Notes under the pieces: model-generated
What the model was told of the DNA's origin: nothing
Database searches by the model: none
What the model saw: only the letters and a program-made list of their open reading frames with translations
In this document: positions 1-44,817 of the stretch, piece by piece
Layout of the letters: every line of letters starts with the position of its first letter
How positions within the stretch are numbered: the stretch's first letter is position 1
Position numbers and translations under genes: made by a program
Source of the DNA: Candidatus Falkowbacteria bacterium
GTDB taxonomy: Bacteria > Patescibacteriota > Patescibacteriia > Patescibacteriales > UBA12465
Length of the DNA: 44,817 nt
Reading direction: 5' to 3'
Assembly: GCA_016432645.1 (NCBI GenBank)
Contig: CP066698.1
Location: forward strand, 86,245-131,061

Positions 1-45
1 GGTCTTTTGTTTTGTGTGATTTTTTGTTTGTTTTGTTTTTAATTT

Positions 46-936
46 CTACTGAGCGGCAAATTCTATGCCATAATTTGTCCACCAACTGGAACGATAGTTG
101 TTGCGGTCGGCATAACCATCAAAGCCTTGGGTTTCACTGACCATAAAAATAGCGCGATATCTTCGCATAGATTCGTTGTCGGGCGGGATTACTAAATAGT
201 AGTAATCACGTGAAAACTGCCATTTTCTTAAGTGTATCATGCGGGAGATTTCCGTGCCGTTTTTTCGAAAGTCTGTTAAGCGACAATAAGCTTGCTCAGG
301 TTTCATGTTTATTCCTTCAGAAAATTTGAAATAAACATAAATTAGATTTCTGAGTTCCTTGGTAGAGGTGTCAGTAACGGTTTTACTTTCCATTCGGAAA
401 ATATAATCGTTATCCGCTCCGTCGCCGACTTTTCCCGGATTGCCGCCTATCCTAATAAAGAAGACAAAGTCTTCGCTTTGGCTATTAGCATCGGACAATT
501 GTCCAAAGGAAACGCGGTATAAACCGATTTCCGGGAACTTATGGGCAATTTGATCGCCGAAATAAGTCGTATAACGACCGATAGGATTATAGCCAGACGA
601 TTCGTTAAACAGAATTATTATATCCGTTTTAACGGCCTCTATTTTCCAGGAGCCATTAGCTGGCAAGCCTGATTCAGTTATAGCCCACATTAAAGCGGGG
701 ATGTCTCTGGAAAACCAGATGGTGTCGCCAACGGCTACTTCCGTTGTTTTGTCAGTCGTTGAGGCTGATTTTAGTCCGTCCGCAGACGAGGAGGAATTCA
801 CAAAGATTTTTACTTTTTCCGCCGGAGCAGGAATTTCAGCTTCTTGTTCACAGGATGATAGGGCAATTAAGGATAATAAAATTAATCCAAATGCCACTAA
901 AAACCAAATACTTTGTTTTGTTCTTTTGCTTCTCAT
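46..936 (-). CDS. Hypothetical secreted protein, probable lipoprotein
   Basis: 296-aa ORF with basic N-terminus (MRSKRTK), hydrophobic helix and lipobox-like LSS-C29. No family recognised for the mature part. Confidence 0.6.
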   Translation of the reverse strand: MRSKRTKQSIWFLVAFGLILLSLIALSSCEQEAEIPAPAEKVKIFVNSSSSADGLKSASTTDKTTEVAVGDTIWFSRDIPALMWAITESGLPANGSWKIEAVKTDIIILFNESSGYNPIGRYTTYFGDQIAHKFPEIGLYRVSFGQLSDANSQSEDFVFFIRIGGNPGKVGDGADNDYIFRMESKTVTDTSTKELRNLIYVYFKFSEGINMKPEQAYCRLTDFRKNGTEISRMIHLRKWQFSRDYYYLVIPPDNESMRRYRAIFMVSETQGFDGYADRNNYRSSWWTNYGIEFAAQ

Positions 937-993
937 TTTGCTAACTTTTTTGAGTTTATAATTCCGTTGTCAATGTGCGATTTTTATGACCTG

Positions 994-1022
994 ACTTTAT
1001 CATAAATACAAAAATATGTCAA
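994..1022 (-). promoter_or_regulatory. Sigma70-type promoter for the lipoprotein gene
   Basis: Minus strand TTGACA (1022-1017), 17-nt spacer, TAAAGT (999-994) with TG extended -10. Confidence 0.5.
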
Positions 1023-1036
1023 TACTAATTTTGGTA

Positions 1037-1070
1037 AATAAAAACCCCTGTCATCCGCAGATAACAGGGG
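1037..1070 (-). terminator. Intrinsic terminator of purL
   Basis: Minus strand CCCCTGTTATC-TGCG-GATGACAGGGG followed by TTTTTATT, about 20 nt after the purL stop. Confidence 0.75.
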
Positions 1071-1091
1071 TAAAATGTATGTAATTATTGG

Positions 1092-4000
1092 CTATTTATT
1101 TTCAACGCACCAATCTCTGGCGTTTTGAAACATTTTTAACCAAGGAGAGGCTTCCATATCGGCCCAATCTTTAGGCCAATAAGCCCATTGCCAGGGCAGG
1201 AAAGTTCTTTCAGGGTGAGGCATCATAATCAGATGCCGCCCGTCAGCACTGCAGAGTCCGGCAATTCCGTCTGGAGAGCCGTTCGGATTGAAGGGGTAAT
1301 CTTCGCGTTTAGCAAAACTACCATTATCCTTCACATAGCGAATCGGGATGCTCATTGAGGCCGCTGTTTTATTGTTAGGAAAGAAAGCTTTGCCTTCGCC
1401 ATGTGCTGACCAAACTCCGAGAGTTGAGCCCTCCATGTCTTGGAGCATCACTGCTTGACTTTCCATAATTTTGACCGTCAGGAAGTGGCTTTCAAATCTG
1501 CCAGAATCGTTGGCAATAAAGCGCGGTTGTTCTTCGTCCTTCAATTCCGGAAAAAGTAAACCGGTTAAAGCTAAAAATTGGCAGCCGTTGCAAATTCCGA
1601 GAGAGAGTGTATCAGGGCGTTTAAAGAAATCCTCAAACATCTGTTTCAGTCTCTCGTTGAATTTAACTGTTCCGGCCCAGCCTTTAGCGGAATCCAAAAC
1701 GTCAGCGTAACTGAAGCCGCCGACGAAAACAGCCATTTGAAAATCGTCCAAGTCAGCCGTTCCTTTCAATAAATCACTCATGGTAATATCAAAGACTTTA
1801 AATCCAGCCTGGTAAAAAGCGGAACTCATTTCTCGATCGCCATTGGAGCCTTCTTCGCGAATTATGGCGACTTCCGGTTTTTCAGCATGGAACAAAGCCT
1901 GGGTTGCTTTTGGTTTAAAAGATAAATCGTAGTTAGCGCCAGGGCGATAACAAATATTCATCTTTTTTTCTTTGGCTAAGCCCGGCAGTATTTGCAATTT
2001 CTCCAACTGATAGCTGGTTTCGTGCCATTGCTCTTTAAGATTTCCCAGTTTGTCGGAAAAAACAATTTCCGAATGATTTTTGGTGATGATTATTTCCCGC
2101 AGATGCAAGGAGCAGCCTAACTTTTGATAAGGCACAGAAGCTTCTTTTAAAACTTCAATTACTTCTTCCATATTATCGGACAAACATTCAATGACCCAGC
2201 CGGCCTCTTCGGCAAATAATTCGGCTGTTAAAGGCACCGTGGTGTCGTAGTTAATGTTTAATCCGCAATTTCCCGCGAAAGCCATTTCCAGAAGTGTGGT
2301 GATTAAGCCGCCCTTACTGATGTCGTGACAAGCAGAAATCAGCCCGTCTCTTACCAGTTCTTGAATGGCATTAAAACCAACAACTAAAGTTCTAGCATCA
2401 ATGTCCGGATAATTGTCTCCAACTTGTCCATAAACTTGTGCTAAAGCTGAACCGCCTAAGCGACGCTCACCATGAGCTAAATCTACTCTCAAGAGTGCAC
2501 TTTTCCCCGGATACTTCAAATCAGGAGTCACTTTTTGCCGTATATCGCCCATTGTTACATATCCCGATAAGACTAATTGGCTTGGAGATTTAACCAGTTC
2601 TGTTCGGCCTTCCGGATGTTGAATTTTGGTAACCATCGACAGGCTGTCTTTGCCGCCGTCAATGGCTATGCCAACTTTAACCATAAAATCGCGTAGGGCA
2701 GTAGCGGCATCGTAAAGACGCGCACCCTCGCCCGGCAATTTCGGTGCCCACATCCAGTTAGCTGACACTTTTAAATCGTGTAAGTCGCTGATAAGAGCCG
2801 GGGCCATATTAGTCAGCATTTCCGCCACCGTCATTCGGGCGGCTGCCGGTGTGTCGAGAATCATTTCCATGTGTTTCTCGCCGATAGCCGTTACCGCGCC
2901 GGTGTATTCATCGCAATCATCGGGAAAGTGGCTTTGAGCGACAACTCCAAAATCAGATACCGGAATTTGGACGGCGCCGCAACATTGTTGTTGGGCGATT
3001 AAGCCGGTTACGCTGCGGTCAACTTTCGCCGTTAAGTGGTCCTTAGAACCTACTGAAACCAAACCAAAAATTCTTTTGATTCCTTCCTCAAGGGAAAAAT
3101 CATTAGGAAGCTCCAGCGGCAGTAATTTACGTTCCAGGTGCTGGTCTCTAAAAGTTTTTTGCGGCAAGCCGCCTAAAACCTTACTTAAATCCAAGCGCAC
3201 CGGAATGCTGTCGTCGGCGCTGTCATAAACAACAAAATAACCGTCGTCGGTAACTTCGCCGAGAACTTCACAGTTCACTTTTTCACGTTTACAAATTCTT
3301 TGGAATTCTTCAATTCGTTCCGGACTGATAATAAAACCGTTGCGTTCCTGGAATTCGCAAATCCAAGTTTCAAGCACAGACAAAGTTGGGTCGCCCAAAG
3401 TAATCTTGCGGACATCAATCCGGCCGCCGTATTTTTCCACCAGTTCTTTGAGAACATTGGCCGGACCGCCGGCGCCTTGATCATGGACAATGACAATTGG
3501 ATTGTCGTCGCCCATTTCCACGCAGGCGCGAATAACGCGATTAACTTTCTGTCCCATTTCACCATCGCCACGTTGCACGGCGTTGAAATCCAAGTTTTCC
3601 GCTTGGTCGCCTTGGTTTAAAGAGGAGGCTGAGCCGCCGCCAAAACCGATGCGATAAGCCGGACCGCCGACCTGGACAATTAACATACCGGGTTCGGCCT
3701 CACCTTTCTCAATATGCTCATCATCCAGCATGCCAATACCGCCAGTAAATAAAATTGCTTTTAAATACTCTTGGCGTTCGCCGTCCGGGAGTTCAATCCC
3801 GACCGAAGCAGCTGTTCCAGTAATCACCGGTTCACCGAATTTATTACCATAATCGGAAGCACCATTGGAGCCTTCAATCATAATTTTCAACGGACTAGCA
3901 ATGTTCTTCGGATAAATCCAACCTTCTTTTTCCCAGGGCAGTTTATAGCCTGGAATATAAAGATTGCCGACAAAATAGCCAGTTGTCCCCGCAATGGTTA

Positions 4001-4916
4001 AGCCGCCGCGTCCAGTTGCCTGGATATCACGGATACGCCCGCCGGTTCCGGTTTCCGCTCCCGCATAAGGCGAGATGGTTGTCGGGAAGTTGTGCGTTTC
4101 GGCAGTAAAAATTAGATTGTAAAGCCGCTCCTGCAATTCCATAACAGACCGTTGTCCTGGATGTTTTGGCAGTAAAGTGTTCACATGATAACCTTCAATT
4201 CCGGAAGAATTATCACGGAAAGCTAAAATTGATCCTTGAGGATTAGACGTTAAAGTCGATTTTACAATCTCCATTAAAGTTTCGGACATTTCCACGCCGT
4301 CAATAATTTGCTGGCCTTTGAAATAGCCGTGCCGGCAATGTTCCGAGTTAGCGTTATTGAGATCAAGAATCTCAACGATAGTCGGGTCGCGATGTTCTAG
4401 CTCTACGAAGTAGTGATAATAGAAATCACGATCGGCTGCATCCATGGAAAGTCCAGGGATTTTTAACAAGGAATTCGGTCCTTCGGCGGTCATCGGAATC
4501 GTATAAACTGCTTCTGGCTGGCGTCCCGTGTCAAAACTTTTTAAAGGTTCCGGATAAATCATTTGGGTCATGCGATCAAATAATTTTGGTTTTGCCGCCT
4601 CGGCTTCTTCCTTAGTGCTGAATTGAGTTCTCTTGGATTTTTCAATTTTGGTAATTTTTGTCAGCCCGCAGGCATGGCAAATGGATAAAGCATTAGTGTT
4701 CCAGGGTGTGGCCACAGTTAAGAGCGGGCCTACCTCCACAACATTAAGTTCATCAGAGGGTTTCAGCCGAAAATTTTGCGGCTCGAAAGTTTCCGCTAAG
4801 AGCCAGGTCAAAATTTCCAGTTCCTTGGGGTTTAATTCTTCGCTTACTTCAACATTGAAGCAATGTTCAAAGCAGTCGTTGTCCCAGCGATAAAAGTTCA
4901 TCACTTTCTTTTTCAT
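1092..4916 (-). CDS. purL: Phosphoribosylformylglycinamidine synthase, large single-chain type with fused glutaminase
   Basis: 1274 aa. NSEHCRH, TAETHNFP, ETGTGGRIRD, HDQGAGG and GGKDSLSM motifs. Glutaminase GGFSYAD, GICNGCQ (catalytic Cys) and MPHPER. Confidence 0.97.
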   Translation of the reverse strand: MKKKVMNFYRWDNDCFEHCFNVEVSEELNPKELEILTWLLAETFEPQNFRLKPSDELNVVEVGPLLTVATPWNTNALSICHACGLTKITKIEKSKRTQFSTKEEAEAAKPKLFDRMTQMIYPEPLKSFDTGRQPEAVYTIPMTAEGPNSLLKIPGLSMDAADRDFYYHYFVELEHRDPTIVEILDLNNANSEHCRHGYFKGQQIIDGVEMSETLMEIVKSTLTSNPQGSILAFRDNSSGIEGYHVNTLLPKHPGQRSVMELQERLYNLIFTAETHNFPTTISPYAGAETGTGGRIRDIQATGRGGLTIAGTTGYFVGNLYIPGYKLPWEKEGWIYPKNIASPLKIMIEGSNGASDYGNKFGEPVITGTAASVGIELPDGERQEYLKAILFTGGIGMLDDEHIEKGEAEPGMLIVQVGGPAYRIGFGGGSASSLNQGDQAENLDFNAVQRGDGEMGQKVNRVIRACVEMGDDNPIVIVHDQGAGGPANVLKELVEKYGGRIDVRKITLGDPTLSVLETWICEFQERNGFIISPERIEEFQRICKREKVNCEVLGEVTDDGYFVVYDSADDSIPVRLDLSKVLGGLPQKTFRDQHLERKLLPLELPNDFSLEEGIKRIFGLVSVGSKDHLTAKVDRSVTGLIAQQQCCGAVQIPVSDFGVVAQSHFPDDCDEYTGAVTAIGEKHMEMILDTPAAARMTVAEMLTNMAPALISDLHDLKVSANWMWAPKLPGEGARLYDAATALRDFMVKVGIAIDGGKDSLSMVTKIQHPEGRTELVKSPSQLVLSGYVTMGDIRQKVTPDLKYPGKSALLRVDLAHGERRLGGSALAQVYGQVGDNYPDIDARTLVVGFNAIQELVRDGLISACHDISKGGLITTLLEMAFAGNCGLNINYDTTVPLTAELFAEEAGWVIECLSDNMEEVIEVLKEASVPYQKLGCSLHLREIIITKNHSEIVFSDKLGNLKEQWHETSYQLEKLQILPGLAKEKKMNICYRPGANYDLSFKPKATQALFHAEKPEVAIIREEGSNGDREMSSAFYQAGFKVFDITMSDLLKGTADLDDFQMAVFVGGFSYADVLDSAKGWAGTVKFNERLKQMFEDFFKRPDTLSLGICNGCQFLALTGLLFPELKDEEQPRFIANDSGRFESHFLTVKIMESQAVMLQDMEGSTLGVWSAHGEGKAFFPNNKTAASMSIPIRYVKDNGSFAKREDYPFNPNGSPDGIAGLCSADGRHLIMMPHPERTFLPWQWAYWPKDWADMEASPWLKMFQNARDWCVENK

Positions 4917-5015
4917 CTTGCTGATTTTTTGGTTAATACTATAAATTATTTATTTGTTAATGTTCTTTTAAAACACAATAATCTCTTGGTGTTTCCGCCA
5001 ATTAATTATCACCAC

Positions 5016-5044
5016 AAATTAACAGATAACGCCTATAAAGTCAA
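5016..5044 (-). promoter_or_regulatory. Sigma70-type promoter for purL
   Basis: Minus strand TTGACT (5044-5039), 17-nt spacer, TG-n-TAATTT (5021-5016). Confidence 0.5.
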
Positions 5045-5113
5045 ATAAAAATTCTTTCCAAGAATAGCGGGCTTAAATAGCTAATAAAGTGCCAAATTAT
5101 CGTTTATCCCTTC

Positions 5114-5142
5114 TTGACTTATATTTTATATTTTGTTAAATT
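5114..5142 (+). promoter_or_regulatory. Sigma70-type promoter for the str operon, divergent from purL
   Basis: TTGACT (5114-5119), 17-nt spacer, TG-n-TAAATT (5137-5142). Confidence 0.55.
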
Positions 5143-5261
5143 AAAAGCGTGTAAAAAATAACACATCCTGAATACTCAGGATTCTTTTAATATTTAAAAT
5201 TTAGTAATTAGCAAAGTTCGCGCCGGGCGACTGTCAGGCAGGCGAATAATAACTGAAAATT

Positions 5262-5687
5262 ATGCCCACAATCAACCAATTGGTTAAGCAGGGAAGAAAG
5301 AAGACCAAGGGTCGCAAGAATGCGATTGCTCTTCATTTTGGTCTTGATTCTTTGCATCGCAAAAAGAAAGAAACTGCCAAAGGCGCTCCTTTTAAACAGG
5401 GCGTTTGTTTGAAGGTTACTACCACCACTCCAAAGAAACCGAACTCCGCGTTACGTAAAATCGCTCGTGTTCGCTTATCCAACGGCATGGAAGTAACTGC
5501 TTATATTCCAGGTATGGGGCATAACTTGCAGGAACACTCCATTGTTTTAGTTAAAGGCGGAAAAACCAAGGATCTTCCGGGTGTCCGCTATAAAGTTGTC
5601 CGCGGCGTTTATGATGCTTCCGGTGTTGAAGCCAGACGCAAGAGCCGCAGTTCTTACGGCGCTAAAAAACCAAAAGCCGCCAAGTAA
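5262..5687 (+). CDS. rpsL: 30S ribosomal protein S12
   Basis: [32 protein letters not shown]. Confidence 0.98.
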
Positions 5688-5759
5688 TCTATTTTAATAA
5701 GAATTTATAAAATAAAGTCGCGATTTTAGATAGCTGATAAATTTTGCGACTCAACAAAT

Positions 5760-6227
5760 ATGAGAGGAAAACCAGCTCCAAAAAGAGCCATCGAGGGCGA
5801 TTCAAAGTATAATGACAAGAATATTGCCAAGTTTATTAACTATGTTATGGAACGAGGCAAAAAGAGCGTAGCCGAGAGCATCGTCTATCGCGCTTTTGAT
5901 ATTCTGAAAGAAAAAACCAAGCAAGATCCGCGCCACATTTTTAATAAGGCGATTAAGAAAGTCTCTCCTTTAGTTGAGGTCCGCGGTAAGCGCGTCGGTG
6001 GCGCCAATTATCAGGTTCCTTTCCAAGTTCGCGGCGAAAGACGTTATTTCTTAGGCTGCAACTGGATTATCAAAGCCGCTAATGACCGTAAAGGACGCTC
6101 CACTGCCGAAAAATTAGCCACTGAGATTTTAGACGCTTCTAACGGCGAAGGCACAGCAGTTAAGAAGAGAGAAGCTGTTCACAAGATGGCTGAAGCCAAC
6201 AAGGCTTTTGCCCATTTCTCAAGATAA
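5760..6227 (+). CDS. rpsG: 30S ribosomal protein S7
   Basis: GKKSVAESIVY, VEVRGKRVGGANYQVP, HKMAEANKAFAH. Confidence 0.98.
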   Translation: MRGKPAPKRAIEGDSKYNDKNIAKFINYVMERGKKSVAESIVYRAFDILKEKTKQDPRHIFNKAIKKVSPLVEVRGKRVGGANYQVPFQVRGERRYFLGCNWIIKAANDRKGRSTAEKLATEILDASNGEGTAVKKREAVHKMAEANKAFAHFSR

Positions 6228-6250
6228 AATATTAAATTTAACTTTAAAAT

Positions 6251-8329
6251 ATGCCCCGAGATTATTCTCTAGACAATATTAGAAATATCGGTATCATGGC
6301 GCACATCGATGCCGGTAAAACCACTTTTACCGAGCGCGTTCTTTTTTATACCGGTAAGAAGCATAAAATCGGCGAAGTTCATGAAGGTGCGGCCGAAATG
6401 GATTGGATGGAACAGGAAAAAGAAAGAGGTATTACTATTACTTCCGCCGCGACTACTTGTTTTTGGAAGAATAAAAAAATCAATATTATTGATACTCCCG
6501 GGCACGTTGACTTCACCGTTGAAGTGGAACGCTCTTTACGCGTTTTAGATGGGGCAATTGCTGTTTTTGACGGCCAGGCCGGCGTGGAGCCGCAATCCGA
6601 AACTGTTTGGCGCCAAGCTGATAAATATCAAGTCCCTCGTCTGTGTTTCATAAATAAAATGGATAAAATGGGCGCGGATTTTTACATGAGTTTAGATTCT
6701 ATCCGCACCAGATTAAATCAGAAAGCCGTTGCTATTCAATTACCAATCGGTGCCGAAGATAATTTGAGCGGCGTTATTGATTTGTTGACCAAAAAAGCTT
6801 ATACCTTTTCCGGTCATTTTGGCGTTAACATTGAAGAAGTTCCAATTCCTGACGATATGAAAGAAAAGGTTGATACTTTTCACGCTGAACTCGTAGAAAA
6901 AGCCGTGGAATGCGATGAAGCGACCATGGAAAAATATTTAAATGGCCAAGAAGTATCTTTAGAAGAAATAAAAGCAGCTATCCGCAAGGGTGTAATTGCT
7001 AATGCGATTTATCCGGTTTTATGCGGTACTGCTTTACAGAATATCGGTGTCCAATTAGCGCTTGATGCGGTTAATGATTATTTACCATCACCTTTAGACG
7101 TTCCTCAAGTTGAAGCGACTGATGTCCGCGATGCCGAAAAGAAAGTTGGCGTTAATGCTGATGATAATAAACCGTTTATTGGCTTAGCTTTTAAAATTGC
7201 GACCGATCCTTTTGTCGGAAAATTATGTTTCGTCCGCGTTTATCAAGGTGTTTTGAGCTCCGGTTCTTATATTGTTAATTCTTCAACCGGTAATAAAGAA
7301 AGAATCAGCCGCTTAGTGCGCATGCACGCCAATCATCGTGAAGAAATTAAAGAAATTTATGCCGGTGATATCGCGGCGGTTATCGGTTTGAAAAATACCA
7401 CTACCGGCAATACTTTATGTGCGGAAGATGAACCAGTCTTATTAGAATCTATTGTTTTCCCGGAACCAGTTATTAAGATTGCCGTTGAACCAAAGACTAA
7501 AGCTGATCAAGAAAAGATGGGCGTGGCTTTATCGCGTTTAGCCGAAGAAGACCCAACTTTTAGAGTAGCCACTGATGAAGAAACTAATCAAATCTTAATT
7601 TCCGGTATGGGTGAATTGCATTTGGAAATTATTGTTGATCGTATGAAGCGCGAATTCGGCGTGGAAGCCAATGTTGGTAAACCGCAAGTATCATATCGCG
7701 AAACCATTACTAAAGTTGCTGAAGCAGAACATAAATATGCGAAGCAATCAGGCGGACGCGGACAATATGGTCATTGTTCCTTGCGCGTTGAACCGCAAGA
7801 AACCGGTAAGGGTTATGAATTCGTTGATGAAGTTAAAGGCGGCGTTATTCCGCGTGAATTTATTCCGGCGATTGAAAAGGGTGTTAAGGAAGCGATGAAC
7901 AGCGGTGTGGTTGCCGGATATCCGATGGTTGATGTTAAGACGGCAGTTTTCTACGGTTCTTATCATGAAGTTGACTCTTCGGAAATTGCCTTTAAAATGG
8001 CCGCTATCTTTGCCTTCAAAGAAGCTTGTCAGAAAGCGGGTGCAATTCTGTTGGAACCGATGATGAAAGTAGAGGTTACTACTCCGGAAGAATACATGGG
8101 TAATATTATTGGTGACTTAAGCTCTAAGCGCGGACAAGTTGAAGAAATGTCCGACCGCGCTAATATCAAAGTCGTTAAAGCTAAGGTTCCGCTCGCCGAA
8201 ATGTTCGGTTATTCAACTGGTTTAAGATCGATGAGCCAAGGCCGCGCTAACTACGTCATGGAATTTTCCCATTACGCCGAAGTGCCAAAGAATATTTTAG
8301 AGACCTTGAAAGAGAAGAACGGTAAATAA
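6251..8329 (+). CDS. fusA: Elongation factor G
   Basis: [35 protein letters not shown]. 692 aa. Confidence 0.99.
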
Positions 8330-8360
8330 TTTTAGCCAAGTTAAGTTAATCGCTAAATAT

Positions 8361-8723
8361 ATGTCTGAACAATTCAAAAAAATTATTGAATTAATTAAGC
8401 AGACTGGGGATAAGGTAATTGTTTTTGATGCCGCTAATCCTGACAGTGCTTATGTGGTGATGGACTTTGACAGCTATTCCCGGGCCAATAAACAGACAAC
8501 AGTTATTGATAAGACTCCGGAAGCTCCAAAAATACCTAACCTTACAGCAGAAAAAGCGAAAACAGAAAATTTGACAGAAGAAGATTTAACTGATAAAATT
8601 AATCGCGAAATCTCGATGTGGAAGAATCAAGAAAATGCGCCGGTATTGTCCGAGGAAGATAAGGTAAAAAAGAATTGGCAAATTCCTCCGGCCGTCAAAA
8701 GCAATGCGCATAATATCGAGTAA
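8361..8723 (+). CDS. Hypothetical protein between fusA and tuf, N-terminus Phd/YefM-like
   Basis: 120-aa ORF with ATG 31 nt after the fusA stop. IIELIKQTGDKVIVF..AYVVMDFDSY followed by a low-complexity charged tail. Confidence 0.6.
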   Translation: MSEQFKKIIELIKQTGDKVIVFDAANPDSAYVVMDFDSYSRANKQTTVIDKTPEAPKIPNLTAEKAKTENLTEEDLTDKINREISMWKNQENAPVLSEEDKVKKNWQIPPAVKSNAHNIE

Positions 8724-8828
8724 TTTTTTATTGAAAATTTATTAAAATATTAATTTAATTTAGTTCGGCTGGTTTCCTAATATAAGGAAAGAAACCTCGC
8801 TTTCAGCGGGGGCCTTACAACAAAAAAC

Positions 8829-10016
8829 ATGGCAGACAAATTTGAACGCACAAAGCCCCATGTTAACGTCGGTACTATTGGCCACGTTGATCATGGGAAG
8901 ACCACTTTAACCGCCGCGATGTTGGCAGTTTTTAATGCTAAAGGCATGAAAGCTTCCAAGAAAGGCGTTGGTGAAATTGATGCCGCTCCTGAAGAAAAGG
9001 AAAGAGGTATCACTATTGCGACCGCTCACGTTGAGTATGAGTCCGAAAAGCGCCATTATGCGCACGTTGATTGTCCAGGGCACGCCGATTATGTTAAGAA
9101 CATGATTACTGGCGCCGCTCAAATGGATGGCTCTATCTTGGTAGTAGCTGCGACTGATGGTCCTATGCCTCAAACCAGAGAGCACATCTTGTTAGCTCGT
9201 CAGGTTGGTGTCCCTTATATCATTGTTTTCTTAAATAAGTGCGATATGGTAGAAGATCAGGAATTAATTGACCTGGTTGAAGAAGAAATTCGTGATTTAT
9301 TAAAGAAATATGAATTCCCTGGAGACACTACTCCAATTATCCGCGGTTCTGCTTTAAAGGCTTTAGAGAATCCAACCGGTCCGGATGCTGAACCAATCTT
9401 GAAATTAATGGAATCTTTGGATAATTATATTCCAGAACCAGCTAGAGATGTTGATCATCCTTTCTTAATGCCGATTGAAGATATCTTCTCTATTGAAGGT
9501 CGCGGTACTGTTGTTACTGGCCGTATTGAAAGAGGTATCATCAAAGTTGGCGATGAAGTTGAAATCGTCGGTTTAATGGATACCAAAAAGACCACTGTTA
9601 CCGGAGTTGAAATGTTTAACAAACAATTAGACCAAGGCCAAGCTGGTGATAATGCCGGTTTATTGCTTCGCGGTACTAAGAAGAATGAAGTTGAAAGAGG
9701 TCAAGTTCTCTGCAAACCGGGAACAACTACCCCTCACACTGAATTCACTGCGGAAGTTTACGTTTTGTCTAAAGATGAAGGCGGACGCCATAAGCCATTC
9801 TTCAATGGTTACAAGCCTCAATTTTACTTCAAGACCACTGACGTTACCGGCGACATCACTTTGCCTGCCGGAACGGAAATGGTTATGCCTGGAGACACTG
9901 TTAATTTAACTGTTAAATTAATTGCTCCAATCGCCCTTGAAGATAAACAGAAATTCACCATCCGCGAAGGCGGACGCACTGTTGGTGCCGGTGTTGTTAC
10001 TAAAATCTTAAAGTAA
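8829..10016 (+). CDS. tuf: Elongation factor Tu
   Basis: [38 protein letters not shown]. Confidence 0.99.
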
Positions 10017-10080
10017 TTGCTTAGACTTGCTCTTCTTCGGAAGGGCAAGCCAGTAGCGATCATTTTAAAAAATTTAAATT

Positions 10081-10416
10081 ATGTCCGAACACAAAAAAGA
10101 CGAAAAAGAATTCAAACAGAGGATAAGAATCAAGATTAAGGCCTTCGACCACAAAATCATTGATCAAGCCACTAAAACTATTATTGAAACCATCGAGCGC
10201 AGCGATGCTCAGTTTTTTGGTCCGATTCCGCTTCCGATTGAAAAAAGAAAATATACCGTTAACCGGTCTACTTTCGTGCACAAAGATGCCCGCGACCAAT
10301 ATGAAATGCGCATCCACAAGCGTATGATTGATATTATTGATCCAACCGCTAAAACCATCGAAGATTTGACCAATTTGAACTTACCAGCTGGGGTTGACGT
10401 GGAAATAAAAATGTAG
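10081..10416 (+). CDS. rpsJ: 30S ribosomal protein S10
   Basis: [35 protein letters not shown]. Confidence 0.97.
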
Positions 10417-10635
10417 TAATATAAAAAAGTAATAAAATTATTTGCTATTAACGGCTCGGACAACTCTAATTTTAGAAAGTATCTTGGCCAATATTAGTGA
10501 AATTTGGAGGTAAATCAGTTAGAATTATAAATTTGCTTAATAAAACGCTAAGATAAATGTTTTATTTTTCATTTTTTTGCTTATTCTATACTGGTTTATT
10601 GAACCAGTTTTTTTGTGTATATTGAAGAAAATTAT

Positions 10636-11421
10636 ATGAAATTTATCAGCGGAAAAAAAATGAGCATGACCCAGGTCTGGAATGGCGATAAAGTATTTGC
10701 TGTTACTCCTGTTCAAGCTGGTCCTTGCCAAGTGACTCAAGTTAAAACAAAAGCAACTGACGGCTATGATGCCTTACAGTTAGCTTATGGTAATAGAAAG
10801 AAAAAGAACGTCAACAAACCGCAAGTCGGCCATTTTAAGAATATGGCGGAAATGCCAGCTCATGTTAGAGAATTCAGAACTGCGGAAGCCGCTAATTTTA
10901 AGGTTGGTGATGTAGTGAGCGTAGAAACTTTTGCTGCCGGCGACATTATTAATGTTTCCGGTATTTCTAAAGGTAAAGGTTTCCAGGGCGTAGTTAAGCG
11001 CCATGGCTTCCATGGTTTTAGAAAAACTCATGGTAATAAAGACCAAGAAAGAATGCCTGGTTCTATCGGCCCTAAAGGTCCGGCACGTGTTTTCCCAGGT
11101 ACCAGAATGGGCGGACGCATGGGTGGAGAAAAAATTACCACGGCCAATTTAGAAATTATTAGCGTTGATACTGAAAACAATATTTTATTTATCAAAGGCG
11201 CTGTTCCAGGAGCAATCAATAGCTTAGTGATGATTAACGGCGTTGGCGAATTAAAAGTAAATACCAAAGTTGCGGCAGCTAAGGTTGAAGAAACTCCAGT
11301 TGAAGCAGTTGCAGAAGCGGTAGTGGCCGAAGAAGTAGCTGCTACTGAAGAAGCTCCGGTTGAAGCTAAAGCTGAAGAAGCAAAAACCGAAGAACCAAAA
11401 GCTGAAGAAGCGGTTTCATAA
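10636..11421 (+). CDS. rplC: 50S ribosomal protein L3 with acidic C-terminal extension
   Basis: GKKMSMTQ, SKGKGFQGVVKRHGF, GRMGG, IKGAVPG. ATG 10636 preferred over the 10615 start in the ORF track. Confidence 0.97.
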   Translation: MKFISGKKMSMTQVWNGDKVFAVTPVQAGPCQVTQVKTKATDGYDALQLAYGNRKKKNVNKPQVGHFKNMAEMPAHVREFRTAEAANFKVGDVVSVETFAAGDIINVSGISKGKGFQGVVKRHGFHGFRKTHGNKDQERMPGSIGPKGPARVFPGTRMGGRMGGEKITTANLEIISVDTENNILFIKGAVPGAINSLVMINGVGELKVNTKVAAAKVEETPVEAVAEAVVAEEVAATEEAPVEAKAEEAKTEEPKAEEAVS

Positions 11422-11447
11422 TTAGTAATTAGTAAATTGAGATTTAT

Positions 11448-12098
11448 ATGTCATTAAAGATAAAAGTTTACAATCAAGCTGCTGAACCGGTTAAAGACCT
11501 GGAACTAAGTGCTAATATTTTTGCGGTGGAAGCCAGCCACGAGCTTCTTCATCAGGCGATGGTTGCTCAAATGGCTAACAGCCGCCAGGTTTTAGCTCAT
11601 ACTAAGGATCGCTCTGAAGTTTCCGGCGGCGGTAAAAAACCCTGGAAACAAAAGGGAACTGGACGCGCCCGCGTCGGCTCCAGCCGTTCTCCAATTTGGA
11701 TTGGCGGTGGTGTCACTTTTGGTCCGACTAAAGATCGTAATTTTAAGAAAAAAATAAATCAGAAAATGAAGCAGAAAGCCATGTTTATGGTTTTGACCGA
11801 TAGAGTTAAAAATAATGCGCTCGTAGTGCTTGATTCTTTAGAATTGGCTGAATTCAAGACTAAAAAATTTAACGAAATTTTAAGCGCTGTTGAAAAGAAA
11901 GTTTTAAACAATGACCGCCGTGATATTTTAATCATTAATGATGCTAAGGATGACAAGGTTAAATATTCCGGACGCAATTTAGCCGGCACCAAGATTATCA
12001 ATTTAGAAAATGTTAATCTGCTCGACCTGTTAAATTATAAGAATTTACTACTGACCGAAAATGCGGTTGCCGCTTTTACCAAGCGTTATAATAAATAA
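11448..12098 (+). CDS. rplD: 50S ribosomal protein L4
   Basis: TKDRSEVSGGGKKPWKQKGTGRARVGS, GGGVTFGP. Confidence 0.97.
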   Translation: MSLKIKVYNQAAEPVKDLELSANIFAVEASHELLHQAMVAQMANSRQVLAHTKDRSEVSGGGKKPWKQKGTGRARVGSSRSPIWIGGGVTFGPTKDRNFKKKINQKMKQKAMFMVLTDRVKNNALVVLDSLELAEFKTKKFNEILSAVEKKVLNNDRRDILIINDAKDDKVKYSGRNLAGTKIINLENVNLLDLLNYKNLLLTENAVAAFTKRYNK

Positions 12099-12103
12099 AA
12101 AAT

Positions 12104-12553
12104 ATGGCTTTATTCGGATCAAAAACAAGTTCTACTGCCGATAAAAAACCGGCGGCTAAAACAAAAGCAACGGAATCCAAGAAGGAAACAGCTTCCATGA
12201 AGGATTTATATTCAGAAACCACAACGACTAAAGCAAGTGGCAAGGCGAAAACGCTTATTCATAAGCACGCCGCTTCCAGCCGCGCTTTAGTTAAACCCTT
12301 AATTACTGAAAAAGCTACCCATTTAGCTGGTGCCAATAAATATGTTTTTGTAATCGCTAGCGGGGCCAATAAAATTGAAACCGCTAAAGCAATTCAAGCT
12401 GTTTATGGCGTGAAGCCGCTTGATGTTAATATTGTTAACATGAAAGGCAAGAAAGTCGCTCGCGGTAAAGTTCGCGGCCAAAGAAAAGATTGGAAAAAAG
12501 CGATTGTGACTTTAGCTAAAGGCGATACAATTAAAGTTTACGAAGGCGTCTAA
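12104..12553 (+). CDS. rplW: 50S ribosomal protein L23 with N-terminal extension
   Basis: PLITEKA, KYVF, AVYGVKP..VN, WKKAIVTL. About 50 extra N-terminal residues. Confidence 0.95.
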   Translation: MALFGSKTSSTADKKPAAKTKATESKKETASMKDLYSETTTTKASGKAKTLIHKHAASSRALVKPLITEKATHLAGANKYVFVIASGANKIETAKAIQAVYGVKPLDVNIVNMKGKKVARGKVRGQRKDWKKAIVTLAKGDTIKVYEGV

Positions 12554-12590
12554 GCGTCGGCATTTATAAATAGAAATTTTATTCATCAAT

Positions 12591-13427
12591 ATGGGAATTA
12601 AAAAAGTAAAAGCAAATACTCCTGGACGCCGTGAAGCGACTTTTGACGATTTTAAAGATATCACTAAATCCACTCCGGAAAAAAGATTGATTACGCCGAA
12701 AAAGAAAAGAGGCGGACGCAATTCCAGCGGTAAAATTACCATTAGACATCGCGGCGGTGGCGCTAAGCGCTATGTCCGTTTAGTTGATTTCAAGCGCGAT
12801 AAATTTAACGTGGAGGCGACCGTAGCGGCGATTGAATATGATCCAAATCGCGGTGCTCGTTTAGCTTTGTTAAATTACGCTGATGGTGAAAAGAGATATA
12901 TTGTCGCTCCGATTAATGTCGGCGTCGGCGATAAATTAATGAGTTCTAAAGAGTTAATTGAAATAAAAAACGGTAATGCCTTGCCTTTGAAGTTTATCCC
13001 GGCTGGTATGCCAGTTTCTTCCGTGGAATTGGAACCGGGTCAAGGTTCAAAAATTGCCCGCGGTGCCGGTAATGTCGTTTATGTCATGGGTGTTGAAGGC
13101 AAGTATGCTCAAGTAAAAATGCCATCAGGCGAAATCAGATTAATTAAGAAGGAATGCTTATGCACTGTTGGTCAAGCCAGTAATCCTGACAAGCGCCATA
13201 TTTCACTCGGTAAAGCCGGACGCAGCCGTCACTTAGGCATCCGCCCGACAGTCCGTGGTACCGCTATGAATCCAGTTGATCATCCACACGGCGGCGGTGA
13301 AGGCAAACAGTCAATCGGTTTGAAACATCCGAAAACTATGTGGGGTAAACCGGCTTTGGGCGTTAAGACTAGACGCAAACGCCATAGCGATCGTTTAATA
13401 GTTAAGAGAAGAACCAAGCGCAAATAA
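12591..13427 (+). CDS. rplB: 50S ribosomal protein L2
   Basis: GGRNSSGKIT, IEYDPNR, RPTVRGTAMNPVDHPHGGGEG. Confidence 0.99.
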   Translation: MGIKKVKANTPGRREATFDDFKDITKSTPEKRLITPKKKRGGRNSSGKITIRHRGGGAKRYVRLVDFKRDKFNVEATVAAIEYDPNRGARLALLNYADGEKRYIVAPINVGVGDKLMSSKELIEIKNGNALPLKFIPAGMPVSSVELEPGQGSKIARGAGNVVYVMGVEGKYAQVKMPSGEIRLIKKECLCTVGQASNPDKRHISLGKAGRSRHLGIRPTVRGTAMNPVDHPHGGGEGKQSIGLKHPKTMWGKPALGVKTRRKRHSDRLIVKRRTKRK

Positions 13428-13445
13428 ATTTAATTTTAAATTATT

Positions 13446-13733
13446 ATGTCCAGAAGTTTAAAAAAGGGACCGTACATAAATCTAAGGTTGCTTAATAAAA
13501 TTAAAAATCTGAAAGCTGATGAAAAACCGGTAATTAAGGTTTGGGATCGGGCCTGCACAATAACTCCAGAAATGGTGGGCTTCACTATTGCTGTTCATAA
13601 TGGCAAAACCCATATCCCGGTTTATATCGTCGAAAATATGGTGGGACATCGCTTGGGTGAATTCTCTCCGACTAAGAAATTCCAAGGCCATGGAGGTAAG
13701 ATGGCGAAGACCCAGGCCGCTGCTAAAAAATAA
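13446..13733 (+). CDS. rpsS: 30S ribosomal protein S19
   Basis: [25 protein letters not shown]. Confidence 0.98.
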
Positions 13734-13745
13734 TTGAAAATTTAT

Positions 13746-14252
13746 ATGGAAGTAAAAGCCAGTTTAAAACATTTGAGAATGTCAGCCCAGAAAGTTCGCC
13801 TGGTGATTGATGTTGTTCGCAAGATGCCGGCGGTCGCCGCTTTAGATCAATTAAAATTTGTTAACAAGAAGGCTTGTTTGCCGGTTAGCAAATTAATCAG
13901 ATCAGCCATCGCTAACGCCGTCAATACTTACGAATTGGATAAAAATAATTTGTTTATTAAAGAAATTAGAGCTGACGAAGGCGTGACTTTAAAGCGCTGG
14001 ATGCCGCGAGCTCATGGCCGCGCCAGTGCGATTAGAAAAAGAGGCTGCCACATTAATGTTACTTTGGGTGAAATTAAGGAAAGCGGCAAGAAAGAAAAGA
14101 AAGTTGTTAAAGCTGCCGAACCGGTCAAATTAGAAAAGTTGGCCAAAGAAGGCGAGAAGGCCGCCAAGATGACTGCTAAACCGGAAAAGGCCGGCGCCAA
14201 GCAAAGCGTCGCTCCGGAAAAGGCAAAAATTTTTAGAAGAAAAGCTGGTTAA
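13746..14252 (+). CDS. rplV: 50S ribosomal protein L22 with Lys/Ala-rich C-terminal extension
   Basis: RMSAQKVRLV, SAIANA, KRWMPRAHGRA. ATG 13746 preferred over TTG 13734. Confidence 0.96.
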   Translation: MEVKASLKHLRMSAQKVRLVIDVVRKMPAVAALDQLKFVNKKACLPVSKLIRSAIANAVNTYELDKNNLFIKEIRADEGVTLKRWMPRAHGRASAIRKRGCHINVTLGEIKESGKKEKKVVKAAEPVKLEKLAKEGEKAAKMTAKPEKAGAKQSVAPEKAKIFRRKAG

Positions 14253-14281
14253 TATATATAAATCAAGTAACAGCAATAAAT

Positions 14282-14962
14282 ATGGGTAAAAAAGTTAATC
14301 CGAAAATTCTACGCATGGGCATTACCAAAACTTGGCATTCTATTTGGTTTGAAAGCGGTGAGCAATATATCAAAAATATCCGACAAGATATTTATATCCG
14401 CAAGTACATGATCAGAGAATTCCGTGAAGCCGGGATTGATAAGGTAGAAATCGCGCGTGGTATCAATAAGATTGAAATTACTATTTTCACTGCCAAGCCG
14501 GGTATTATCATCGGCCGCGGCGGTAATGGTTCTGAAGATTTGAAGAAAAAATTGCATGATAAATTTTTAAAGAACTTCCGCATGCAAGAAATAAATTTGA
14601 ATATTAAAGAAGTTAATCGTCCGAACCTCAGCGCTCAAATTATTGTCCAAAGCATGATTTTAGATATTGAAAAAAGAATGGCTTTCCGCAAAGTAATGAA
14701 GCAAGCCTTGGGCCGCGTAGAAAGAGGCGGCGCTTTGGGAGCGAAAGTGGTAATTTCCGGACGCTTAAACGGCGCCGAAATCGCCCGCACCGAGAAATTA
14801 GTTTGGGGCAAAGTACCGCTGCAAACTTTACGCGCTGATATTGATTATGCTCGCGGAGCTGCTAACACCACTTACGGCGCTATCGGCATCAAAGTCTGGG
14901 TTTATAAAGGTGAGGTTTTTGAAAAAGAAAAGTCTGCCGCCGGTGAAGTAATTGAGAATTAA
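14282..14962 (+). CDS. rpsC: 30S ribosomal protein S3
   Basis: MGKKVNP, PGIIIGRGG, SGRLNGAEIAR, PLQTLRADIDY, GIKVWVYKG. Confidence 0.98.
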   Translation: MGKKVNPKILRMGITKTWHSIWFESGEQYIKNIRQDIYIRKYMIREFREAGIDKVEIARGINKIEITIFTAKPGIIIGRGGNGSEDLKKKLHDKFLKNFRMQEINLNIKEVNRPNLSAQIIVQSMILDIEKRMAFRKVMKQALGRVERGGALGAKVVISGRLNGAEIARTEKLVWGKVPLQTLRADIDYARGAANTTYGAIGIKVWVYKGEVFEKEKSAAGEVIEN

Positions 14963-14989
14963 AAATTTTTTGAATCTGTTTACAAAAAT

Positions 14990-15397
14990 ATGTTAATGCC
15001 AAAGAAAACTAAATGGAGAAAAGATCAGAAAAGACGCCGTGGCGGCAAAGCTACCCGTACTCTGAATATCAGTTTCGGCAGCTATGGTCTTAAAAGTTTG
15101 ACCGCTTGCTGGGTGACTTCTCGCCAAATTGAATCTGCTCGTCGCGTAATGACTAAATATGTCAAGAAGACCGGTAAGATTTGGATTAGAATTTTCCCTG
15201 ATAAACCAGTGACCGCTCATGGTGGCGAAATCCCGATGGGTAAAGGTAAAGGCGCCGTTGATTACTATGTAGCAATTATCAAGCCGGGGATGGTGATGTT
15301 TGAAATGGAAGGCATTGATAAGGAGACCGCTAAAAAAGCTATGGAATCGGCCGCTCATAAATTGCCGGTTAAATGCCAATTTATAACCAAGGAATAA
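14990..15397 (+). CDS. rplP: 50S ribosomal protein L16
   Basis: MLMPKKTKWRK, RQIESAR, IWIRIFPDKP, MGKGKG, KLPVK. Confidence 0.98.
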   Translation: MLMPKKTKWRKDQKRRRGGKATRTLNISFGSYGLKSLTACWVTSRQIESARRVMTKYVKKTGKIWIRIFPDKPVTAHGGEIPMGKGKGAVDYYVAIIKPGMVMFEMEGIDKETAKKAMESAAHKLPVKCQFITKE

Positions 15398-15416
15398 AAT
15401 AACAGCGAATAAAAAT

Positions 15417-15602
15417 ATGGAAACAAAAGAATTAATGGCTAAGGAGGCGACTGAATTAAATAAATTATTAGAAGTTAATCAAGAAAAATTACGTGATTTG
15501 CGTTTTAAGGATTCTAATAAGCAATTAAAAAACATTCGCGAAATCAGAGCCGTCAGACAATTAATCGCTCGGATTTTAACCATAAAAAATAAGCAAAAAT
15601 AA
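15417..15602 (+). CDS. rpmC: 50S ribosomal protein L29
   Basis: LRDLRF..QLKNIREIRAVRQLIARILT, in the canonical operon position. Confidence 0.93.
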   Translation: METKELMAKEATELNKLLEVNQEKLRDLRFKDSNKQLKNIREIRAVRQLIARILTIKNKQK

Positions 15603-15603
15603 T

Positions 15604-15873
15604 ATGACTGCAAATACAGCCAGCAAAACAACCAAGCCAGAAATTATTCGCCGTAAGTTTTTTGGAATTGTCGTCAGCGCTAAAAGCGATAAGACAATTG
15701 TGGTCAAGGTTGAAACTGTAAAAATTCATCCAAAGTATAAGAAAAGATATACCGTTAGCCGCAACTATAAAGTTCATGATGAAAAAAATGCTTACAAGGC
15801 AGGCGATAAAGTTTCTTTTGTGGAATGCCGCCCTTTGAGCCGCGACAAGCGATGGCGCGTGATTTCCAACTAA
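15604..15873 (+). CDS. rpsQ: 30S ribosomal protein S17
   Basis: GIVVSAKSDKTIVV, HPKYKK, HDE, ECRPLSRDKRW. Confidence 0.97.
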   Translation: MTANTASKTTKPEIIRRKFFGIVVSAKSDKTIVVKVETVKIHPKYKKRYTVSRNYKVHDEKNAYKAGDKVSFVECRPLSRDKRWRVISN

Positions 15874-15909
15874 TACCGCCAAGATTAATAAATCACAAGT
15901 TTTAAAAAT

Positions 15910-16284
15910 ATGATTCAAGTGCAAACTCGTTTAAAAGTAGCTGATAATTCTGGTGCCAAGGAAGTAATGTGCATCCGGGTTTTAGGCGGGACCAAAAGAC
16001 GCTATGCGCACGTCGGCGATATTATAATTGCCGCTGTTAAAACCGCTACCCCGCACGCCGCCGTGAAGAAAAGCGACGTAGTTAAGGCAGTGGTCGTGCG
16101 AACTTCCAAAGAAATCAGACGCGCCGATGGTTCTTATTTGCGCTTTGATGATAACGCTTGCGTAATTATTAACGATAAGGAAAAGAAGGATCCGAAGGGA
16201 ACCCGTATTTTCGGTCCGGTGGCCAGAGAAATCAGACGCGCCGGTTTCGTTAAAATCGCCTCGTTAGCCCCTGAGGTTTTATAA
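15910..16284 (+). CDS. rplN: 50S ribosomal protein L14
   Basis: [37 protein letters not shown]. Confidence 0.99.
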
Positions 16285-16312
16285 ACAACAAAGATACAGT
16301 TTGCGAAAATAT

Positions 16313-16636
16313 ATGAATATCAAAAAGAACGACAAAGTAAAAATATTAAGCGGCAAGGACAAGAACAAAATTGGCAAGGTTCTTCAAGTTCTGCCTAAAG
16401 AAGCTAAAGTTAGCATTGAGGGGCTTAATCTTTTAATTAAACATTTGCGTCCGCAAAAGCAGGGGGAGAAAGGCCAGAGAATCGAATTCCCGGCGTTTAT
16501 TAATGAATCCAATGTGGCCTTAGTTTGTCCGAAATGCGGCCAAACTACCAGAGTCGGCTATACAATTATCAAGGGCGAAGGCAAAAAGGATAAAAAATTC
16601 CGCGCTTGCAAAAAATGTAAGGAAATAATCGAGTAA
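16313..16636 (+). CDS. rplX: 50S ribosomal protein L24
   Basis: [34 protein letters not shown] 16313 preferred over TTG 16301. Confidence 0.96.
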
Positions 16637-16646
16637 TAACAATACT

Positions 16647-17192
16647 ATGAGACTTAAAGAAAAATACCAAAAAGAAATAGTCAAACAGTTGAAGGAAAAA
16701 ATTGGCTATAAGAATAATATGTTGGTTCCGCGTTTAACCAAGGTGGTTTTAAATGTCGGCTTCGGCGCTCATTCTAAAGAAAAAGAATATATCGCGAGCG
16801 TTGTAAAAGGCTTAACCAATATTAGCGGCCAAAAACCGGTTATGACTTTAGCCAAGCAATCAGTTTCTGCTTTTAAAATTAGAGAAGGAATGGTTATCGG
16901 CGCCAAGGTCACTTTAAGAGGCGAGCGCATGTATGATTTTGTAGAAAAATTAGTCGGCATTACTTTCCCGCGCGTCCGCGACTTCCGCGGTATCAGCGAA
17001 AAGGGCCTTGATAATAAAGGCAATATGACTATCGGTTTTAAAGAACACGTTGCTTTCCCGGAAATCAGAGTTGAAGATATTGATAACGTTTACGGTTTAG
17101 AAGTTTGTTTATCAACTACCGCTCAAACCAAGGAAGAAGGCTTGGAACTTTTCCGCGCTTTCGGCTTTCCTTTTAAGAAAGACAGCAAATAA
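16647..17192 (+). CDS. rplE: 50S ribosomal protein L5
   Basis: PRLTKVVLNVG, SGQKPV, FKIREGM, PRVRDFRG. Confidence 0.98.
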   Translation: MRLKEKYQKEIVKQLKEKIGYKNNMLVPRLTKVVLNVGFGAHSKEKEYIASVVKGLTNISGQKPVMTLAKQSVSAFKIREGMVIGAKVTLRGERMYDFVEKLVGITFPRVRDFRGISEKGLDNKGNMTIGFKEHVAFPEIRVEDIDNVYGLEVCLSTTAQTKEEGLELFRAFGFPFKKDSK

Positions 17193-17203
17193 TTTAAATA
17201 AAT

Positions 17204-17389
17204 ATGGCAAGAACTGCATTAATCGTTAAGGCAAAAAGAAAACCAAAATTTTCCACCCGCACCATTCATCGTTGTTGGCGTTGTGGCCGCAACCATGGCT
17301 TTATGCGAGATTTTAAATTATGCCGTATCTGTTTCCGCGAATTAGCCGACAACGGCGATTTGCCGGGAATTCGGAAATCTAGCTGGTAA
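17204..17389 (+). CDS. rpsN: 30S ribosomal protein S14, zinc-binding short form
   Basis: 61 aa with CWRCGR...LCRICFRE and GIRKSSW. Confidence 0.97.
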
Positions 17390-17417
17390 ATTAGAAAATT
17401 AAGTTTAATCTAAAAAT

Positions 17418-17828
17418 ATGATGGATCCCATCGCAGACATGTTCACAAGAATCAGGAACGCTTCCGCCGTTAAAAAGCAGGAGATTGTTTTACCTATGAG
17501 CAAGTTGAAATATGAAGTCGCCAAAATTCTATTGAAAGAAGGCTGGATAAAAAAAGCCGAAATTGTTCCGGGTGGTTTGGCTGGCAAACACAATAATTTC
17601 GACGAGTTGCTTATCGGTTTAAAATACCGCAAGAACGGCAAGCCGCAGATAAATTCTATCCAAAGATCCAGTAAGCCTGGTTTGAAGATTTACGTTTCTA
17701 AAACAGAAATCCCGACAGTTTTAAATAGTTTCGGAACTGCTATTATTTCCACTTCCCGCGGCATGATGACTGGCAAAGAAGCTAAAAAAGAACAGATTGG
17801 CGGCGAGCTGATCGGCGAAATATTTTAA
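17418..17828 (+). CDS. rpsH: 30S ribosomal protein S8
   Basis: DPIADMFTRIRNA, SKPGLKIY, ISTSRGMMT. Confidence 0.98.
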   Translation: MMDPIADMFTRIRNASAVKKQEIVLPMSKLKYEVAKILLKEGWIKKAEIVPGGLAGKHNNFDELLIGLKYRKNGKPQINSIQRSSKPGLKIYVSKTEIPTVLNSFGTAIISTSRGMMTGKEAKKEQIGGELIGEIF

Positions 17829-17853
17829 TCAATCATTGTAATTATAAGTTTAT

Positions 17854-18399
17854 ATGTCACGTTTAGGAAAATTACCAATCAAAATTCCCGCCGGCACGAG
17901 CGCCGTTATCAATGATAAAGAGCTTGTTGTTAAAGGTCCGAAAGGCGAACAAAAAGTTGCTTTAATTTCGCTCATCGCCGTTAAAGTCGAGGGTGAAGAT
18001 ATTTTAATCTCTCCGGTTGATAGAAACGCTAAGAATACCAGTGCGATGTGGGGTTTGGTTTGGAGTCTGACCAGAAATGCGGTTATCGGCGTTAGCGTCG
18101 GTTTTACCAAAAAATTGGAAATTAACGGCGTCGGTTATCGCGCTGCTGTTAGCGGCAATAAATTAAATATGAGCTTGGGCTTTTCTCATCCGATTGAATT
18201 CCCATTGCCGGCTGGAGTCACTGCCGTTGTTGAGGGAAACGCGATTACTTTAAGCAGCGCCAGTAAAGGACAGCTTGGAGAAGTGGCCGCTCAAATTAGA
18301 AAATTAAGAAAGCCGGAGCCTTATAAAGGCAAGGGCGTTAAATATTCCGATGAAATTATCCGCCGCAAGGCCGGTAAAGCCGCTACTAAAGGAAAATAA
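17854..18399 (+). CDS. rplF: 50S ribosomal protein L6
   Basis: MSRLGKLPI, GVGYRA, LGFSHP, PEPYKGKGVKY. Confidence 0.98.
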   Translation: MSRLGKLPIKIPAGTSAVINDKELVVKGPKGEQKVALISLIAVKVEGEDILISPVDRNAKNTSAMWGLVWSLTRNAVIGVSVGFTKKLEINGVGYRAAVSGNKLNMSLGFSHPIEFPLPAGVTAVVEGNAITLSSASKGQLGEVAAQIRKLRKPEPYKGKGVKYSDEIIRRKAGKAATKGK

Positions 18400-18426
18400 T
18401 TTGCGAATTAAAAGTATATTAATTAT

Positions 18427-18780
18427 ATGGATAAAAATAAGGCAAAAAATCAGAGACAAGCTCGCCGCCACGGCCGGGTACGCGCAAAAATCTCCGGGAG
18501 CGTTGAAGCTCCAAGATTAAGCGTGTTCCGTTCTAACCGCGGGATGTTCTTGCAGCTTATAGATGATACCGAGGGCAAAACTTTGGCCAGCGCTTCTTCT
18601 AAAGAACTTAAGAAAGCGCTTCCTAAAACTGAAGCTGGCAAAGAATTAGGCAAATTGATTGCGGAAAAGGCTAAGGCGAAAAAGATTGCCGCTGCTGTTT
18701 TTGACCGCGGCGCTTATAAATATCATGGTCGCGTTAAAGCGGTAGCTGAAGGCGCGCGTGAAGGTGGTTTGAAGTTTTAA
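18427..18780 (+). CDS. rplR: 50S ribosomal protein L18
   Basis: [33 protein letters not shown]. Confidence 0.98.
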
Positions 18781-18815
18781 AACGGTAACCCATATTTAAT
18801 AAAGAATTAATTTAT

Positions 18816-19436
18816 ATGTCTGAAGATAAAAAAGTAAAAACCAGCGCGCCTAAAGTTGACGTCAGTGCCGGCGCCGCCGCTACTGCTGCCAAAGATATTT
18901 ACGGCGATAAGAAACAGCGCGGACCGCGCGGACCAAGACGCGGCGATAAACGTGATGAAAAGCGCGATGAGTTTGAGCAGCGCATTTTGGAAGTTGCTCG
19001 CGTAACTCGTGTTATGGCTGGCGGCAAAAGAATGAACTTCAGAGCCTGTGTCGCGATTGGCGACAAGAAAGGCAATGTCGGTGTTGGTCTAGGAAAGGGA
19101 GCGGATGTGACTATGGCTGTTAATAAGGCGGTTAACCGTGCTAAAAAGACCATGATTAATGTCCCGATGTATAAAGAAACTATTCCTCATGAAATTCATA
19201 ATAAGATGGGGGCAGCGAAAATTATGTTAAAGCCTGCCAAGCAGGGACGCGGCGTTATTTCCGGCGGTGTTACCCGTACGATTTTAGAATTAGCCGGGGT
19301 TAAGAATGTCACTACTAAAACTTTAGGTACTAACAATAAAATTAATAATGCCCGCTGTACGATTGAAGCTTTGGCTCTTTTAAGAAAGTCAGAAAAAAAA
19401 GCCGATGCCGCTGTAGAAGCAGCGCCTAAAGCCTAA
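18816..19436 (+). CDS. rpsE: 30S ribosomal protein S5
   Basis: RVTRVMAGGKRMNF, GDKKGNVGVG, PAKQGRGVISGG. N-terminal extension. Confidence 0.98.
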   Translation: MSEDKKVKTSAPKVDVSAGAAATAAKDIYGDKKQRGPRGPRRGDKRDEKRDEFEQRILEVARVTRVMAGGKRMNFRACVAIGDKKGNVGVGLGKGADVTMAVNKAVNRAKKTMINVPMYKETIPHEIHNKMGAAKIMLKPAKQGRGVISGGVTRTILELAGVKNVTTKTLGTNNKINNARCTIEALALLRKSEKKADAAVEAAPKA

Positions 19437-19473
19437 GTAATAATCTAGCTTAAAGAAAACAAAACTTATATAT

Positions 19474-19887
19474 ATGTTATCACTTAACACTATCAAACAA
19501 GCCAAAGGCGCTTCCAAGAAAATAAAACGCGTCGGGCGCGGTAACGCTTCCGGACACGGCACCTATAGCACCCGCGGCCAGAAGGGTCAAAAATCTCGTT
19601 CCGGTGTTTCCGGTTTGAAGCGTTTGGGTATGAAGAAGCAATTGCTTCAAATCCCGAAAGCGCGCGGTTTCAGATCTTTACAGCCGAAAAACCAAGTGGT
19701 CAGCATTTCCGCTATTAATAAGAATTTTAAAGATGGCGAAATTGTTAATCCGGAAAATTTGGCTATCAAAGATTTAATCTCTTCCTCCGCCTTACCTGTT
19801 AAAGTTCTCGGTAAGGAAAAATTAACTGTTAAAGTTAAATTCGAAGGAATTAAAATGAGCCAAAGCGTTGCCGACCAAACAAAATAA
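19474..19887 (+). CDS. rplO: 50S ribosomal protein L15
   Basis: RVGRGNASGHGTYSTRGQKGQKSRSG. Directly follows rpsE with no rpmD in between. Confidence 0.96.
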   Translation: MLSLNTIKQAKGASKKIKRVGRGNASGHGTYSTRGQKGQKSRSGVSGLKRLGMKKQLLQIPKARGFRSLQPKNQVVSISAINKNFKDGEIVNPENLAIKDLISSSALPVKVLGKEKLTVKVKFEGIKMSQSVADQTK

Positions 19888-19896
19888 TTAAATTTT

Positions 19897-21168
19897 ATGT
19901 TTGATAAATTAATCCAAATCTGGAAAGCCAAAGAGGTGAGAAATAAAATCCTTTATGTTCTCGGCATGTTGGTGGTTTTTCGTTTAGCCGCCCATATCCC
20001 GATTCCTGGTGTTAATCAAACTGCTTTACATAATCTTTTTGCTTCTAATCAAATTTTAGGCTTAATGAACTTATTCTCCGGCGGGGGCATGGAAACTTTT
20101 TCCATTGTCATGATGGGTGTTGCCCCTTATATTACTTCTTCTATTATTTTCCAACTTTTAGGCATGATTGTGCCACAGATAGAAGAAATGCAAAAAGAAG
20201 AATCCGGACGCCAAAAAATAAATATGTGGACCCGCTGGCTAACCGTGCCTTTGGGTATCTTACAATCTTACGGCATGATAACTTTATTGCGCCGCTCCTC
20301 ATCCGGTATTTTAGGCAATGTCAGTACCTTTGATTTTATTTCAATCTTGATTACCATTACCGCCGGCACCATGCTGTTAATGTGGATTGGCGAATTGATT
20401 ACCGAACAAAAAGTCGGCAACGGTATTTCTTTGATTATTTTTGCCGGCATCGTCGCCGCTTTACCGCAGATGCTCCAGCAGATTATTGTGACCTTTGATC
20501 AAAGCCAGCTCTTTATGCTGATTGGTTTTGTAGTGATTGCTATAATTACGGTAGTGGGCGTGGTGGTTATTAATGAAGGTCAGCGTAATATTCCGGTGCA
20601 GTATGCCCGCCAAATCAGAGGTAATCGGGCTTTTGGCGGCACCAGTACTCATCTGCCTTTACGAGTTAATATGGCCGGGGTTATCCCAATTATCTTCGCA
20701 GTTTCAGTTGTTTTGTTCCCATCCATGATTGCTCAATTTTTAGTTCACGCTAAAACTGCTTGGATTGCTTCGGCTGCTAATGGTGTTATCAGTTTGTTTA
20801 ACAACCAGCTTTTCTACGGCATCATTTATTTCTTAATGGTTTTTGCCTTTACTTATTTCTATACCGAAGTTATTTTCCATCCCTCTCAGATTGCGGAAAA
20901 TTTACAGAAGCAGGGAGGCTTTATCCCAGGCATCAGACCAGGGAAAAATACCAGTGATTATTTAGCGGCCACTACCCATAAGATTATTTTGGTTGGCGCC
21001 TTGTTCTTAGGTCTAATCGCCGTTCTGCCTTTAGTTATGCAGGCCGTTACCGGTATTCAGGCTTTTGCCATCGGCGGTACTAGTTTGTTAATCGTCGTTT
21101 CCGTAGTTATTGAAACCGTTAAGCAGATTGAAGCTCAGTTGACTATGAGAGAATACGATGGGCTCTAA
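19897..21168 (+). CDS. secY: Preprotein translocase subunit SecY
   Basis: Multiple TM helices. MGVAPYITSSII, WIGELITE..GNGISLIIF, LPLRVNMAGVIPIIFA, GGFIPGIRPG, GGTSLLIVV. Confidence 0.99.
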   Translation: MFDKLIQIWKAKEVRNKILYVLGMLVVFRLAAHIPIPGVNQTALHNLFASNQILGLMNLFSGGGMETFSIVMMGVAPYITSSIIFQLLGMIVPQIEEMQKEESGRQKINMWTRWLTVPLGILQSYGMITLLRRSSSGILGNVSTFDFISILITITAGTMLLMWIGELITEQKVGNGISLIIFAGIVAALPQMLQQIIVTFDQSQLFMLIGFVVIAIITVVGVVVINEGQRNIPVQYARQIRGNRAFGGTSTHLPLRVNMAGVIPIIFAVSVVLFPSMIAQFLVHAKTAWIASAANGVISLFNNQLFYGIIYFLMVFAFTYFYTEVIFHPSQIAENLQKQGGFIPGIRPGKNTSDYLAATTHKIILVGALFLGLIAVLPLVMQAVTGIQAFAIGGTSLLIVVSVVIETVKQIEAQLTMREYDGL

Positions 21169-21192
21169 TATTTACTCAAATTAGATAGCAAT

Positions 21193-21220
21193 AAATGGCG
21201 GCTTTTAAGGCCGCCATTTT
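21193..21220 (+). terminator. Intrinsic terminator ending the spc/secY transcript
   Basis: AAATGGCGGCTT-TTA-AGGCCGCCATTTT inverted repeat 25 nt after the secY stop. Confidence 0.7.
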
Positions 21221-21223
21221 ATA

Positions 21224-21232
21224 TGTTATAAT
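21224..21232 (+). promoter_or_regulatory. Extended -10 promoter for the genes downstream of secY
   Basis: TG-T-TATAAT immediately after the terminator, about 40 nt upstream of ATG 21275. Confidence 0.5.
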
Positions 21233-21274
21233 AATCTTAGAAAGCTTGAATATCGAGAGCTAACTTTGATATTT

Positions 21275-21571
21275 ATGGAACTTAAAGACGTTACCAAAAA
21301 TCTGCGCGACCAGAACAGTTATCGCCTGGAACAGCGCTTTAAAGAAATGATGCGCACTAATCCGCGCTATCGCAATTTGGATAAGGAAAACCAAAAATTG
21401 ATTTTGGATTTAATTTCTCGGGAAAGACAAAAAGCAATGCACGGAATCAAAACTTCCGGCTATACTATCCGCCAAGAGCTCTATCATCTCTATCAAGATA
21501 GGATTAAATTAGGTTTAACCTATCATGACCTTGATCAGATTAAAGAGTTGTTGGAAAGTTTTAAGGAGTAA
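21275..21571 (+). CDS. Hypothetical helical protein
   Basis: 98-aa ORF from ATG 21275 with AT-rich leader. No family recognised. Confidence 0.7.
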   Translation: MELKDVTKNLRDQNSYRLEQRFKEMMRTNPRYRNLDKENQKLILDLISRERQKAMHGIKTSGYTIRQELYHLYQDRIKLGLTYHDLDQIKELLESFKE

Positions 21572-21589
21572 TTTAGTAATTAGAGAATT

Positions 21590-22459
21590 ATGAGCGATAT
21601 TAAAGATTTGCCCGGTGCCGGCAATAGTTTCCGTGTTTCCAGCGGCGCCGGTAATTTCAGTAAAAAATTCAGTGCCGCCACTCGTGTCGGCAATCTCCAT
21701 AATTTGGCTGATAATAAAGCCTCTATTTTAAGAGTGATTAAAAATCATGAGGCGGCGATTAAGATGGGGAAGTTTGACCGTTTACGCCAGCTTGGAGCCT
21801 TCAAAGAGGTTAAAAAAATGGAGGGCAGCAAATTAACTAAAGACGACAAGAAAGAAATTAAGCAGATTCTTAAACATTTGGGCGAGCGAAAAAGCGAAAC
21901 TGATGATAAGCCAAAAATTAAAATTCAAATGCAAAAATCGCTAGATGAGGGTTATGAAAAGGAACGTTTGGCTAATATTAAAACAAAAGTAGGCTTAGTT
22001 TCGCATAGCCAGTTAACCGGTGAGGCGCGTTTAAATTTTGCTTCTGATCCAGGATTTAACAATGAAAAAACTGACCGCGAATCTAAGCAAACGGAATATA
22101 AAGAAGTTAAACAGGCTCCGGCGAAGAAGCCGGTCAAAAAAATTAATAAGGCTTTAGCTAAAGCCGAAGTTGAGGAGGAGCCGGAAGAAGAAATGCGCAC
22201 CAAACGTTTTAATATGAAAGAAGAAGCCGGCGACGACCGCACTTCCGCCGCGATTATTAATCGGGTTTTGAATCGCCATTTAAAACCGCGCAGCGATATT
22301 TTAAAAGACCGCTTGTCGCCAAAAATATTTGAACCGACTAAGGCGCAAAGTTATGCGGCCAATGAAAATAAAACAGACCGGCGTACTGATTTGCAAGCCG
22401 AAAAAGATGGCGAGAAAGCTAAAGAAAGTCTTAACCCGGAATTTTTTCAAAACCTGTAA
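21590..22459 (+). CDS. Hypothetical protein with helical N-domain and long charged low-complexity tail
   Basis: 289-aa ORF co-oriented with and tightly spaced between its neighbours. Confidence 0.7.
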   Translation: MSDIKDLPGAGNSFRVSSGAGNFSKKFSAATRVGNLHNLADNKASILRVIKNHEAAIKMGKFDRLRQLGAFKEVKKMEGSKLTKDDKKEIKQILKHLGERKSETDDKPKIKIQMQKSLDEGYEKERLANIKTKVGLVSHSQLTGEARLNFASDPGFNNEKTDRESKQTEYKEVKQAPAKKPVKKINKALAKAEVEEEPEEEMRTKRFNMKEEAGDDRTSAAIINRVLNRHLKPRSDILKDRLSPKIFEPTKAQSYAANENKTDRRTDLQAEKDGEKAKESLNPEFFQNL

Positions 22460-22465
22460 TTAATT

Positions 22466-23299
22466 ATGATTTATCTAAAAACAAAAGCAGAAATTGCCGT
22501 TATCCGCAGCGGCGGAAAAATTTTGGCGGCTATTTTGCAGGCGCTTATTCAGGAACTTAAACCGGGTGTCAGCACGGCCAGTTTAGAAGATTTGGCCAAT
22601 CGCTTAATTACGGCGGCTGGCGGCTATTCGGCTTTTAAAAATTATCCGATGGGCGGCGGTATTTTTTTTCCTTCAACTTTGTGCGTTTCGATTAATAACG
22701 AAGTGGTCCACGGTGCCGCTTTGCCGGATAGAATAATTAAGGCCGGGGATATTGTGGATTTAGATATCGGCATGGAATGGCCGATTACCCCTGAATTACA
22801 AGCTAAAATGGGCGCCCCTAAAAATCCTCATTCCAAACATGGCGGTTATTTTACCGATATGTGCGCGACGGTCGGCGTCGGTAAAATCAGCCATGAGGCC
22901 AAAAAATTATTAAGCGTGACCCAGGAATGTTTAACGGCGGGAATCGCGCAAGTTAAGCCGGGCAATACTCTTAATGATATTGGCCGCGCAATTTCGCAAA
23001 TCGCTTTGCGGCATGGCTATGGCGTGGTCCGCGATTTGGTCGGTCACGGTGTCGGTTATTTGGCGCACGAAGAACCGGATGTCTGTAACTTTGAAATCAA
23101 GCAAAATTCTCCTGATAATTTAGTGTTAAAGACTGGCATGGTAATTGCCATTGAACCGATGATTAATATCGGTGATTGGCGCGTGGATGTGGCTGATAAC
23201 GGTTATACGATTTTGACCGCCGATGATTCGTTAAGCGCTCATTTTGAGCACACGGTGGCGGTTACCGAAGACGGCCATGAGATTTTAACCGCTTTATAA
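22466..23299 (+). CDS. map: Methionine aminopeptidase type I
   Basis: CVSINNEVVHG, DLDIG, GHGVG, HEEP, AIEPMIN, SAHFEHTV. Confidence 0.97.
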   Translation: MIYLKTKAEIAVIRSGGKILAAILQALIQELKPGVSTASLEDLANRLITAAGGYSAFKNYPMGGGIFFPSTLCVSINNEVVHGAALPDRIIKAGDIVDLDIGMEWPITPELQAKMGAPKNPHSKHGGYFTDMCATVGVGKISHEAKKLLSVTQECLTAGIAQVKPGNTLNDIGRAISQIALRHGYGVVRDLVGHGVGYLAHEEPDVCNFEIKQNSPDNLVLKTGMVIAIEPMINIGDWRVDVADNGYTILTADDSLSAHFEHTVAVTEDGHEILTAL

Positions 23300-23306
23300 T
23301 TTGTAT

Positions 23307-23684
23307 ATGAAAGAATATTTAGGCGTTGATTGGGGTGAAAAAAGAATCGGGTTGGCGGTTGGCAATGATGAAATTAAAATTGCCACGCCTTTTAAAACCG
23401 TCGCTAATTTAGAAGAGCTGTTAGCCGTTATTGAGGCGGAAGCGATTGAATCTTTGGTTATCGGCGACCCGCGGAAAATGTCCGGCGCCGCCGCCAATAA
23501 TCCGTTATGGTTAGATTTTATGGCGCGCCTGCAAAAGAAATCGGCTTGTTCGGTTATTTTGTTGGACGAACGCTTAAGCAGCCTGGCGGCCGACGCTTTG
23601 CCGGGAACTAAAAAAACCAAAGCGAGCCGCGATGAAATTGCCGCCACCTTAATTTTGCAGAGTTATTTTGATCAAGTTATTTAG
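23307..23684 (+). CDS. ruvX: YqgF/RuvX family pre-16S rRNA nuclease
   Basis: YLGVDWGEKRIGLAV, DERLSS, DEIAATLILQSY. ATG 23307. Confidence 0.93.
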   Translation: MKEYLGVDWGEKRIGLAVGNDEIKIATPFKTVANLEELLAVIEAEAIESLVIGDPRKMSGAAANNPLWLDFMARLQKKSACSVILLDERLSSLAADALPGTKKTKASRDEIAATLILQSYFDQVI

Positions 23685-23707
23685 GAGTATTGCCAAGCAG
23701 AAAAGTT

Positions 23708-24448
23708 ATGGAGGGAAGTAAAAGAACTTTAGCTTTAGTTTTGAAACGCCAGGATTATCGGGAATATGATAGCCTGGTTTCTTTTTATACTAAAGAATAC
23801 GGTAAATTAAGCTTGATGGCGCGCGGCACTAAAAAATTAAAATCCAAATTAGCCGGCCACTTGGAGCCGCTCACTTTAGTCGATTTAATGATTATTCCCG
23901 GCAAGGGGCGCGATTATGTCGGCAGTGCGATTGGGCAAGAAGCTTTTTTAAATCTCAAGTCCGATTTAAACGGCCTTTACTACGCCGGTTTAGGTTTGCG
24001 CTGGTTTAATCGTTTGGTAGGCGAAAATGAAGCTGACTCCGAATTATTTTATCTGTTGCTTAACTATTTAGATATTCTAAACACTCAAGAGTCGGAAGAA
24101 TTAAATAAAGAACTGGGCGAATTGATTTTTTCTTTTTTTGTTTTCAAATTTATGGCGATTACTGGCTATCGCCCGGCAACTAGTGATTGTCTTAGCTGCG
24201 GCCATAAAATTATTCCCGGAAAAAATTATTTTAATCTCAAAAACGGCGGCTTAGTTTGCGCCGACTGTTTTAGCAAGCGACCGCTGGGAGAAAATACCGA
24301 ATTATTGACTATATCTGATAATTGTGTCAAGTTGTTGCGCTTTATGTTGGACAATAATTTGGATTTAAGTCAAAAACTGAAAGTGGATAAAAAATTAATC
24401 AAGGAAATGGCCGTTTTAACTCGCGGTTTCTTGAATTTTAGGACTTAA
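23708..24448 (+). CDS. recO: DNA repair protein RecO
   Basis: DYREYDSLVSFYTKEYGKLSLMARG, GYRP..CLSCG, GGLVCADC. ATG 23708 preferred over TTG 23690. Confidence 0.93.
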   Translation: MEGSKRTLALVLKRQDYREYDSLVSFYTKEYGKLSLMARGTKKLKSKLAGHLEPLTLVDLMIIPGKGRDYVGSAIGQEAFLNLKSDLNGLYYAGLGLRWFNRLVGENEADSELFYLLLNYLDILNTQESEELNKELGELIFSFFVFKFMAITGYRPATSDCLSCGHKIIPGKNYFNLKNGGLVCADCFSKRPLGENTELLTISDNCVKLLRFMLDNNLDLSQKLKVDKKLIKEMAVLTRGFLNFRT

Positions 24449-24465
24449 AAAGCCTTTATTTTGCC

Positions 24466-24494
24466 TTGCTAAAAGGGCTAAAATAGGATAATAT
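24466..24494 (+). promoter_or_regulatory. Possible sigma70 promoter for aspS
   Basis: TTGCTA, 17-nt spacer, TAATAT, about 50 nt before the aspS ATG. AT-rich context lowers specificity. Confidence 0.35.
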
Positions 24495-24542
24495 TTAAGT
24501 AGTAAAATAATTTATCAAAAACGTGACCCACGTTTAATTTTT

Positions 24543-26336
24543 ATGTTAAGAACACATACTTGTGGAGAACTAAGAGCCGCTCATGTCGGCCAAGAAGTCA
24601 CCCTGGCTGGCTGGGTAAATAGCGCTCGTAATTTAGGCGGTTTGATGTTTATTGATTTGCGCGATCATTATGGCTTAGTACAAACTAAAATTGATCCTTT
24701 AGCCAACCAAGCGGCGGCGGCGATTGCCGAAAAATTACATTCTGAATGGGTGGTTAAAATTAAAGGACAAGTGGCGGCGCGGCCGGAAGAAATGAAAAAT
24801 TCCAAGATGGCGACCGGTGAAATTGAAATTATTGTTTCGGAAGTTGAAGTTCTAAGCCAGGCACAAGTGATGCCGTTTGAAATTAATGAAGAAAAAAATG
24901 GCGAAGCCAATGAAGCTTTGCGTTTGAAATATCGCTTTTTAGATTTACGCCGTCCAAAATTGCAAAAAATGTTGGAGACCAAAGATGCCTTCATAACTTA
25001 TTTGCGCGAATATTTTCATAGCCAGGGATTTACCGAAATTCAAACGCCGATTTTAGCCAACTCCTCTCCGGAAGGCGCGCGCGATTTTTTAGTCCCGTCT
25101 CGGCTTTATCCCGGCAAGTTTTATGCCTTGCCGCAAGCGCCTCAACAGTTCAAACAATTATTGATGGTGGCCGGGATGGATAAATATTTTCAAATTGCCC
25201 CTTGTTTCCGCGATGAAGACCCGCGCATGGACAGGCATTACGGCGAGTTCTATCAGTTGGATATGGAAATGAGTTTTGTGGAACAGGAAGATATCTTTGC
25301 GATTATGGAACCGCTCATGAAAAATTTAGTCGCCAAGTTCAGTGAGAAAGAAATTATTAATCTGGATGAGTCCGGAAATTTTAAACATTTAAGCTGGCAA
25401 ACAGCTATGGATACTTATGGCAGTGATAAGCCGGATTTGCGGTTTGCGATGCCGATTGTCGATGTCAGCGAGGCAGTGAAGGGCTGCGGATTTTCTGTTT
25501 TTGAAGAGGCCTTGAATAATAAAGGAGTTGTAAAAGCTTTAAGGATTGAAGGCGGCGCTAAATTCAGCCGCAAAGAAATTGATGAGTTAATTGATTTTGC
25601 TAAACGCAAAGGCGCTAAAGGCTTAGCTTATTTAAGTATTAAAGAGGGAGTAGTCGGCGCTTCCTTTGCGAAGTTTTTAAGTCCGGAAAAATTAGCCGCT
25701 CTAGCAACTGCCTGTACAGCCACTGATGGCGATTTAGTATTTTTTGCCGCCGATGTTTGGCGCGTAGCGGTAACAGTTTTAGGCGCGGTGAGAAATGAAA
25801 CGGCTGCTAAGTTAGGTCTAAAAGATAATACTAAGGCGGCTTTTGCCTGGATTGTCGATTTTCCGATGTATGATTATTCGGAAATTGAAGAAGGACGCAT
25901 TGATTTTGGCCACAATCCTTTTTCCATGCCTCAAGGCGGACTGCAAGCTTTAAAAGAAAAAGATCCGCTGGATATTTTAGCTTACCAATACGATTTAGTG
26001 TTAAACGGTTTTGAAATTTCTTCGGGCGCTATCCGCAATCACGAACCGGAAATTATGTATGAAGCTTTTAAAATTGCCGGCTATACCAAGGAAGATGTGG
26101 AAGCTAAATTCGGGGCGATGTTAAATGCCTTTTCTTATGGTGCGCCGCCACACGGCGGCAACGCTCCGGGACTAGATAGAATACTAATGATTTTAAATGA
26201 CTGGGATTCTATCCGCGATATTTATGCCTTCCCGAAAGACGGCCAAGGACGCGATTTAATGACCGATTCGCCGAGCGAAGTTTTTCCTAGCCAACTCGCC
26301 GAGTTATCCGTTGAGCTTAAAAAAACAAAAAAATAA
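24543..26336 (+). CDS. aspS: Aspartate--tRNA ligase
   Basis: MLRTHTCGEL, PEGARDFLVPSR, ALPQAPQQFKQLLM, QIAPCFRDED, GAPPHGG..GLDR. Confidence 0.98.
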   Translation: MLRTHTCGELRAAHVGQEVTLAGWVNSARNLGGLMFIDLRDHYGLVQTKIDPLANQAAAAIAEKLHSEWVVKIKGQVAARPEEMKNSKMATGEIEIIVSEVEVLSQAQVMPFEINEEKNGEANEALRLKYRFLDLRRPKLQKMLETKDAFITYLREYFHSQGFTEIQTPILANSSPEGARDFLVPSRLYPGKFYALPQAPQQFKQLLMVAGMDKYFQIAPCFRDEDPRMDRHYGEFYQLDMEMSFVEQEDIFAIMEPLMKNLVAKFSEKEIINLDESGNFKHLSWQTAMDTYGSDKPDLRFAMPIVDVSEAVKGCGFSVFEEALNNKGVVKALRIEGGAKFSRKEIDELIDFAKRKGAKGLAYLSIKEGVVGASFAKFLSPEKLAALATACTATDGDLVFFAADVWRVAVTVLGAVRNETAAKLGLKDNTKAAFAWIVDFPMYDYSEIEEGRIDFGHNPFSMPQGGLQALKEKDPLDILAYQYDLVLNGFEISSGAIRNHEPEIMYEAFKIAGYTKEDVEAKFGAMLNAFSYGAPPHGGNAPGLDRILMILNDWDSIRDIYAFPKDGQGRDLMTDSPSEVFPSQLAELSVELKKTKK

Positions 26337-26347
26337 TTAATAATTTT

Positions 26348-27349
26348 ATGACTAACAATCACAACGCTAAATACGCTTTCTACTATCTCCTGTCTTTAGT
26401 CGCGCTGGTTTTTGTCTCTATTTCCGTCGGGATGATTGCCTTCGGCATCATCAGTCAAACCGTGGCCGATACGCTCGCGCTGAATTCCTATGGCGATTAT
26501 AACGGCCAATTCCGCTTTGCGGTTTCCGCGCTATTTATCGCCACGCCGATTTTCTTTATTATTAATCGTTTTATCAATCGCGGCTTGCAGACTAAAGAAT
26601 TAGATCAAGAGTCCGGTATCAGACGCTGGCTCACTTACTTTATTCTGCTTGTTTCTTCAGTGACAGTTTTAGGAATTTTTATCAGCGTCATCAATAATTT
26701 TTTAAACGGGGAATTGACTTTAAGCTTTATCCTTAAGGCTTTAACCATGTTAATTATTTCCGGCTCGGTGTTTTCTTTTTATCTGTATGATATCAAGCGC
26801 GCCGATGCGACCAAGAAAGATAAGGTGGTTAAAATTTTCTTTTTTGTCTCCTTAACTTTAATCGTCGCCGCTTTTGTGGCCGCTTGGTTCTTTATGGAAT
26901 CGCCCAGAGAAGCGCGCAATCGCCGCTTAGACCAAATTGTCATCAATCGGATTTATAGCTTAGAGAGTGCCACTAACGAATATTATCGCACGAAGCATGT
27001 CTTGCCGAATACCTTAAAAGAAATTACCGACAGCCCGGGATATTACAATTCCATGGAGCGCATGATAATCGATCCGAAGACCGGCCAAGAAAAAGTGATT
27101 GATTATAAAAAAATAGATGCGACTAATTTTGAATTTTGCGCTGATTTTCTCGCCACCAGCTATCCGAGCAATACGGCGACCCGTCCAACCATAAATTATA
27201 GCGCCGGCAGCAAAGACCACGATGCCGGTTATCAATGTTTTAAGAGTGAAGTTTGGGACGAAACTGATCAAGCGCTAGAAGAGAAGTTGCAAATGCTTAA
27301 AGATAATACAGCTAACGGTCAGTCCACAACCGCTTATCCTGCGGAATAA
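26348..27349 (+). CDS. DUF5671-like membrane protein with pilin-like C-terminal domain
   Basis: Several TM helices with SGIRRWLTY and FLNGELT, then R..RLDQ..YYRTKHVLPNTL..DPKT. Family recalled from memory as typical of CPR. Confidence 0.65.
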   Translation: MTNNHNAKYAFYYLLSLVALVFVSISVGMIAFGIISQTVADTLALNSYGDYNGQFRFAVSALFIATPIFFIINRFINRGLQTKELDQESGIRRWLTYFILLVSSVTVLGIFISVINNFLNGELTLSFILKALTMLIISGSVFSFYLYDIKRADATKKDKVVKIFFFVSLTLIVAAFVAAWFFMESPREARNRRLDQIVINRIYSLESATNEYYRTKHVLPNTLKEITDSPGYYNSMERMIIDPKTGQEKVIDYKKIDATNFEFCADFLATSYPSNTATRPTINYSAGSKDHDAGYQCFKSEVWDETDQALEEKLQMLKDNTANGQSTTAYPAE

Positions 27350-27352
27350 TTT

Positions 27353-28069
27353 ATGATAGAGTTCACCCAAGAAAAATTTTCCGGCCCCCTTGGTCTCTTG
27401 CTTTCAATGATTGAGAGCGAGGAAATGGATATCACCGAAATTAATCTGGCCAAAATTGCCGACGAATACGTCGCTTATATCAAGACCCTCGCCGATATCA
27501 ATCCGGAAGAGCTGGCCGATTTTTTGGTGGTGGCCGCTAAGTTATTATTCATCAAGTCCAAAGCGCTGTTGCCGTATTTATATGCCGATAGCGAAGAAGA
27601 CGACAGCAGCGATTTGGAAAAACAGCTGCGCATGTATAAGGAGTTTGTGGAAGCCAGCCAGAAAATTAAAACGATTATTGAAAATGATAATTTTTTATTC
27701 GTGCCGCCGCTCGTTAAAAGCCGCCGCGTTTCTTCTAACTTACCGGCGTTTTCCCCGCCGCAAAAAGTAACGGCTCCGGTATTGCACGAACAATTTAAAA
27801 AGATTTTAGCGATGTTAATTAAGCGCACCGAACAAAAATTACCGGAACAAAACTTGGAACCGAAGATGAATATTGAAGAAAAGATTGCTCTAATTAGAGA
27901 ACTGCTGCTTAATAAAATTAAAATTAATTTTTCCAAGTTGCTCGCTACGGCCGAAAATAAAACCGAAATGATTGTTAGTTTTTTGGCGGTTCTGGAACTA
28001 GCCAAACAGCGGGAACTAATTTTCGACCAAGACGAGCTCTTTAGCGAAATCCATATATCAAGCACTTAA
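27353..28069 (+). CDS. scpA: Segregation and condensation protein A (kleisin)
   Basis: FSGPLGLLLSMI, FLVVAAKLLFIKSKALLP, IVSFLAVLELAK. Confidence 0.95.
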   Translation: MIEFTQEKFSGPLGLLLSMIESEEMDITEINLAKIADEYVAYIKTLADINPEELADFLVVAAKLLFIKSKALLPYLYADSEEDDSSDLEKQLRMYKEFVEASQKIKTIIENDNFLFVPPLVKSRRVSSNLPAFSPPQKVTAPVLHEQFKKILAMLIKRTEQKLPEQNLEPKMNIEEKIALIRELLLNKIKINFSKLLATAENKTEMIVSFLAVLELAKQRELIFDQDELFSEIHISST

Positions 28070-28073
28070 TCTT

Positions 28074-28640
28074 ATGAATTTAAAAGCCCAATTAGAATCT
28101 TTATTATTTGTCTCCATCAAGCCTTTGAGCTTGAAGGAACTGGCCGCCGCGCTTAATGTTAAGCCAAAAGACGCGGAAACCGCCTTGGAAGAATTGGCGG
28201 CTGACTATCAGCGCGCTGACAGCGGCTTGGCGCTGATTAAAAATAATAATCAATATCAATTAACCACCCACGAAAAGCATGCGGCGCTCGTTAAAGATTT
28301 TTTAAAGACGGAAACCAGCGGCGAATTATCTCAACCGAGCCTAGAAGCCCTAACCATCATTGCCTATCGCGGGCCGATTAGTAAATTGGCTCTCGAAAAA
28401 ATCCGCGGCATTAATTGCAGCTTGATTATCCGCAACTTGCTGATGCGCGGGCTGATTGAAGAAAAATTTGAAAAAACCAAACAGGAAAATTTTTATACCG
28501 TCAGTTTAGATTTTGTCAGATTTTTAGGCCTCCACTCCGTTTCCGAGTTGCCTGATTATGAAAAACTGCATCGCGCCGAAGAAATTAATGAAGCTCTGGT
28601 CGACCAAATTATTGAACTCGCTTCCAGTGTTAATGAATAA
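28074..28640 (+). CDS. scpB: SMC-Scp complex subunit ScpB
   Basis: LESLLFVS..PL, LSQPSLEALTIIAYRGPISK, IRGINC, FLGL. Confidence 0.96.
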   Translation: MNLKAQLESLLFVSIKPLSLKELAAALNVKPKDAETALEELAADYQRADSGLALIKNNNQYQLTTHEKHAALVKDFLKTETSGELSQPSLEALTIIAYRGPISKLALEKIRGINCSLIIRNLLMRGLIEEKFEKTKQENFYTVSLDFVRFLGLHSVSELPDYEKLHRAEEINEALVDQIIELASSVNE

Positions 28641-28643
28641 GCC

Positions 28644-29513
28644 ATGTTTATCGATTTTTTTGTCAATTTAATATTAATAGTTTTTTTTGCGGTTAGCGGC
28701 ATTCCGACCACGATGAACAACAATGCTGATATTATCGCTCTCTTGCCGGCTGATTCGGAAAAAATTGTTGCGGCTGATAAGGCGGCGGTGCTTTCTGAAG
28801 ACGGACGCTTTTTGCTCTTCAATAAAAAGGCCGATGAGCCCCAGCCGATTGCCAGTATTACCAAGCTGATGACCGCCCTGGTGTTTTTAGACACTAAACC
28901 AAATTGGAGCGCGACTTATCAAATCACCGCGGCCGATAATATTGAGGGCGGGAAACTGCATCTTTTTTCCGGCGATACTTTAAATTTGAAAGATTTATTC
29001 CTGACCAGCCTGATTGCTTCCGATAACGGCGCGACGATGGCGCTGGTTCATGCCAGCGGCTTGAGCGAAGAAGCTTTTGTTTTAAAGATGAATGAGAAAG
29101 CTAAGGCCCTCGGTTTGGCTAACAGTTTTTTTTCGGAGCCGATTGGCTTGAGCGATAAAGATGTTTCCACCGCGCGCGAAGTGGCGCTTTTGGCCAAAGA
29201 AGCTTTGAATGACCCGGATATCAGCAACGCCGTTAAGATGAGCGAATATCGCTTCCAAACTTTGGAAGGCCGCGAAAAATTTATTGAATCCACCGATTAT
29301 TTATTATTTGATTCCGCTACTAACGAATTCACTCCTTTAGGCGGGAAGACCGGCTATACCGATAAAGCTGGATATTGTTTTGTCGGCCGCTTTCAGGGGC
29401 CGCGCGGCGAAGATTTGATTGCCGCCGTTTTAAACAGCCCGGGGAAAAACGAACGCTTTAAGGAGAGCAAGCAAATAATAAACTGGGTTTTTGAAAATTA
29501 TTTAAAAAAGTAA
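28644..29513 (+). CDS. Serine hydrolase, peptidase S11 D-Ala-D-Ala carboxypeptidase/endopeptidase family
   Basis: N-terminal signal/TM segment. SxxK (IASITKLM), SxN (ASDN) and KTG (GGKTGYT). Confidence 0.9.
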   Translation: MFIDFFVNLILIVFFAVSGIPTTMNNNADIIALLPADSEKIVAADKAAVLSEDGRFLLFNKKADEPQPIASITKLMTALVFLDTKPNWSATYQITAADNIEGGKLHLFSGDTLNLKDLFLTSLIASDNGATMALVHASGLSEEAFVLKMNEKAKALGLANSFFSEPIGLSDKDVSTAREVALLAKEALNDPDISNAVKMSEYRFQTLEGREKFIESTDYLLFDSATNEFTPLGGKTGYTDKAGYCFVGRFQGPRGEDLIAAVLNSPGKNERFKESKQIINWVFENYLKK

Positions 29514-29530
29514 AGCACAAACTTTAAATT

Positions 29531-30049
29531 ATGCCCTTCATTAATAATTTATATCTTAAATTTAAAAATTTTTTTTCGGTGCAGTGGCCTAGTTTATTCG
29601 CCGTCTGTGAGAAACGGAAATCAGTGCTTAAATTTATTTTTGCCGGTTCCTCCGCGGCGGCCGTGGATTTAATTTTTCTGTATCTTTTCCATGGCGCTTT
29701 TAAATGGGGTTTGGTCTTATCCACCAGTTTAGCCTTTATCCTGTCATTTGTCGTCAGCTTTACACTGCAGAAATTTTGGACCTTCCGCAATTATAGCCAG
29801 AAGAAGATTCCTGTCCAGTTCGTACTATACATCGCCAACGCTTTTATCGGCTTGAATTTGAATGGGTTTTTAATGCATTATTTTGTTAACAAATTAAATA
29901 TCTGGTATCTGCTCGCTCAAATTTTTGTTAACGTTTTAATCGGTTTCTACAATTTCTTTATTTATAAATTTATCGTTTTTAGAAAACACTCAGATGAAAT
30001 TAATCGCCCGCAAGAAACAACTGCAGCAAGCACCGGAGATTTGGCTTAG
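29531..30049 (+). CDS. GtrA family membrane protein
   Basis: LKFIFAGSSAAAVDL, SFTLQKFWTF, four TM helices, YKFIVF. Confidence 0.85.
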   Translation: MPFINNLYLKFKNFFSVQWPSLFAVCEKRKSVLKFIFAGSSAAAVDLIFLYLFHGAFKWGLVLSTSLAFILSFVVSFTLQKFWTFRNYSQKKIPVQFVLYIANAFIGLNLNGFLMHYFVNKLNIWYLLAQIFVNVLIGFYNFFIYKFIVFRKHSDEINRPQETTAASTGDLA

Positions 30050-30323
30050 AAACGCCGGTTACGCCTTTATTCCTGAAAAAGCTGAGGGCCAGCGCAGTTT
30101 TGCGCGGCGTTTGACGCGCGATTTTTACCCCCGCTTCCATATCTATTTTGTGGAACGCCAAGATTCTAAAGGGGAGGAATTCGTTGTCTTTAACCTCCAT
30201 TTGGACCAGAAGCGCCCCGGATATGAGGGTCAGAGCCGCCATAATGCCGAATATGAGGGCGAAGTAGTGGAAAACGAGGCCCAGCGCCTCAATAGCCTGC
30301 TATTGCCGGAATTTATGGCCTAG
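29994..30323 (+). CDS. Hypothetical protein, CPR-type
   Basis: 109 aa with FYPRFHIY and LHLDQKRPGY..HNAEYEG. Overlaps the GtrA 3' end by 56 nt. Confidence 0.7.
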   Translation: MKLIARKKQLQQAPEIWLRNAGYAFIPEKAEGQRSFARRLTRDFYPRFHIYFVERQDSKGEEFVVFNLHLDQKRPGYEGQSRHNAEYEGEVVENEAQRLNSLLLPEFMA

Positions 30324-30354
30324 GCTAAGCTTAAGAGTCAGCCAATTGAAATAT

Positions 30355-32199
30355 ATGTCCGATAGCGAAGAAGTCAAGGCAAAATTGGATATTGTGGAAG
30401 TTATCCGGGAATATGTCCCGGTAAAGGCGGTTGGTGCCAACTTTCAAGCGGTCTGTCCTTTCCATAACGAAAAGACGCCGTCTTTTGTAATTTCGCCGGA
30501 TAAGCAGATTTGGCATTGTTTCGGCTGCGGCCGGGGCGGCGATGTTTTATCTTTTGTGATGGAAAAAGAGAACATGAGTTTTATCGAAGCCCTGAGAATG
30601 TTGGCGGCTAAAGCGGGGGTTGTTTTAAAACATGAAAATCCGGAAAAAAATTCTAAGCGCAGCCGCTTGTTAGACATTATGGAAATTGCCGGTAAATATT
30701 ATGCGCATGTTTTAAAATCGCCGGTCGGCATTAAAGCGCGCGACTATTTGCTGGCGCGCGGTTTAAAATCGGAAACCATTGAAGATTGGCGCTTGGGTTA
30801 TAGTCCGGATTCCTGGAGTTCGCTGTATGATTTTTTGCGCGCTCGGCCTTTAATCGGAAAAAAATATACCGATGAAGAAATTATGGCCGCCGGTTTAATT
30901 ATCCGCAAAGAACAAAGCGGTACGGGTCGTAATTATTATGACCGTTTTCGCGACCGCGTGATGTTTCCGATTTGGGATGTGAATAATAATATTGTCGCCT
31001 TTACCGCCCGCATCAATCCCGAAAAAGAAAAAACCGAGAAGATGGGGAAGTATATTAATAGCCCGCAGACCGAAGTGTATGATAAGAGTCGAGTTTTGTT
31101 TGCGCTTAATAAAGCGAAGGGGGCCATTAAAAAAATGGGCTATGCAATTGTGGTTGAAGGCCAGATGGATGCGATTAGCTGCCATAACCATGGTTTTGAT
31201 AATGTTGTTGCTTCTTCGGGAACGGCGCTCACCACGGAACAGATAACGCTTATCAAAAGATTTACCAATAATTTAATTTTGTCCTTTGATATGGACGATG
31301 CCGGCCAAATGGCGGCCGACCGGGGAATTAAGGAAGCCCTGGCGCAGAAAATGAATTTGAAAGTCATCACTTTGCCATATGGCAAAGACCCGGACGAATG
31401 TTTAAAAAATAATCCGGCTGATTTTAAACAAGCCGTGATTGATGCCCAGCCGATGCTCCAATATTATTTTCAAAAAGTGAGCGCCGGTTTAGATTTGAAT
31501 CAACTAGATAATAAGCTTACTGTCCGCGATAAGATGTTTGGGATGATTTCTCTCGTTGAAGATAAGCCGGAACAGGGCTATTGGCTCAAAAAAATCTCCG
31601 AAGAACTGGATTTTTCCGAAACCGATATCCGCGAAGAATTTGCCAAGTGGCAGGCGGCCAAGAAACCGGAACTAAGCCGCGGCGTGAGCGTCGATAGTCA
31701 GCAAGAGGCACCTAGTCTGAAGCCTTTGGTCCGTGAAGAATTGCTGTCGGAATTATTTCTCTCGCTAATTATCAAGTTCCCGGAGTTCATCGGCTATAGT
31801 TTAAATAGCCTAGACCCCGACCAAGTCTATCCGGCAGAAAACGTCAGGTTTTACAAGACCTTAATTATCTATTATAATAAATCTGCCTCCTTAGATTATA
31901 ATGATTTTCGCCAATATTTAACTGAAAATGAGGAAGGACTGGACAATTTCCTGGATAAGTTGATTTTACTGGGCGAAAAGGATTATTATGCCCATACCCC
32001 GGAAGAAGCCAAGTCGGAAATTATTAAGGTTGTGATGGAATTAAAACGTTATTTTTATCAGAAGAAAATAAAAAGTTTAGAGAAGGAAATCGCTCAAGCT
32101 GAAAAAATCGAAAATTCGGAGATTGGCGGCGGCGAGACTATGACTCGGTTGATGTCGGAATTAAAAAATTCGGCGGAAGAGTTAAAAAAGCTAATTTAA
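30355..32199 (+). CDS. dnaG: DNA primase
   Basis: [56 protein letters not shown] 30355. Confidence 0.98.
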
Positions 32200-32204
32200 A
32201 TCAT

Positions 32205-33566
32205 ATGGCTAAAAAACAGCCAAAAAAGTTGTCTAAACCACAACCTAAAAAAATGATAAACAAATCTAAAAATAAAAGTGCAGCCCCCAAGGCGGCCAAA
32301 ACTGTTAAGGCCGTGAAAAAAGCCGCGCCCAAGAAAGTGCTGCCTAAAGCCAAGGCCAAAATAGTTAAAAAAGCGCCGGCCAAAAAAGCCGTGAAAGCGC
32401 CAAAGAAAGTGGTCAAAGCTTCGCGCCCGATTAAAGTTAAGGCGCCGGCCGCTCCGAAAGAAGTCGTTAAGCCGACCGAAGCGCAGCTGCAAAAATTAAT
32501 TGATAAGGGACGCATGCGCGGCTTTGTAACGGAAACCGAATTATTATATTTATTCCCGGAGATTGAAGAATACGTTTATGAATACGATGTCTTTTTGGGC
32601 GACTTGCAAAAGAATGGCGTCCGCATTGCCGAAGATTCCGGCCGCATTTTAGATACCGCCGAAAAGAAAGCCCAGGAACCGGTTTTAACCGGCCGCGCGC
32701 TGGCTCAGCAAAATGCCATGCAGGTTGATTTGTCCAAGTTAAGCGCCGACTCTATCCAGATGTATTTGAAAGAAATCGGTAAAGTCCCGCTGTTAACCGG
32801 CGAAGAAGAAACTGAACTCGCCAAGCGCAAAGAAAAGGGCGATAAGGAAGCGGAAAAGAAAATTATTGAAGCCAATTTAAGATTAGTCGTTTCTATCGCC
32901 AAGAAATTTGCCGGCGCTAAAGGCATGAGCTTATTAGATTTAATTCAAGAAGGGAATATTGGTTTATTTAGAGCGGTGGAAAAATTTGAATATCGCAAAG
33001 GTTTTAAATTTTCCACCTACGCGACTTGGTGGATTCGCCAAGCAATCACCCGCGCGCTTGCCGATCAATCGCGCACGATTCGCATCCCGGTGCACATGGT
33101 GGAAACTATCAACAAGTTCCAACAAGTGCAGCGCAACTTAATCCAAGAATTGGGCCGCGAACCGATGGCTGATGAAATCGCCGCCGAGATGGGCGAAGAA
33201 CTGGAGAAGGTTAGATATATCATGAAGATTTCTCAAGATACCATTTCTTTAGAAACAACCATCGGCGATGATGAGGAAGATTCAACTTTGGAAGATTTTA
33301 TTGAAGACGTAAAGAACGTGACCCCGGATAGAGCGGCTGCTTTGCAATTATTAAAAGACTACGTTAAAAATATTGTCGCCCAACTTTCCCCGCGCGAACA
33401 GAAGATTTTAGAGATGCGCTTCGGTTTAGTTGACGGCGTGGCTCATACTTTGGAAGAAGTCGGCCAGGAATTTGAAGTTACTCGTGAACGTATCCGTCAA
33501 ATTGAATCTAAGGCCTTGGAGAAGATTCGGAAGTTTAAGGGTTTGGAAAAACTAAGAGACTACTAA
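32205..33566 (+). CDS. rpoD: Primary sigma70 factor with Lys/Ala/Pro-rich N-terminal extension
   Basis: [56 protein letters not shown]. Follows dnaG. Confidence 0.97.
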
Positions 33567-33580
33567 AAATAGTTAAGAAT

Positions 33581-34057
33581 ATGAACAAGGCAATCAAAGT
33601 TGGCGTGGGTTTTGGTTTAACTTCGGCGACAATTACGACTCTCGGACTTATTATCGGTCTCGATGCTGGTACTGGTTCTAAATTGGCGGTGGCGGCTGGT
33701 ATCTTGACGATTGCCGTGGCCGATTCATTTTCGGACGCGCTCGGTGTCCATATCGCCAAGGAATCGGAAGGGAATTTTAGCGAGCGCGAAATTTGGCAGG
33801 CAACGATTTTTACTTTTTTATGTAAGTTTTTCTTTGCGCTTACTTTCTTAATCCCGGTTTTGCTGCTACCGGAAGGCTGGGCAATTATCACGGCCATTGC
33901 TTGGGGAATCCTGATGCTAGTTGTTTTAAATTATCAAGTTGCTAAAGCGAGTAAGCAGAAGCCTTTAACCGTCATTTTTGAACATGTATTTATCGCCGTT
34001 ATGGTTATCGTCTTAAGTCGTGGCGCCGGATTACTGATTGGGAGATTGTTGGGATAA
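33581..34057 (+). CDS. VIT1/CCC1 family membrane transporter
   Basis: FGLTSATITTLGLIIG, IAVADSFSDALG..ESE, five hydrophobic segments. Confidence 0.75.
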   Translation: MNKAIKVGVGFGLTSATITTLGLIIGLDAGTGSKLAVAAGILTIAVADSFSDALGVHIAKESEGNFSEREIWQATIFTFLCKFFFALTFLIPVLLLPEGWAIITAIAWGILMLVVLNYQVAKASKQKPLTVIFEHVFIAVMVIVLSRGAGLLIGRLLG

Positions 34058-34078
34058 AATATTAAAATTTTTGCCAAG

Positions 34079-34113
34079 AAAAAAACCGCTTCGGAAAAGG
34101 GAAGCGGCTTTTT
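34079..34113. terminator. Bidirectional intrinsic terminator between convergent genes
   Basis: A-run, CCGCTTC stem, 8-nt loop, GAAGCGG, then a T-run. Confidence 0.7.
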
Positions 34114-34125
34114 GTTTTTTGGCAG

Positions 34126-34419
34126 TTATTTTTTAACGGCCTTAGGGGCTAAACTGAGAGCGGCGGCAAAAGCGATTTTTGCTAGCGCGGCGAAGCAGGA
34201 AAGAGCTAGGAGCCCAGTTTTTAAAATGGCTAAGAGTAACCATTTCACAAACTTCGCGTGAGCAAATAATTCAGTGGCGCCAATTCGCCAAGGGTCAGAA
34301 GCTTTAAGCTTTTGTGCCCATTTCGGCACGCCAATCAGTTTTAGATTGTTAAGAGCCTTTAAGGGGCTCAACAAGAGTAAAAGAACGAGAATTGCGACTA
34401 AAAGTGATGTAGTATCCAT
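34126..34419 (-). CDS. Small cationic, hydrophobic membrane-associated protein
   Basis: 97 aa. Preceded by a consensus promoter and followed by a terminator, which supports a real transcription unit. Confidence 0.65.
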   Translation of the reverse strand: MDTTSLLVAILVLLLLLSPLKALNNLKLIGVPKWAQKLKASDPWRIGATELFAHAKFVKWLLLAILKTGLLALSCFAALAKIAFAAALSLAPKAVKK

Positions 34420-34445
34420 TGTTGAGTTTTTAATGTTCTGGGAGC

Positions 34446-34474
34446 ATTATAACACATTTTCTTGTAAATGTCAA
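34446..34474 (-). promoter_or_regulatory. Consensus sigma70 promoter
   Basis: Minus strand TTGACA (34474-34469), 17-nt spacer, TG-n-TATAAT (34451-34446). Confidence 0.85.
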
Positions 34475-34504
34475 TTATAAGGAAATGTAGTTGTTATTGC
34501 TAAG

Positions 34505-34532
34505 TTGACATACTGACCAGATTTGATATCAT
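34505..34532 (+). promoter_or_regulatory. Sigma70 promoter for pre-tRNA-Asn
   Basis: TTGACA (34505-34510), 16-nt spacer, TG-n-TATCAT (34527-34532), about 90 nt upstream of the tRNA. Confidence 0.65.
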
Positions 34533-34672
34533 ATTAGTAAATATTTCTGGTTGAAATATTTTGTTTTTGTAGGAGCGGATTAATATTTTTATATTGAATC
34601 CGTGAGCCACAATTTAATATTCCCGGGTAGCGCAGCGGTAGCGCAGTTGGCTGTGAACACATTTTTATTTTT

Positions 34673-34681
34673 TGCTATAAT
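34673..34681 (+). promoter_or_regulatory. Intron-internal extended -10 element, putative leaderless promoter of the HNH ORF
   Basis: TG-C-TATAAT ends at 34681, with exactly 6 nt before ATG 34688. No recognisable -35. Confidence 0.5.
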
Positions 34682-34687
34682 ATTATT

Positions 34688-34996
34688 ATGACAAAAGATA
34701 AAAGAAAATATGCCGATCGTGCCGAATATTTAAAGGCAGCGGTTGATAGGAGGCGAAAGCAAGTCCGTCAATTAGCCATTGAATATAAGGGCGGTGAATG
34801 TTCCATTTGCGGTTATAGCAAGTGTTTTAAAGCGCTTGAATTTCATCATCTTGATTCTTCTAAGAAAGACTTTGGCATCTCTGCCAAAGGATATACTAGA
34901 AGTTGGGAGGTGATAAAAAAAGAGCTCGATAAATGCATCTTGGTATGCGCAAATTGTCATCGTGAAATTCACGAAGGTATCACGCAGCCCCTTTGA
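34688..34996 (+). CDS. Intron-encoded HNH endonuclease, zinc-finger type; putative homing endonuclease
   Basis: 102 aa with CSICGY..C..ALEFHH...CILVCANCHREIH. Lies wholly inside the intron, between the 5' splice site and the IGS. Confidence 0.88.
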   Translation: MTKDKRKYADRAEYLKAAVDRRRKQVRQLAIEYKGGECSICGYSKCFKALEFHHLDSSKKDFGISAKGYTRSWEVIKKELDKCILVCANCHREIHEGITQPL

Positions 34997-35275
34997 GTAA
35001 TCAAAGGGTGAAAACGAGGTGAACTGTCTGGAAGCCTAAGTCGCAAGATATGGTAATCAGCAGCCAAGCCCTGACTTGTCAGGGAAGGTTCAGAGACTAT
35101 CCCGAAAGGGAGTAGGCCCGTCAAGGAGACGGCCCGAAGCGCCTCGCATCCGTAATTTGCGGATGATGATATAGTCCACTCCACTCAGAAATTAGTGGGT
35201 AAGTGTAACCAATTGGTCGTCGGTTCGAATCCGACCCCGGGAGCAAAGCGATCCGTTTCGGATCAACTCTTATAG

Positions 35276-35309
35276 AAAAACAAACGAGATTGCTCTCGTT
35301 TGTTTTTTT
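35276..35309 (+). terminator. Intrinsic terminator of the pre-tRNA
   Basis: Perfect 14-bp inverted repeat AAAAACAAACGAGA-TTGC-TCTCGTTTGTTTTT followed by further Ts. Confidence 0.75.
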
Positions 35310-35331
35310 ATTAACTATATTAAATAAATTT

Positions 35332-36168
35332 ATGCCAGTCCCTACATATGATGAAATGTATAATCCATTACTTAAAGCAATGCGCGCTTTGGGTGGTTCT
35401 AGTTCAAATTCAGAATTAGATGATAAAGTCGCTGAAATCTTGGGGTTATCAGAGGAGGAAATAAATGCAATTCACGTTGGCAACAGAACGCGATTAAGTT
35501 ACAGAATGGCTTGGGCAAGAAATTATCTAAAAAGATATGGTCTTTTGGAAAATTCAGCGAGAGGTGTCTGGGCACTAACTTTAAAAGGTAAGAAAACGGA
35601 CACGGTTGATAAAATTGAGGTAAATAAATATGTAAAAGGATTAGATAAAAAATTAGAAACTGTCGAGGAAAAAGTTGAAGAAGGAAAAGTGCTGGGTGAT
35701 GAAGAAGTGCTATGGCAAGATGAACTTATAGAGGAATTATTAAAAATGGATCCATCTGCGTTTGAAAGATTATGCCAGAGAATGCTTAGGGAAAGTGGAT
35801 TTATTCAAGTAGAGGTTACTGGAAGATCTGGAGATGGAGGAATAGATGGTAATGGCATTTTAAAAGTAAATGGGTTTATAAGTTTTTTTGTTACTTTTCA
35901 ATGCAAACGATATAAGGGAAGTGTTCCGCCTAAAGAGATTAGAGATTTTAGAGGCGCTTCAATTGGAAGGTCGGAAAAGGGTTTATTTATTACAACAGGA
36001 ACGTTTACTCGTGACGCGAAAGCAGAGGCCGTGAGAGAAGGGGCTCCAAGAATAGATTTAGTTGATGGAGAGATGTTAGCTGAAAAATTAAAAGAATTAA
36101 GGCTTGGCATTGATGTTGAGATGGAAGAAGCAGTGACGATTGATAAAAAGTGGTTTGAAAATTTTTAA
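35332..36168 (+). CDS. mrr: Mrr family type IV restriction endonuclease
   Basis: Mrr N-terminal winged helix (PTYDEMYNPLL..WARNYLKRYGLLE..RGVWALT). Catalytic domain FERLC..GDGGIDG..QCKRY..GLFITTGTF. ATG 35332, because TTG 35290 lies inside the terminator. Confidence 0.92.
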   Translation: MPVPTYDEMYNPLLKAMRALGGSSSNSELDDKVAEILGLSEEEINAIHVGNRTRLSYRMAWARNYLKRYGLLENSARGVWALTLKGKKTDTVDKIEVNKYVKGLDKKLETVEEKVEEGKVLGDEEVLWQDELIEELLKMDPSAFERLCQRMLRESGFIQVEVTGRSGDGGIDGNGILKVNGFISFFVTFQCKRYKGSVPPKEIRDFRGASIGRSEKGLFITTGTFTRDAKAEAVREGAPRIDLVDGEMLAEKLKELRLGIDVEMEEAVTIDKKWFENF

Positions 36169-36178
36169 TAGATAAGAT

Positions 36179-37837
36179 ATGACAAAATCTAAAAATGAAA
36201 ATTTCTCTTTTGAGATTTCTTTAAGTGTGTTAGACCATTTAGGAAGAAATCTTTATAGAAGTTTTGTTACCGTGTTAGGTGAAGCTATTTCAAATTCTTG
36301 GGATGCAGATGCTCGCAATGTTAGAATTTATATTGATAAATCTAAAAATAGCTTTGTTATTATTGATGACGGAGATGGAATGACAAGTGACGATTTTCAA
36401 AATAAATTTTTAAGAATTGGTTATTCAAAAAGAAAAAATGGTAGTTCAATGTCAAAAAATCAGCGCCCATTTATAGGAAGAAAAGGTATCGGGAAACTGG
36501 CCCTGCTTTCTTGTGCAGATGAAATAACAATAGCTTCTAAAGTAAAAGGTGGAAGTTATGTAGGGGGCGTAATAAATAATAAAGGACTTGATAAAGCAAT
36601 CACAGATGACAGGGCGCCACAGGAATATGAGCTTGGTGTTTTAGATGTTGTTAAATTGAAAAAATTTACAAATAAACATAAAAAGGGAACAGTTTTATAT
36701 TTTAAAGGATTAAAAGATGAAATAAAAAATAACATTGATTATTTAAAAAAGATTGTTGCATTATATTTTCGTTTTTCTTTACTTGATAGTACGTTTAATA
36801 TATTCATAAATGATGAAAAAATAACTTATAAACATCTAAATGATTTATCTAAAAAAACAGAATTTTTATGGGAAACAGATGGAAATAAAGACCCTTTTGT
36901 ACGACAAGGGTTAAAATTTTTAAAAGAAGAGAAAAGAATAAAAATCGGAAGTGGAATTAATGGTTTTATTGCATCAGTGGATAAACCAAGAGATTTAAAT
37001 GTGTTATCAACTGGTGAGCGTGTTAGTATTGATTTATTTGTTAATGGAAGGCTAAGAGAAAAAGACATATTAAAACATATTCCTACGGCACGTATAGCAG
37101 AGAGTTATCTTTATGGCCAAATTCATTTTGATAACTTGGATGATAATGACAAAGATAGATTTACAAGCAGTCGAGAGAATGTTGTAGCGGATGATCCAAA
37201 ATATAAGGAATTTTTAGTAGAGTTCAAAAAAACAATTGAGGGGGTTATTAAAGACTGGGACACTTGGAGGATAAAAAACAGAAAAGATGGTAATCCAGAA
37301 AATGAAGATATTTTAAAACGTGATAGAAAATCTTTAGAATTGTACAATGTTGTATCCGGAGAATATATTCCGCCAAAGGGTTCGGCTAAGAAAAGTTTAA
37401 TAGATGAGTGGGTTGATAGTTTAGCTAATGATGCAAAATATAATTTTTCTTCATATGCAGAGTGCTTTATATCCGAAAATCTTATTAGGAAGTACATTGG
37501 AAATAAAAAAATAAAAATGACTGAAGAAGCAGAAAGGGAAATAAAAAAATGGAAAGATATTGAAAAACAGAATAAAGGGGCCGGCAATATAAGTATTAAA
37601 ATTAGAAATAGTGAAACTGGGTTAGGTTATTTATCAATGACAGATTTATCTGCTTTAGTAGATAAAAAGGGAAGAGATAAGCTTAAAGAAGCCTCGCTTT
37701 TTAGAGATGCGACAGAGTATAAGCCAATAAGAGATGCGTTGGCGCATACGGCATTATTAACTGATGCGGCTAAAAGCAAATTGACATCCGTTTATAACAA
37801 CATTAAAGAAAGAGTCAATGTGTTAATTTCAAAATAA
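36179..37837 (+). CDS. GHKL (MORC/MutL-like) ATPase with putative C-terminal HEPN domain
   Basis: E35-x3-N39 (EAISNSWDAD), DDGDGM, GRKGIGK. S5-like region LFVNGRL/SYLYGQIHFD. C-terminal ENLIRKYI..YLSMTDL..R518-DALA-H523. Confidence 0.8.
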   Translation: MTKSKNENFSFEISLSVLDHLGRNLYRSFVTVLGEAISNSWDADARNVRIYIDKSKNSFVIIDDGDGMTSDDFQNKFLRIGYSKRKNGSSMSKNQRPFIGRKGIGKLALLSCADEITIASKVKGGSYVGGVINNKGLDKAITDDRAPQEYELGVLDVVKLKKFTNKHKKGTVLYFKGLKDEIKNNIDYLKKIVALYFRFSLLDSTFNIFINDEKITYKHLNDLSKKTEFLWETDGNKDPFVRQGLKFLKEEKRIKIGSGINGFIASVDKPRDLNVLSTGERVSIDLFVNGRLREKDILKHIPTARIAESYLYGQIHFDNLDDNDKDRFTSSRENVVADDPKYKEFLVEFKKTIEGVIKDWDTWRIKNRKDGNPENEDILKRDRKSLELYNVVSGEYIPPKGSAKKSLIDEWVDSLANDAKYNFSSYAECFISENLIRKYIGNKKIKMTEEAEREIKKWKDIEKQNKGAGNISIKIRNSETGLGYLSMTDLSALVDKKGRDKLKEASLFRDATEYKPIRDALAHTALLTDAAKSKLTSVYNNIKERVNVLISK

Positions 37838-37847
37838 ATTTAATCAC

Positions 37848-37873
37848 AAAAAACCGCATATAGTGGTTTTTTT
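37848..37873. terminator. Bidirectional terminator between the ATPase and the methyltransferase
   Basis: AAAAAACCGC-ATATA-GTGGTTTTTT. Confidence 0.65.
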
Positions 37874-37897
37874 GTTACAGATATTGAGTGAGATCAA

Positions 37898-38965
37898 TTA
37901 AATAAATTGTTGCAGATGATTATTTATACTCTTTGCGATAACTTGTCCAAGTTTAACTGGTACAGCATTACCAATAAATTTGGCAACATCACCAACTTTC
38001 ATATCTTTTTTGGGGTCAACAAATTTGTATGTTTTAGGGAATGTTTGAAATAAAGCAGCTTCTCTTAGGGATATTGCTCGATCTTGTTCTGGATGGCCAT
38101 ATCTTCCATTTCCAATGCCTATACATTGGGTTGTCATGGTAGGAGCTGGCTCATCCCATCTCATACGGCCGTATACCGTTCCTTTGTAAGTTTTACCACT
38201 ATCTTTTTTGTGACATTCCAAAACTAATTCTTCCGACCAATCGTTTGTGCCGCCGCCATTATGTTTAGTTGCCTTAATTCTTTTTTTGTTTAATGGATTA
38301 AGTTTTCTTGATCGATGGTAAATATCATTTTTTGAAATCTCGCCATCTTTAATCTTTGGTAATTTGGATATAACGTCTCTAACAGTTTTTTTCTTTTTTG
38401 GATCTTCCGTGGTTTTATCTATCAATTTTATTTCACCAAGTAACGAGGCGAGTAAAACAAGTCTCATCCTTTTTTGGGGCACCCCATAATCCGATGTGTC
38501 AATAACATCAAAAGATACTTTATATCCTTGTGATTTTAGATTATCAATAAATTCCTGAAAGACAGGATATTTTTTTAATCCTCTAACATTTTCCATGGAT
38601 ACTATTTCTGGACGGATTTCGTTGATTAGTTTAGCAAACTTTTCTATGGGAGAAAAATCTTTTTCAGTATCTTTTTTTAAATTTAATCTTGAATACGGCT
38701 GACAAGGAGCGCAACCAACAAGTACTTTGTATTTACAGTTATCGTATTTCTCTAAAAGTTCATCCTTTGATACTTCTTCAATAGGTTTTTCTATAAAAAT
38801 AGCATCATTGTTTGCCTCATAGCCATATTTACATGATCCGTCGTTATCAATGCCCGCAACAACGTTAAAGCCTTCTTTTTGGAATCCATGAGTAAGGCCG
38901 CCAATACCACAAAAAAGATCAATGACCTTAATATCATTCTTACCATTTTTAGTTATTTTAGGCAT
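37898..38965 (-). CDS. DNA (cytosine-5) methyltransferase
   Basis: Motif I DLFCGIGG, motif IV GCAPCQ, motif VI ENV, PQKRMR, RAISLREAALFQTFP, IGNAVP. Confidence 0.95.
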   Translation of the reverse strand: MPKITKNGKNDIKVIDLFCGIGGLTHGFQKEGFNVVAGIDNDGSCKYGYEANNDAIFIEKPIEEVSKDELLEKYDNCKYKVLVGCAPCQPYSRLNLKKDTEKDFSPIEKFAKLINEIRPEIVSMENVRGLKKYPVFQEFIDNLKSQGYKVSFDVIDTSDYGVPQKRMRLVLLASLLGEIKLIDKTTEDPKKKKTVRDVISKLPKIKDGEISKNDIYHRSRKLNPLNKKRIKATKHNGGGTNDWSEELVLECHKKDSGKTYKGTVYGRMRWDEPAPTMTTQCIGIGNGRYGHPEQDRAISLREAALFQTFPKTYKFVDPKKDMKVGDVAKFIGNAVPVKLGQVIAKSINNHLQQFI

Positions 38966-38989
38966 AGTTTCTTATTTATTCACAATATT

Positions 38990-39018
38990 ATTATAAGATA
39001 AAGTTTCACTATTATCAA
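38990..39018 (-). promoter_or_regulatory. Sigma70 promoter for the methyltransferase
   Basis: Minus strand TTGATA (39018-39013), 17-nt spacer, TATAAT (38995-38990). Confidence 0.6.
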
Positions 39019-39219
39019 CTATATTAATTTAGCGCCATTATAACTCTTTCCATATGTTTTTTTAAAAACCATTTTAATTGGCTGATTTTTTTGTGCAATT
39101 TATAATTTTTCTTCTCTCTTTCCTGATTAAGGATAAAACAAGCTAAATTTTAACTCATCTTCTTTGCTTGGGTTTTTCATATCAATTTTAATAAGGGTTT
39201 ATTTTAACTTTATATCCAC

Positions 39220-39248
39220 TTGAATTTTCGGTTACAATTTTATATACT
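39220..39248 (+). promoter_or_regulatory. Sigma70 promoter for the HTH-hsdMS-abi-hsdR operon
   Basis: TTGAAT (39220-39225), 17-nt spacer, TATACT (39243-39248). Confidence 0.55.
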
Positions 39249-39281
39249 TATATTAACTAATGTTAAGTCAAAAATCAAATT

Positions 39282-39461
39282 ATGCAGACAGATAAGATGC
39301 CTGACATATTAACTTTGTCTCAGGCCTGTGAAATACTAAACTGTCACCCGAATACATTAAGAAATTGGGAGAATAAAGGCCTGATTGAGTGTATTCGTTT
39401 TGGCAGTCGCAAAGATAGACGTTTTAAAAAAAGCGAAATATTAAAATTACTTAAAAAATAA
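39282..39461 (+). CDS. Small MerR/excisionase-like helix-turn-helix protein, absent from the ORF track
   Basis: Translated by hand, 59 aa: [59 protein letters not shown]. Stop lies 1 nt before the hsdM ATG. Confidence 0.85.
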
Positions 39462-39462
39462 T

Positions 39463-41007
39463 ATGGCAAAGGATAATAAAACAGAATCATTTGAAAAGAC
39501 TCTTTTTAAAGCTGCCGATAAGTTGCGAAAGAATATGGATGCAGCTGAATACAAGCATATTGTGCTTGGTTTGATTTTTTTAAAGTATATTTCTGATTCA
39601 TTTGAAGAGTTATATAGCAAGATAAAAGCTGGTGGCGCTGATTTTGCCGGTGCGAATCCTGAGGATGCTGACGAATACCGCGCAGAAAATGTTTTTTTTG
39701 TGCCACAAATTGCCCGTTGGTCTTATCTTCATTCTCGATCAAAACTCCCGTCCATTGGGAAGGACTTGGATGATGCCATGGAGGCTATCGAAAAAGAAAA
39801 TCCGACGCTTAAAGGTATTTTGCCGAAAGTATATGCTCGTCCAAATTTAGACAAGGCTTCGCTTGGTGGGCTTATTGATTTGGTTGGTAATATTGCACTT
39901 GGCACCGAAGCAGCGAAGAGCAAAGATTTACTTGGGAGAGTATATGAATATTTTCTTGGTGAATTTGCTAATGCAGAAGGTAAGAAGGGCGGCCAGTTCT
40001 ACACACCAAAATCAATTGTTCGCATCATGGTAGAGATGATTGAGCCATACAAGGGTAGGGTATATGACCCGGCCTGTGGTAGTGGCGGAATGTTTATCAT
40101 GAGTGAAAAATTTATTAAAGAGCATCGCGGAAATGTTGAGGACATTTCTATTTATGGCCAAGAAAGCAATCAAACAACTTATCGCTTATGTCGGATGAAC
40201 CTCGCTATTCGCGGTATTGACGGCTCTCAAGTTAAATGGAACACGGAAGGATCATTTTTAAATGATACTCATAAAGACCTTAAAGCCGATTTTGTTTTAG
40301 CAAATCCCCCCTTTAACGATAGTGATTGGTCTGGTCAATTACTTCAAAATGACCCACGTTGGCAGTACGGAATGCCACCGGCTTCAAATGCTAACTACGC
40401 GTGGCTTCAGCACATGATCTACCATCTATCGCCACATGGAGTGATGGCATGCGTTCTTGCTAACGGTTCGCTATCGAGCCAGACTAATAATGAAGGAGAT
40501 ATCAGAAAATCACTTATTGAACATGATTTAGTTGATTGTATTGTCGCACTCCCTAAACAGCTTTTTTATAACACTGGCATTCCGGCATGCATTTGGTTTA
40601 TTTCTCGTAAGCGTACTGGCAACGGTGGTCGTAAGCGTACTGGCGAAATCCTCTTTATTGATGCGAGCGAAGTTGGCCACATGGCAGACAAAACGCACCG
40701 TGAATTTTCTGAAGACGACATGTCAAAAGTTGCTGGCGCATATCATGAATGGCGAAAGAAAGATGGTAAGTACGAAGATGTCAAAGGTTTTTGTAAGTCA
40801 GCCGGTATAGACGAAATTACTAAGCATAACTTTGTTCTCACTCCGGGGCGATATGTGGGTGTAAAAGATGAGGTAGATGATGGTATTCCATTTGCCGAGA
40901 AAATCACTGGATTGACATCAAAACTAGCAGAGCAAATGGCGGAAGAGAAGAAACTGGATGAAGAAATTAAAAAACAACTCAAGAATATTGGATTTAACTT
41001 GGAATAA
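39463..41007 (+). CDS. hsdM: Type I restriction-modification methyltransferase subunit M
   Basis: [43 protein letters not shown]. Confidence 0.97.
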
Positions 41008-41009
41008 TT

Positions 41010-42224
41010 ATGACAGATCAAACTTCTACAATTCCAAAAGGATGGAAAATGTCGACACTGGGAGAAATTGTTATTTTACGACAAGGTAGATACATTCCCG
41101 ATGATATTTTATCTATAACAAAAGATACTAAGAGAATATTCCCGGTTTTCGGCGGCGGCGGATTAAGGGGTTATACAGACTTTTTTGAATATGAAAAAAG
41201 ACAGCCAATTATTACTTGTCGTGGTTCTGGCTGCGGTTTTATTCAAAGAACAGATGTAAAAGCATCAATTACAAATTCTTCTATTGCTTTTGAGGTAAAC
41301 GAAGATTATTTAGATATTGGCTTTGTTTATTATTGGGCGCTGGGAAGAGATTTTTCTGATGTTATAACGGGTTCAGCTCAACCTCAAATTACAATAGGTG
41401 CGTTATCAACTAAACTAATCCTTATTCCCACTCTGCCAGAACAACGCGCGATTGCTGCGGTGTTGTCGTCTTTAGATGATAAAATTGAGCTTTTGCGTGA
41501 GCAGAATAAAACTCTTGAAGCCATTGCACAGACGATTTTTAAAGAATGGTTTGTGAATTTCAATTTCCCCGGCACCACTGGCAAAATGATCGACTCTGAA
41601 CTCGGCCAAATTCCGGAAGGGTGGAAGGTTGGGAGGTTGGGAGATGAGTTTGATATTACAATCGGTCGCACTCCGCCACGATTAGAAACAGAATGGTTCT
41701 CAGATAAGCCGACTGGCAAAAAGTGGATTTCGATAAAAGATATAGGAAATAGTGAGATGTATATTTCAAATACCTCTGAATATTTAACAGATGAAGCGAT
41801 AGAAAAATTTAATATTCCACTAATTCCTGAAAATACCACTATTTTGAGTTTTAAAATGACAGTTGGAAAACTAGCGATTACAACAGAAGAGATGCTCTCA
41901 AATGAAGCAATCGCGCATTTAAAGATAAAAAATAATTCAAATTTTTCTACCGAGTTTATTTACTTATTTTTGAAAGGCTTGGATTTCAATAGTTTGGGGA
42001 GCACATCATCTATTGTGACAGCTATAAACTCAACAATGATAAAAGCTCTTGGAATTCTAGTTCCTGAAGATCAAATAATTAGGCAGTTCAATGCGATTAT
42101 TCAACCAATTTTTGCAAAACTAAAAAATAATAATTCCCAAATCCAATTTCTATCCACTCTTCGTGATACCCTTTTGTCAAAATTGATGAATGGAGAAGTT
42201 AGAGTTGAAAAATTCAATGATTAG
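41010..42224 (+). CDS. hsdS: Type I restriction-modification specificity subunit S
   Basis: Two TRDs with repeated IP(K/E)GWK. Central LPEQRAIAAVLSSLDDKIE and terminal RDTLLSKLMNGE. Confidence 0.95.
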   Translation: MTDQTSTIPKGWKMSTLGEIVILRQGRYIPDDILSITKDTKRIFPVFGGGGLRGYTDFFEYEKRQPIITCRGSGCGFIQRTDVKASITNSSIAFEVNEDYLDIGFVYYWALGRDFSDVITGSAQPQITIGALSTKLILIPTLPEQRAIAAVLSSLDDKIELLREQNKTLEAIAQTIFKEWFVNFNFPGTTGKMIDSELGQIPEGWKVGRLGDEFDITIGRTPPRLETEWFSDKPTGKKWISIKDIGNSEMYISNTSEYLTDEAIEKFNIPLIPENTTILSFKMTVGKLAITTEEMLSNEAIAHLKIKNNSNFSTEFIYLFLKGLDFNSLGSTSSIVTAINSTMIKALGILVPEDQIIRQFNAIIQPIFAKLKNNNSQIQFLSTLRDTLLSKLMNGEVRVEKFND

Positions 42225-42226
42225 TT

Positions 42227-43120
42227 ATGCAGAAACTAAAAGAGGTTATAACGGGTAAGAGTAGGTGGAACGGATTATTATCCTATATTTCTTTGGTGGA
42301 AGAAAACAAAACTTCAAATCCAAACGCCTCTTTAGATGGTGCAAAAAGTATTTTAGAGACTATATCAAAAACTATTTTATCGGATAAAAATATATCATAT
42401 AGATCGGATGAATCTGTCGGAAATTTAGTTAAGCTAGCATTTTCTTCTCTGCCGATTTTTACAAAATTTTCTGAGATAGAGGCTGAAAAATCTAAGGCTA
42501 TTTTAAATGCTTTTGCAACGATATCAAATTCTGTTGGAATGTTTAGGAACGATCATGGTTTTTTTGCTCACGGTCAAGATTTGCAGTCTGAAAAGTTTGA
42601 TCGTTATTTGTTGGATCTGGCTATTTCATCGTCCGATCTTCTTGCGAGTTTTTTAATAATTTCTCATGCAGAAGATCTTAAGGACAGAAAACGTGTTTAT
42701 TATGAGGAAAATGATGAATTTAATAGATACATTGACGAAACGAGTGAAGAATACCCAATTGTTAAGGGGATACAACTATCTCCGAGTCGCGCCTTATTTA
42801 GTGATCAAGACGCCTACAAAGAAGAATTGCTAATTTTTATAAATGAAAAAATTAATCTAATTGAGCGACTAGAAAAATCTGAAAATTTTATTTCTACTAG
42901 ATCAATCTGCTCCAGTTTGATACCACTACGCGATTATTTAACGGAAAACGAATTAAAAAGAGTTGCTCGTTCGGGAATTAATAATCCGCATATATATAGA
43001 ATTTTGGGTCATGGGTATACAAGGGGCTTGTTCACATGGGTGATAAAAGAAAAGTCTTCATCATTAAGTGCTGAAGAACTTAGCGGGCTAGAAATAGCGT
43101 TTACTAAAAAATTATATTAA
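42227..43120 (+). CDS. Abortive-infection family (Abi_C/HEPN-like) protein
   Basis: AKSILETISKTIL and FRNDHGFFAHG resemble Abi_C. Lies between hsdS and hsdR with 1-2 nt gaps. Confidence 0.65.
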   Translation: MQKLKEVITGKSRWNGLLSYISLVEENKTSNPNASLDGAKSILETISKTILSDKNISYRSDESVGNLVKLAFSSLPIFTKFSEIEAEKSKAILNAFATISNSVGMFRNDHGFFAHGQDLQSEKFDRYLLDLAISSSDLLASFLIISHAEDLKDRKRVYYEENDEFNRYIDETSEEYPIVKGIQLSPSRALFSDQDAYKEELLIFINEKINLIERLEKSENFISTRSICSSLIPLRDYLTENELKRVARSGINNPHIYRILGHGYTRGLFTWVIKEKSSSLSAEELSGLEIAFTKKLY

Positions 43121-43121
43121 T

Positions 43122-44817
43122 ATGACTAAAATATTTGAATCAACAATTGAAGAATTCGTTATTAAGCTTTTACAAAATCAGGGCTGGGAGTATTTATCAC
43201 CGGAAGACCAAGAAGTAGAGCGTACGGATTTGGGGCAGGTGGTTTTGAGAAATCGTTTGGAAAAAGCGATTAATACGCTTAACCCTGTCATTGCCGAAGA
43301 AGCCAAGGATCAAGCGCTTCGCATGGTCTTGAATTTGCCTAGCCAAAACTTAATGGATAACAATGAGTCTTTTCACCGCTTGCTTACCGAAGGCATAGAA
43401 GTGGAAGTAATGGGAGTTGACGGTATAAAGGGCGATAAAGTTCTATTAATTGATTTTGATAACGTTGAGAACAATGAATTTATAGTTTGTAATCAATTTA
43501 CGGTTACGGAAAATAATATCACTAAGCGTCCAGATGTAGTCTTGTTTGTTAATGGTTTGCCGTTAGTAGTGATTGAACTTAAGAATCCGGTAGATGAAAA
43601 TGCCACTGTCGCTAAAGCATTTACTCAATTACAAAATTATAAGAATGCGATTACGTCACTTTTTTTCTATAACGCTGTGCTTGTAGCTTCTGATGGGCTT
43701 GATGCCAAGATGGGTACAATATCTTCTGATATTTCTCGTTTCCTGGCCTGGAAATCAAGTGATGGATACAAGGAGGATAAGGCGACAACTCCTCAGATTG
43801 AAACTCTTGCTAAGGGCATGCTTTCAAAGCAAGTACTTCTAGATCTTGTCGCACACTTTATCGTTTTCGAAAAAACAAAAAAAGAAGATGTAAAGACTGG
43901 CTTAGCAACCGTTATTACCATTAAGAAAATAGCGGCGTATCATCAGTATTTTGCAGTTAATAAAGCAATTGAAAAAACATTAGTGGCATCTGATGAAGAC
44001 GGAGATAGGAAGGCTGGTGTCGTTTGGCACACCCAGGGAAGCGGAAAATCTCTTTCAATGGTTTTTTATGCCGGAAAAACAGTTTTAAAATTAAACAATC
44101 CGACAATAGTTGTTATCACTGATAGAAATGATCTTGATGAACAACTTTTTGACACCTTCGCCGGATGCAAACAACTCCTAAGACAAGATCCTGTAAAGGC
44201 TGAAAATCGTGATAACTTAAAAGAGCTGTTAAAGGTGGCTGGTGGTGGAATCATTTTTTCGACTATTCAAAAGTTTTTTCCTGAAGATGGCGCAGTTAAC
44301 TTTGATCTATTGTCTGATAGAAAAAATATCATTGTGGTTGCAGATGAGGCCCATCGTAGCCAGTATGGATTCGGAGCTAAAACAACCGAAAAGGATGGTG
44401 AAATATTTACTAAATATGGCTTTGCAAAATATTTGCGTGATGCTTTACCATCAGCATCCTTTATTGGATTTACTGGAACGCCAATTGAAAAAGAAGATGT
44501 TAACACTAAAGCGGTATTTGGCGAATATGTTGATGTCTATGATATTGCACAAGCAGTTGAAGATGGCGCTACTGTACGGATATATTACGAATCACGATTG
44601 GCTAAGGTTCATCTTAAACCAGAAGAGACGGCTAAATTAGACGAAGAGGTTGAATCAATTACCGAGGGAGAAGAAAATAACGCAAAAGATAAGGCAAAAG
44701 CAAAATGGGCACAACTGGAAGCAATTGTTGGTCACAGAGATAGATTGGCGGTAGTGGCGGCTGATGTAGTTGATCATTTTGAAAAACGCCGTGAAGCATT
44801 TGAAGGCAAGGGTATGA
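43122..44817 (+). CDS. hsdR: Type I restriction endonuclease subunit R, 3'-truncated by the window end
   Basis: Open frame from ATG 43122 to the end. RPDVVLFVNGLPLVVIELKN, WHTQGSGKS, VVITDRNDLDEQL, ADEAHRSQY, FTGTP. Absent from the ORF track, presumably because it has no stop codon. Confidence 0.96.
   Translation, partial: MTKIFESTIEEFVIKLLQNQGWEYLSPEDQEVERTDLGQVVLRNRLEKAINTLNPVIAEEAKDQALRMVLNLPSQNLMDNNESFHRLLTEGIEVEVMGVDGIKGDKVLLIDFDNVENNEFIVCNQFTVTENNITKRPDVVLFVNGLPLVVIELKNPVDENATVAKAFTQLQNYKNAITSLFFYNAVLVASDGLDAKMGTISSDISRFLAWKSSDGYKEDKATTPQIETLAKGMLSKQVLLDLVAHFIVFEKTKKEDVKTGLATVITIKKIAAYHQYFAVNKAIEKTLVASDEDGDRKAGVVWHTQGSGKSLSMVFYAGKTVLKLNNPTIVVITDRNDLDEQLFDTFAGCKQLLRQDPVKAENRDNLKELLKVAGGGIIFSTIQKFFPEDGAVNFDLLSDRKNIIVVADEAHRSQYGFGAKTTEKDGEIFTKYGFAKYLRDALPSASFIGFTGTPIEKEDVNTKAVFGEYVDVYDIAQAVEDGATVRIYYESRLAKVHLKPEETAKLDEEVESITEGEENNAKDKAKAKWAQLEAIVGHRDRLAVVAADVVDHFEKRREAFEGKGM

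Follow-up and report, generated by a model that had tools for sequence, protein, structure and literature searches.

A tRNA-Asn gene of a Candidatus Falkowbacteria bacterium, very probably split by a phage-like group I intron with an HNH gene in its P1 loop

The DNA analysed here (the window) is a 44,817-nt stretch, C1:86245-131061, of the 977-kb single-contig genome of a Candidatus Falkowbacteria bacterium that is 95% complete; the best DNA match to the locus is a groundwater metagenome. We found two tRNA halves in it, 34621-34654 (34 nt) and 35206-35243 (38 nt), with 551 nt between them, and joining the halves gives a 73-nt tRNA-Asn(GUU) with a regular cloverleaf, which ARAGORN calls tRNA-Asn(gtt) on the joined sequence. 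The features of the locus are as follows.

34505..34532, + strand: promoter-like site for the pre-tRNA (TTGACA, 16 nt, TATCAT, with TG before the -10), from a consensus scan with 11/12 matches
34621..34654, + strand: tRNA-Asn 5' exon, positions 1-35, 3' end GGCUGU, last base U35 (ARAGORN; identity to intronless congener alleles)
34649..34655, + strand: 5' strand of P1, GGCUGU/G, with the 5' splice site after U34654 (direct reading)
34654..34681, + strand: intron-internal promoter-like site (TGAACA, 16 nt, TATAAT, extended -10), from a scan with 10/12 matches with TG
34655..35205, + strand: group I intron of 551 nt, from G34655 to the terminal G35205 (Rfam RF00028; boundaries from empty-site alleles)
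34688..34996, + strand: HNH endonuclease ORF of 102 aa in the P1 loop (ORF list, PHROG, invariant residues, AlphaFold model, dN/dS)
34983..34989, + strand: internal guide sequence, which is the P1 3' strand CGCAGCC (direct reading; alignment A1)
34990..35007, + strand: P2 hairpin of 7 bp with a GUAA loop and with the ORF stop TGA (34994-34996) in its 5' strand (7/7 pairs with compensatory changes)
35015..35198, + strand: catalytic core (12-helix structure, covariation count)
35206..35243, + strand: tRNA-Asn 3' exon, from U36 to the discriminator G73 (ARAGORN; intronless alleles)
35280..35310, + strand: terminator-like hairpin ACAAACGAGA-TTGC-TCTCGTTTGT followed by a T run (direct reading)

The 3' exon does not encode CCA. 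Judged by its consensus match, the site at 34505..34532 would act as the promoter of the pre-tRNA; the terminator-like hairpin at 35280..35310 was missing from the output of the signal scan and was found by direct reading.

Intronless alleles, taken from a DNA search of 60 relatives, fix the register of the split. Congeners contain at least 12 intronless tRNA-Asn genes with the sequence ...GCAGTTGGCTGTTAACCAATTGG..., which is exactly the predicted join. Since only the 35/36 register gives this sequence, the break lies between U35 and U36, and the identity of the alleles to the predicted join rules out chance. Both these alleles and the ARAGORN call on the joined halves bear out the first-pass annotation, which had proposed a tRNA-Asn(GUU) split between U35 and U36.

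The same annotation had read the insert as a group I intron from its U.G splice pair, terminal G, P3/P4/P7 core and R and S elements, and all of these hallmarks held. In the covariance-model search that it had proposed, Rfam Intron_gpI (RF00028) matched positions 34969-35198 over the full model (1-253) with 84.7 bits against a cut-off of 50 (E 2.8e-20), and this was the single match when the window was scanned with Rfam at gathering scores. The P, Q, R and S consensus stretches are visible in the Rfam alignment.

P1 forms between the end of the 5' exon and a guide sequence that was located by alignment, replacing an automatic longest-pairing search; that search had been misled by pairings within the ORF and with the P4/P6 sequence CAGCAGCC. 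We found that U34654 (U35) makes the U.G pair at the 5' splice site with G34984. The guide sequence is kept in at least 30 homologues, with ACGCAGC near-invariant in alignment A1 and the guide G invariant, and the terminal G35205 is invariant in 34 homologues. Two distant copies (L049 and L056) have A at intron position +1 together with U in the guide, which is a compensatory change (G-C to A-U) in P1. Direct reading of the aligned homologues found no conserved pairing for P10. Exon pairing in the anticodon stem may stand in for P10 here, by analogy with the Anabaena pre-tRNA-Leu intron, where such pairing is reported to replace P10.

The core downstream of P2 is made up of the following helices.

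35015-21/35140-46, + strand: P3
35024-30/35058-63, + strand: P4
35034-36/35052-54, + strand: P5
35040-42/35047-49, + strand: P5a
35064-65/35087-88, + strand: P6
35069-75/35078-84, + strand: P6a
35095-99/35172-76, + strand: P7, which forms a pseudoknot with P3
35100-35111, + strand: P7.1 (95% paired, 2 pairs with double changes)
35115-35135, + strand: P7.2 (8/8 pairs with double changes)
35147-52/35160-65, + strand: P8
35181-87/35192-98, + strand: P9, with a GAAA loop

Covariation was tested on 22 aligned cores (A1) with 12 helices, P2 to P9 including the P7 pseudoknot, drawn from the window sequence. We found that 93.9% of cells form standard pairs in this structure versus 28-45% with the partners slid by 1-3 columns, a control that is at some disadvantage because the structure was derived from one of the aligned sequences. 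The count of compensatory pairs is unaffected by this: changes on both sides occur in 44 of the 65 pairs versus an average of 22 in shuffles, and none of 500 shuffles reaches any of the observed pairing measures. P7 is invariant and hence uninformative for covariation.

The ORF in the P1 loop carries the motif C38xxC41...H53H54...C87xN89C90H91...H95. It matches PHROG 2255 'HNH endonuclease' at E 3e-30 and falls below the cut-off for the Pfam HNH model (PF01844; 18.9 vs 21.4 bits). Among 49 homologues C41, H53, H54, C87, N89, C90 and H91 are invariant, and C38 and H95 are kept in at least 90%. The AlphaFold (AF2) model (mean pLDDT 82.5) has a long basic N-terminal helix (5-33), then a small core with strands at 50-54 and 83-87 and a final helix at 88-96. 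The best PDB matches in a fold search are weak (E 0.04 or worse) and are all HNH nucleases (Cap5, Cas9 HNH domains, phage T5 SciA and the Gme nicking enzyme); a search of solved structures by sequence gave nothing significant for the 102-aa protein. The PHROG match, the invariant Cys, His and Asn residues and the HNH-type fold matches uphold the earlier call of an HNH endonuclease ORF in the intron. The gene is annotated 'hypothetical' or 'McrA-like'.

Relatives of the intron that have no ORF (225-258 nt) align base for base with its 3' 220 nt, and their P1 loops are short; in L011 the loop is only 6 nt (GGCUGUG-AAAUGA-CGCAGCU). Hence, the window ORF is an insertion in the P1 loop. Its final codons (...ATC ACG CAG CCC CTT TGA) double as the guide sequence and the P2 5' strand, and this overlap accounts for the conserved C-terminal 'TQ' of the protein.

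We found no Shine-Dalgarno sequence before the HNH ORF. Instead, the ATG is preceded at a distance of 6 nt by an extended -10, TGCTATAAT (34673-34681), for which the scan gives TGAACA (34654-34659) as partner. Most homologues that carry the ORF likewise have TGnTATAAT 6-8 nt upstream of the start codon, despite differing surrounding sequence. The HNH mRNA is probably leaderless and transcribed independently of the pre-tRNA.

The intron site is polymorphic for presence and absence within the genus, where three states (ORF-bearing, ORF-less and empty) were found among 36 other species genomes.

Intron with the HNH ORF: about 7 genomes, plus the genome studied here
ORF-less intron: 11 genomes
Intronless: 12 genomes
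Allele state undetermined: 6 genomes

The intronless alleles retain the identical target sequence. Some ORF-less copies hold remnants of the ORF (the ...REVHEG end in L015, the start and the end in L021), which would fit the pattern expected of the cycle of invasion, decay and loss that homing elements go through. A locus that had looked like a variant tRNA-Asn followed by half an intron (L022) contains a run of N and was set aside.

Beyond the genus, the HNH protein family comprises 3806 clusters at E ≤0.001. Among named genomes, at least 19 of the 36 loci found have the HNH gene at position 35/36 of tRNA-Asn, with hosts in Falkowbacteria, Magasanikbacteria, Moranbacteria, Berkelbacteria and Kaiserbacteria and in MAGs that carry the labels Omnitrophota, Nitrospiria and Elusimicrobiaceae. 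We then surveyed 400 evenly sampled genomes of the phylum (401 with our own) for the gene at a threshold of E 1e-15, and 43/400 genomes carry it, or 44/401 with our own (~11%); in 27 of the 29 phylum loci inspected it sits inside a split tRNA-Asn. The intron was surveyed with a covariance model (R1) of its last 70 nt plus the 3' exon, which at a threshold of 57.9 bits gave 68 matches in 66/401 genomes, our own included (~16%). As calibration, our own tRNA-Phe intron scores 50.2 bits and the matches at 64-66 bits are tRNA-Asn; the weaker matches that were opened are introns in tRNA-Tyr and tRNA-Leu. Intron and HNH gene occur together in ~36 of the ~65 intron-bearing genomes of the phylum sample. 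Hence, the ORF-bearing form is not the minority in this family, whereas the first-pass annotation had taken introns at 35/36 to be mostly without endonucleases.

The first-pass annotation had also inferred that the intron and its nuclease are a complete mobile unit. The three allele states in the genus, the 27/29 phylum loci and the selection on the ORF lend this indirect support: the dN/dS of the HNH ORF is 0.05-0.10 against eight homologues (three further pairs gave no ratio, their dS being saturated), and these ratios indicate that it is under strong purifying selection.

The main rival, which we consider unlikely, keeps a splicing ribozyme and mostly vertical inheritance but supposes that the HNH protein no longer homes and is kept for a role as a maturase or host nuclease. 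It would account for a conservation that is unusually strong for a selfish nuclease, seen both in these dN/dS values and in at least 70% identity across more than 100 clusters from several classes, and 102 aa leave little room for a long recognition surface. HNH identity also drops with taxonomic distance, as would be expected of a gene that is mainly inherited vertically and repeatedly lost, rather than of one that homes often. However, the distribution of the gene is patchy in the phylum: it was found in none of ~25 same-class genomes from other families, and more distant classes carry it. The genus has many functional-looking ORF-less introns whose cores are equally conserved, so the HNH protein is not needed for splicing, and the ORF-deletion remnants fit a homing cycle of gain, decay and loss. 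Moreover, free-standing copies of the gene adjoin tRNA-Asn genes, 27 nt upstream of an intronless one in L088 and just upstream of one with an ORF-less intron in L072. These points favour the reading of the HNH gene as a homing gene.

Default ARAGORN counts 44 intact tRNAs in the genome, among them Thr UGU, GGU and CGU; Asn, Phe and Trp are absent from this set. The genome scan found no second tRNA-Asn gene, which settles the earlier question of whether another exists: the split gene is the sole tRNA-Asn. Hence, splicing is required for the cell to decode Asn codons. As for the other two tRNAs absent from the default set, tRNA-Phe(GAA) is interrupted after U33 by a group I intron of 253 nt without an ORF, which is the genome's only other Rfam group I match, and a divergent tRNA-Trp emerges at a lowered threshold. 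ARAGORN at low threshold with introns gave only noise.

In two river metatranscriptomes the matching contigs are confined to the intron and ORF region of a close relative, and DNA carry-over is possible for them. No spliced junction in these two data sets could be attributed to this gene, the joint being indistinguishable from the tRNA of intronless relatives; 'joints' seen in DNA runs come from intronless relatives and are not spliced product.

A dead relic, in which the intron no longer splices and the tRNA-Asn is a pseudogene, would agree with the lack of spliced RNA attributable to this gene in the two metatranscriptomes and with two mismatches in the window copy, a C.U in P9 and a C.C in P7.2. 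We consider it very improbable, since a 95%-complete genome in one contig has no other tRNA-Asn, the Rfam score clears the cut-off by a wide margin, no core element is damaged, and the ORF is unbroken and shares 96-97% identity with the copies in two other species. The C.C position of P7.2 is unpaired in most homologues and hence is not a lesion of the window copy.

The first-pass annotation had expected standard finders to miss the split tRNA, and this was so for default ARAGORN, which reports zero tRNA genes in the whole window, and for the Rfam tRNA model, which finds nothing in the window at the gathering score. With its intron option (-i), ARAGORN calls the gene tRNA-Thr(tgt) i(33,551), in a register 2 nt upstream. 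Because an insert after U33 in a tRNA-Thr(UGU) likewise puts U before the intron and G at its end, we took this register as a serious rival, but we reject it as having next to no probability: the empty-site alleles read GGCTGTTAACC, which is obtainable from the 35/36 register only; U33 would stand opposite an A in the guide sequence, whereas U35 stands opposite the conserved G; a tRNA-Thr(UGU) is already present at C1:961070-961145, whereas tRNA-Asn is otherwise absent from the genome; and by the tRNA identity rules U1-A72 and G73 are Asn-like, not Thr-like.

The split gene is thus read as tRNA-Asn(GUU), and its intron resembles phage introns more than the classic tRNA set. P7.1 and P7.2, which lie between P7 and the P3 3' strand and which the first-pass annotation had named as typical of subgroup IA, are both backed by compensatory changes, although they are absent from some homologues at the same site (L048, L053 and L072). 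A blastn search with the core gave phage group I introns that interrupt protein genes as its closest annotated relatives, with 70-80% identity along 35-70% of the query; among the interrupted genes are thyX of Alteromonas phage AD45, RNAP2 of N4-like phages and the DNA polymerase of some Salmonella phages. The thyX gene of phage AD45 is split, and the stretch matched within it falls beneath the 3' end of a CDS that bears the annotation HNH endonuclease. The two helices together with the phage-intron similarity support an IA-type label and a separation from the classic IC3 tRNA introns.

Classic bacterial and plastid tRNA group I introns are those of Leu(UAA) in cyanobacteria and plastids, fMet in cyanobacteria, Ile(CAU) in Azoarcus and Arg(CCU) in Agrobacterium; they sit at 34/35 in tRNA-Leu and after U36 in the CAU and CCU tRNAs. 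The reference for this set is Reinhold-Hurek and Shub (1992). Our intron shares with it the group I type with predicted self-splicing, the anticodon loop of a bacterial tRNA gene as its place, a P1 built from anticodon-loop bases with a U.G splice-site pair and, in its ORF-less forms, the compact size (225-258 nt). It differs in its host, tRNA-Asn(GUU), in its site, 35/36, and in its phylum, Patescibacteria. IC3 members have a core without P7.1/P7.2 and reside in Leu(UAA), fMet, Ile(CAU) or Arg(CCU) tRNAs; here the core has both helices and is phage-like. By its sequence, then, the intron is placed outside the IC3 lineage, though it would work like IC3 tRNA introns. A structure paper is available for the Azoarcus tRNA-Ile(CAU) intron (PMC13168695). 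The literature searched gave no account of a Patescibacteria tRNA-Asn intron at 35/36; it offers just the general statement that group I introns occur in CPR tRNAs (PMC8172020).

Several systems combine such introns with nucleases. The tRNA-gene group I intron with an endonuclease gene has a counterpart in the tRNA-fMet intron of Synechocystis PCC 6803, whose homing endonuclease I-Ssp6803I, according to what is reported of Bonocora and Shub (2001), has demonstrated cleavage activity. The fMet enzyme targets the intronless anticodon region and is of the PD-(D/E)XK type, whereas the nuclease here is a zinc-finger HNH with predicted cleavage; the tRNA, the site and the intron subgroup differ as well. 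Phage group I introns with HNH genes (e.g. I-HmuI of SPO1) are similar in the ribozyme core, but they interrupt phage protein genes and not a chromosomal tRNA of a cellular organism, and the HNH proteins at phage loci are ~220 aa by their CDS coordinates versus 102 aa here. Intron ORFs of T4 have their own promoters, as is predicted here. The 'collaborative homing' of free-standing endonucleases with ORF-less introns, reportedly described by Zeng, Bonocora and Shub in 2009, recalls the two relatives with a free-standing HNH gene beside tRNA-Asn (L072 and L088); in contrast, the window ORF is inside the intron, and the free-standing cases are relatives known from their genes alone.

Taken together, the locus is very probably the sole tRNA-Asn(GUU) gene of the genome, split between U35 and U36 by a 551-nt self-splicing, phage-like (IA-type) intron with an HNH homing gene in its P1 loop; the self-splicing chemistry in vivo and the cleavage specificity of the HNH protein are predicted from sequence. 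Transcription of the pre-tRNA would start from the promoter ~90 nt upstream. The anticodon-loop bases G31-U35 would pair with the guide CGCAGC, with U35 opposite G34984, and an external guanosine bound in P7 would attack after U35. The terminal G35205 would then occupy the guanosine site, and exon ligation would yield a normal tRNA-Asn. From its own extended -10 promoter, the HNH gene would probably be transcribed from the A of its ATG into the leaderless mRNA. Homing would most likely begin with a cut by the enzyme near the anticodon of intronless tRNA-Asn genes, and the intron would be copied in during repair of the break. In its mechanism the element would be an ordinary case of a mobile group I intron that brings a homing endonuclease into a bacterial tRNA gene; it differs in the 35/36 site of tRNA-Asn, the phage-like core with P7.1/P7.2, the small HNH, the ORF in the P1 loop that runs over the guide, and the phylum.

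For the biology of tRNA introns, the bacterial self-splicing kind would no longer be limited to the classic IC3 members but would include a phage-like intron in tRNA-Asn, at the new site 35/36. One genus holds all stages of the homing cycle (empty, ORF-bearing, remnants and ORF-less), and relatives have free-standing HNH genes beside the target, which makes for a compact natural system in which to study how introns and endonucleases come together. In small genomes with one tRNA-Asn gene, an essential tRNA would rely on ribozyme activity. At the far end of what we consider plausible, and improbable as it stands, is a wider reading in which many Patescibacteria combine a ribozyme-dependent sole tRNA-Asn with a conserved HNH kept beyond selfish homing; if this were true, guanosine- and Mg2+-dependent splicing could couple Asn decoding to the nucleotide status of host-dependent cells or, alternatively, the HNH protein could aid splicing or police tRNA-Asn gene copies.

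The main practical weight of the finding falls on tRNA annotation in Patescibacteria. When finders miss or mislabel the gene, the genome seems to be without tRNA-Asn, as would about one in six of the sampled Patescibacteria species, and this apparent gap is open to misreading as genome incompleteness or odd biology.

The genome that holds the window carries a second split tRNA gene. We found that an ORF-less group I intron of 253 nt interrupts its single tRNA-Phe(GAA) gene (ARAGORN, default thresholds) after U33. Rfam scores this intron at 83.1 bits, and its P1 is GGACU/GGUCC, U.G pair included. ARAGORN recovered a tRNA-Trp(CCA) at a lowered threshold only; this tRNA is divergent, its D stem being weak and its T loop odd. 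Once this gene and the two intron-bearing tRNA genes are counted, the tRNA set of the genome serves all 20 amino acids.

C1:629841-630166, outside the window (locus L002): split tRNA-Phe(GAA), ARAGORN and Rfam
C1:382115-382186, minus strand: divergent tRNA-Trp(CCA), ARAGORN

Within the tRNA-Asn intron of the window, the P4/P6 sequence CAGCAGCC at 35058-35065 contains a second copy of the guide sequence GCAGCC of P1, so the 5' exon GGCUGU could pair there too, and a naive guide search selects this site. The resemblance is most likely coincidental and due to the conserved Q element.

Two protein genes follow the tRNA immediately downstream, and the G+C content of the window falls to 31-34% across 36-40 kb. 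The region looks like a defence island adjoining the tRNA gene.

Window 35333-37837: Mrr-type restriction endonuclease (Mrr_N and Mrr_cat) and a 552-aa GHKL-ATPase protein

Across the phylum, 144 of the 401 sampled genomes match the model of the intron-to-tRNA junction at E ≤0.001, the weak matches being candidates. With the intron mode of ARAGORN, tRNA-Tyr(GUA) and a tRNA called Leu(CAG) also proved to carry group I introns, some 190-210 nt long.

G252:C1:403500-404300 (L104), G078:C4 (L107) and G301:C18 (L105): tRNA genes with group I introns

Some tRNA-Asn loci of relatives are unusual. In one genome (L103, G076:C1:770080-771000), an intron-bearing and an intact intronless tRNA-Asn gene lie on the same strand with about 90 nt between them. 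At another locus, a tRNA-Asn 5' part with a differing anticodon stem (CAGAC) runs into a stretch of N, past which come an ORF-less intron and the 3' exon; the scaffold may have a gap here, or the locus may hold two copies of tRNA-Asn.

L022 (G021:C2), 1414-1769: tRNA-Asn 5' part and ORF-less intron

Homologues of the intron-encoded HNH endonuclease also stand free beside tRNA-Asn. One lies 27 nt upstream of an intronless gene (L088), and another just upstream of a gene holding a 210-nt ORF-less intron without P7.1/P7.2 (L072). These arrangements look like stages in the joining of the endonuclease with the intron.

L088 (G151), 1501-1892: free-standing HNH homologue and tRNA-Asn
L072 (G104), 1490-2095: free-standing HNH homologue and tRNA-Asn

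Further homologues (52-55% identity) occur in DPANN archaea, where a tRNA gene has an insert some 300 nt long that the HNH homologue occupies entirely, with no space left for a ribozyme. The 3' part of these inserts holds a hairpin with an Asn-like CUGUUAC loop. The insert is possibly a protein-spliced archaeal intron bearing the same nuclease family as the HNH of the window.

L059, L060 and L064 (Iainarchaeum-type MAGs), about 1450-1835 in L059 and L060: HNH homologues in an archaeal tRNA gene

Follow-up and report, generated by a model that had tools for sequence, protein, structure and literature searches.

A group I intron splits the tRNA-Asn gene

The window analyzed here is a 44,817-nt stretch of the forward strand of contig CP066698.1, which belongs to a 977-kb single-contig genome, 95% complete, whose close relatives are Patescibacteria, mostly Falkowbacteria assemblies. 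On the plus strand of this window, a 551-nt group I intron (34655-35205) interrupts a tRNA-Asn(GUU) gene (34621-35243) 3′ of anticodon base U35. Exon 1 (34621-34654) extends from the acceptor stem to U35, and its last six bases, GGCTGT (34649-34654), form the 5′ strand of the ribozyme helix P1. The intron starts with GAACAC and has G35205 as its terminal base, as placed by the Rfam match RF00028, a U.G pair in P1 and the tRNA fold. Exon 2 (35206-35243), delimited by its sequence and the tRNA fold, begins TAACCAATTGG and runs from U36 to the discriminator base G73, with CCA unencoded. Once joined, the exons fold as a canonical tRNA-Asn(GUU) in ARAGORN, the intron-less form of the gene reading ...GCAGTTGGCTGTTAACCAATTGG..., and the U1-A72/G73 acceptor end of the split tRNA fits Asn identity elements. 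Using ARAGORN, the Rfam tRNA model and a pattern search, we found no second tRNA-Asn gene in the 977-kb genome. A promoter-like site lies 5′ of the tRNA gene on the same strand (34505-34532, TTGACA-16-TATCAT with TG); it matches the consensus at 11 of 12 positions in our scan, and by this match it is a candidate promoter of the tRNA gene.

The junction favored by ARAGORN -i was a different one, 34652/35204, which would produce a tRNA-Thr(UGU). We rejected it because the genome already has a tRNA-Thr(tgt) and holds no other tRNA-Asn, and because the U.G pair with the conserved GCAG arises only from the Asn junction. The RF00028 match, at 34969-35198, covers the full model (1-253) and scores 84.7 bits against a cut-off of 50. 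Judged by its sequence, the insert is a group I intron of the self-splicing class, for which autocatalytic, guanosine-dependent splicing is predicted; its place in the sole tRNA-Asn gene found in this 95%-complete genome is indirect evidence for splicing. A second group I intron of the genome splits tRNA-Phe(GAA).

An HNH open reading frame in L1 runs into the ribozyme

Loop L1 of the intron holds an ORF of 102 aa (34688-34996, plus strand), with its ATG at 34688 and its TGA at 34994-34996, within P2. Its protein matches PHROG 2255, “HNH endonuclease,” with an E value of 3e-30, and scores 18.9 bits against Pfam HNH PF01844, under the cut-off of 21.4; matches among PDB sequences are weak (McrA, E 0.12). 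The motif CxxC...HH...CxxCH...H is complete, being made up of C38xxC41, H53-H54 and C87-N-C-H-R-E-I-H95, and we predict that the ORF product is an HNH homing endonuclease. A database search returned 3806 homologs at E <= 0.001, mainly from Patescibacteria, the best of which are 70-97% identical to the window protein. The window ORF is intact and shares 97% identity with copies in other assemblies and 70-90% with hundreds of intact homologs. Free-standing members of the family stand between tRNA genes, many of them ending right at the next tRNA gene. Some homologs are carried in archaeal tRNA introns.

The last codons of the ORF, ACG-CAG-CCC-CTT-TGA, double as the internal guide sequence GCAGCC (34984-34989, plus strand, read as AC[G CAG CC]C), which is the 3′ strand of P1, and as the 5′ arm of P2 (34990-34996). 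GGCUGU at the end of exon 1 can pair with GCAGCC, which places the canonical U.G (U34654.G34984) at the splice site, and at the other end of the intron G35205 abuts exon 2. An earlier reading of this DNA, made from the letters alone, had proposed an ORF looped out of P1 whose final codons encode the guide sequence and the 5′ strand of P2; its coordinates and layout are all confirmed in the sequence, and the distance between the 5′ splice site and the guide sequence, which it put at about 330 nt, is 329 nt. ORF and ribozyme overlap by 13 nt in the window copy, across the guide sequence and on through P2's 5′ arm, and by more than 100 nt in relatives.

Conservation and covariation of the ribozyme helices

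For comparison, intron loci were taken from species-representative genomes (36 loci), from metagenomes (80 loci) and from 60 related genomes (28 loci carrying group I introns). Fifty distinct sequences could be aligned free of gaps over the exon end, the intron start, the guide sequence, P2 and J2/3.

The P2 hairpin (34990-35007) consists of CCTTTGA (34990-34996), a GTAA loop of the GNRA type (34997-35000) and TCAAAGG (35001-35007), and the ORF stop, TGA (34994-34996), forms the last three bases of its 5′ arm. Across the 50 distinct introns, compensatory changes were found at all seven of the seven pairs (120 cells), a level reached in none of 500 shuffles, and the signal collapses in slid-partner controls. 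In one relative (L007), TAA/TTA replaces the TGA/TCA of the window, which shows that the stop codon itself belongs to the compensated P2 pairs. On this comparative evidence, the P2 pairing is proven by covariation.

P1 behaves differently. Its four core pairs, CUGU/GCAG, never vary, so that GCAG is invariant and no P1 covariation was detected across the 50 introns; as the anticodon loop is fixed, covariation evidence is not to be had for this core. The outer pairs, GG/CC, are uncompensated when the exon differs, position -5 being unpaired in 8 of the 50 introns, and they would also be in competition with the anticodon stem. The functional guide sequence is thus probably GCAG(C) and not six bases. 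We assign P1 by position, by conservation and by an internal control from the same genome, namely the tRNA-Phe intron, in which a different exon end, GGACU, is accompanied by a matching change of the guide to GGUCC, which occupies the corresponding place immediately 5′ of a P2 capped by GUAA. Such a correspondence backs the assignment of the guide sequence. The sequence-only reading had suggested looking in homologous introns for guide-sequence covariation and for constraint on the final T-Q-P-L codons; in the comparison GCAG is invariant, the tail after the conserved protein is variable, and the P2 that it proposed does covary.

Core pairs were counted in 46 sequences; P4 and P8, outside these counts, were located by inspection and with the help of the Rfam alignment. 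Downstream of P2 comes J2/3, GUGAAAA (35008-35014), whose UGA serves as the ORF stop in many relatives. The 5′ strand of P3, CGAGGUG (35015-35021), pairs with its 3′ strand, CGCCUCG (35140-35146), in 94.8% of cells, with compensatory GC/AU/UA changes among the 46 sequences. A P4-P5-P6/P6a domain (35024-35089) is defined by the RNAalifold consensus and pair counts. For P7, GACUA (35095-35099) pairs with UAGUC (35172-35176) in 99.6% of cells. P8 (35147-35165) was read from the sequence with the Rfam alignment, and P9 (35181-35198), a hairpin with a GAAA loop placed by the same alignment, is paired in 91% of cells and covaries. In all, P2, P3, P5, P6, P6a, P7 and P9 are 90-99.6% paired, most helices with several pair types and P7 nearly invariant.

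Between P7 and the 3′ strand of P3, at the positions of P7.1/P7.2, lie two extra hairpins (35100-35111 and 35115-35135), both of which covary, with pairing in 96% and 87% of cells; this region (35100-35135) is an insertion of 38 nt when set against the Rfam consensus. Subgroup IC3, to which the classical bacterial tRNA introns belong, is characterized by a core without P7.1/P7.2. Extra hairpins between P7 and P3′ are typical of subgroup IA. We found no convincing P10 pairing of the 3′ exon with bases lying 5′ of the guide sequence. In tRNA introns, the exons are probably aligned by the anticodon stem.

The position of the stop codon varies among relatives

In all 48 distinct ORF-bearing tRNA-Asn introns (48/48), the reading frame runs through the guide sequence. 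The place where it stops differs: in the 5′ arm of P2 (14 introns), its 3′ arm (1), J2/3 (20), or P3 or beyond (13). The protein is conserved up to ...CANCHREIHE(G). Beyond this point come variable tails of 5-40 aa; after ...HREIHE they read T-Q-L/P and then, for example, QVIEVEKQGELLEA, which is ribozyme sequence read as codons. The T-Q tail is missing in free-standing and archaeal homologs. Where a ribozyme is linked, GCAG begins 11 nt past the last His codon in 37 of 49 homologs; of the 41 homologs that have no downstream ribozyme motif, 34 lack it. As the ORF lies flush against the guide sequence and has no stop of its own, it ends wherever the ribozyme supplies an in-frame stop.

Edgell, Chalamcharla & Belfort (PMC3073962) predicted variable, dispensable ORF extensions into the ribozyme core, a process named “core creep,” and a 2014 review describes ORFs reaching into core sequence as known, with tightly controlled expression (PMC3984707). 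The 3′ extension in this family, variable in length and outside the conserved protein, fits the description of core creep (Edgell, Chalamcharla & Belfort 2011). A variable tail that free-standing homologs do not have is to be expected from passive core creep or from insertion of the gene flush with the guide.

Intron alleles differ in the presence of the ORF

Group I introns occur in 20 of 36 genomes of the same genus. The tRNA-Asn introns measure 535-620 nt with the ORF and 208-310 nt without it. Several ORF-less copies retain a remnant of the ORF 3′ end beside the guide sequence, such as ...cgtgaagtgcacgaaggttctacGCAGCT in L120, and another (L143) retains pieces of both ORF ends. The smallest introns (L126 and L144) have an L1 of only 8 nt, GAAAUGAC. 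A groundwater metagenome that contains the window sequence also contains intron-less tRNA-Asn alleles and an ORF-less intron. Read from these sequences, the allele pattern is that of the usual gain and loss cycle of a homing element.

A conserved extended -10-like box precedes the ORF

Leaders from the splice site to the ATG are 29-35 nt long. In the window, a promoter scan found TGAACA-16-TATAAT with TG at 34654-34681. The extended -10-like box of this site, TGCTATAAT (34673-34681, plus strand; 10 of 12 matches plus TG), lies 6 nt 5′ of the ATG, and the possible -35 element, TGAACA (34654-34659), spans the splice site. Among 40 distinct leaders, which are related and hence not independent samples, TGnTATAAT occurs 5-9 nt 5′ of the ATG in 22, against 0.17 expected from shuffling, and 14 have no good -10 box with suitable spacing. 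In the Patescibacteria clade, the conserved box ends 6-9 nt ahead of the ATG. The motif survives in leaders that have otherwise diverged, two of which (L018 and L082) read TGAGATAAT-N6-ATG. We rejected a fixed -35 element (TGAACA) at the splice site, as its spacing to the -10 box varies between 11 and 17 nt among relatives, and for this reason claim the extended -10 box only. Also rejected was the idea that the intron start, GAACAC..., is a copy of the recurrent leader motif of the genome, GAACYTTTAAAA; the strict form of this motif occurs 10 times in the genome, ~20 nt 5′ of an ATG, and is a poor match to the intron leader.

The conservation of TGnTATAAT suggests an intron-internal promoter, from which a separate, leaderless endonuclease mRNA without the 5′ exon would be transcribed. 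Since such an RNA cannot form P1, translation and splicing would take place on separate transcripts. Both promoter activity and leaderless translation are here what we infer from the conserved box and its distance to the ATG.

Initiation on a longer RNA has to be weighed against this reading. We found no Shine-Dalgarno signal anywhere in the host genome, so that the missing one before the ATG of the window ORF says nothing; in relatives outside Patescibacteria, GGAGG, GAGGA or GGAG precedes the start codon in place of the -10-like box. RNA that includes the leader exists, whether it is precursor, excised intron or DNA carry-over: assembled metatranscriptome contigs of a close relative cover 34652-34833, and so place both ORF sequence and the leader 5′ of the proposed start in RNA. 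Internal initiation on the A/U-rich leader, on precursor or excised intron, is possible. Splicing would then come first, and ribosomes, starting without a Shine-Dalgarno site, would read the endonuclease for the most part off the excised intron, or else, at a low level, off the precursor. Among nuclear group I introns, for example that of I-PpoI, the excised intron is known to serve as mRNA. In line with this alternative, the genome-wide lack of Shine-Dalgarno signals makes A/U-rich leaders the normal start context, and the RNA contigs span the leader. What it leaves unaccounted for is that TGnTATAAT keeps a fixed, short spacing to the ATG far more often than shuffling would give, and that the motif is retained in otherwise diverged leaders. 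We consider this alternative rather unlikely, together with its corollary that the TATAAT-like box arose as a by-product of A/T-richness or has a role in RNA or translation.

A model for the origin and expression of the overlapping gene

Overall, the reading that we regard as probable, with some reserve, is that of a mobile intron with an HNH gene flush in L1, core creep at its 3′ end, and an endonuclease made mainly from a separate leaderless mRNA. The HNH gene would have entered L1 of a mobile group I intron and come to lie right against the internal guide sequence. Having no stop of its own, it reads the guide sequence as Thr-Gln and continues into the ribozyme to the first in-frame stop, in the window copy the TGA of the P2 5′ arm. 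The overlap would originate from the insertion site plus core creep, and would persist because the protein can do without the tail, whereas the nucleotides are fixed by the RNA. Splicing would restore the essential tRNA-Asn, and the endonuclease presumably cuts intron-less tRNA-Asn genes, which would drive homing. A ribosome on the last codons would block P1 and P2 of that RNA molecule. Most likely, though, the enzyme would be made in this clade from the extended -10 promoter (TGCTATAAT, 6 nt, ATG) on a leaderless mRNA, and translation and splicing would then proceed mainly on different transcripts.

The sequence-only reading had gone further on the ribosome, proposing that translation and splicing of one molecule compete, and that this competition could act as a switch between making the tRNA and making the enzyme. 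These two propositions fared differently. A conflict on the same RNA is physically plausible and has a precedent: for reasons of geometry, a ribosome reading the last codons excludes P1 and P2 there, and in the td intron, occupancy of the core by ribosomes translating I-TevI is described as causing a splicing defect (Gibb & Edgell 2010, as presented in PMC3073962). How often it would arise here is tempered by the suggested leaderless transcript, which would be separate from the spliced one. A switch would require more, namely that the endonuclease is translated on the pre-tRNA and that ribosome-splicing competition has been selected to divide transcripts between tRNA-Asn and endonuclease. It could draw on the retention of the guide-sequence overlap in all 48 ORF-bearing relatives, on the Shine-Dalgarno motifs in the intron leaders of relatives outside Patescibacteria, which imply a start on a longer RNA there, on the presence of the leader in RNA contigs, and on the I-TevI case, where ribosomes within the core are reported to impair splicing (in the account of PMC3073962). 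Yet the position of the stop is not conserved, being spread over four ribozyme regions in the 48 relatives with a variable tail after the conserved protein, and insertion site plus core creep explain the overlap more simply. Moreover, the extended -10 box, conserved immediately 5′ of the ATG, points to an RNA that lacks the 5′ exon, the published view of known cases is that translation is held low, protecting splicing and not serving as a switch (PMC3984707), and no condition-dependent signal is visible. The proposed switch thus found no support, and we judge it unlikely.

Relative to core creep with a mainly separate leaderless mRNA, two further readings carry little weight. That the ORF is an unexpressed remnant, the overlap having no present-day consequence, would agree with broken genes in relatives (a frameshift in L025, ATT for ATG in L045) and with the loss of the ORF in many alleles, but is very improbable given that the window copy is intact, closely matched by copies in other assemblies and by hundreds of intact homologs, and has all its catalytic Cys and His residues. 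Finally, we regard as extremely improbable an attenuation-like feedback within the mobile intron, in which the overlap would sense tRNA-Asn supply at the single Asn codon of the ORF (N89, the “N” of the HNH motif, 34952-34954, 30 nt 5′ of the guide sequence), such that with scarce charged tRNA-Asn a ribosome would stall at N89, leaving the guide sequence and P2 free for splicing that replenishes tRNA-Asn, and with plentiful tRNA-Asn ribosomes would enter the guide sequence and P2, transcripts giving endonuclease and not tRNA, all of which would require a meaningful share of translation on precursor RNA.

Relation to known systems

The layout of the intron is already known from the I-Ssp6803I intron and has been discussed for I-TevI, and no new mechanism is indicated. 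In the tRNA-fMet intron of Synechocystis PCC 6803, the I-Ssp6803I gene lies in P1 and overlaps P1/P2 by 61 nt, as tabulated in PMC3073962 (Table 1; Bonocora & Shub 2001). Both are bacterial group I introns in a tRNA anticodon loop, with an endonuclease gene in the P1 loop that overlaps P1 and P2. They differ in the nuclease, which is of the PD-(D/E)XK type in I-Ssp6803I and HNH here; in the host gene, tRNA-fMet against tRNA-Asn(GUU) split after U35; and in the host, a cyanobacterium against Patescibacteria. The window intron furthermore has the two extra hairpins between P7 and P3′, and its 13-nt overlap, like those above 100 nt in relatives, departs from the 61 nt of I-Ssp6803I. What is new with respect to the precedents is thus the HNH nuclease family, the host tRNA, Asn split after U35, and the Patescibacteria host.

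The T4 td intron resembles the present one in that the 3′ end of the I-TevI ORF feeds ribozyme helices, and according to the I-TevI account in PMC3073962, splicing suffers when ribosomes occupy these sequences, and the two processes of expression and splicing are kept separate. I-TevI differs in being a GIY-YIG enzyme encoded in the P6 loop, with an overlap of P6a/P7 and a protein-coding host gene; its control consists of a hairpin hiding the ribosome-binding site, whereas in the window leader we identified neither a Shine-Dalgarno sequence nor such a hairpin. Promoters within the td intron also drive transcription of I-TevI.

I-HmuI, from the DNA-polymerase intron of Bacillus phage SPO1, likewise belongs to the HNH family and to a group I intron of bacterial type, in which ORF and helix overlap over a short stretch, 9 nt in P8 (PMC3073962, Table 1). 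It differs by its P8 insertion and its protein-coding host gene, and no close sequence relationship to the window ORF was apparent. SegB of phage T4 is a free-standing homing endonuclease within a tRNA gene cluster (PMC2330249), a setting shared with the free-standing relatives of the window HNH family between tRNA genes; SegB is a GIY-YIG enzyme, and the window copy is intron-borne and not free-standing.

In this family, the same bases are under two constraints, one from splice-site choice and P2 folding and the other from the end of a protein. With thousands of homologs, and with ORF-bearing, ORF-less and intron-less alleles in one genus, it is suited to tests of core creep, and is useful for asking how translation avoids disturbing splicing in hosts that have no Shine-Dalgarno sites. 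In the literature, we found no description of a tRNA-Asn group I intron in candidate-phyla-radiation bacteria; that some tRNAs of these bacteria carry group I introns is mentioned in a passing remark (PMC8172020). Such introns hide essential tRNA genes, Asn and Phe in the present genome, from standard tRNA finders in candidate-phyla-radiation genomes, and the intron-split tRNAs are otherwise mis-named Thr, Tyr or Ser.

HNH endonucleases at tRNA genes

Homologs of the window HNH protein are present in archaea (Iainarchaeota/DPANN assemblies), at about 52-60% identity. In these collected loci (L029, L030, L031, L034 and L037), the homolog takes up an insert, about 300 nt long, within a tRNA gene, into which a ribozyme would not fit, and the sequence CUGUUAC, an Asn-like anticodon-loop sequence, lies immediately 3′ of the HNH ORF. 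The archaeal inserts are presumably protein-spliced archaeal introns bearing the same endonuclease family. Moreover, free-standing family members are found within or adjoining tRNA genes (L032, L036, L083, L088, L093, L099, L102, L108, L111 and L112), two of them within arrays of 19 (L032) and 7 (L036) tRNA genes, and such free-standing ORFs often stop exactly where the next tRNA gene begins, at its first bases. The HNH family as a whole seems to be linked to tRNA genes, rather than to the intron alone.

Decay of the endonuclease gene and a possible P1 extension

In three relatives, the endonuclease gene is decaying while the rest of the intron is intact: by a frameshift in L025, by replacement of ATG with ATT in L045, and by an internal deletion that leaves both ORF ends in place in L143. 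Many tRNA-Asn intron copies carry GUUC immediately upstream of the guide sequence (GGUUCUAC|GCAG), among them the ORF-less copies L124, L130, L132 and L142 and the ORF-bearing copies L007, L008 and L010. GUUC can pair with GAAC, the first bases of the intron, which would give a longer P1, and it seem­s to be kept in ORF-deletion alleles, where it would yield a compact L1 hairpin. The window copy lacks GUUC at that place and has GGUAUCAC.

A second group I intron and the detection of split tRNA genes

Outside the window, a second group I intron was found in tRNA-Phe(GAA), at genome C1:629841-630166 (1478-1803 of the collected locus L002). This intron is 253 nt long, has no ORF and is inserted after U33 of the only tRNA-Phe(GAA) gene of the genome; GGACU/GGUCC forms its P1, and the P2 that comes next has a GUAA cap. 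It also occurs in at least seven genomes of the same genus (L121, L122, L128, L129, L133, L134 and L145).

The split tRNA-Asn, both in the window (34621-35243) and in relatives (L003-L026 and L119-L146), is missed by ARAGORN in normal mode and labeled Thr(tgt), Tyr(gta), Ser or Pro in intron mode, since the junction is ambiguous by 2 nt (...CTGT|GA ... GTG|TA). Automated annotation of this genome and of those of its relatives will list both tRNA-Asn and tRNA-Phe as missing. ARAGORN also missed tRNA-Trp(CCA), located at C1:382116-382186 on the minus strand (Rfam tRNA model, 46 bits), with which the tRNA set covers all 20 amino acids.

Surroundings of the tRNA-Asn gene and translation starts

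Two near-consensus promoters are arranged back-to-back at window 34446-34532: TTGACA-17-TATAAT (12/12) at 34474-34446 on the minus strand, and TTGACA-16-TATCAT at 34505-34532 on the plus strand, which lies about 85 nt 5′ of the tRNA. A hairpin rich in A/T (ACAAACGAGA-TTGC-TCTCGTTTGT), with a T run after it, is located at 35280-35309 and looks, by eye, like a candidate terminator of the tRNA-Asn gene; a terminator scanner gave no match for this hairpin, probably because it has too few G-C pairs. Immediately downstream of the tRNA, window 35332-37837 encodes an Mrr-type restriction endonuclease (Mrr_N + Mrr_cat) and a GHKL/HATPase_c_3 protein of 552 aa. The G+C content falls to about 30% at 36-39 kb of the window, and the region may therefore be a defence island adjoining the tRNA gene.

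Genome-wide, no Shine-Dalgarno enrichment was found upstream of 727 long ORFs, and TATAAT-like hexamers whose ends lie 6 and 8 nt upstream of ATGs are in small excess, which hints that some genes are leaderless.

Follow-up and report, generated by a model that had tools for sequence, protein, structure and literature searches.

A paraMORC-type ATPase with a probable Swt1/Abi2-type HEPN domain and a C5 methylase partner in a Candidatus Falkowbacteria defence island

Introduction

What does an ATPase gene do between a restriction gene and a DNA methylase gene, and with which of the two does it work? This question is raised by a 44,817-nucleotide stretch of DNA from a Candidatus Falkowbacteria bacterium (hereafter the window), in which a gene that we call X is flanked by mrr and by a gene for a C5 cytosine DNA methyltransferase (MTase). 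A sequence-only reading had proposed that X fuses a GHKL/MORC ATPase to an RNase-like HEPN domain and that Mrr, X and the MTase might be a new three-gene defence module. GHKL ‘restriction enzymes’ with unassigned C-termini were described in 2008 (Orlowski and Bujnicki, PMC2441816; PMC2292703), and Iyer et al. (2008), who treated paraMORC proteins (GHKL + S5) in R-M systems, noted a parallel to mismatch and short-patch repair. The novelty of the fusion had been overstated, as paraMORC-HEPN (Ymh) proteins in R-M neighbourhoods were described by Anantharaman et al. (2013, PMC3710099), and the broader pattern in which methylation-based systems contain ATPase–HEPN fusions was also noted in 2013. 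Literature searches found no experiments on either paraMORC-HEPN proteins or NmeAI.

Locus and distribution

The features of the locus are as follows.

35333..36168, plus strand: Mrr-type (type IV) restriction enzyme, Mrr_N + Mrr_cat (Pfam, PADLOC mREase_IV)
36179..37837, plus strand: gene X, 552-aa paraMORC-type GHKL+S5 ATPase with a C-terminal HEPN-like domain (ORF, translation)
36203..36748, plus strand: GHKL (Bergerat-fold) ATPase domain of X, residues ~9–190, motifs I–IV intact (Pfam, motif positions)
36749..37294, plus strand: S5/transducer-like middle domain, residues ~191–372, with FVNGRLRE at 287–294 (NF050001, MutL model, BLASTP)
37304..37423, plus strand: two conserved helices, residues 376–415, possible linker or lid before the HEPN core (AF2 helices H5–21 and H30–39 of the fragment)
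37424..37834, plus strand: predicted HEPN core (Swt1/Abi2-like), residues 416–552 (AF2, hhalign, Foldseek)
37475..37489, plus strand: E433-N434-L-I-R437, the invariant EN.[IV]R motif within helix 1 of the predicted HEPN core (conserved in 103/103)
37730..37747, plus strand: Rx4H motif R518-D-A-L-A-H523 at the C-terminal end of helix 3 (conservation, helix position)
37898..38965, minus strand: cognate C5 cytosine DNA methyltransferase, 355 aa (Pfam DNA_methylase, E 5e-63)
38990..39018, minus strand: promoter-like site upstream of the MTase, TTGATA-17-TATAAT, 11/12 (consensus scan only)

The true start of mrr is the ATG at 35333; a TTG at 35290 falls within a terminator hairpin. Measurement of the locus gave a gap of 10 nt between mrr and X, where no terminator was found, and a convergent MTase 60 nt from X, in agreement with the arrangement described from sequence alone. 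All three genes are located in one low-GC defence island past a tRNA gene, and an operon that combines type I R-M genes with an Abi_C/HEPN gene is found 1.6 kb away. The upstream tRNA was missed by ARAGORN; joining of exons restores a tRNA with an ambiguous anticodon.

The GC content of X is 30.1%, compared with 40.5% for the window, and X was absent from 60 relatives. More than 4600 homologues with 55–66% identity were found in many phyla, and the family extends over many bacterial phyla, DPANN archaea and one conjugative plasmid. X is a foreign, horizontally acquired gene. No RNA-seq data holding the sequence of the X locus were found; the sequence occurred in DNA metagenomes only.

ATPase module

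Sequence comparison classes residues 1–372 of X as a GHKL+S5 ATPase of the paraMORC type that shares its ancestry with the N-terminal module of the BbrUII/HgiDII restriction enzymes. Pfam identified HATPase_c_3 at residues 29–124 (E 2e-21), and Bergerat motifs I–IV are intact: E35, N39 and D42 in GEAISNSWDAD, DDGDGM at 63–68, GRKGIGKLA at 100–108 and GT at 170–171. E35, N39, D42, D63, K102 and K106 were invariant in a divergent alignment (A3). The NCBIfam MutL model covered residues 32–312 and NF050001 covered residues 9–372; these alignments, together with HATPase_c_3, bear out the earlier description of intact GHKL motifs followed by an S5-like middle region. As in other paraMORC proteins, the S5/transducer domain follows the GHKL domain and the X family occurs in DCM/Vsr neighbourhoods. 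R383, L388, V392 and W411 are conserved in the helical region at 376–415.

The homology to BbrUII/HgiDII (NF050001; SalI isoschizomers) is confined to the N-terminal 370 residues. X scored 299.6 bits against positions 1–369 of the 659-position profile. The curated threshold for membership is 550 bits over the full length, including a C-terminal module of ~290 residues, and a true member reached 800.8 bits over all 659 positions; X lacks this module and has the HEPN-like domain in its place. Inspection by eye revealed a D...(D/E)xK-like pattern in the C-terminal module of BbrUII/HgiDII.

C-terminal domain

Pfam found no HEPN match in the C-terminal 184 aa (369–552) of the X protein of the window at E values up to 10. 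Neither was any DNase domain (PD-(D/E)xK, HNH or other) found in X by Pfam, whose only hit was HATPase_c_3; this agrees with the absence of PD-(D/E)xK and HNH motifs noted previously. Alignments of homologues were more informative and suggested that residues ~416–552 probably form a Swt1/Abi2-type HEPN domain, as the sequence-only reading had supposed. In hhalign comparisons of an alignment of the X family (A4) with PF18731, an accepted HEPN family, P was 2.8e-5 with four sequences and 2.1e-6 with the three prokaryotic ones (scores 36.8 to 43.1, 115–120 columns aligned). The controls scored considerably lower (reversed template, 12.9; 30 column shuffles, at most 15.9; Swt1 versus Ymh, 20.0). 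The motifs EN.[IV]R, Y..[FM]..L and R[DN]xxxH were in register between X and PF18731, with EN.[IV]R of X aligned to FENTVR / LENSVR of Swt1-like HEPNs. X itself falls below significance on the Pfam model of PF18731, which matched only 3 of 103 X homologues by themselves, and weakly.

An AF2 model of the C-terminal domain computed from a 103-sequence alignment had a pLDDT of 93.4 and a pTM of 0.84; 22 close homologues had given an unusable model with a pLDDT of 57. The model predicts core helices at 416–443, 449–468, 507–522 and 529–551 with an insert at 469–506, so that the order h1-h2-insert-h3(Rx4H)-h4 is that of HEPN domains, a correspondence of secondary-structure order only. R518 falls within the final turn of helix 3, with H523 immediately after it, and this position of Rx4H relative to the helices fits the HEPN definition (PMC3710099). 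Five of the six best Foldseek matches in the PDB were HEPN proteins, all non-significant; the best comprised Csm6 (6tug, 5yjc) and HepT toxins (7bxo_F, 5yep_B) at E 0.9–2, with TM scores of 0.36–0.43 by query length and, for 7bxo_F, a probability of 0.63 and a TM score of 0.55 by target length. None of the PDB matches reached E <= 1e-3, and a Foldseek comparison with viral structures yielded nothing meaningful. The sole match in a profile search of PDB sequences, a ferritin, was dismissed as chance. With phmmer, the domain showed no link to other families among 1.84 billion representatives and was limited to the X architecture or fragments of it (186 representatives).

The motifs named in the earlier reading occur exactly where it had placed them (ENLIRKYI, 433–440; YLSMTDLSAL, 484–493; RDALAH, 518–523). 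Rx4H alone is weak evidence, because ~10% of composition-matched shuffles produce it by chance in the last 177 aa; we took it as real because it is conserved across homologues. Y426, E433, N434, R437 and H523 were kept in all 103 homologues, down to 26% identity, and R518 in 102, followed by the polar residues D (85) or N (18) seen in HEPN motifs. The conservation on which the proposal depended is present. A Cys-rich insert is found in some divergent relatives, as it is in the Cxorf38 branch.

The Ymh family was also considered and rejected for this domain. PF09509 and TIGR02391 had no match in it, and comparison with 10 Ymh domains was non-significant (hhalign, P 0.11); the domain was therefore not filed under Ymh.

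Neighbouring genes

A census of 80 loci from different species separated the two neighbours of X. A cognate C5 MTase was located directly upstream of the X homologue in 69 loci, and the MTase of the window was 41–66% identical over its full length to those MTases, with a conserved target-recognition region. In most other genomes, the MTase and X (M-X) form a translationally coupled operon, often with vsr next: Vsr was directly downstream of X in 40 of the 80 loci, 27 had no Vsr in the locus, and many consisted of M and X alone. No Mrr relative was detected by tblastn (E 1e-5) in any of the 80 loci. The census thus upheld the proposed association with a C5 MTase and contradicted that with Mrr. 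The partner of X is the neighbouring C5 methylase, not Mrr, and the upstream Mrr is probably an independent type IV enzyme sharing the island and possibly the transcript.

The operon is rearranged in the window, where the MTase is convergent rather than upstream; regulation may therefore differ from the common form. Only one other locus (L047) had a convergent MTase, and the gene upstream of X there was unrelated to Mrr.

Four of the 80 loci had X inside DISARM operons, after drmA-drmB-drmC; in one of these (L064), vsr and a C5 MTase followed. In the scanned 30–45 kb of the window, drmA, drmB and drmC were not found, and X itself matched no Drm model. The DrmMII model matched the MTase of the window (4e-80), and PADLOC REase_II models matched X (E 1e-38).

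Comparison with known systems

On sequence grounds, X belongs to a type predicted on paper in 2013, a paraMORC-HEPN protein in an R-M context, as a member with a tail assigned to Swt1/Abi2. Its overall design and size are those of the paraMORC-Ymh proteins (PF09509; R.NmeAIP type). One paraMORC-Ymh protein, 565 aa long and encoded in a related genome (L087), has the whole GHKL+S5 module in common with X (26% identity, E 4e-21, BLASTP, residues 16–360 of X) and ends in a HEPN domain with R-N-x-x-A-H. X differs in that its C-terminal domain is placed in the Swt1/Abi2 clade, with no Hypoth_Ymh (PF09509 / TIGR02391), and in that its conserved surroundings amount to a minimal M-X(-Vsr) operon, in which a separate restriction enzyme is lacking. 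Bacterial AAA+ (DUF499)-HEPN fusions in R-M-type operons, which carry Swt1-like / Abi2 HEPN domains (PF18731), have motifs in common with X but an AAA+ instead of a GHKL ATPase.

PrrC and RloC combine a nucleotide-hydrolysing sensor with a latent RNase, are tied to R-M or DNA status, and act in abortive infection. The pairing of a sensor ATPase with a predicted RNase in X resembles these proteins, although their ATPase is ABC/Rad50-like, their RNase domains differ, and the only R-M component alongside X is a methylase, compared with the complete type I R-M enzyme that PrrC needs. The analogy was drawn previously for paraMORC-Ymh fusions, which were predicted to be PrrC/RloC-like within R-M contexts (PMC3710099). 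As in classical type II R-M systems, a cognate MTase is adjacent to the candidate R gene, but X has no recognisable DNA endonuclease domain of the kind expected in an R protein. A C5 MTase directly upstream in an overlapping gene, as in a Halobaculum example, is a layout shared with the BbrUII/HgiDII type. In contrast to DISARM class 2 (drmA, drmB, drmC, drmE, drmMII), 69 of the 80 X loci are plain M-X.

Proposed mechanism and alternatives

We give about an even chance to the view that X and the convergent C5 MTase form a horizontally acquired R-M-like module in which an ATP-driven clamp switches on a HEPN RNase. In such a module, we infer that X would be a DNA clamp sparing methylated self DNA. 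X would dimerise via its HEPN domain, and its ATPase heads might close on DNA in the manner of MutL or MORC, ignoring sites methylated by the partner. Unmethylated cognate DNA, whether of phage or plasmid origin or in the chromosome of a host that has lost the module, would drive an ATP-dependent change that exposes or assembles a composite Rx4H site; the HEPN domain could then cut RNA and stop growth (abortive infection, addiction). HEPN RNases use a metal-independent, 2'-OH-dependent chemistry, so X would be expected to act on RNA only. The wider claim that the whole family is an R-M system reading 5-methylcytosine on DNA and cutting RNA, with no DNA nuclease, is one that we hold at somewhat less than even confidence. 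Where X is docked on DISARM, Vsr or, in the window, Mrr, it would back up systems acting on DNA with a second line at the level of RNA.

Against this reading, the true BbrUII/HgiDII relatives are DNA-cutting enzymes, and four of the 80 X loci are in DISARM operons, which act on DNA. X might be a DNA restriction factor, either because its helical C-terminal domain binds or cleaves DNA or because its ATP-driven clamp recruits a nuclease encoded nearby (Vsr, DrmC or, in the window, Mrr) against unmethylated DNA. It takes the place of R in an M-R-(V) operon, has the N-module of the BbrUII/HgiDII restriction enzymes, matches REase_II models in PADLOC and is embedded in the drmABC operons mentioned above, and nuclease genes are frequent neighbours (Vsr in half of the loci, Mrr in the window). 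However, no DNase fold was found in X, its invariant residues are the HEPN-type motif set whose chemistry needs a 2'-OH, and no nuclease partner is conserved, given the loci without Vsr, the lack of Mrr and the many loci with M and X alone. We consider this explanation rather unlikely. The frequent M-X-Vsr order could also indicate that X is no defence effector but a MutL-like helper of very-short-patch repair by Vsr at the sites that the partner methylates, with a C-terminal domain serving dimerisation only; in E. coli, MutL has a known stimulatory effect on Vsr, and the repair parallel of Iyer et al. points in the same direction. Half of the loci lack an adjacent vsr, though, the R, H, E and N of a HEPN motif set would not be expected to be strictly invariant in a mere dimerisation domain, and the sporadic spread driven by HGT, the island location and the DISARM linkage are traits of defence genes, which makes a repair role improbable.

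A catalytically silent HEPN domain that binds a ligand or RNA, leaving X to regulate or sense for other island systems, has precedents in the HEPN domains of eukaryotic Swt1 and sacsin, which are thought to be non-catalytic, and a candidate client in the nearby type I R-M operon with Abi_C. Nevertheless, the catalytic-type residues are invariant in X and its conserved partner is the C5 MTase rather than a type I system; we judge this quite improbable. The three-gene module, in which X would sense and Mrr and/or the HEPN domain would execute, draws on the 10-nt gap without a terminator found in it and on the shared low-GC island past the tRNA gene. The idea fails because Mrr was absent from all homologous loci and the MTase was directly upstream in 69 of them. 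Moreover, Mrr_N + Mrr_cat is the usual architecture of stand-alone type IV enzymes, the other locus with a convergent MTase has an unrelated upstream gene, and Mrr-type enzymes cleave modified DNA, which is the reverse of protection by a methylase. It is very improbable.

Implications

For the window, these results correct the boundaries of the module to the methylase and X, with Mrr separate, and turn what was a guess from motifs into a Swt1-type HEPN assignment of the C-terminal domain, supported by profile comparison and a predicted structure. The pair of X and a methylase is widespread and R-M-like. If the proposed mechanism is true, a very common gene at present labelled just ‘ATP-binding protein’ or ‘DNA mismatch repair protein’ would act as the effector in a class of defence and addiction modules, so far unrecognised, that are guarded by methylation, and many ‘orphan’ C5 methylases would no longer be orphans. 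The family would then also offer a simple bacterial model for how a MORC-type clamp couples DNA state to output.

Domain architecture and HEPN assignment

The gene at 36179-37837 (+) is an intact open reading frame whose translation, X, comprises 552 amino acids. All motifs quoted in the sequence-only reading, which had described a GHKL/MORC ATPase with a HEPN RNase-like domain, were found at the residues it named. HATPase_c_3 (Bergerat ATPase) was the sole Pfam match (residues 29-124, E = 2e-21), and residues 369-552 (the C-terminal 184, containing the domain at 376-552) had no Pfam matches at E-values up to 10. The first 369 of the 659 positions of the NCBIfam model NF050001 (BbrUII/HgiDII family restriction enzyme) aligned to residues 9-372 with 299.6 bits, below the cut-off of 550; the NCBIfam MutL model covered residues 32-312, and the REase_II models of PADLOC spanned just residues 8-378. 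This coverage identifies residues 1-372 as a GHKL plus S5/transducer (paraMORC) module, with a tail lacking annotation.

Because about 10% of shuffles would contain a bare Rx4H by chance, the weight of the HEPN call rests on conservation. Across 103 sequences with identities down to 26%, Y426, E433, N434, R437, L490 and H523 were invariant, and position 518 was R in 102 and Q in one; the Rx4H emphasised in the sequence-only reading is thus conserved in homologues. The residue following R518 was D in 85 sequences and N in 18, giving an R[ND]xxxH pattern. A first model of the tail from 22 close homologues was poor (pLDDT 57), and the model from the 103 diverse sequences was all-alpha (pLDDT 93.4, pTM 0.84).

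Predicted elements of the X tail (residues)
380-396 and 405-414: two N-terminal helices
416-443: long helix with E433, N434 and R437
449-468: next helix
Between helices 449-468 and 507-522: 38-residue insert
507-522: helix ending in R518, with H523 just past its end
529-551: last helix

This model had no significant Foldseek match in the PDB, and nothing was found in BFVD. HEPN proteins were five of the six top PDB matches, none significant: Csm6 (6tug, 5yjc chains A and B) and HepT toxins (7bxo_F, 5yep_B), with a non-significant HepT match at TM 0.55 by target length.

The strongest test of the tail is the comparison of sequence profiles. Against four harvested members of PF18731 (HEPN_Swt1), hhalign gave a score of 36.8 (P = 2.8e-5, 115-118 columns), and against the three prokaryotic members alone 43.1 (P = 2.1e-6, probability 89%); the reversed template scored 12.9, 30 column shuffles 9.2-15.9, and Swt1 against Ymh, both accepted HEPN families, just 20.0. 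No significant similarity was obtained to 10 Ymh (PF09509) domains taken from related genomes (P = 0.11). Scanned singly, 3 of the 103 family members matched PF18731 (best E = 0.005). In the alignment, SENLIR was paired with FENTVR, LGYLSMTDLSAL with LIDYTEFGDLVSI and IRDALAHT with SRNVLMHG, exactly the three HEPN motifs listed in the initial reading. Since all three motifs are matched, we accept the tail as a Swt1/Abi2-type HEPN domain, an assignment that we consider very likely. The original HEPN call was right and is well supported by conservation, the AF2 model and the PF18731 match.

Three sequences in a divergent alignment of X relatives (P0242, P0243 and P0244; columns about 570-620 of A3) carried a Cys-rich insert of the CxxC...CxxC type between HEPN helices 1 and 2 (e.g., CPYCKG, CAFCKG and CSYCKS). 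This insert, probably a zinc ribbon, is reminiscent of the Zn ribbon within HEPN noted for the Cxorf38 branch of Swt1-like HEPNs.

Family distribution and partner genes

X has more than 4600 relatives at E-values not exceeding 1e-3. Full-length identity was 61-66% for the top 120, the named members of which included Gaiellales, Patescibacteria, Phycisphaerae, Bacteroidota and ANME-1. Scanning a single genome for each species yielded 322 loci; the 80 retained represent many bacterial phyla and DPANN archaea. A copy with 48% identity was located on a conjugative Paracoccus plasmid. When the C-terminal domain alone was searched against 1.84 billion representatives, 186 proteins were recovered; all full-length ones measured about 550-590 aa and carried the domain at their C-terminal end, indicating that the tail is confined to this ATPase-fused architecture.

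The partner in these loci was a C5 methyltransferase rather than Mrr. Three look-ups placed its gene directly upstream of X with an 8-11 nt overlap, with vsr sometimes downstream. A relative of the window methyltransferase was the immediate upstream neighbour in the same orientation in 69/80 species loci, lay downstream in 3/80 and elsewhere in the locus in 2/80; Vsr was the immediate downstream neighbour, again in the same orientation, in 40/80. These methyltransferases were 41-66% identical to that of the window over the full length and were conserved throughout, also between motifs VIII and IX, which suggests that methyltransferase and X appear to travel as one unit and probably share one specificity.

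The window itself differs in layout from this usual order, as mrr occupies the upstream slot.

37898-38965, minus strand: C5 methyltransferase, convergent with X

By eye, its translation has all catalytic motifs, and a strong promoter-like site of its own precedes it. The convergent layout recurred only in L047 and L012 among the 80 loci. The 10-nt gap makes co-transcription of mrr and X likely. The domain content of the Mrr in this window, Mrr_N plus Mrr_cat, is standard for stand-alone type IV enzymes, and relatives of this Mrr occurred in 0/80 species loci. Thus, of the earlier interpretation, the HEPN tail stands, whereas the proposed Mrr-X-methyltransferase trio lacks comparative support.

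In L047 (1711-3408; Polynucleobacter), the neighbours of the convergent pair are hsdM and a large serine recombinase gene, suggesting that the pair is carried by a mobile element. In L029 (2419-3171) and L056 (3080-4966), a further GHKL (HATPase_c_3) gene, distinct from X, lies between the methyltransferase and X; that of L056 matches the NF050001 N-module (215.6 bits). DISARM drmA-drmB-drmC lay directly upstream of X in 4/80 loci, with PADLOC E-values reaching 0 (DrmA), 1e-80 (DrmB) and 3e-91 (DrmC).

X in DISARM-linked loci (approximate positions)
L039, 3667-5316
L042, 1572-3224
L064, 5001-6638; followed by vsr and a different C5 methyltransferase; sole R518Q sequence
L074, 5001-6635

Genomic island

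GC content was 30.1% in X and 33.9% in the methyltransferase versus 40.5% in the window and 43.6% in dnaG-rpoD. X was not found in 60 relatives of the host genome (roughly 0.98 Mb, single contig). The sequence was found in DNA metagenome runs only: in full in one from groundwater, and in part in two others, from groundwater and a landfill. The island begins directly past an intron-split tRNA gene.

Island features
34621-35250: tRNA gene split in the anticodon loop by a group I intron
34688-34996: HNH-like ORF inside the intron
34969-35198: group I intron (Rfam RF00028, 84.7 bits, E = 3.5e-21)
35279-35333: stretch with a strong hairpin terminator after the tRNA, aaacaaacgaga...tctcgtttgttttttt
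39463-44816: type I R-M operon continuing the island
39463-41007: hsdM
41010-42224: hsdS
42227-43120: Abi_C/HEPN-family gene between hsdS and hsdR (Pfam Abi_C, E = 1e-7)
43122 onward: hsdR, cut by the window end

ARAGORN did not detect the split gene; joining the exons restores a tRNA with an ambiguous anticodon, Thr-UGU or Asn-GUU, either of which is compatible with a 5' splice-site U and an intron-type terminal G. As the listed mrr start (TTG 35290) falls within the terminator hairpin, ATG 35333 (MPVPTYDEMYNPLL) is the likely start, giving an Mrr of 278 aa. The Abi_C/HEPN-family gene takes the PrrC slot of the type I operon, so that the island encodes two HEPN-type proteins of different kinds.

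Possible mechanism and related systems

By analogy with MutL/MORC clamps, PrrC and RloC, we infer that X may act as a DNA-state-gated RNase. The HEPN domain would dimerise X while the ATPase heads sample DNA; partner-methylated sites would leave it indifferent, and unmethylated cognate DNA would trigger an ATP-dependent change activating a composite Rx4H RNase, leading to growth arrest. The main rival is a DNA-level restriction clamp acting with a recruited nuclease. HEPN chemistry requires a 2'-OH, which disfavours DNA cleavage by the HEPN domain of X itself. ParaMORCs were defined from R-M operons that also encode DCM and Vsr, and carry C-terminal extensions specific to each family (Iyer et al. 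2008). Among the GHKL 'restriction enzymes' listed with tails left unassigned, one tail was Ymh (Orlowski and Bujnicki 2008; PMC2441816). Ymh was later recognised as HEPN, and paraMORC-Ymh proteins were proposed as PrrC/RloC analogues (Anantharaman et al. 2013; PMC3710099). In a 2026 preprint, paraMORC function is still a proposal, and our literature search found no experimental work on paraMORC-HEPN proteins or NmeAI. X therefore belongs to a kind already predicted, a paraMORC with a HEPN tail, whose flavour is in all likelihood Swt1-like.

A true BbrUII/HgiDII member from Halobaculum (800.8 bits against NF050001) likewise has an overlapping C5 methyltransferase upstream, and by eye its C-terminal region carries a D...(D/E)xK-like pattern. 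A further relative was found in a genome of the same order.

L087, 1474-3171, minus strand: paraMORC-Ymh HEPN fusion, 565 aa (PF09509, E = 1e-20)

Its N-module is common to X (E = 4e-21), and its match to NF050001 spans positions 2-401. Judged from these sequences, one ATPase module is combined with at least three tails, that of X being the Swt1-like HEPN. The architecture of the L087 protein is the one predicted in 2013, so this bacterial group has the ATPase in both of its HEPN flavours.
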